Source of the DNA: a virus | Length of the DNA: 25,960 nt | Reading direction: 5' to 3' (one strand) | UHGV virus genome: UHGV-0396296 | In this document: piece by piece, positions 1 to 25,960 of the stretch | How the letters are laid out: each line of letters starts with the position of its first letter | Numbering within the stretch: the first letter of the stretch is position 1 | The notes under the pieces: model-generated | Database searches by the model: none | What the model saw: only the letters and a program-made list of their open reading frames with translations | Told to the model about the DNA's origin: nothing | Made by a program: the position numbers and the translations under genes

Positions 1-680
1 TTTATGTTTTCGCCATCCACTTTTGCAGATTTTACGTCCATGATGTGCCATTTTCCACGCTCATCTCGTTTCCATTCCGCCAAAACTATGTAACACCCCA
101 ACGCGCCCTTTGCCCTTCCTTCTATACCTGTGGCAACAGCAACTGATTCTTTACCTTCAACCGTTGCTGCGCTCTGGTCGCCGGTGTTTGTTGCTGCGCT
201 CCAGTCGCCGGTGTTTGTCGCTGCGCTCCAGTCGCCGGTGTTTGTCGCTGCGCTCCAGTCGCCGGTGTTTGTCGCTGCGCTCTGGTTGCCGGTGTTTGTC
301 GCTGCGCTCTGGTTGCCGGTGTTTGTCGCTGCGCTCTGGTCGCCGGTGTTATTACTTTTCTCTTTTTTCCAATCCACCCGATTCAGCGTAAATTTTACAA
401 ACGCATCGACTATTCCCTTTATCCCGATTTCGGCGTTGATTTTTATCCGCTTTCCGCAGCGTTTACTATCGCTACTTTCTTCGTCAGCAACATCACTTAG
501 TTCAACCTCACAATATCGGCTATCTGCCGGCGGATAATAATTAAACACATCTATGGGGTTCTCACATGCATGGAAACCGCACTCACATAGTTCTGCACGA
601 TTTTCTTCGTATTCTTTGCCAACCTCATATTGGAAATCACGACACCTCAGGTCTTCATTAAATCCTTTATATGCTTTCAT
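1..680 (-). CDS. Partial CDS (3' end beyond window start): phage protein with conserved N-terminal domain (MKAYKGF...CECGFHACENPIDVFNYY) and 7 tandem nonapeptide repeats TNTGD(W/Q)SAA
   Basis: ATG at 680-678 on the minus strand preceded by GGAGGAAAT, overlapping the upstream stop (ATGA). Hand translation of the minus frame is open from 680 to position 1. Not in the ORF track because it runs off the window. The plus-strand ORFs 110-391 and 130-537 are mirror artefacts of the repeat. Confidence 0.6.
   Translation of the reverse strand, partial: MKAYKGFNEDLRCRDFQYEVGKEYEENRAELCECGFHACENPIDVFNYYPPADSRYCEVELSDVADEESSDSKRCGKRIKINAEIGIKGIVDAFVKFTLNRVDWKKEKSNNTGDQSAATNTGNQSAATNTGNQSAATNTGDWSAATNTGDWSAATNTGDWSAATNTGDQSAATVEGKESVAVATGIEGRAKGALGCYIVLAEWKRDERGKWHIMDVKSAKVDGENI
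165..350. repeat. 27-bp tandem repeat, about 7 copies (gctgcgctc[c/t][a/g]gt[c/t]gccggtgtttgt[c/t]), in frame within the 1-680 CDS
   Basis: Direct reading of the sequence. Unit length is a multiple of 3. Variants change the encoded residue between D/N and W/Q. Confidence 0.9.
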
Positions 681-1057
681 ATTTCCTCCCCGTATTCGCA
701 CCTAAATTCAATATAATCATCTTGTTCATCCATAATTTTTTCGAATGCTTTCGCCTGTTTATACAGCTTTATGAAATCCTCCAGTCTCACAGTCGCTTTC
801 CATTCCTTACCGTTTTTCCGATGGAATACCGCCGGGATTTCGCCCCTTGCGTCTCTCTTGGACTGCTCCATAGCCTTTTCGATGTTTAACGCCTCCACAC
901 GCTTAACCTCGATATGTACTCCCGGCAGCCCCACTACGTCGGCATCGCCATTCGCCCCCGAATATTGCTGCCCGCGTCGTGCATCGTATCCGTATCCCCG
1001 CAGTATCTTGGCGATTTCTCGTTCTCCCTCTGCGCCCTTGCGCCTGCTGTTTGTCAC
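677..1057 (-). CDS. PD-(D/E)xK nuclease, Holliday-junction-resolvase-like (Hjc/RecU-type)
   Basis: ORF of 126 aa. N-terminus MTNSRRKGAEGEREIAKIL and motif D...VHIEVKRVE (D ... E-x-K) are typical of archaeal-type resolvase-like phage proteins. Stop overlaps the downstream start. Confidence 0.55.
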   Translation of the reverse strand: MTNSRRKGAEGEREIAKILRGYGYDARRGQQYSGANGDADVVGLPGVHIEVKRVEALNIEKAMEQSKRDARGEIPAVFHRKNGKEWKATVRLEDFIKLYKQAKAFEKIMDEQDDYIEFRCEYGEEI

Positions 1058-1293
1058 GTCCTAACCTCCATTCTTTTTAAATCCTTCACATCCTGGATCA
1101 CTCCGATCAATTCCGCTACCATCAGTTCCATTCTTCGTTCTGATAATCTCAACACTATATCAGGTGTTACTATTGCATATTCACCGTCGTCATAGATGTA
1201 CAGCAGCCCTTTTGCGTTACTGGCAACAACGTACATCCCTAACGTTTCCGCTTTGCTTGCGATCTGTACTATGCTCTGTTTCATGTTGCCCAT
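1054..1293 (-). CDS. Hypothetical phage protein (79 aa)
   Basis: ORF in the operon, ATGA-type overlap with the next gene. No motif recognised. Confidence 0.45.
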   Translation of the reverse strand: MGNMKQSIVQIASKAETLGMYVVASNAKGLLYIYDDGEYAIVTPDIVLRLSERRMELMVAELIGVIQDVKDLKRMEVRT

Positions 1294-1320
1294 CCTTTCA
1301 GCTATCGCCGTTTTGGCTGT

Positions 1321-1851
1321 TTAAACCGTTTCATCACTACCTCCTAACGCTTTTGTGGCCGATCCCCGTAGCCTGGCTATCTGCTCTTGCAACTTTGCCG
1401 GCAGTGCCGCAGTCTCGTTTTTTCGCTGTGCCTCCTGTTCATACACCATCCGGAAATTCGCCCTGTCCTGCATCGGGTTTTCAGATTCGCATAGCTGTTT
1501 CCACCCCAGCCGTTTCACCACCTTGCGGGTCGTTTCATCCATGCTGGCCAGTGCCGCCTCCTGCTGGTAGTATCCGTATTTACCAACCGCCTTGCGGAAC
1601 TGTTCCCAGCCGTCCGCCCAGCCTCGCGGAGCTTCTACAGTCTGTACTGCCGCCTGTCGTATCTCTGCCGGTGTTGGCGGGAATTTGTTCGTTGACATGT
1701 GCCGTTGTATGGCTATGTTCGCCAGCTCGTATGGCATATCCTCCAGCAGCCTGTACCAAATTTTTACGCTGTCTGCGTCAGGTAGAAAATTCGGCGATGT
1801 ATATACTGCTTTCATGCCTTTTACCAGCACCTTGAACTCATTAAATGTCAT
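1321..1851 (-). CDS. Helicase loader/inhibitor-like protein (SPP1 G39P-like)
   Basis: 176-aa ORF with the KFPPTPAEI motif and a tyrosine-rich N-terminal region, recalled as the G39P-like loader family. Sits directly after the replisome organiser gene. Confidence 0.5.
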   Translation of the reverse strand: MTFNEFKVLVKGMKAVYTSPNFLPDADSVKIWYRLLEDMPYELANIAIQRHMSTNKFPPTPAEIRQAAVQTVEAPRGWADGWEQFRKAVGKYGYYQQEAALASMDETTRKVVKRLGWKQLCESENPMQDRANFRMVYEQEAQRKNETAALPAKLQEQIARLRGSATKALGGSDETV

Positions 1852-2539
1852 CTATCCAGTCTAACCGTCCAGCCTTCTCCTGCGGCGGCTTCTCCTCCTT
1901 TCTCGCCCATGTAAGGATCGTTGCGTAATGGCTCTTATACCGCTTACCCTTGCTTGCCATGTATTGCGATAATCTTTCAATGCGCTCCTGCCAGTCATAT
2001 GGGAATTGCCTTTGCAGTTTTTCCAGTTCTTCCTCCGTCAGGTGTACGTTCTTAAACTCGCCCATGGCGGGCATAATATATCTCTTTTCTTTTTTGTCTT
2101 TCTTGTCTTTCTTTATATTGGCTCCGTCTGTGGCTCTACTTGTGGCTCCGCCTGTGGCTCTACTTGTGGCTCCGCCTGTGGCTTCACCAGTCTCAGCTTC
2201 ATCTTGGTATCTGCTGTAATTTTCAATGGTTATCACGGTTCCGATGCTGGCTCCGTAGGTGGTACTGTCAAATGTCGCCATTTCCAAATCCTCAAGCAGT
2301 TTACAAAACCTCGCCACTTTACCTCTGCCCCAGCCGAATGTTTCAGCCAGTTTGCGCTGCCCTATTATCAGTTGGCCGGGTTTTAAATGAATCGCCTGCC
2401 CCTTTATTACTTCGGTCTTTTCAAATCGACACGCCTTTACCATCAGCCACTCAAAGGCGTGCCAGCGGTCGAACGGCTTTTCGTCAAACAATTCGTTTTC
2501 GACCACTTTTCGGAACAGCTTTATGTACGTCTCTGCCAC
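1841..2539 (-). CDS. Phage replication initiator / replisome organiser (winged-helix N-terminus, DnaD-like C-terminus)
   Basis: 232-aa ORF. Central linker ATGGATSRATGGATSRAT and a Lys-rich KKDKKDKKEK segment are encoded by internal DNA repeats. C-terminal region resembles DnaD-like replisome organiser domains. Confidence 0.65.
   Translation of the reverse strand: MAETYIKLFRKVVENELFDEKPFDRWHAFEWLMVKACRFEKTEVIKGQAIHLKPGQLIIGQRKLAETFGWGRGKVARFCKLLEDLEMATFDSTTYGASIGTVITIENYSRYQDEAETGEATGGATSRATGGATSRATDGANIKKDKKDKKEKRYIMPAMGEFKNVHLTEEELEKLQRQFPYDWQERIERLSQYMASKGKRYKSHYATILTWARKEEKPPQEKAGRLDWIDDI
2080..2188. repeat. AT-rich tract plus 6 direct 12-bp repeats (TGGCTCYNYCTG): candidate iteron-type origin inside the replication initiator gene
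   Basis: Repeats at 2119-2188, immediately preceded by an A/T-rich run at 2080-2118. Phage origins often lie within the initiator gene. Confidence 0.4.
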
Positions 2540-2872
2540 TTAATCACCCCGCCCCCACTCTCTGGATATCTGGTTGTCTAATATCCGTATTTGCAGTTTT
2601 ATGGAATTGATATTTTCCTGGGCGGTTTTATACATCGTTTCAGCAATGTCACGCTTTAATCGTTTATCAGCGCAGTCGCCGTATACAACTTTGTCTATCA
2701 GCGTTACGGGCATACCGGAATCCCGGCGGACAAGTGCTTGTTTCTTCAGGTCTAATTTGTAATCGTGTTCTGCTTTGGCGTATTCCCTGCCGTACTTGGC
2801 CATCAGCCGGATAGCCTCGTTTAATCGCTCTGTCAAATCATTCATTTCGTTTATCATCGACAGTCCGCTCAT
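2540..2872 (-). CDS. Hypothetical phage protein (110 aa)
   Basis: ORF translationally coupled to its neighbours. No motif recognised. Confidence 0.45.
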   Translation of the reverse strand: MSGLSMINEMNDLTERLNEAIRLMAKYGREYAKAEHDYKLDLKKQALVRRDSGMPVTLIDKVVYGDCADKRLKRDIAETMYKTAQENINSIKLQIRILDNQISREWGRGD

Positions 2873-3153
2873 AGGTAGTTCCTCCCAAAAATTCTCATAA
2901 AGTCTTCTCTTGTTCCGTGAACTTTTTCAAACGCCTCTTGCCCTTTTTTATGAAGATATTCCATATTTTCTTTGTTGAAATGAACGCCGTTCGGAGGCTC
3001 ATTATGCCAATAATGATTTAAATAAACCCATAGTCCGTATTTTTCCGACAATTTTCTATTGGCTCCTTGGTATAGATGATGTTTTTCCAACCAGTCTGTT
3101 CTGCCGCTTAAATAGCATACCTTTTCAGACTGCATAATACTCTTTGCCATCAC
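2869..3153 (-). CDS. HNH-like nuclease-motif protein (94 aa)
   Basis: Motifs LEKHHL ... GLWVYLNHYWHNEP resemble the HNH beta-beta-alpha core (HH ... N ... H). The canonical Cys pairs are incomplete. Confidence 0.4.
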   Translation of the reverse strand: MMAKSIMQSEKVCYLSGRTDWLEKHHLYQGANRKLSEKYGLWVYLNHYWHNEPPNGVHFNKENMEYLHKKGQEAFEKVHGTREDFMRIFGRNYL

Positions 3154-3703
3154 CTAACACCTCATTTCTATACGTTATTGCACAATTAAGACTTTCAAAA
3201 GTTTTACATATTTCTAAGCTTTTGATGCATACACGGTACATTCCATTCTTTTGGCGGTGTATGTACTTTTCTCCAGTATTCGTTTTTTTACATTTTGTTT
3301 TTGGCTTGCGCATATGTTTTGCCGAATATTTAATATTCTTTGCCTGTGTTGTAATTTCTAAGTTAGAAGCTTTATTATTTAACGTGTCGTAATCAATATG
3401 GTTAATGACTTTATCTTGACCAACACACCCTAAAAACGCTTCTGCCACCAACCTGTGTACGTAGTGATTTTTTTTCACATATAATCCGTTATATTCACGC
3501 CTAAGCCCCACTATTTTATATCCATTTCCATTATCGGTCGGTGTTAATAACTGCCCCTTAATTCGCCTTTCCATGGATTTTCCCCACTGAGTGTTGTTTT
3601 GAGTTATAATTCTGTCAAGAGACCTAACGTTTCCCAAGTTGCTAACCTGATAAAGTCCTTCATATCCCAGTATATCTCGCCATTCTTCCTCAAGCCTTTT
3701 CAT
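3125..3703 (-). CDS. HNH homing endonuclease with NUMOD4-type N-terminal motif
   Basis: 192-aa ORF. WRDILGYEGLYQVSNLGNVRSL is a NUMOD4-like motif, and HRLVAEAFL...INHIDYDTLNN is HNH_3-like. The gene is visibly more AT-rich than its flanks and overlaps both neighbouring genes. Confidence 0.75.
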   Translation of the reverse strand: MKRLEEEWRDILGYEGLYQVSNLGNVRSLDRIITQNNTQWGKSMERRIKGQLLTPTDNGNGYKIVGLRREYNGLYVKKNHYVHRLVAEAFLGCVGQDKVINHIDYDTLNNKASNLEITTQAKNIKYSAKHMRKPKTKCKKTNTGEKYIHRQKNGMYRVCIKSLEICKTFESLNCAITYRNEVLGDGKEYYAV

Positions 3704-4319
3704 CTGCCTCTCCTTTCAAGTCTGCGTAAACCTCCTTGAATCGTTCCACTGTGGTGTCTTTGCCCAGTTTGTAGTCTTTGGACAGTTCAGATGCCTTTAT
3801 GCCCTTCTCGTTTGCCAGTTCCAGCACCTTGCCCCTCCAAATTTCACGCTCTTTTATATCACTTACAACCTCATCCCGGCTCTTTGCGGCGGCTTTCCGT
3901 CTATCCTCGACACTTCCATCAGCTTCGTCCGGCAAATCCTCCCCTGCGTACACATACAGCCCCAGTCCGTGCCTTGCAACAGCTTTTGTCAGGCTCCTTT
4001 GGATAGCTTTGTTCACGTCAAAGCTGGTTACCATGTCCGCTGGGATGGACTTGTTGCGATAGTCCATTACCGGCAAAAACTCTATATGTTCAATTTCGAA
4101 ATCGTCAGTTACAACAGTTACCCCCGTTTTTACCCAACACGTCTTATTGTCAGAAAAGTAGTTCCACTCCAGATCGTTTTGGTAGACGGTATAATAGCTT
4201 CTCGGGTATCGTTTTTTTAGTTCCTTCCAGGCGTTGGCCCACGACAAATACGATAAATCCTTCTTTTTCTCTATCATGCTCCCGCAGTCAACGCTGTTTA
4301 GTTCCTCAAAATAGTTCAT
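3690..4319 (-). CDS. Putative single-strand annealing protein (Rad52/Sak-like, DUF1071-type), uncertain
   Basis: 209-aa ORF with LSYLSWANAW and HGLGLYVYAGEDLP motifs and an acidic/charged C-terminal tail. Family assignment is from memory only. Confidence 0.4.
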   Translation of the reverse strand: MNYFEELNSVDCGSMIEKKKDLSYLSWANAWKELKKRYPRSYYTVYQNDLEWNYFSDNKTCWVKTGVTVVTDDFEIEHIEFLPVMDYRNKSIPADMVTSFDVNKAIQRSLTKAVARHGLGLYVYAGEDLPDEADGSVEDRRKAAAKSRDEVVSDIKEREIWRGKVLELANEKGIKASELSKDYKLGKDTTVERFKEVYADLKGEADEKA

Positions 4320-4513
4320 TCGTCATCCTCCATATGCACCTCTACTGCTACTTCATATGGTCCGTCTTCTTCATCGTTTTTTGTATCGTGGGTAGCCAGT
4401 AACGTCTTTGCAAACGTCATGGCGTCGGCGCTATCATGGAACATCCATCTGTGTTCCTTGCTGTAGCCTTGTCTTCCAACTATTTCGTATCTGAATTTAT
4501 TCATCTTCTTCAA
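4316..4513 (-). CDS. Hypothetical small protein (65 aa, TTG start)
   Basis: ORF track entry. Start is TTG. Overlaps a possible 44-codon ORF (about 4510-4643) in another frame. Confidence 0.35.
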   Translation of the reverse strand: MKKMNKFRYEIVGRQGYSKEHRWMFHDSADAMTFAKTLLATHDTKNDEEDGPYEVAVEVHMEDDE

Positions 4514-4626
4514 CCTCCGCTAAATCGTCTATTATCGGTTCTCCGCTATCATCCCAGCCATACGGGTAGAAATAGTCTGTTCCTTCGCCGTACCAGTCCC
4601 GGCTGTAATGGTTTTCCAACGCTGTA

Positions 4627-4899
4627 TCAGATATTTTGTTCATCGTGTATCACCGCCCTGTACACAGCTACTTTCCGTTTTGTCACATTGTCGTATGCTT
4701 TGCCGATCACCTTCACCGTTCCAGCTTCTTTCATCTCGCTCAGCCGTGGTTTCACGGCATTCAGGTCCGTATACCCCATGCCATAGGCTATCTGCCGGGC
4801 CGTCATGGCGTCATGTCCCATAAATCGCAGGATATCCTGTGCCCTGGTTACCGGTCGCTGTATGTAGCTTTCTAACCTTGTTTCTTTTGTTATTTCCAC
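4627..4899 (-). CDS. Winged-helix DNA-binding protein (MarR/PadR-like regulator)
   Basis: 90-aa ORF, GTG start preceded by AGGAGG. The segment MTARQIAYGMGYTDLNAVKPRLSEMKEAG is wHTH-like. Confidence 0.5.
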   Translation of the reverse strand: MEITKETRLESYIQRPVTRAQDILRFMGHDAMTARQIAYGMGYTDLNAVKPRLSEMKEAGTVKVIGKAYDNVTKRKVAVYRAVIHDEQNI

Positions 4900-5055
4900 T
4901 TGCTAAACCTCCTGAGTTGGTCTATACTGTAATTGGTTTTTTATGTGTGCCACTTGTCCATGTGACGGTGGCGCATTTGTTTTAGTTGCCATACTTTTCC
5001 ACCTCCCGCGCATACCCTATAATAGCCGCGAATATTATTACCAGTGCTATGCTCG

Positions 5056-5439
5056 TCATCGTTTGTCCTCCTTTACCAGTTTTGCGTGGTTCCAGCATGT
5101 CGTGTCGCCGTTGGTACTCCAGCTTGTCTTTCCGTAATCCCACGTAAACACTTCCCCGTCTTCAAATTTCGCAAAATGTCTCGGCCACCACTCCCCACAT
5201 TCGAAATCTCTAACATATATCGGCGTATCCACAGGCACCTTGCTCCAGTCGACTTTTGGCTCTGCGTCAGCTTTGGCTCGTAACCATTTGAGTCGTGCGA
5301 CAGTACAATCAGAGCCGGTGCTATCGTCAAGAGTGCAATCATTACAGCCACGAAGGCCGCACGGGCGTAAGCTATCTCCGAAAAGCCCCCAAGGCGACGC
5401 GGCCAAAATCTCATCCAAATATTTCTCTCTATTCGTCAT
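5056..5439 (-). CDS. Hypothetical Cys-rich phage protein (127 aa)
   Basis: ORF with a GGAGAG RBS. Cys cluster CGLRGCNDC. No family recognised. Confidence 0.45.
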   Translation of the reverse strand: MTNREKYLDEILAASPWGLFGDSLRPCGLRGCNDCTLDDSTGSDCTVARLKWLRAKADAEPKVDWSKVPVDTPIYVRDFECGEWWPRHFAKFEDGEVFTWDYGKTSWSTNGDTTCWNHAKLVKEDKR

Positions 5440-5615
5440 GCCGACTCTCCTTTCTGCATCTGCCTCTCGATGTACAACTTTATCTCCTCATCGGTAAAAA
5501 ACACCTGCGATCCCACATTGAATCCCTTGATCTCTCCCCTTTTCCGCAGCCTCCACAACGTAGTCTTGCTAATTCGCAGAAGCTCCGCAGTCTCTGTCTG
5601 TGTTAATACCTGCAT
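5436..5615 (-). CDS. Excisionase-like / MerR-type HTH_17 DNA-binding protein (59 aa)
   Basis: Start chosen at ATG 5615 (MQVLTQTETAELLRISKTTLWRLRKRGEI) because it follows an AGGAGG RBS. The ORF track start at 5648 lacks an RBS. Confidence 0.55.
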   Translation of the reverse strand: MQVLTQTETAELLRISKTTLWRLRKRGEIKGFNVGSQVFFTDEEIKLYIERQMQKGESA

Positions 5616-5629
5616 AGTGTCCTCCTTTC

Positions 5630-5658
5630 TTGTCCCGCCCGACCACATATGATAAAAT
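5630..5658 (+). promoter_or_regulatory. Candidate sigma70-type promoter for the DUF4145 gene (TTGTCC-N17-TAAAAT)
   Basis: Hexamers read directly, 17-nt spacer, 25 nt upstream of ATG 5684. Diverges from the Xis-like gene. Confidence 0.35.
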
Positions 5659-5683
5659 ACGGTGGAAAGGACGGTGATAATAA

Positions 5684-6346
5684 ATGACCGGATTCAAATG
5701 TCCATATTGTAATTCTGTTTTTCCTTTGACCAGAGATACTCTCCGAGAATGCAAGGCCTATTTCGATCCGCCTAAACCTTACGAAGCTGCTGACAACAGC
5801 GGCATAAATATTTCATTCTACAAATGCCCAAATTGCAACGAATATATAGTGCGTGCTCAAGGCTTTGGTAAACAGGTTCTTGATATAAATTCACAACTGC
5901 GCCCGCTATCTTCCGCAATACAATTCCCTGATTATGTTCCGGAGTCCATACGACAGGACTATAGCGAAGCCTGCGCTATCGTTAATCTCAGTCCTAAAGC
6001 ATCCGCCACTTTATCTCGCAGGTGTCTACAAACTATGATTCGCGACTTCTGGGGCATTACCGAAGCAACGCTTTACAAGGAAATCGAAAGTCTCGACACT
6101 ATTATTCCTTCTACACAGAAAAAAGTACTTCATAGCCTTAGACAAATCGGCAATATCGGTGCCCACCCTGAAGCTGATATCAACACAATCATTGATATCG
6201 AACCCGGCGACGCTGAAAAGCTCATTAAGGTTATCGAGTTCTTTGTTGATAAGTGGTACATCGATCGCCATGAGCAACAGCTTCTGTTTGATGAGATCAA
6301 TAATCTCAACGATGATATGCAGGATAAAAAGAAATCTGATGAGTAG
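5684..6346 (+). CDS. Zinc-ribbon plus DUF4145-domain protein (candidate defence or accessory gene)
   Basis: 220-aa ORF on the opposite strand to the surrounding early operon. N-terminal CPYC...CPNC pairs. C-terminal LHSLRQIGNIGAHPE and SRRCLQTMIRDF match recalled DUF4145 features (lR..GN.gaH). Confidence 0.6.
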   Translation: MTGFKCPYCNSVFPLTRDTLRECKAYFDPPKPYEAADNSGINISFYKCPNCNEYIVRAQGFGKQVLDINSQLRPLSSAIQFPDYVPESIRQDYSEACAIVNLSPKASATLSRRCLQTMIRDFWGITEATLYKEIESLDTIIPSTQKKVLHSLRQIGNIGAHPEADINTIIDIEPGDAEKLIKVIEFFVDKWYIDRHEQQLLFDEINNLNDDMQDKKKSDE

Positions 6347-6368
6347 TGCGCTACTCATTTTCTTTTAT
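6338..6368. terminator. Bidirectional intrinsic terminator (ATGAGTAG-TGCG-CTACTCAT hairpin with flanking T/A runs)
   Basis: Perfect 8-bp stem overlapping the DUF4145 stop, followed by TTTCTTTT on plus and T-rich on minus. Lies between convergent genes. Confidence 0.5.
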
Positions 6369-6569
6369 GAGCATATCCTTCTCAGCAAGCATTTCTCCGT
6401 CTAAGCTCCAATACTGCTTGACACGGCGCACAGGATCTTCCTGGCTACTACCTGAACCTCGCAACGCTATCGTCTCTATCACCTGTATCACTTTTGCGGA
6501 ATCTGTGCCTCTTGGCCTTGCGTGTGCATAATGCTCTTCTTCATTTCCTCTCTCTTTCAAACATTCCAT
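6351..6569 (-). CDS. Hypothetical small protein downstream of cro-like gene (72 aa)
   Basis: Start placed at ATG 6569 (MECLKERG...), 11 nt after AAGGAGG. The track start at 6581 is a GTG too close to the RBS. Confidence 0.4.
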   Translation of the reverse strand: MECLKERGNEEEHYAHARPRGTDSAKVIQVIETIALRGSGSSQEDPVRRVKQYWSLDGEMLAEKDMLIKENE

Positions 6570-6617
6570 TCCTTTTCTCACCTCCTTGTCATGCGACGGC
6601 TTCTGCCACGTTTTGTG

Positions 6618-6821
6618 TCATTGACGAGCAAAAAAAATTTCTTCTACTGACGTACCGTAATATTCTGCAAGTCTTATTTTAATTTCATCACGCGGCACTC
6701 TTTCGCCATTTTCATACATTGACAATGCCGATGGGCTTATACCTGTTGCTCTTGCTACTTCCTCCTGGCTTTTGGCGCCTCGAAGTTTTACAAGTCTTTC
6801 GGATATTACGCTCTTGTCCAT
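6618..6821 (-). CDS. Cro-like XRE-family HTH regulator
   Basis: 67-aa ORF. SQEEVARATGISPSALSMYENGERVP is a canonical XRE HTH. Transcribed divergently from the CI-like gene, towards the replication genes. Confidence 0.7.
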   Translation of the reverse strand: MDKSVISERLVKLRGAKSQEEVARATGISPSALSMYENGERVPRDEIKIRLAEYYGTSVEEIFFARQ

Positions 6822-6847
6822 TGTTCTGCACCTCCTTTCACATCATG

Positions 6848-6925
6848 ATTATATCATTCGCCACAAATCGTGTCAACACATTTTGTGGACTTTTTCTTTA
6901 CTTTTTCCACGAATCGTGTTATTAT
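6848..6925. promoter_or_regulatory. Divergent switch region: consensus leftward promoter (TTGACA-N17-TATAAT on minus), weaker rightward promoter, and three operator-like sites
   Basis: Minus strand -35 at 6871-6876 and -10 at 6848-6853 with a 17-nt spacer. Direct repeats CCACAAATCGTGT (6861-6873) and CCACGAATCGTGT (6907-6919), plus inverted partner ACACATTTTGTGG (6876-6888). Confidence 0.5.
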
Positions 6926-6954
6926 TTGCGTACACCACATATGGAGGGATAGCA

Positions 6955-7266
6955 ATGTCAAAGTTTTCAACGGTTTTTAAAAATTTAAGAATCAATAACG
7001 GATACACGCAACAGGAGCTTGCTAATAGACTTGGCGTTTCACGCAGTGCCGTTGGTATGTATGAAAATGGTGAGCGTGAGCCTGATTTTGAAACGTTAGA
7101 GGCAATAGCTGATTTCTTTAATGTGGACATGGACTATTTAATGGGTAGGAGTAATAAAATCACAACTATCGCCGCCCACCATGAAGGCGAAGAATGGACA
7201 CAGGAAGAACTTGATGAGATAGAAGAGTTTAAGAAATTTGTGAAATCAAAAAGAGATAATAAGTAG
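6955..7266 (+). CDS. CI-like XRE-family HTH repressor
   Basis: ATG 6955 preceded by GGAGGG. YTQQELANRLGVSRSAVGMYENGEREP is an XRE HTH. Followed by an ImmA-like gene. The track ORF start at 6772 is upstream of the promoter region. Confidence 0.7.
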   Translation: MSKFSTVFKNLRINNGYTQQELANRLGVSRSAVGMYENGEREPDFETLEAIADFFNVDMDYLMGRSNKITTIAAHHEGEEWTQEELDEIEEFKKFVKSKRDNK

Positions 7267-7320
7267 TGTCCATACTTTTGGACACTGGGGTCGATATAAT
7301 ACTTTTGGGGAGGTGTTACC

Positions 7321-7704
7321 GTGACGAAGTACGAAGAACTTATGGCAAGATACGACAATCTCCACATCGAGGAACGACCCATGAAAAATGATGGTCTGTA
7401 CGCTGATGATTGTATCTGGATCAATAGGAACATGCCGGAATGCCGCCGGTATTGCACGCTTGCAGAAGAGATCGGACACTATGAGACCAGCGTTGGAGAT
7501 ATATTGGATCAGACCAATACGAATAACCGCCGGCAGGAGCGAGCTGCCCGCAAGTGGGCATACGAGGAAATACTGCCAGTCGAAAATATATTATTCGCCG
7601 CTCAGGATGGACACACTGATATATGGGACATGGCAGAATACTTAGAAGTAGACGAAGCATTTCTAAAGGATGCTTTAAGGCATTATGGGATTTTAGACAT
7701 ATAA
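7321..7704 (+). CDS. ImmA/IrrE-family (M78-like) metallopeptidase homologue with non-canonical EEIGH motif
   Basis: 127-aa ORF, GTG start after GGGGAGG. Pattern IWINRNM...RRYCTLAEEIGHYE...WAYEEILPVE matches ImmA family architecture, but the first His of HExxH is Glu. Confidence 0.6.
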   Translation: MTKYEELMARYDNLHIEERPMKNDGLYADDCIWINRNMPECRRYCTLAEEIGHYETSVGDILDQTNTNNRRQERAARKWAYEEILPVENILFAAQDGHTDIWDMAEYLEVDEAFLKDALRHYGILDI

Positions 7705-7782
7705 TTTATAACGCAACGATGGCGTTCCAGAGCGATATAGTCTAATAAGGGGATAGGGCAAACACATGAAAGGAGAAGTACT

Positions 7783-8262
7783 ATGAGTGAATTTAATGAG
7801 AAACCTAAAAAGAAATTTTATAAGCGTTGGTGGTTTTGGCTAATAGTGGCCGTGGTAGTCATCGGCGTAGGTGGTGCCGCCGGGAGCGGCGGTGATGATC
7901 CTGCCGATACAAAAACAGCGCAAACCGAGCAAACAGAAGAAGCGACAGAGGCAACAGAAGCAACGGAAGCCCTCACGACCGGACAAAGAAATGCTCTCGG
8001 CTCCGCAGAGTCTTACCTTTCCGCTATGCCGTTCTCATATTCAGGGCTAATAGAACAGCTTGAATATGAAGGATACTCAACAGAGGACGCTACTTATGCC
8101 GCTGACAATTGTGGTGCAGATTGGAATGAACAAGCTGCGTTATCCGCAGAGGATTATTTGGATATTATGTCTTTTTCGCGCGACGGGTTAATAGAGCAGT
8201 TGGTATATGAAGGCTTTACGCAGGAACAAGCTGAATATGGTGCATCCGCTGTTGGTTATTAA
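7783..8262 (+). CDS. ltp: Ltp-family surface lipoprotein/membrane protein (superinfection-exclusion type)
   Basis: N-terminal TM segment WWFWLIVAVVVIGVGG, TEATEATEATEA linker, and two tandem Ltp repeats (AESYLSAMPFSYSGLIEQLEYEGYS...DNCGADWNEQA and AEDYLDIMSFSRDGLIEQLVYEGFT). RBS AAAGGAG. Confidence 0.75.
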   Translation: MSEFNEKPKKKFYKRWWFWLIVAVVVIGVGGAAGSGGDDPADTKTAQTEQTEEATEATEATEALTTGQRNALGSAESYLSAMPFSYSGLIEQLEYEGYSTEDATYAADNCGADWNEQAALSAEDYLDIMSFSRDGLIEQLVYEGFTQEQAEYGASAVGY

Positions 8263-8474
8263 GAATAACAAATAATGTAAAGCCATTTAAACGAAAAAAG
8301 GGGTATTGAGATTGTGGGTTGATAGCTTTCTGCAAACGACGTATATGATATTTTTTAACCGCAAATTAGTACTAAATTTCAAGAAAACAGTAATTTTTTT
8401 CTTGAATATATAAGTTTTTGTATATTATGCTAAACATTTTCAGCATTTCAATAACAAAAAAGTAACAATAAACA

Positions 8475-8503
8475 TTGACATTTTAAAGCGCTCAGCGTAT
8501 TAT
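8475..8503 (+). promoter_or_regulatory. Candidate promoter upstream of the Abi gene (TTGACA-N17-TATTAT)
   Basis: Hexamers read directly in an AT-rich intergenic region. Confidence 0.4.
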
Positions 8504-8516
8504 AATATTAACAGAT

Positions 8517-8580
8517 CCCGCTGGGCTTCTAGGATATCTTTGATATCCAAGCAAAAATACAGCGGGCCTTTTGCTTTTTT
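8517..8580 (+). terminator. Terminator-like hairpin in the leader of the Abi gene (outer stem CCCGCTG/CAGCGGG, inner GGATATC-TTT-GATATCC, then TTTTGCTTTTTT)
   Basis: Read directly. Lies between the candidate promoter and ATG 8596. Confidence 0.4.
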
Positions 8581-8595
8581 GGGAGAAACAAAGTA

Positions 8596-9501
8596 ATGGA
8601 TCAAAAACCATACAAAACAATTGATGAACAAGTTGAAATTTTAAAAGACCGCGGGTTAATCATAAGTGATGAGGATTATGCAAAACGGTGTCTTACTCAA
8701 CTCAATTATTATCGTTTAAGTGGCTATACTTTGACATTACGAAAAAATAATAGCTTTTACAAAAACATAACTTTTGAAAACGTAATGGATATATATAACT
8801 TTGATCGTCAACTTAAACTTTATGTGTTAAATTATCTTGAAGACATCGAAATATCGTTGCGTACTCACATAGGTTATATTTTAGGAAGCATGGATTCAGA
8901 CAAACCAGCGTATCTTAATGCTGGTTGCTATATAAGCGATGCTCATTACAACAGAGTCCTTGAAGAACTGAAGGATGCCCTTGCTGACAGTAAAAATGAA
9001 GCCTTTGTAAAGCACCACCAGACAAAATACCGCGGAAGCCTTCCTTCATGGGTAATGGTCGAAACATTATCGTTCGGAGCGCTTTCAAGACTCTTTTCAT
9101 CGCTTAAGCAAGACATAAAATGTGACATCTGTGATGCTTATTATAACCAAATCCGCCCACAAGTTGTTGAAAATCTTCTAGAAGGTTTAGTTGTTCTTCG
9201 TAATATATGCGCTCATCATTCCCGCATATATAATCGAGGCATCCCAAACACACCTAAGATGTCTAAAGTAGATAATGATTTTTTTATAGATAATGGATAT
9301 GAGCGAAATGAAATAGGAAAAAAATTATTCTTCAGACTCGTAATCATAGACCGATTGATAGAGGATGCTAATTTTTTAAGCAAAATGATATCTGATATAG
9401 ATGCATTGTCTTATAAATATCCTTTTGTTCAACTCAGGCATTATGGTTTTAAAGCAGACTGGAAAAACATGGTTTCAGAAATTAATAAACAATATAAATA
9501 A
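8596..9501 (+). CDS. Abortive infection protein, Abi_2 family (AbiD/AbiF-like)
   Basis: 301-aa ORF. KTIDEQVEILKDRGL, LNYYRLSGYTLTLR, HHQ...LPSWVMVETLSFGALSRLF and LRNICAHHSRIYNRG match recalled hallmarks of Abi_2 proteins. The gene and its upstream region are markedly AT-rich. Confidence 0.8.
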   Translation: MDQKPYKTIDEQVEILKDRGLIISDEDYAKRCLTQLNYYRLSGYTLTLRKNNSFYKNITFENVMDIYNFDRQLKLYVLNYLEDIEISLRTHIGYILGSMDSDKPAYLNAGCYISDAHYNRVLEELKDALADSKNEAFVKHHQTKYRGSLPSWVMVETLSFGALSRLFSSLKQDIKCDICDAYYNQIRPQVVENLLEGLVVLRNICAHHSRIYNRGIPNTPKMSKVDNDFFIDNGYERNEIGKKLFFRLVIIDRLIEDANFLSKMISDIDALSYKYPFVQLRHYGFKADWKNMVSEINKQYK

Positions 9502-9621
9502 AACAAAAGCCCCCATCTCTGGGAGCTGATGTATAAGGGCTGTATGATACAACCCAGCGTCGCAACTGAATTGTATCATCTCAGCCCGAAAAAGTCAATT
9601 TTCGGGTATCTTTATGCCCTG

Positions 9622-9655
9622 AACCTAACAAATCTTTGAAAGGTTTTGTTAGGTT
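9622..9655. promoter_or_regulatory. Perfect 11-bp inverted repeat (AACCTAACAAA-N12-TTTGTTAGGTT) upstream of the integrase gene
   Basis: Read directly, 38 nt upstream of int ATG 9693. Adjacent AAGGTT direct repeats. Confidence 0.4.
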
Positions 9656-9692
9656 TTAAAAGGTTCAAGCAAGGTTTAAAGGAGATGATACA

Positions 9693-10877
9693 ATGCCAGG
9701 AACGAAACAGAAACGAGGAACAGACAGCTGGACCCTGCACGTCAGAGCCGGCACTGATTTTAGGGGAAAGCCCATAAGATATACCAAAACAGTACACTGC
9801 AAAAGCGAAGCAGCTGCAGACAGGGAACTCGCCCTGTTTTATGCAGATTGCGTAAACGGCCGGGTCAACAGATCTACACCTATAACAGTAGCAGAGCTTG
9901 CCGACCAGTGGTATGAAGAGTACGTACTGCGGCACTTAAAGGTCAGCGCCCGGCGTGGCATAGATCCCGCCATAAAGATGTGGATAAAGCCACTACTTGG
10001 AAATAAGAAGGTTTCTAAAGTACAGCGCCTCGATGTGCAAAAATGGGTAAATTACGTTTCCGATCCGCAGGAGCGTACGAACAAGAGGGGCGAAAAAGTT
10101 ATAAAGCAGCTCTCCCCTAAGACTGTACGAAATTACTACTCTGCGCTTCGCGGTATGTTTGATTTTGCGGTCGATATGGGGATCATCGAGGACACTCCCT
10201 GTAAAAATATCCGTATGCCGAAAAAGGATCATAAAGAGGCCACCTACTTTTCTATAGAGGAAGTAAATGTCCTTCTAGAAGCCCTGAGCGCCTTACAGAG
10301 CGACGAACTGCGCTACAAGGTAGCGATTTACCTCGGGCTGTTTGGCGGCCTCAGGAAAGGTGAAATAATGGGATTAAACAGAGAGGATATTAACTTTGAG
10401 CGAGGCGAAATAGCAATCCGGCGTACAAGGATGATAAAACCGAAGGAAGGCGTCTACGAAGACACGCCCAAGACGGATAAATCCATAAGGACGGTCGCCC
10501 TACCTCCGGAGGTTATGGCAGAGATCCTGTGCCTGATCGCGCAACAAAAGGAGCAGAAACTGCAGCTTCAGAACCAGTACCATGACTCCCCTGCCCTGCT
10601 CCGTAACGACCACGGGGACCCACTGTACCCGCAGGTGCTGCAGAGGTGGTTTACCCGATTCCTGGAGAAAAATGGCTTACCTCACGCTGGCCTGCATTCT
10701 CTAAGACACACACACGCCTCAATGCTCGTATATCTTGGTACGGATAAAATGCAGGTCAGCTCCAGACTGGGTCACTCTCAGCTATCGACTACGCTAAATA
10801 TTTACACGCACTTATTTGAAAACGCCGACAAAAAAATAGCGGAAGATCTGTCATCGAACTTCCTAAAAGCTCGCTAG
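9693..10877 (+). CDS. int: Tyrosine site-specific integrase (phage integrase family)
   Basis: 394-aa ORF. C-terminal catalytic signature LFGGLRKGE...HSLRHTHASMLV...LGHSQLSTTLNIYTHL (R, H-x-x-R, Y). N-terminal SAM-like region. Confidence 0.9.
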   Translation: MPGTKQKRGTDSWTLHVRAGTDFRGKPIRYTKTVHCKSEAAADRELALFYADCVNGRVNRSTPITVAELADQWYEEYVLRHLKVSARRGIDPAIKMWIKPLLGNKKVSKVQRLDVQKWVNYVSDPQERTNKRGEKVIKQLSPKTVRNYYSALRGMFDFAVDMGIIEDTPCKNIRMPKKDHKEATYFSIEEVNVLLEALSALQSDELRYKVAIYLGLFGGLRKGEIMGLNREDINFERGEIAIRRTRMIKPKEGVYEDTPKTDKSIRTVALPPEVMAEILCLIAQQKEQKLQLQNQYHDSPALLRNDHGDPLYPQVLQRWFTRFLEKNGLPHAGLHSLRHTHASMLVYLGTDKMQVSSRLGHSQLSTTLNIYTHLFENADKKIAEDLSSNFLKAR

Positions 10878-11100
10878 TTGTTGTCATCATTGTTGTCATT
10901 TTGGCGAAATATGCCGAAATGTTGCGAAACGCGTTGAACGCTCAAAGCATTGAAATTTAAACGATTTGAATGATTTTGAAAATCGCCGAAATACCCTCAG
11001 AACCGATTCGAGTCCCGTGTCCTCCGCCAGCGAAGCCCTGTAATTCCAACGGTTGCAGGGCTTTTCATTTCCGTTTGTTGTCATTTTGTTGTCAATTTGA
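10877..11100. other. Candidate attP region: flanking direct repeats TTGTTGTCATTTTG, CGAAAT/TTGAA short repeats, and a tRNA-3'-end-like core
   Basis: Direct repeats at 10877-10904 and 11074-11099. Sequence TTCGAGTCCCGTGTCCTCCGCCA (11007-11029) resembles a T-loop, acceptor 3' strand and CCA. Integrase and lysis genes converge here. Confidence 0.35.
11034..11065 (+). terminator. Hairpin plus T-run (AGCCCTG...CAGGGCT TTTT) downstream of int
   Basis: 7-bp GC-rich stem followed by TTTT, read directly. Confidence 0.4.
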
Positions 11101-11140
11101 TTTTTACTGTTATTGCAATCGAAAAAACAATTCTGTATAA

Positions 11141-11172
11141 TAAAAAAAGAGCGGTGGCAAGTCCGCCCTCTT
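11141..11172 (-). terminator. Intrinsic terminator after the small minus-strand ORF
   Basis: Minus strand reads AGAGGGCGG-loop-CCGCTCT followed by TTTTTTT. Confidence 0.45.
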
Positions 11173-11189
11173 ATGTGTGTGCCTGTCGA

Positions 11190-11333
11190 TTATTCGGCAG
11201 GTTTTTCCTTTTTTGCCATCTCCCTAACGTCTTCGATAGCCTTCTTTACTTCGTCCATATCCTTACAGGCTGCGAATTTATCGGCTACCAAATTAAGTAT
11301 CACTTCCATCTGCTTATCCGTCATATTCTCCAC
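11190..11333 (-). CDS. Small hypothetical protein (about 47 aa; ...MTDKQMEVILNLVADKFAACKDMDEVKKAIEDVREMAKKEKPAE)
   Basis: Hand-translated. Below the ORF track length cutoff. AAGGAGG RBS 5 nt before in-frame GTG 11333 (ATG at 11324). Followed by a terminator. Confidence 0.35.
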   Translation of the reverse strand: MENMTDKQMEVILNLVADKFAACKDMDEVKKAIEDVREMAKKEKPAE

Positions 11334-11393
11334 AGCGCCCTCCTTTCTCCGCTTGCCCGGTTATTACCGTCCGGTTTCCCTTTCGGTAATTAT

Positions 11394-11422
11394 AATATAC
11401 ACTATTTTTTATATTTTGTCAA
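11394..11422 (-). promoter_or_regulatory. Near-consensus promoter (TTGACA-N17-TATATT) for the small ORF
   Basis: Read on the minus strand. Spacer is similar to those of the two promoters at 11707-11805. Confidence 0.4.
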
Positions 11423-11464
11423 TGTGTTTTTATATATTATTTTATATTTTTTATACTTTTTCGT

Positions 11465-11683
11465 TTATATTATAGGCTCGCCCGTTTCTTTGTCGATGAA
11501 TTGTATTCTCAGCTCTGCGTCGAATGCCTCCGCAATTTTTTCCAATTCAGACACCTTAAACGTGTTCCGTTTGTATTTATTGTTTAAATTCTGCGGCGTT
11601 TGTCCTGTACGCCGAGCAAGTTCCGCTTCCGACATATTTCCTCTTTTAACCCTACACAGATTTATATATTCTCTGACATTCAT
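11465..11683 (-). CDS. XRE-family HTH regulator (72 aa)
   Basis: MSEAELARRTGQTPQNLNNKYKRNTF is an HTH. GGAGGT RBS 6 nt before the ATG. Confidence 0.6.
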   Translation of the reverse strand: MNVREYINLCRVKRGNMSEAELARRTGQTPQNLNNKYKRNTFKVSELEKIAEAFDAELRIQFIDKETGEPII

Positions 11684-11706
11684 ATGCTGACCTCCTTCCT
11701 CTTTTG

Positions 11707-11735
11707 ATTATACACTATATTTTATAATATGTCAA
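11707..11735 (-). promoter_or_regulatory. Consensus promoter TTGACA-N17-TATAAT driving the HTH gene
   Basis: Minus strand -35 at 11730-11735 and -10 at 11707-11712. Confidence 0.5.
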
Positions 11736-11776
11736 AAAAAGAATTTAAATAATATAAAATATTTTATAAAAAACCG

Positions 11777-11805
11777 TTGACAGAATATAAAATTACGTGT
11801 ATAAT
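11777..11805 (+). promoter_or_regulatory. Consensus promoter TTGACA-N17-TATAAT driving the small acidic ORF
   Basis: Plus strand -35 at 11777-11782 and -10 at 11800-11805. Divergent from the promoter at 11707-11735. Confidence 0.5.
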
Positions 11806-11928
11806 ATAATCACAAGGTGAGATAAGGAGGCAATACCATCTCAGTAATGCACTGGGAACAGGTGCAAAAAGAGTTGACACTATAAATAATATATGGGATA
11901 TTGTAAAAAACAAGAGGAGGATAAAAAA

Positions 11929-12162
11929 ATGAAAAAGATGTTTTTAGAAAGTAACGGCTATAACATGATAGGTTTTATATTCGAAGATAATAAAATGGTG
12001 GCATTCGATTGCGAAACATTAGAAGACGCAAAGAATATGGACTGCTCGGGCGTGGAAGGCTGCAAGAGCGCAGAAGAAGCCGCTGTGGACTGCGATACCG
12101 AAGTTTATCCGTTTATTGAAGATGAGTGGGAAAACGTTACATTTATAGAGGAAATGGAATAG
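11929..12162 (+). CDS. Small acidic Cys-containing protein (77 aa), hypothetical
   Basis: ATG 11929 lies 8 nt after GAGGAGG. The track start at 11893 has no RBS. Protein is rich in D/E. Confidence 0.5.
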   Translation: MKKMFLESNGYNMIGFIFEDNKMVAFDCETLEDAKNMDCSGVEGCKSAEEAAVDCDTEVYPFIEDEWENVTFIEEME

Positions 12163-12203
12163 CATAAAAAATCCCCGGCCTTCGCCGGGGACGCTCTATT
12201 TTA
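12163..12203. terminator. Bidirectional terminator (CCCCGGC-CTTC-GCCGGGG hairpin with A-run upstream and T-rich downstream)
   Basis: Read directly, between convergent genes. Confidence 0.55.
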
Positions 12204-12543
12204 TATATCCATCTTTGCCCACATAGTAGGGATTCCATTTTGTGCGAACCTTTACAATGGGTAATTCTTTGCATTTTTCATATATCTCTGTCCCTGTTCC
12301 GTTTCCACCAAGTCCGTGATAGCCCTGGTAGATTTCTGTAAGGGTTTCCATTTCTTCAAACGTTATTTGATCGGTTTCGATATAGAATTGGCCGTATCTG
12401 AACAGACGATCATGCCCGTTCGCCCGAACGGCTATTGTCAAGGCCCTAAATCGTCGTATCACCCATGCCAGGGTGCCAGCCGCAAAACTGGCAACCCCCG
12501 CACAAAATATCTCTATCCAATTTTCCAGTATACTTTCCCACAT
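12196..12543 (-). CDS. Membrane protein appended to the lysis cassette (N-terminal TM helix), function unknown
   Basis: ORF directly follows the endolysin stop. Hydrophobic segment WIEIFCAGVASFAAGTLAWVI. Start is either GTG 12552 or ATG 12543. Confidence 0.45.
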   Translation of the reverse strand: MWESILENWIEIFCAGVASFAAGTLAWVIRRFRALTIAVRANGHDRLFRYGQFYIETDQITFEEMETLTEIYQGYHGLGGNGTGTEIYEKCKELPIVKVRTKWNPYYVGKDGYIK

Positions 12544-12552
12544 AGGCGACAC

Positions 12553-13296
12553 CTACACATTTATATGTACAGCATTACCCATACCCGTAGTATTGGCATA
12601 TGAATAGGCAGCGCCCAGATCGTATGCCTTGGCTACTACCTGTTTCCTTCCGTCCGCTGTATCACAGATGCCAGGAATGTAGATGTCGGCAGCCCTGCCC
12701 TTCATGTGGGTGGAATTAGATGCCCCACCTACCTGTTTGTTTCTCGTGGCACATCTCTGTCCAGATGTAATAGTTATTGGTTTCCCATAATATGCACGCA
12801 GATTTTCCAGCAGATTGAGCAGCTTAGATGACGTATCTCCCGCCGGATATCCGTTGCAATATTTACCGCCACACCCGCACTTGAACTCTGATTTTGCAAA
12901 ATGCGCCGAAGAACCGCCGGAAGCTGTGCCGGCAGAACCGGAAGAACCGGAACCGCTGCGCAGCGCAGCCCACGTTGCCTGTCCAGCGCATCCGTCGGCT
13001 GTCAGGCCCAGCTTTTTCTGTACGGTCTTTATAGCTGCTGCCGTCTTCTGCCCCAGAACGCCATCGACGGTCAGCCCCGCGCCGTATTTATTTAACAGCG
13101 TCTGCAACTCCTTCGTTACCGATACAGCCTTCGCATCTGTCTTAGCTCCCCAAATGCCATCTACCGACAGGCCATAGCCATTTTGGAATTTCTTTGTAGC
13201 CGCCTTTGTCTGGGCGCCCTCTATGCCATCCAGTGCGCCTGTATAATAACCATAGTTATATTTTAGAAAATACTGTCTGTATAAAACCGATATCAT
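12553..13296 (-). CDS. Endolysin: two peptidoglycan-binding repeats plus C-terminal peptidase M15 (D-Ala-D-Ala carboxypeptidase-like) domain
   Basis: Start ATG 13296 overlaps the holin stop and follows a GGAGA RBS. PG_binding-like repeats, GSGSSGSAG linker, and SGQRCATRNKQVGGASNSTHMKGRAADIYI...NAVHINV. The track ORF extends upstream in-frame but overlaps the holin. Confidence 0.8.
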   Translation of the reverse strand: MISVLYRQYFLKYNYGYYTGALDGIEGAQTKAATKKFQNGYGLSVDGIWGAKTDAKAVSVTKELQTLLNKYGAGLTVDGVLGQKTAAAIKTVQKKLGLTADGCAGQATWAALRSGSGSSGSAGTASGGSSAHFAKSEFKCGCGGKYCNGYPAGDTSSKLLNLLENLRAYYGKPITITSGQRCATRNKQVGGASNSTHMKGRAADIYIPGICDTADGRKQVVAKAYDLGAAYSYANTTGMGNAVHINV

Positions 13297-13514
13297 TACT
13301 CTACGTCTCCTTCCTGCAATTCCGGCAGGCTGACAATACTGTTCAACAGACTCAGCACGCCGGACAGTATCGACGCCGATACTACCATTTTCCAATCCAC
13401 CGCCGCAAATACCGCAGCCGTTCCTATAGTTGCGATGGCCGTCTGCGCTACCGTGCGGATAGCACGCATACCGGCCTTCTTTATCCACGTCTTAAATTTC
13501 TCCATGTCGTTCAC
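13296..13514 (-). CDS. Holin (small two-TM protein)
   Basis: 72 aa with two hydrophobic segments (AIRTVAQTAIATIGTAAVFAAV and MVVSASILSGVLSLLNSIV) and a charged C-terminus. Immediately upstream of the endolysin. Confidence 0.7.
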   Translation of the reverse strand: MNDMEKFKTWIKKAGMRAIRTVAQTAIATIGTAAVFAAVDWKMVVSASILSGVLSLLNSIVSLPELQEGDVE

Positions 13515-13519
13515 TCCTT

Positions 13520-13810
13520 TCAGTTCAGTACTTTGTCATGTCTTGGGTATTCGTAATACACTTCATTTCCGTTTCCCGGCAGGATTATGGTCCCCGCCTT
13601 CAGGTTCATATCGCCCGCCGTTATATCCTCGTGCGTTTGGATAACCTGGTTTATAGAATCCAATTTTATCTGCGCCGATCCATCTGTATACACATAAATT
13701 TCGTAGGCCGCGGGCTCTGGATTTTTCGGCATAGCAGACAAAACAAAATACGTCGTGCAGGCTATTATCCCAGCCAGTACGACGCATATTGCTATTATGT
13801 ATTTTTTCAT
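13520..13810 (-). CDS. Small secreted/membrane-anchored protein (signal-peptide-like N-terminus MKKYIIAICVVLAGIIAC)
   Basis: Start moved to the internal ATG (MKKY) at 13810, which overlaps the upstream stop. Confidence 0.4.
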   Translation of the reverse strand: MKKYIIAICVVLAGIIACTTYFVLSAMPKNPEPAAYEIYVYTDGSAQIKLDSINQVIQTHEDITAGDMNLKAGTIILPGNGNEVYYEYPRHDKVLN

Positions 13811-14241
13811 GCGGTGTATTCCTCCCAGCCTGCCGGGTATGCATCCGGCGACCACACATTACCGTCTATTGTGGATATGTACAGCGTACCGTTATAGTTT
13901 ACGATGTCACCTGTGTTGTAGGCATCATGCGCGCCCGTGGGCTGTGTCCATATCGGATATCCGCTATCGTCTAGCCCTATAGGAGTGTATAACGCCGGTG
14001 TGCCATCTGGCGTCCAATCTGCTTGGCTCGTATGCGCCTGCACAACGCGGTACAGCTGCGGTTCGCCTACGCTGTTCTCGCCGTAGGTTATCAGGTCGTC
14101 TACGGCATACGCTACGCCTACTGCATAGGCAGGATATACCGTCGCTATCTCCATGGCCTGTTCGTCCGTCAGTCCTGCCGCGAACATCTGTATTGCCTTT
14201 CGTAGCTGCTCCGCCGCCTGCATTCTATTCATTCGTTTCAC
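13807..14241 (-). CDS. Protein with C-terminal carbohydrate-binding-like module (CBM5/12-like W...GD.V.YNG.LY...W pattern)
   Basis: 144-aa ORF. The segment YNTGDIVNYNGTLYISTIDGNVWSPDAYPAGW resembles chitin/carbohydrate-binding domain spacing. Confidence 0.4.
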   Translation of the reverse strand: MKRMNRMQAAEQLRKAIQMFAAGLTDEQAMEIATVYPAYAVGVAYAVDDLITYGENSVGEPQLYRVVQAHTSQADWTPDGTPALYTPIGLDDSGYPIWTQPTGAHDAYNTGDIVNYNGTLYISTIDGNVWSPDAYPAGWEEYTA

Positions 14242-14593
14242 CCCCGTCCGTTGCTGTTATGCCCAGCAGGGCATTTAATACGGCATCTGTTCCGCTATTT
14301 TCGACATTTGTTACTCGTTCTTCGATTGTTTTGCCTTCTTTGGCTGTGTACGGTTTTTCTTCCAGATCCGCTATTCGCTGTCGTGCAAAATCACGGTAGG
14401 TCAGTTCTTCGACACAATCCTCTGTGTGTATGGCTCCCTCTGTTAGTTTGTTTATTACATCATTTGTCTGTATTAGAAACGTCTTGTAGAAATTTATTTC
14501 TGTTGGCACATCGTCCGCAAAGCTCGCCTTAAAATCTTCCAGTGTCTGCATTTCATATTTTTCTAATAGCTCTGTAGGTATCATCACTTCCAC
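14225..14593 (-). CDS. Hypothetical tail-region protein (122 aa)
   Basis: ORF in the structural operon. No motif recognised. Confidence 0.45.
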   Translation of the reverse strand: MEVMIPTELLEKYEMQTLEDFKASFADDVPTEINFYKTFLIQTNDVINKLTEGAIHTEDCVEELTYRDFARQRIADLEEKPYTAKEGKTIEERVTNVENSGTDAVLNALLGITATDGGETNE

Positions 14594-15060
14594 CGTCCTC
14601 TCACTTCATGCCAGAATGTGCCGGCACCGCCGTCTTGGTTAGATATATATAGTGCTTCCAGTCCGTTCATAGATAGTTCCTTTACGCTGCCCCATGATAT
14701 TCCTGTACCCCAGTCGCAATCTACAGACGCAAAATCAACGGATGTGAAAACCCCGGATGGCAATGTTTGGGTATAATTTCGATAATAAAATCCATTCACC
14801 GTCCCAGTCACTCCAAAATTAGATGATGTTGTCTGTTTGAACGCTTCGGCTCTACCGCTGTCCCATTTTCGCCATATCCATCCGTTTGTTGTCCCCTGGT
14901 CTACTATCCAGTCATCTACGCCCCAATTATTTAGTGCATCAGCCCCTGTCGTTGCGCCGGTGCCCCCTTTGTTTGTTGGAATAATCGGCAATCTGCTTAC
15001 CGGTATTTGCGCGGTAGACATTTCCAGTAACGCTTGTAACGCATTGTCTATTACGCTCAT
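14584..15060 (-). CDS. Tail fiber / receptor-binding-like protein carrying a GGTGATT repeat motif
   Basis: RBS AGGAAAGGAGAG before ATG 15060. Motif IPTNKGGTGATTGADALNNWG is shared with the upstream paralogue. Confidence 0.5.
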   Translation of the reverse strand: MSVIDNALQALLEMSTAQIPVSRLPIIPTNKGGTGATTGADALNNWGVDDWIVDQGTTNGWIWRKWDSGRAEAFKQTTSSNFGVTGTVNGFYYRNYTQTLPSGVFTSVDFASVDCDWGTGISWGSVKELSMNGLEALYISNQDGGAGTFWHEVRGRWK

Positions 15061-15487
15061 CTTCTCTCCTTTCCTGCTCTATCGGATATCCCGCATCGGC
15101 AAACATGTTTATCGTTTCCTGCGATATATCCACTCCTAAATTTACACGGGCTTGGGCGGCTGTCGTCGCACCGGTCCCGCCCTTTGCTACCGTAATCGTC
15201 GGCAGCCTGTTTATAGACATCGTGCCGCTGGTTATATCCGACGCAGAATGTGTGTGTTCCTCGTCGGCCGCTCCGATATTTTCCGGCGTGATGCCCAAAT
15301 TAGTACGGGCGTTTGCCGCACTGGTAGCTCCGGTGCCGCCTCGCGTTATCGGTAGCGTTCCAGATGTTATATTGGCGGCGCTGTGGTTGTGGCTTGCAGA
15401 GGCGGCTCCGATGTTGGCCGGTGTCGCCCAGTCCATTATTTTTTCCACCAGGCGCTGCACACCCGATAAATCTAAAAATTTGGCCAT
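14939..15487 (-). CDS. Tail fiber-like protein with two H-x-HSA...ITSGT...GGTGAT...AR.NLG repeats and C-terminal ISQETINMFADAGYPI motif
   Basis: Start placed at ATG 15487 (MAKFLDLSGVQRLVEKI, an N-terminal motif similar to the upstream gene). The 3' end overlaps the next gene by about 120 nt. Confidence 0.5.
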   Translation of the reverse strand: MAKFLDLSGVQRLVEKIMDWATPANIGAASASHNHSAANITSGTLPITRGGTGATSAANARTNLGITPENIGAADEEHTHSASDITSGTMSINRLPTITVAKGGTGATTAAQARVNLGVDISQETINMFADAGYPIEQERREDERNRQCVTSVTGNVYRANTGKQIADYSNKQRGHRRNDRG

Positions 15488-15496
15488 GGCTACCAC

Positions 15497-16114
15497 CTAC
15501 GAGAACATCGCGTCTATTTCTGTAGTGGTAATCGCCACCAAATCCGTCTTGCTCCAGTATCCGGACAGATCTACCGCTGTTGTACCTATCTGCTCCCAGG
15601 CGCTATTTATCCAGATGTACTCGTTGTACACGTTCTGACCGCTTCCGCCCGAGGACACCAGGTAGACTTTGCCTGTCTCTCCTGCGGATGGAAGAGATGC
15701 CACTACTTCAAACTCAAGCCCAGTTATGTCGCCAATACTTGACGCTATAGCTGCTTGCACAAATGCCGTTGTGGCTATTTGTGTATTGTTGGTATCTGTT
15801 CCTGCGGTCGGCGCCGTGGGTGTACCGGTAAACGCAGGACTTGCCAATGGTGCTTTACTTGCCAATCCCGGCACCGTTACATTGCCACTTGCATCCACGG
15901 AAATATCGCTTCCGGACTTTACGCCGCCCAGGGCTCCTGAAGTAGCTGCTGGCAGTGTATAATTTTGCAAGCTTTCGAGCTTAGATTTTTCCTCGTTTGT
16001 AAAATCATTTGCGGACAAACCTTTTCCTTCCTCTGTATCCACTTTTCCGGCCAGCTCCGCCTGGATTTTGCCGACTAGATACGTCGCCCCCGCTTTGTCT
16101 AAATACTCAGCCAT
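15497..16114 (-). CDS. Tail fiber protein
   Basis: 205-aa ORF. N-terminal LSANDFTNEEKSKLESL and C-terminal KVYLVSSGGSGQNVYNEYIWINSAWEQIG are typical tail-fiber motifs. Confidence 0.6.
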   Translation of the reverse strand: MAEYLDKAGATYLVGKIQAELAGKVDTEEGKGLSANDFTNEEKSKLESLQNYTLPAATSGALGGVKSGSDISVDASGNVTVPGLASKAPLASPAFTGTPTAPTAGTDTNNTQIATTAFVQAAIASSIGDITGLEFEVVASLPSAGETGKVYLVSSGGSGQNVYNEYIWINSAWEQIGTTAVDLSGYWSKTDLVAITTTEIDAMFS

Positions 16115-16131
16115 GTCTTCTCTCCTTTCTT

Positions 16132-16410
16132 TTAACTAAAAAGCGACGCCAGATATTCCAGACTTATGTTGTCTGCTTCTGCCACCGCTCCAACTTCTCC
16201 GGCGTTATATGCCGGTTTATTCGCTTCTTTAGCCCAGCCCGGTACGGTTGGGTCTAGCTCGTTTATGTTACCTATTATTGTTCGCTCGTCCAACGTGGGG
16301 AGGTTTTGTAATTTCTCATAATCGTCCGTGGTCTCATAGTATATCTCTTTTCCGTCCGTCAGGTCCATATCTTCAGTTACTGTCAGGTTCTGGATTTTCA
16401 GTTCCACCAT
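16132..16410 (-). CDS. Hypothetical tail/baseplate protein (92 aa)
   Basis: ORF in the tail operon. Overlaps the upstream gene by 38 nt in another frame. Confidence 0.4.
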   Translation of the reverse strand: MVELKIQNLTVTEDMDLTDGKEIYYETTDDYEKLQNLPTLDERTIIGNINELDPTVPGWAKEANKPAYNAGEVGAVAEADNISLEYLASLFS

Positions 16411-16711
16411 CCGGAATCACTCCCTCCTTCAGTATCGCCTCTACCGGCACCGTGACGATGTTGCTGGCGTAGGCGGTATTGTTCGTAGACAATACACGCA
16501 GCTGCATGGCAACATCCATCTTGGCTGTCAGGGATAGCGTTTCCTCCTGCGTCAATGTTGCCGATATGACTTCGCCTTCTATGGAAACATCTGCCTCCGT
16601 TTTTTCTATAACCACGCCCTGCTGCTCTAATGTCAGGTACAGGTTTTGTATTTCTATTTTAGACAGCCCGGTAACGGTTATCTGTAGGGTGGGTGTTGTA
16701 CCTCGTCTCAC
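16373..16711 (-). CDS. BppU N-terminal-domain-like baseplate protein
   Basis: GTG start after a GGGAGG RBS. MRRGTTPTLQITVTG...IQNLYLTLEQQG...ISATLTQEETLSL resembles the BppU_N domain. Confidence 0.5.
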   Translation of the reverse strand: MRRGTTPTLQITVTGLSKIEIQNLYLTLEQQGVVIEKTEADVSIEGEVISATLTQEETLSLTAKMDVAMQLRVLSTNNTAYASNIVTVPVEAILKEGVIPDGGTENPEPDSN

Positions 16712-16724
16712 GCGATCACCTCCC

Positions 16725-17267
16725 CTAGTCTGTTATCGGGTAGCCGGCATCCTCGAACATGTTTATGGTTTCTTGGGATATCGGCACAGTGTCAAACACA
16801 GGTGTTACGCTCGTCAGCGTTATGTTGTTTATCAATACCTGAAACATAGGTAAATCAACAGTGTTATCGCCATCGTCAATATTTCCCGATGTGTAGGTCG
16901 GCACCGAAGGGGACCCCGTTGTTGGCGTTCCCTGTATAACCACCCAGGCAATACTCTCTACAGCGGTCTCTGCAGCCTTGGTGTACCTCGCCACAACTAG
17001 GTCTATCCGGTTTTCGCCCTGATTCCCATTGTTTATCGTTATTTCATCATATGACCCCGGCTGCACCCAAAACGCCCGGCCCTGGAGGACTCCAATTCCA
17101 CTTCGTATCCTAACCTCGTTATTGCTCTGTATCTGTGCCTGGAATCCTTCGGTAACCGGGTCTATCAACGCCCCGCTTTCGCTGCCAGTTAAAAGGCCAC
17201 GGCTCAGCGCCGCAAACTGCGCTGCGGTCACATGGGGCGACCCTTTATATCCTGTTATTAATTCCAT
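16725..17267 (-). CDS. Tail/baseplate protein ending in ISQETINMFEDAGYPI motif
   Basis: 180-aa ORF. The C-terminal 16 residues are near-identical to a motif in the gene at 14939-15487. Confidence 0.5.
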   Translation of the reverse strand: MELITGYKGSPHVTAAQFAALSRGLLTGSESGALIDPVTEGFQAQIQSNNEVRIRSGIGVLQGRAFWVQPGSYDEITINNGNQGENRIDLVVARYTKAAETAVESIAWVVIQGTPTTGSPSVPTYTSGNIDDGDNTVDLPMFQVLINNITLTSVTPVFDTVPISQETINMFEDAGYPITD

Positions 17268-17279
17268 ACATCTTCCTTT

Positions 17280-18281
17280 CTACGCTTCAGCGCCATCGTC
17301 ACCTTCAAGCTCATAGTCTTTACTTATTACGCCGTCCTCTTCGGTGTATATTTTGTTTTCTACAGGCTTTGCCATGTACATTCCCGTCACATAGTCTCTG
17401 CCGCCCACAATATCACCGATGTCTACGTCTATATCCAGGGCTTCGACATTCATGTTAAACTCCTGCATATCCATCAACTCCTGCAATTTTTCAATTCCCT
17501 TTTCCTCCAACTCGTCAGCTTCGGCATTGGAAAAATCATACGTTTCGGCTCGTTCATCGACCCCCACATAATACTGCGTAGCTCCGATTGTCCCATTTTG
17601 CTGCACGTATAGGTGTATGACCGTTCTGTCAATGCCCTCGCCTTTTCCCAGGCAAATCAGATGGTTTATACCGTTCCGCTTTTCGTGGAACGTAAAATTT
17701 AGCTGGCAATCCTGAGAAAGCTCAATGGTGTTCGACTGGTCTACTATGGGCTGAGCCGAAAGCTCAATATATGTTGGCAATCCACCATCTTGCTGTATGG
17801 CTCGTATCTGCAACTTATAATCAACACTTTTTAGCATTTTGACTATCCCTGCCCGCAGGGTCGCATACCTGTCAAACTGGTAATTGCTAACGGATACGCC
17901 AGAACTCTCATTAGAAACCACAAAAAGCGAGCCTAAACCCGCTTCCGCTACCAAGTCCGCTATTACGCTGTTCAACTCTCCGGATACCGTCTTATAGGCC
18001 TGTCCTGCTGGCGGCTCGATGATTTTCTTCTCCAGCACGTTACGCCATGTGAATCCTTCTATTTTTATATCCCCTTCGGCGGTCTCGGACGTTTTTTCAC
18101 CAATAATACCGCCATATTCGGTATTGGGAATATAGACCCAGTTGCCATATGCCAGTTCATTGCTATAATCATCCGCGACTATCGTCATTTCAAAAGTACG
18201 GTCATTGTTCAGGTCTATGTCGATTTTCTTGTAATTTAATCGCCTAAGCTCTATCCCTGTAGGGTCGGAAAGTATTACCAT
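17280..18281 (-). CDS. Tail protein (Tal/baseplate-hub-like, short)
   Basis: 333-aa ORF immediately downstream of the Dit-like gene. Position-based call. Confidence 0.5.
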   Translation of the reverse strand: MVILSDPTGIELRRLNYKKIDIDLNNDRTFEMTIVADDYSNELAYGNWVYIPNTEYGGIIGEKTSETAEGDIKIEGFTWRNVLEKKIIEPPAGQAYKTVSGELNSVIADLVAEAGLGSLFVVSNESSGVSVSNYQFDRYATLRAGIVKMLKSVDYKLQIRAIQQDGGLPTYIELSAQPIVDQSNTIELSQDCQLNFTFHEKRNGINHLICLGKGEGIDRTVIHLYVQQNGTIGATQYYVGVDERAETYDFSNAEADELEEKGIEKLQELMDMQEFNMNVEALDIDVDIGDIVGGRDYVTGMYMAKPVENKIYTEEDGVISKDYELEGDDGAEA

Positions 18282-19141
18282 CTGGGCTCCGTCCTTTCTG
18301 CATATATCGTTATGTCAAATCCAAACGTGCCGGACCAGTTTACAGTAATGCGTCCGCCCGGTATCGGCGTGAAAACAGATTGCAACTTCCCTCGGTCATT
18401 AAACAGGTCTTTTGTTGTCCCGTTAGTTCTGTACTTTGTCACAGTATTTGCGGCGCTGTCGATAACAATATACTCGCCGCTTTCCAACGTATCTGTTACC
18501 TCATAGGGCCAGCCATTTATCAGGATTCTAGGATTCTCACAGGGGCCATAAATCGTCATTTTGAAATCATTAGACGCGTAGTTGTCTATGTTCCAACTTT
18601 CAACGCCGCTCTCGGGCGCCGAGAAATCAAACGAGAAGTCAAAAGGAAAATCGAGGTAGTCCCCGCTCGTCCCGCTTCCTGGCGTGCCAGCCGGATAGAA
18701 CTGGCGTGTGTACTCTTTTATCCACATGGGATTATCACACAGCACCTGAAATTCATTAAACATAAACGGAATCCCGCCCATGGTCCAGTCAGACTTACTG
18801 GAGCCTATAATCTTACATCTCAGATAATAACCCGTATCTGTCCATAGCCTTCCATCTTCGCCCGCTATAACATCCTTTTCCATCACGTCAGCAAGGTGAT
18901 TTACATCTTCATGCCACTGTGACTGTCGTTCGTCTGGCGGCAACGTATAGTCAGGCCCTACACCTATTTGTACTGTGGGCGTAGATACGTCCCGTCTATA
19001 GTCACGGGTTTTATTTTTTACGCCCACTTGGCTTGTCTGATAAGAATATACCCAGTCCAATAGATCGCCCGCTTGAAAGCGATACGGAAAATCAGAGAAG
19101 TCGATTTTTTCGTTTTCATGATTCACGTAGTAAAAATTCAT
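18275..19141 (-). CDS. Distal tail protein (Dit-like)
   Basis: 288-aa ORF immediately downstream of the tape measure gene. Position and size fit siphovirus Dit. Confidence 0.55.
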   Translation of the reverse strand: MNFYYVNHENEKIDFSDFPYRFQAGDLLDWVYSYQTSQVGVKNKTRDYRRDVSTPTVQIGVGPDYTLPPDERQSQWHEDVNHLADVMEKDVIAGEDGRLWTDTGYYLRCKIIGSSKSDWTMGGIPFMFNEFQVLCDNPMWIKEYTRQFYPAGTPGSGTSGDYLDFPFDFSFDFSAPESGVESWNIDNYASNDFKMTIYGPCENPRILINGWPYEVTDTLESGEYIVIDSAANTVTKYRTNGTTKDLFNDRGKLQSVFTPIPGGRITVNWSGTFGFDITIYAERTEPRW

Positions 19142-19143
19142 GC

Positions 19144-21732
19144 TCAGCTCCTCTCAAATCCTAATTTGCCGATATATCTTGCCATATTCCTGTCGTTAGG
19201 CACCATTCTTATCTGGCTTACACCTCGTTCAAGGCCGCCTGCTATTTGCGCTCCCTGTGCTGTAACTGCTTCGACGATGTACGCCCCCAAGGCATACACA
19301 TCTAACGGTTCAGCCGCCGAATTTGCTCTTGCAGACTCCTTGGCATATTTCACGCTTATATCGTGCGGTATTACCTGGGACCCGTTAGGCAGGTTAACCA
19401 GCTCTCCTCGGCCGCCCTCATTCATTACCGCAAAACCTCCTTGCCAGTTATCTGTACCGTGCGCCAGGTAAGGTATTGTTCCAATGCTTACTCCGGGAAT
19501 CTTGTTTATAAGCCCGATAGCCGCGTTAATTCCGCCAATTACATTGTTTATGAACCCTTTTACCGTATTAACTAAGCGTTGCACAGCCCCAGCAATACCA
19601 GAAAATACACCTGATACAAACGATGTAAGCCCATTCCATGCGGATTTTATGGCATTAAATACATTTACAATAAAACTACGTACTCTCCCCATTACAGATG
19701 ATACGGTGCTATAGATCTTATTGAAAACGCTTACTACCGTATTGATTATCGAAGCTATCGTACTGATAATCTGGCCGACAACGTTTGCGATAAACGATAT
19801 TATCGGTGTTACTATCTGTATTATCGTATTGATTACATTCGCCACAATACTGACTATCGTTGTTATCGCTGGCATTATATACGTTGTTATTATATTTCCG
19901 ATAGTTGTCAATATTGGAGCCAGGGCGCTCACCAATTGCGATATAACGGGTGCGAGCGTCGTTGCTATTTGAGTGATAACCGGTGCAAGCTGCGATACAA
20001 GCGTCGTTATGAGCGGCGCAAGCGTCTGGACAACCTGCCCGATGGCTTGAGCAACCACTATCAGTATCTGGGCAAACGAACCTGCGAGAAGTGTTATTAT
20101 AGGCGTTACTGCTGGCACTAGCTGGGCAAATGCGCTCGCCAATTGCTGTATCGCTGGCATTATAGCTTGTACAACCTCCGTAATAAGTGTGGATAGCGAT
20201 TGGAGAACAGGCTCAAATGATGCTTTTATCTGTTCCCACGATGATATCATGCTGTTTTTAAATTCATCGTTTGTATTCCACAGATACACGATAGCCGCTG
20301 CCAATGCTGCGAATACCGCGATGGCCGGCAAGAAGGGCGCTATCGCTGCTTTCATCGCTCCACCCATCGCTAAAAGCGACGTGCCGGCGCTTTTAGCTGT
20401 AGCTGCGAGTGATGTACCAAACCCCGATATAGTCGTCCCCAGCCCTGAGAATGTTGTGCCGAGGCCAGAGAAGCTCTTAGCGAGATTCCCTTTCAGGCCA
20501 CTTGCTGCCGTGGACACTCTTTTGAAGTTATTCTGCGCGCTCGTTGCGAAATTGGCTATCTTTTGCTGTTCAACGGTCAACGGACCAGCCATACCATTAA
20601 ACGCAGCTCGTACAGTCTGGATATCACCAACAAAGCTCGTTACGGCCGCCCCTGCACTTTTTATGGTGTTGAATGTTTTTACCATCTTTCCGACGCCCGT
20701 GGTTATACTTCCGATTATTTTCAACGCAGGCCCCAAGCTTACTAAAAAAACAGCCCCGAAGGCTGTCACTTTTAAGATTGCCGATTGTAGCCAGTCAGGT
20801 AGCGCCTGAAAACTCGCTATGAATGACTTCACATTGTCTACCATGTTCGCAAATGCTTCGCCGAATTTAACCCCGAGCTCGCTTGCCTTCGCTTCTATTG
20901 TCCCCAGGTTCTCGTTAAACTCCGCCATAAGCGGCTTAAGCTGTGAAAAGAATCCGCCGCCTTTGCCGCCGGCATCAAGGAAGTTTGCTCCGATCCGAGC
21001 AAGAGAAGCTCCGATATTGTCAACAGCTGCGGTAAATGACGTTTCACCCATTATCTGGGCAGCCCCACCTATATTCTTGTTTATGGCATTAAACAACATC
21101 TCTGAGGATATTTTGCCCTCTGACGCAAGAGCCTTTACCTCTGAGGCCGCCACGCCAGCTTCTTCAGCCAGCCACTGATATACCGGCAATCCTCTGTCTG
21201 CGAATTGTTCGAGGTCTTCTGTGTATACAGTTTGCCCCGTTTGAACACGGTTAAGGATTGACCCCATCTCTGACATAGACACTCCCGCTATAGCTGCGGC
21301 GTCGGCGGTCATTTCGAGATATTTTGTCAACTCCTGCCCTGGCTTTATTCCCGCTGCCACAGCATTTGCCGCCACAGTCGCCGCCTCGTCAAGCCCGAAG
21401 GCTGTCCCCTGTACGGAGGTTAGGGCTGAATCCATTATCTTTTCCACACTTTCAGCGTCGTGCCCGAGTGCCTGGAGCTTAGACCTGGCTGTATCTATAC
21501 CTACAAGCCTGTCGAAACCTTTCACGAGTGTTATGCCGGCAAGTGCGCTGGTGGCAGCTACAGCAGGTTTTGTGATCTTGCTTGTCAAACTGTTCCCTAC
21601 ATTCGATATCTTACTGCCAATGTTGGCCATTCGCTTTTCAAATGCTGTTACAGAATTTTGTGCTATCTGGAATGCCTTTTCAAAACTGCTGGCGTTTCCC
21701 GTTATCTTCGCAGACAATACATAATCAGCCAT
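19144..21732 (-). CDS. Tail tape measure protein
   Basis: 862-aa ORF, Ala/Gly/Ile-rich with repetitive helical and hydrophobic segments. Follows the chaperone G/GT pair. Confidence 0.9.
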   Translation of the reverse strand: MADYVLSAKITGNASSFEKAFQIAQNSVTAFEKRMANIGSKISNVGNSLTSKITKPAVAATSALAGITLVKGFDRLVGIDTARSKLQALGHDAESVEKIMDSALTSVQGTAFGLDEAATVAANAVAAGIKPGQELTKYLEMTADAAAIAGVSMSEMGSILNRVQTGQTVYTEDLEQFADRGLPVYQWLAEEAGVAASEVKALASEGKISSEMLFNAINKNIGGAAQIMGETSFTAAVDNIGASLARIGANFLDAGGKGGGFFSQLKPLMAEFNENLGTIEAKASELGVKFGEAFANMVDNVKSFIASFQALPDWLQSAILKVTAFGAVFLVSLGPALKIIGSITTGVGKMVKTFNTIKSAGAAVTSFVGDIQTVRAAFNGMAGPLTVEQQKIANFATSAQNNFKRVSTAASGLKGNLAKSFSGLGTTFSGLGTTISGFGTSLAATAKSAGTSLLAMGGAMKAAIAPFLPAIAVFAALAAAIVYLWNTNDEFKNSMISSWEQIKASFEPVLQSLSTLITEVVQAIMPAIQQLASAFAQLVPAVTPIITLLAGSFAQILIVVAQAIGQVVQTLAPLITTLVSQLAPVITQIATTLAPVISQLVSALAPILTTIGNIITTYIMPAITTIVSIVANVINTIIQIVTPIISFIANVVGQIISTIASIINTVVSVFNKIYSTVSSVMGRVRSFIVNVFNAIKSAWNGLTSFVSGVFSGIAGAVQRLVNTVKGFINNVIGGINAAIGLINKIPGVSIGTIPYLAHGTDNWQGGFAVMNEGGRGELVNLPNGSQVIPHDISVKYAKESARANSAAEPLDVYALGAYIVEAVTAQGAQIAGGLERGVSQIRMVPNDRNMARYIGKLGFERS

Positions 21733-22168
21733 GTGCCCTCCTTCCTGGTGGTTTTAGTCCATTCTTTTTATATATCAGGTCTACCCACCCTCGACCTTCT
21801 TTCGCCTCAACTTCCTTAGCTATCGCCAGATTCTCAGAAACTACTTCCATGTCAGCTTTTTGCATTTTCGCCTTACGCCACAGTTTAAGAGCTTTTTTAC
21901 GTTTCGGCCTATTGACGTTGTATGTCGCCGTAAACACCGCGTTATATACGTTGTATGTATCTGCGACAATCTTACTCTCCCAAGCTTTGTAGATAAACGC
22001 CTTTTCCCGTGGTGTCAGCTCGTCATAGTCGCGTTTCGAATATCCCAAATTAGCCGCGAAAAAAGCGAAGTCCAAATCGTTCTGATAAGGCTCCGCTATA
22101 CGACTATATTCAGGGTCCGGCCCTGCCGAAAAATACTCAAATTCAATTAGTCTTCTCGGAAGAAAAAA
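21725..22168 (-). CDS. Tail assembly chaperone T-extension, expressed as a G-T fusion (22455 to 21725) by -1 frameshift
   Basis: The -1 frame is open from the slippery site to the stop at 21725, verified by hand translation. The track ORF 21725-22075 begins with TTG and lacks an RBS. Confidence 0.6.
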   Translation of the reverse strand, partial: FFLPRRLIEFEYFSAGPDPEYSRIAEPYQNDLDFAFFAANLGYSKRDYDELTPREKAFIYKAWESKIVADTYNVYNAVFTATYNVNRPKRKKALKLWRKAKMQKADMEVVSENLAIAKEVEAKEGRGWVDLIYKKNGLKPPGRRAHG

Positions 22169-22455
22169 GGGCAGTCACGCTCCAGGGCTTCGAGTACCTC
22201 ACCGCCGACCTTTAAATACCCTTCATTTTGAATCAGTGCTTCGGCCATCGTGAGGCCTGTCTTCGTTGGTACGAATGCATCAGCCCCTTCTTCCTTCAGG
22301 CCATAGGCGAAGTATGTTTTCAGCGCAGTAAGGCTTAACATAGCATTGTTCTTGCTTATTTCTGCCATTACTGGCGTTCCTGTCGCGTTTTCAATCATTT
22401 CGACGCGCTTCAGGTTATACTTCAGCTCATAGTTTTTGCCATCTATCTCTATCAC
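22147..22455 (-). CDS. Tail assembly chaperone (gpG-like)
   Basis: 102-aa ORF directly upstream of the tape measure region. Ends ...CPFFFRED. Confidence 0.65.
   Translation of the reverse strand: MIEIDGKNYELKYNLKRVEMIENATGTPVMAEISKNNAMLSLTALKTYFAYGLKEEGADAFVPTKTGLTMAEALIQNEGYLKVGGEVLEALERDCPFFFRED
22162..22168 (-). promoter_or_regulatory. Slippery heptamer T_TTT_TTC for -1 programmed ribosomal frameshift
   Basis: Minus-strand sequence CCTTTTTTCT. 0-frame codons CCT TTT TTC, -1 frame CCC TTT TTT CTT. Confidence 0.6.
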
Positions 22456-22465
22456 GCTTTACCTC

Positions 22466-23242
22466 CTATGCCATCGCCGTAACTGTCGCGGTTCCTGCCT
22501 TTACGGCATTGCCGCTGCTGTCACATTCGATTATCATTATCTCGTTTCCGGTAGTAGCTGCTATTTCGTCAGTCCCGTTCCATGTTGTTCCTGGCGCCGT
22601 GGTTCCATATGTCGGCCAGTCAAGCGGCGCTTCGCCTGTCACGTATTTATAACTATTGCCACCTGTAAGAGATGGATTAACATATATAGCCGTTTCACCG
22701 GACGACGTACCCGCCACAGACACAACAGTTAACGTGCCAAGGGCTGCCGTACCTTCCGGCATAGTATCCGGCGTTACCGGATTCACAAGCAGGTCCACGA
22801 GTGCTCCCATACCGGAAAGCGTTATAGAATAGGTCATACTGTCATCGTATGGCGCCTCTATCGGGTAATCCGTTATAACAGCAAGGCCTCCAAACATTCC
22901 TACCTTGGTCTTTCCGTTCACGACCTTAATGCACACAGGATCGCCGTTTTCAAACGCTGTGGAAAGAATACCGTGGCTCTGGTCATTAGGTACGTAAAGG
23001 CCGTCATTGTCGATGGACCATTCCTTCATGCCTGCCAGATACGACTTCCAGCCGCCCTCTGTATCTTTAGACGTTATTTCGATGGTATCCGCCGACCTGT
23101 TTATGGTCAGCCCCTGCTGTCCACTAATAGCCAAAAGCTCGTCTCCTGTCGTATTAAACACGCACAGGAGTATATCTTTACCAGCAACGGCCTTGGCTAC
23201 CGAGCTGGTAAAATCGCAATAGTTATTGTTGTCAAAAGCCAT
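22466..23242 (-). CDS. Major tail protein with C-terminal Ig-like domain
   Basis: 258-aa ORF upstream of the chaperones. C-terminal Thr/Gly/Ser-rich beta-strand-like region. Confidence 0.75.
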   Translation of the reverse strand: MAFDNNNYCDFTSSVAKAVAGKDILLCVFNTTGDELLAISGQQGLTINRSADTIEITSKDTEGGWKSYLAGMKEWSIDNDGLYVPNDQSHGILSTAFENGDPVCIKVVNGKTKVGMFGGLAVITDYPIEAPYDDSMTYSITLSGMGALVDLLVNPVTPDTMPEGTAALGTLTVVSVAGTSSGETAIYVNPSLTGGNSYKYVTGEAPLDWPTYGTTAPGTTWNGTDEIAATTGNEIMIIECDSSGNAVKAGTATVTAMA

Positions 23243-23256
23243 ATTTTAGCTCCTTT

Positions 23257-23682
23257 CTAAATTTTACACATGAATCCATAGCATACCATGAAGTCATAGG
23301 ACAGCGTGGCATGCTTTTCTCTTGTTTCGTCCGTCTTTATATTCTGTATGCCGTTATTAGTCTGCATTATAAGCTCGAACGGCTCGGGAAGCTCGATATT
23401 TTCGGTCAAAGCTTCCTCAAGGCTGTCTATAAGTTCATACACGCCTACGGAAGATATAACATCTCCTTCAGGCGGCGCAGCGATGCAGTGAATATTGACC
23501 GTGAACACGTCTCTGAACATCGTCTTGCTATTAGCAGGCGTAGACCTTACCAGTTCCGCAAAATAAAAAGGGCTTGGCGTGTTTAAGGCTACATAGTCAT
23601 AGCACCTAATCCCCGTCTTTTCTTCTATTTTACTTTGTATCGCCGCCATAAGTGCGGTGGGCGATAATCTCTCGTATGCCAT
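23257..23682 (-). CDS. Tail terminator / tail completion-like protein
   Basis: 141-aa ORF between the gp10-like gene and the major tail protein. Position-based call. Confidence 0.45.
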   Translation of the reverse strand: MAYERLSPTALMAAIQSKIEEKTGIRCYDYVALNTPSPFYFAELVRSTPANSKTMFRDVFTVNIHCIAAPPEGDVISSVGVYELIDSLEEALTENIELPEPFELIMQTNNGIQNIKTDETREKHATLSYDFMVCYGFMCKI

Positions 23683-23686
23683 ATGC

Positions 23687-24040
23687 CTATCCTTTCTTTA
23701 TTGCCTTGAGCAGGTCCTGATAATAGATGAACGCCTGAGTGTCCACGTTCTTCTTTAGGTAATACTGTCCCGGGACAAATCCTCCGTTTCTCGTACGGTG
23801 TCCGTATTCAACATGGGCAGCATAGTCAGCTATGTAGCCCATTTCATCACCAGTAACTCCAGAAGACTTCCTCAGCTCTCCTGAATCCACCGGCGTGCCC
23901 CCATTTCTGGCCGCATTCAGCATCTGCGTTACGTTTTTCTTCACAACAACTTCAAAACGGATATTATTTATTCGCTGAAGCTCCTTCTCCAGCTTTGCTA
24001 TATCCGCTTTGTTCAGTTCTATGCTTACTACACCGGACAT
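23687..24040 (-). CDS. HK97 gp10-family tail-attachment protein
   Basis: 117 aa. GTPVDSGELRKSSGV...YAAHVEYGH matches recalled gp10-family signatures. Confidence 0.6.
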   Translation of the reverse strand: MSGVVSIELNKADIAKLEKELQRINNIRFEVVVKKNVTQMLNAARNGGTPVDSGELRKSSGVTGDEMGYIADYAAHVEYGHRTRNGGFVPGQYYLKKNVDTQAFIYYQDLLKAIKKG

Positions 24041-24043
24041 CGC

Positions 24044-24355
24044 TTACTCCTTATACACTTCAACCTGTATTACTGTATATCTCGGCGTCAGGTCTATCTC
24101 CTGCGTTATCCGCTGCCTATGACCTGATATGACCGCATGGGTGCAGTCCGGGAAGCTGGCAAAAGGTATCGGAATGGCAAACCGCTGTTCGTTTTTCGTA
24201 ACGTCTCGCCCTTCCAATGCTACCTGCTCATCCGTCCAGGGCGTGAATCTTGCGTAAGTGTCCTTTACGGTCTGCCATTCGCCGCCCACCATGTTGCCAA
24301 GTGCATCTTCTGTCTGTCCAGTTAAGACTTGCAGCTGGCAAGGTTTCCACATCAT
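24044..24355 (-). CDS. Head-tail adaptor / head closure protein
   Basis: 103 aa. Position and size. Confidence 0.5.
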   Translation of the reverse strand: MMWKPCQLQVLTGQTEDALGNMVGGEWQTVKDTYARFTPWTDEQVALEGRDVTKNEQRFAIPIPFASFPDCTHAVISGHRQRITQEIDLTPRYTVIQVEVYKE

Positions 24356-24684
24356 ATGAATGTCACCACCTTGTTAGTGTTTCCAGATTCAGCCTGTGTT
24401 GCCTTCCAGTCACTTATTTCGTCGGCATATTCGGCCAATATATCATCTACAAACGATGTTGATATATTGGCAACTCCTTCAGACGATATCCCCTCGTAGT
24501 ATATGCGACGTATCATCTTCACCGTCGCATCAACGCAAACCGACCCGAAGAGAGGCGGGAGTTCTTCGGCTCCCAGCCTCAAACAGAGCCGGTCGGAGAT
24601 TGTTGAAAGATATTCGAGCAATTCACAGTCAGAAAGCTCCGTATTCGGGAGCCTTGTCTTTAGTCTCACAAGAAGCTCCTTCAT
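24352..24684 (-). CDS. Head-tail connector (gp6-like)
   Basis: 110 aa. First gene after the capsid gene. Confidence 0.5.
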   Translation of the reverse strand: MKELLVRLKTRLPNTELSDCELLEYLSTISDRLCLRLGAEELPPLFGSVCVDATVKMIRRIYYEGISSEGVANISTSFVDDILAEYADEISDWKATQAESGNTNKVVTFI

Positions 24685-24697
24685 GTATGAGCCTCCT

Positions 24698-25867
24698 TTA
24701 CTGGCCGTCGTTGACTACTACAGCCGCAGAGCCAGAGCCTACAGCCTTAAACCACTGGTCGGCCTCGACTACCGTGATATACTGTCCTGCCGTGGCTTCA
24801 ATGTCAGCGCTCTGTGTGAATACCGACCAATTTCTCACGTTTTCGCCATATTCAACAGGTATCGCCGCCGCTCCAAGCTTATACTTCAGCACATTGCCCG
24901 CAGTTCCAACTGTGCCGGAAAGCGTCGCCTTTGTAGTGCCCTCAACAGAGCCTTCTGCCGGTGTTACCGTTATAGTCTTCAGTTCCGGAGCGTCCGTAAT
25001 GGTGATTACCGCTACCGCGTTCAGATATTCCGCGAATATCGTCAGACCCATAATTGCGTAGGACTCGGACTGCGCTCTCTGGTACACGCCCTCCGTATGG
25101 AATCCGATATACGGAACGTCAGGGTCAGTCGTGTATGCCAGTCCTGCCTGTGCAAATCCGGAATCGGCAGGATCAACGTAGTAAACATTGAGATTGTTTA
25201 CCGGCGTTGCAATCACTCTGCCCTGTGGAACCTCGGAGGAGAAGAAGAGAATGTCCGCTCCGAGGAAGTCCTCCACGTAATCCATACCGAAAGCCGTCTG
25301 GACTGTTATCTGGGCGCCTCCAAGGTATCCATATACATCGAGCGTATTTGCAAATACCGCGACCCCTATGGCTCTTCTGTGCATCTTCTTAAATGCGTCC
25401 TTGACTCTGCCTATTGCCATCGCTATTGCCATCTGGAAAGTAGCCTCTTCCGATGTAAGCTGTCCCGTCAGCAGGAAATTATAAAACTGCGCCAGTACAT
25501 CGTCCTGAAGCTGTACCTTAAATTCTTCGTCAGTCATTCCGACCGCCGTTTCAAGTCCGTACTTTTCGATAGCTTCGATAGTTACAGCCTTTCTGTACTT
25601 CAAAAGTTCGATAGGCTGAAAATCTACAGGCTCAACCTCAAACTGCGAAAGCGGAATCAGATCGCCTTCTGCCACCGAGCCGCTCTGAAGTTCGCCCGTT
25701 GCTCGCTTTGCTGTCAGCATAGTACCGTTTGCTTTCCTTATCGGTCTGGATATGCCCATAACCTCGGTCAGAGCTGTTATTTCCCTGCCGAAAGATGTTA
25801 CAAAATCAACCTCTCTCGGGTTGATGCTAAACTGCTGTGTAGTTATAGTGTTTGGAATTGCTGCCAT
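24698..25867 (-). CDS. Major capsid protein with C-terminal Ig-like domain
   Basis: 389-aa ORF, AGGAGG RBS 9 nt upstream, placed before the connector genes. C-terminal TITVTPAEGSVEGTTKATLSG is Ig-like. Confidence 0.65.
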   Translation of the reverse strand: MAAIPNTITTQQFSINPREVDFVTSFGREITALTEVMGISRPIRKANGTMLTAKRATGELQSGSVAEGDLIPLSQFEVEPVDFQPIELLKYRKAVTIEAIEKYGLETAVGMTDEEFKVQLQDDVLAQFYNFLLTGQLTSEEATFQMAIAMAIGRVKDAFKKMHRRAIGVAVFANTLDVYGYLGGAQITVQTAFGMDYVEDFLGADILFFSSEVPQGRVIATPVNNLNVYYVDPADSGFAQAGLAYTTDPDVPYIGFHTEGVYQRAQSESYAIMGLTIFAEYLNAVAVITITDAPELKTITVTPAEGSVEGTTKATLSGTVGTAGNVLKYKLGAAAIPVEYGENVRNWSVFTQSADIEATAGQYITVVEADQWFKAVGSGSAAVVVNDGQ

Positions 25868-25960
25868 TTAAAATTTACCTCCTTGCAAACAATTCAGGGT
25901 GTTCCGCCATTAGCTTCTGGCGTTCACTCCTGTCTTTTACTGCTAAAATCTGCTCTTTCG

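Follow-up and report, generated by a model that had tools for sequence, protein, structure and literature searches.

What is the function of the small genes that a prophage may carry between lysis genes and attachment site, and what controls them? The question is raised by a cassette of ~1 kb in a prophage of gut Clostridia, which adjoins the attachment site and is flanked by the integrase/attP region and the lysis genes. It contains three near-consensus sigma-A promoters with matching 17-nt spacers, together with genes for a 72-aa XRE protein, a 47-aa protein and a 77-aa acidic protein. A first-pass annotation had noted that the region has the position typical of lysogenic-conversion genes and, with a small acidic protein beside an HTH regulator, an arrangement also known from anti-defence genes with Aca-type regulators. 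We analysed the cassette within a window of 25,960 bp (the whole stretch of DNA studied), in which the following features were located:

10878..11099, no strand assigned: attP region, with TTGTTGTCAT arm-type repeats at 10878, 10890, 11075 and 11086
11190-11333, minus strand: 47-aa gene, with a GTG start and the SD AAAGGAGG
11422..11394, minus strand: P1, promoter of the 47-aa gene, an 11/12 match (TTGACA-AAATATAAAAAATAGTG-TATATT), with operator-like sequence filling the spacer
11465-11683, minus strand: gene for the 72-aa XRE/Cro-C1-type HTH protein (PF13443 HTH_26, pI 8.9)
11735..11707, minus strand: P2, promoter of the XRE gene, a 12/12 match with the same operator-like spacer sequence
11753..11768, no strand assigned: 16-bp perfect A/T palindrome TATAAAATATTTTATA, centred between P2 and P3
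11777..11805, plus strand: P3, a 12/12 match, divergent from P2, with the same spacer motif
11806..11873, plus strand: structured P3 leader of two hairpins, the first with an SD-like AAGGAGG in its loop, plus a 12-codon mini-ORF
11874..11902, plus strand: P4, the 77-aa gene's own promoter, a 10/12 match (TTGACA-N17-GATATT), TG-extended
11929-12162, plus strand: gene for the 77-aa acidic protein (pI 4.05; 21 D/E against 5 K/R; 4 Cys)
12171..12192, no strand assigned: bidirectional terminator (-17.0 and -23.2 kcal/mol)

The position claimed for the module, between the lysis genes and att, was confirmed, and related phages place it likewise. Its proximity to attP was supported by a tyrosine integrase gene (9693-10877) directly upstream of the attP region and by the four TTGTTGTCAT repeats, which flank a tRNA-3'-end-like core ending in CCA (~11005-11030, ...GATTCGAGTCCCGTGTCCTCCGCCA) plus a hairpin. 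The tRNA identity of this core is putative; ARAGORN found no full tRNA, and a search of metagenomes for attB or a full tRNA returned the same phage as its sole match.

The G+C content of the cassette is 0.32, compared with ~0.48 in the flanks. A block spanning 11148-12179 recurs at 98% identity in two other loci (L005 and L007), where it lies between different integrases and lysins. This mosaic block is bounded on the left by the 3' hairpin of the 47-aa gene and on the right by the terminator at 12171-12192, with homology to L005 and L007 stopping at 12179. Across homologous loci the cargo varies on both sides of the XRE gene, with ORFs of 77, 37-39, 45, 70, 101, 107 or 120 aa divergent from it and a 47-aa, 53-aa or larger ORF downstream. 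A phmmer count of the lysins and integrases around the 41 genome loci lacked the sensitivity to be informative. The cultured phages searched with the DNA at 10880-12200 showed no similarity, and literature searches found no described equivalent in Clostridia prophages; AcrIIA22 loci (PMC8545432) have in common with the cassette only the theme of a hypervariable prophage end. We read 11145-12192 as a self-contained, horizontally exchanged accessory-gene cassette under its own small repressor, and put the probability of this reading at roughly 55%.

Matches to TTGACA-N17-TATAAT with at most one mismatch numbered 5 in the window, against 0.18 expected from shuffled sequences, and none of 100 shuffles reached 5. 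Three of the five (P1, P2 and P3) fall within 412 bp. Relaxed promoter-like matches were enriched modestly (12 against 7.2 ± 2.8 expected). The spacers of P1, P2 and P3 (AAATATAAAAAATAGTG, TATTATAAAATATAGTG and GAATATAAAATTACGTG) have 12-14 of 17 positions in common, which bears out the earlier description of three near-identical consensus promoters, although that set was incomplete and lacked P4, which belongs to the 77-aa gene. P1 and P3 share an 85-nt inverted repeat (76%), while P2 and P3 have 41 bp between their -35 hexamers, P3 being 83% complementary to P2. The spacer consensus TTGACAnnATATAAAAAATAGTGTATAAT was kept in 26 distinct own, divergent or downstream promoters from ~12 diverged XRE-A loci, and this conservation supports the earlier suggestion that the repeated spacers are the target of the HTH protein. 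We read the shared sequence as a putative XRE operator, and its presence in the P2 spacer would imply autoregulation of XRE. The candidate operator is A/T-rich and only weakly dyad-symmetric, and in a comparison of cognate and non-cognate spacers A/T-rich non-cognate pairs attained 13-14 of 17 matches. The palindrome at 11753-11768, which has TATAAAATAT in common with the spacer motif, is a candidate auxiliary operator or UP element; as it consists of A/T only, it may also have arisen by chance.

The proposed repressor of P1, P2 and P3 is an HTH domain only, with no sensor domain. It scored 31.6 bits against PF13443 HTH_26 (cutoff 22, residues 16-55) and also matched PHROG transcriptional-repressor families. 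Its relatives, at least 82% identical, fall into more than 661 protein clusters (90% identity), and those closest to it in cultured phages are at most 47% identical. At E ≤ 0.1, no solved protein, Aca included, matched it in sequence; the solved structures searched presumably include AcrIIA1. The gene lies remote from that of the CI-like main repressor (6772-7266). The layout of promoter, ORF and terminator attributed to every unit holds for the outer two (47-aa and 77-aa) but not for the XRE gene, which is followed by no terminator (-0.2 kcal/mol). An XRE match in Streptococcus Javan630 sits in a recombinase/resistance-gene region and therefore provides no link to Aca11. A role as excisionase was likewise rejected, given that homologues occur far from att and that there are three promoter-embedded sites.

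The usual conserved partner of XRE is the 47-aa gene and not the acidic protein. The 47-aa ORF, described earlier as driven by the third promoter, proved to be a real gene with relatives in more than 312 clusters (90% identity; 74-98% identical) and under strong purifying selection (pN 0.12 against pS 0.84; pN/pS ~0.1). It was present in 41 species-level genomes and is common to hundreds of prophages; tblastn did not find the protein in INPHARED phages or PLSDB plasmids. The product is hydrophilic (GRAVY -0.67) and is predicted to form a helical hairpin of two amphipathic/charged helices (6-21 and 26-42). For both this protein and the 77-aa protein, Pfam, PHROG, NCBIfam and PADLOC scans yielded nothing credible, in agreement with the earlier statement that neither matches a characterised family. 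The PADLOC scan of the two gave one borderline match. A fold search with the 47-aa helical hairpin returned generic matches only, and no known Acr or DNA mimic was among them. We rejected a secreted arbitrium-like peptide, as the protein is hydrophilic and has no signal sequence.

Identity among the 47-aa proteins remains 75-90% even where the preceding regulators are unrelated. Where another regulator precedes the gene, the repeated motif in its promoter spacer is the one that belongs to this regulator:

AAAATAGAC: behind an 82-aa HTH_26 protein
ATAAGGCACA: behind an RHH-like protein
ACATTAAAAnTAATGT: behind a 67-68-aa HTH protein
TATAACGTTATCGTTA: behind another RHH-like protein

Between the regulator gene and the 47-aa gene lie 115-157 nt (131 nt at the cassette locus), with a separate promoter. 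In about one quarter of the 47-aa loci the gene has no same-strand small ORF directly upstream, and where there is one, its product is in some cases not an evident DNA-binding protein. HicB-like and RHH-like DUF6290 proteins, which are antitoxin-like families, are among the neighbours. The 47-aa protein is much more conserved and widespread than typical anti-defence proteins, which is more in keeping with a core target in host or phage than with an inhibitor of CRISPR or restriction. Its target is most likely a conserved host or phage component.

The 47-aa mRNA carries structures at both ends:

11334..11393, minus strand: 5' leader of the 47-aa mRNA, consisting of hairpins HP1 and HP2 and then the SD
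11390-11363, minus strand: HP1, just downstream of the -10 hexamer, near the predicted transcription start
11360-11349, minus strand: HP2, with the loop GGCAAG (11357-11352)
11145-11172, minus strand: 3' hairpin/terminator of the 47-aa gene, GAGGGCGG-ACUUGCCA-CCGCUCUU followed by U7

The 3' hairpin (-13.2 kcal/mol, z -3.7) has a loop, CUUGCC (11161-11156), that is the exact complement of the 5'-UTR loop GGCAAG. This 3' loop was kept in 46 of 77 distinct cassettes. Both loops were present in 46 cassettes and a single one in 4 and 2, while an alternative complementary pair was concordant in 10 of 10. When the 6-nt loop match was tested against shuffles locus by locus, it was not significant on its own, and RNAduplex-type pairing of whole UTRs was too noisy; the evidence for the loop pair is its co-occurrence across loci. 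The 25 distinct leaders fold stably (mean z -2.67), with at most 5% of shuffles doing better in 19 of them, and the pairs of HP2 are preserved via compensatory changes. As MAFFT could not align the variable HP1, its support comes from the per-sequence folding z-scores and not from column covariation. The co-occurrence of the loops, together with the second complementary pair, suggests a loop-loop contact between the 5'-UTR and the 3' hairpin. The hairpin near the predicted 5' end and the complementary loops probably control mRNA stability or translation. A plus-strand promoter (11113-11141, 10/12 match) points towards the 3' end of the gene; its sequence is not part of the conserved block and is missing from L005 and L006. 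At gathering thresholds, Rfam 15 matched none of the 47-aa leader, the 3' hairpin or the P3 leader, and elsewhere in the region it gave two chance-level matches (E ~1-2).

The hok mRNA undergoes a 5'-3' fold-back. Pairing between 5'-UTR and 3'-UTR occurs in the Firmicutes mRNAs icaR (PMC3868564) and hbs (PMC5737220). The cassette resembles all three in that a short conserved complementarity connects a site just upstream of the SD with the 3' end of one small mRNA, where it would affect the stability or translation of the transcript. It differs in that both partners are hairpin loops, giving a kissing-loop geometry of 6-8 nt only.

The 77-aa gene is also real (pN/pS 0.13-0.37) and its product is strongly acidic and Cys-containing, as first described, with a net charge of ~ -16, invariant C28 and C55, and a GRAVY of -0.36. 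Its nearest promoter is not P3, 124 nt upstream of the start, but its own P4, 27 nt before it. The protein is rare, with only 37 representatives among 1.84 billion, and tblastn did not find it in INPHARED phages. Pfam found no domains in longer proteins in which the 77-aa domain is fused to extra regions. A confident beta-rich structure model matched no solved or viral fold and, in the fold search that the first-pass annotation had proposed, showed no Acr or DNA-mimic resemblance. Homology with another locus, L008, begins at 11867, and there the gene follows a different gene. The acidic protein is thus not the specific partner of XRE, given its own promoter, its place behind another gene in L008 and the recurrent pairing of XRE with the 47-aa gene. 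The unit comprising P4, ORF and terminator (11867-12192) is a separate, swappable, later-inserted cassette with the marks of a moron, namely its own promoter and terminator, deviant G+C and presence/absence in relatives. P4 has no clear operator copy, so the 77-aa gene may escape XRE control. The terminator at 12171-12192 serves both this gene (+) and the end of the lysis operon (-). The P3 leader (-14.3 kcal/mol, z -2.9) was found only in copies of this same phage and may be what is left of the start of an earlier cargo gene.

Aca-type regulators follow a burst-then-shut-off logic that has been demonstrated experimentally. For the cassette, an XRE dimer would bind a ~21-bp pseudo-dyad, ACA-N15-TGT, that fills the 17-nt spacer of the three promoters, and would thereby act as repressor of P1 (47-aa gene) and of the divergent cargo promoter P3 as well as of its own promoter P2. 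Given near-perfect promoters and a repressor made from one of them, a burst upon DNA entry and then shut-off would be expected. The burst would take place in a cell without XRE, that is, upon infection, or during a copy-number rise after induction, and shut-off would leave low, autoregulated expression in the lysogen. The conserved 47-aa helical hairpin and the 77-aa acidic protein would be the two payloads. Comparison of sequences demonstrates the promoters, a conserved motif in their spacers, exchange of modules, purifying selection and the RNA hairpins; XRE binding, repression, its timing, the loop-loop contact and any role in counter-defence or host takeover are inferred.

In Streptococcus prophages, Aca11 represses the promoters flanking its gene via inverted repeats between -35 and -10 (PMC12282945). 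The cassette resembles such acr-aca loci in the small HTH regulator gene between small cargo genes, the strong promoters on both sides with a repeat between -35 and -10, and an accessory prophage region in which cargo varies among homologous loci (PMC12282945). The likeness is one of layout; no solved Aca matches XRE. As in Acr-Aca loci generally, a small DNA-binding regulator gene lies beside small variable cargo genes in a mobile element. The sequence signature of a putative regulator repeat between -35 and -10 of the cargo promoters is present and conserved across loci. Unlike the Aca11-type loci (PMC12282945), the cassette has a third promoter (P2) that serves the regulator gene itself, its payloads are unlike any known Acr, and the 47-aa protein is more conserved and widespread than known Acr families. 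The payloads showed no homology or structural likeness to known Acr proteins or DNA mimics. A second parallel is the acrIIA1 locus of Listeria, in which a conserved HTH marker gene reportedly autorepresses the locus promoter and accompanies swappable small genes, likewise in an accessory region of temperate Firmicutes phages; AcrIIA1 is said to have an extra C-terminal Cas9-binding domain, whereas the cassette XRE consists of the HTH domain alone. On balance we favour an Aca-like, repressor-gated accessory locus, at slightly better than even odds. The earlier Acr/Aca proposal is a good analogy for the regulatory logic and fails on the acidic protein, which is neither the regulator's specific partner nor similar to a known Acr. 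Taken as a whole, the earlier interpretation is partly supported, by the position, the build of the outer units, the low G+C and the spacer motif, and calls for revision in the pairing of the acidic protein and in the XRE terminator.

Among other explanations, we regard lysogenic conversion as unlikely. Here the genes would be expressed from the resident prophage to the benefit of the host, e.g., through superinfection exclusion or a change of host physiology, and XRE would only tune their level. The site is the classic moron position at the prophage end, between lysis genes and att, the low-G+C outer units have their own promoters and terminators, and the same phage carries lysogeny-expressed defence genes (Ltp-type Sie and AbiD). 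Like lambdoid morons, the 77-aa and 47-aa units combine their own promoters and terminators and low G+C with presence/absence polymorphism among related phages; they differ in being wired to a dedicated repressor by putative in-promoter operators and, for the 47-aa unit, in a conserved UTR structure. Against this reading, operator-filled consensus promoters with an autoregulated repressor predict low rather than high steady-state expression in the lysogen. Moreover, the largest locus group has the 47-aa gene just after the Cro-position HTH, heading a long same-strand gene run read as an early operon, and neither protein has a signal peptide or membrane segment (both have negative GRAVY). Chance, meaning A/T-rich intergenic DNA that resembles promoters and spurious small ORFs, has a negligible probability. 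The region is indeed A/T-rich with a modest excess of relaxed matches, but the comparative data refute this explanation: the strict promoters far exceed expectation, the 29-nt promoter sequence is kept across diverged loci, and all three ORFs have many homologues under purifying selection.

Two further possibilities concern the gating of the 47-aa gene, and both appear improbable. The protein might be toxic, like the 47-aa lambda Kil peptide or a TA toxin, and be held off by repression and a hok-type 5'-3' fold-back of its mRNA. This agrees with a repressor-controlled promoter in every context, the complementary and co-occurring loops, and the antitoxin-like neighbours. However, the unrelated neighbours cannot all neutralise one toxin through binding. 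A type II pair was rejected on the gap, the separate promoter and the near-constant protein behind unrelated regulators, and a type I system on the hydrophilic product, which unlike the hydrophobic type I toxins has no membrane helix, and on the lack of a conserved antisense RNA gene (L005/L006 do not preserve the candidate antisense promoter at 11113-11141). Marginally less probable still is a secondary immunity or antirepressor switch like P22 immI (Mnt/Arc-Ant), in which XRE would keep a 47-aa antirepressor or induction modulator silent until a signal arrives. The cassette shares with P22 immI (Mnt, Arc, Ant) a second divergent promoter region with shared operators and a dedicated small HTH- or RHH-type repressor, away from the main immunity region, and the 47-aa gene is always tightly gated. 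Against this, antirepressor domains (ANT, KilAC, Bro-N or others) are missing from both payloads, and the 47-aa protein is 75-90% identical across unrelated main repressors (HTH_3 alone; HTH + M78 peptidase; S24 LexA-like); an antirepressor would be expected to co-vary with its target.

Returning to the repressor-gated accessory locus, we tentatively consider a more specific version, which is at present rather doubtful. The 47-aa gene would be the core of an undescribed, widely mobile phage expression cassette whose mRNA is closed by kissing loops and whose product is a conserved effector on a core host function in gut Clostridia, and the 77-aa protein would be a counter-defence protein with a new fold, e.g., a DNA mimic. 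The elements of this expression cassette are, in order, a promoter with exchangeable operator, a 5' hairpin, the 5'-UTR loop, the ORF and a 3' hairpin whose loop complements that of the 5'-UTR.

Few uncharacterised gene pairs are as common in the prophages of Lachnospiraceae from the human gut and of related Clostridia as the XRE/47-aa pair, whose proteins fall into hundreds of 90%-identity clusters. The cultured-phage and plasmid collections searched lacked the pair. If our reading is correct, the XRE gene with its 29-nt promoter signature would flag variable cargo on both sides and thus provide a guilt-by-association handle for counter-defence and host-takeover genes, and the locus would offer a compact repressor/operator/promoter set for organisms without genetic tools. 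With the complementary 5' and 3' loops, the small set of 5'-3' UTR interactions known from bacteria would gain a phage counterpart, and the 47-aa gene would be a natural case of one gene re-wired to many unrelated repressors through operator exchange.

The phage is temperate, and the module under study (11145-12192) lies among the following features of its genome:

6772-7266, plus strand: CI-like HTH_3 gene
7783-8262, plus strand: gene for an Ltp-type superinfection-exclusion lipoprotein
8596-9501, plus strand: Abi_2/AbiD gene
9693-10877, plus strand: tyrosine integrase gene
11190-11333, minus strand: 47-aa gene
11422-11394, minus strand: promoter P1, before the 47-aa gene
11465-11683, minus strand: 72-aa XRE gene
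11735-11707, minus strand: promoter P2, before the XRE gene
11777-11805, plus strand: divergent promoter P3
11874-11902, plus strand: promoter P4, TG-extended, immediately before the 77-aa gene
11929-12162, plus strand: gene for an acidic 77-aa protein
12196 onwards, minus strand: PHROG_4105 gene, M15 endolysin, r1t-type holin and structural genes

Between integrase and module, a hairpin and a stretch that ends in ...TTCGAGTCCCGTGTCCTCCGCCA are bracketed by four TTGTTGTCAT repeats. We read this stretch beside the integrase as a putative attP with a tRNA 3' end, presumably resembling tRNA-Ser. ARAGORN found no full tRNA there, and the sole match in a metagenome search with the putative attP was the same phage in the same form. 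Elsewhere in the lysogeny module, two defence-type genes (Ltp-like superinfection-exclusion lipoprotein and AbiD/Abi_2, 7783-9501) lie between repressor and integrase. Of two more promoters close to consensus, one (8475-8503, plus strand) precedes the Abi_2/AbiD gene; the other (6848-6876, minus strand) falls early within the CI-like ORF as listed, so this gene probably begins downstream of the TTG annotated at 6772. In the 12553-13514 region, the endolysin ORF as listed (GTG at 13488) runs into the holin gene (13296-13514), which is read in a different frame; as homologous lysins have 247 aa, the true endolysin start is probably near 13296.

Strict TTGACA-N17-TATAAT promoters (at most one mismatch) occur five times in the window against 0.18 expected, three of them within 11394-11805. 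The spacers of P1, P2 and P3 are identical at 12-14 of 17 positions, and an 85-nt inverted repeat (76%) links P1 with P3. The first-pass annotation had described three such promoters with similar 17-nt spacers and an XRE HTH gene; all hold up, the 72-aa ORF encoding an HTH_26 protein, but the count was one short, as P4 adjoins the 77-aa gene. We compared spacers of promoters around XRE homologues (at least 70% identity) in all fetched loci, and 26 distinct promoters (10 own, 11 divergent, 5 downstream) gave the consensus TTGACAnnATATAAAAAATAGTGTATAAT. To our knowledge, the spacer is not conserved in ordinary promoters. Judged by sequence, this common spacer is conserved and resembles an operator. 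The parts conserved at either end make up a weak dyad, ACA-N15-TGT; it overlaps the -35 hexamer and reaches up to the -10 hexamer, so that a dimer bound to it would keep RNA polymerase out. Possible auxiliary sites or UP elements are a perfect 16-bp A/T palindrome (11753-11768) and the A/T blocks conserved ahead of P1 and P3.

The first-pass annotation had likened the acidic protein and the HTH gene beside it to anti-defence genes with their Aca-type regulators. In gene-called contexts the conserved partner of the XRE gene is the 47-aa gene, which follows an HTH_26 gene after a 115-157-nt gap. This arrangement occurs either at the prophage lysis/att junction or after a Cro-position HTH gene heading a long same-strand gene run, which we read as an early operon. 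Of 122 loci whose upstream sequence was long enough, 97 have a small same-strand ORF before the 47-aa gene. In 59 of these the ORF belongs to one of four HTH_26 subfamilies; among the others are RHH-like proteins, a HicB-RHH fusion, an M78 peptidase and a bPH_3 protein. With every regulator, the 47-aa promoter is close to consensus and carries in its spacer a motif repeated in that regulator's own upstream region (for example AAAATAGAC, ATAAGGCACA, ACATTAAAAnTAATGT, ATCATGTA and TATAACGTTATCGTTA). Across cognate and non-cognate spacers, same-family pairs agreed at 13-17 of 17 positions and other pairs at 10-14. Loci with homologues of the XRE gene also occur without the 47-aa gene: some lack the downstream operator-bearing promoter, and in others it drives either a larger ORF or a 53-aa protein that starts MEEMGTDKQF. 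The divergent cargo comprises at least seven unrelated small proteins. Since regulators and cargo are exchangeable, the regulator-plus-promoter set appears to be a general-purpose gate, with the 47-aa gene as the cargo that is always gated. In some XRE loci (L066-L070), the cargo of the divergent operator-bearing promoter is a 37-39-aa hydrophobic peptide (MQMDKKIGKLIKVVRALTQLALEVGTLIAVIKMVIESIN) reminiscent of small membrane toxins or holin-like peptides, with HigB/HigA-like and HicB-like genes in the vicinity.

The 47-aa gene has a GTG start behind AAAGGAGG, and its homologues form more than 312 clusters at 74-98% identity. With a pN of 0.12, a saturated pS of 0.84 and a median dN/dS of 0.07 for this gene, and a pN/pS of 0.13-0.37 for the 77-aa gene, both are, by substitution pattern, under purifying selection. 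The 47-aa protein is modelled as a two-helix hairpin (pLDDT 79.5) whose helix 1 is near-invariant on all faces; a fold search with the model returned generic matches only. Its weak alignment with PADLOC Csx21 (type III-A CRISPR-associated; residues 2-44 against model positions 2-44, E 0.0078, 13.9 bits) is probably due to chance. Distant paralogues occur upstream of the 47-aa gene as a tandem copy in L047 (MSAYAMTDFQMAMIAEMFLDIIKSSKDLQEAEERIQ...) and, as the 53-aa protein, downstream of XRE in L071, where the same promoter and 5' hairpin precede it; the family may extend beyond the 312 clusters.

The 47-aa mRNA has a conserved architecture. A first leader hairpin, HP1, forms after the -10 hexamer, its stem sequence varying by locus with pairing always kept; a short second hairpin, HP2 (11349-11360, minus strand), follows just upstream of the SD, its pairs preserved through compensatory changes. 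Over 25 distinct leaders the mean folding z was -2.67, and for 19 of them at most 5% of dinucleotide shuffles matched. The cassette stems are selected as RNA or single-stranded hairpins. The HP2 loop reads GGCAAG, and the loop of a 3' hairpin directly after the stop codon (11145-11172, minus strand; ACUUGCCA) contains its exact complement, CUUGCC. Among 77 distinct cassettes, 46 carry both loop motifs, 4 the 5' one only, 2 the 3' one only and 25 neither (Fisher's test, 6e-14, ignoring relatedness among cassettes); within one locus by itself, the 6-nt match never reaches significance. Ten of the 25, all one clade, have another pair of complementary loops, GAGUAGG(U)/(A)CUUACUC, whose two halves agree in 10 of 10. 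Single loop deviations are mostly G-U compatible (L044, L057, L063), and L052, set beside its close relative L058, has a C-G pair replaced by U-A and gains one mismatch. Many 3' hairpins have no U-tract, so they are not simply terminators. We read these loops as a probable kissing-loop contact between 5'-UTR and 3' end; 5'/3'-UTR interactions have precedents in Firmicutes, in icaR (PMC3868564) and hbs (PMC5737220). Less probably, the hairpin pair is an inverted pair of DNA sites. No Rfam family matched the cassette RNA.

Most HP1 loops (~11381-11372 in the window, and other loci) contain a GGA motif (for example AAAGGGAAACC, AAGGAAA and GGGAGA), with another GGA in the SD, an arrangement that we take to resemble the two sites bound by CsrA-type translational repressors. 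A promoter-like site (11113-11141, plus strand, 10/12) points towards the 47-aa gene from its 3' side and could yield a ~60-nt antisense RNA with two hairpins (11145-11172, 11181-11202) and a T-run; the site falls beyond what L005/L006 conserve, and so is probably due to chance or peculiar to the window.

The 77-aa protein is, as first described, strongly acidic and Cys-containing (pI 4.05; 21 D/E against 5 K/R; four Cys, of which C28 and C55 are invariant), and its start at 11929 is the same in all homologues. Its gene is found again at lysis/integrase junctions, or within clusters of small genes, near different small DNA-binding genes, and in L001 and L010 behind strong promoters with spacer repeats. 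Block 11148-12179 recurs at 98% identity in a sister phage (L005/L007), flanked there by a different integrase on one side and by an IS element, then a CHAP lysin, on the other; the breakpoints lie within the module's two terminators. These IS elements (rve/HTH_Tnp_1 transposase genes; L005 5318-8042, L007 1152-3876) are inserted precisely where the module ends on the right, with the 77-aa terminator on one side and the lysis genes on the other. In L008, homology begins at 11867, the -35 hexamer of P4, behind a different upstream gene; P4, the 77-aa ORF and its terminator thus form an autonomous cassette. The module, whose G+C drops to 0.32 against ~0.48 in the flanks, is, on this comparison, a mosaic of sub-units. 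Terminators were said to close each unit; the 47-aa and 77-aa genes do have sound ones, but no hairpin follows the XRE gene (-0.2 kcal/mol), so P2 transcripts should read into the 47-aa gene. The P3 leader (11806-11873, plus strand) folds into two hairpins (z -2.9), with an SD-like AAGGAGG in the first loop and then a 12-codon ORF (ATG at 11847), possibly the remnant of a cargo gene replaced upon insertion of the P4/77-aa cassette.

We favour, at a probability of roughly 0.55, a repressor-gated accessory cassette with burst-then-shut-off expression, because the anatomy matches the demonstrated layout of Aca regulators. Aca11 is closest: it represses promoters upstream and downstream of its own gene via inverted repeats between -35 and -10 (PMC12282945). 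The anti-defence-like arrangement suggested at first pass holds as an analogy for the regulatory anatomy; a comparison of the cargo with known inhibitors found no similarity. The module is Aca-like by anatomy and at most a candidate member of the Acr-Aca class.

A lysogenic conversion module, the other early suggestion, would fit the position between integrase and lysis genes and is unlikely though worth weighing; the 47-aa gene also occurs in the putative early operons. A gated toxin under hok-like RNA control would draw on the complementary loops and is doubtful, and an immI-like antirepressor switch, to which the divergent promoters might belong, slightly more so; the comparisons linked neither the 47-aa nor the 77-aa protein to any known toxin, antirepressor, anti-CRISPR or DNA mimic. 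Chance, set against the promoter excess and the selection on both genes, is negligible.

The module is thus real, and more than was first described: it exemplifies an uncharacterised regulatory cassette that is very common among prophages of gut Clostridia. Two of its traits are unexpected for Aca-like gated accessory loci: operator exchange around one conserved gene, and complementary 5' and 3' mRNA loops.
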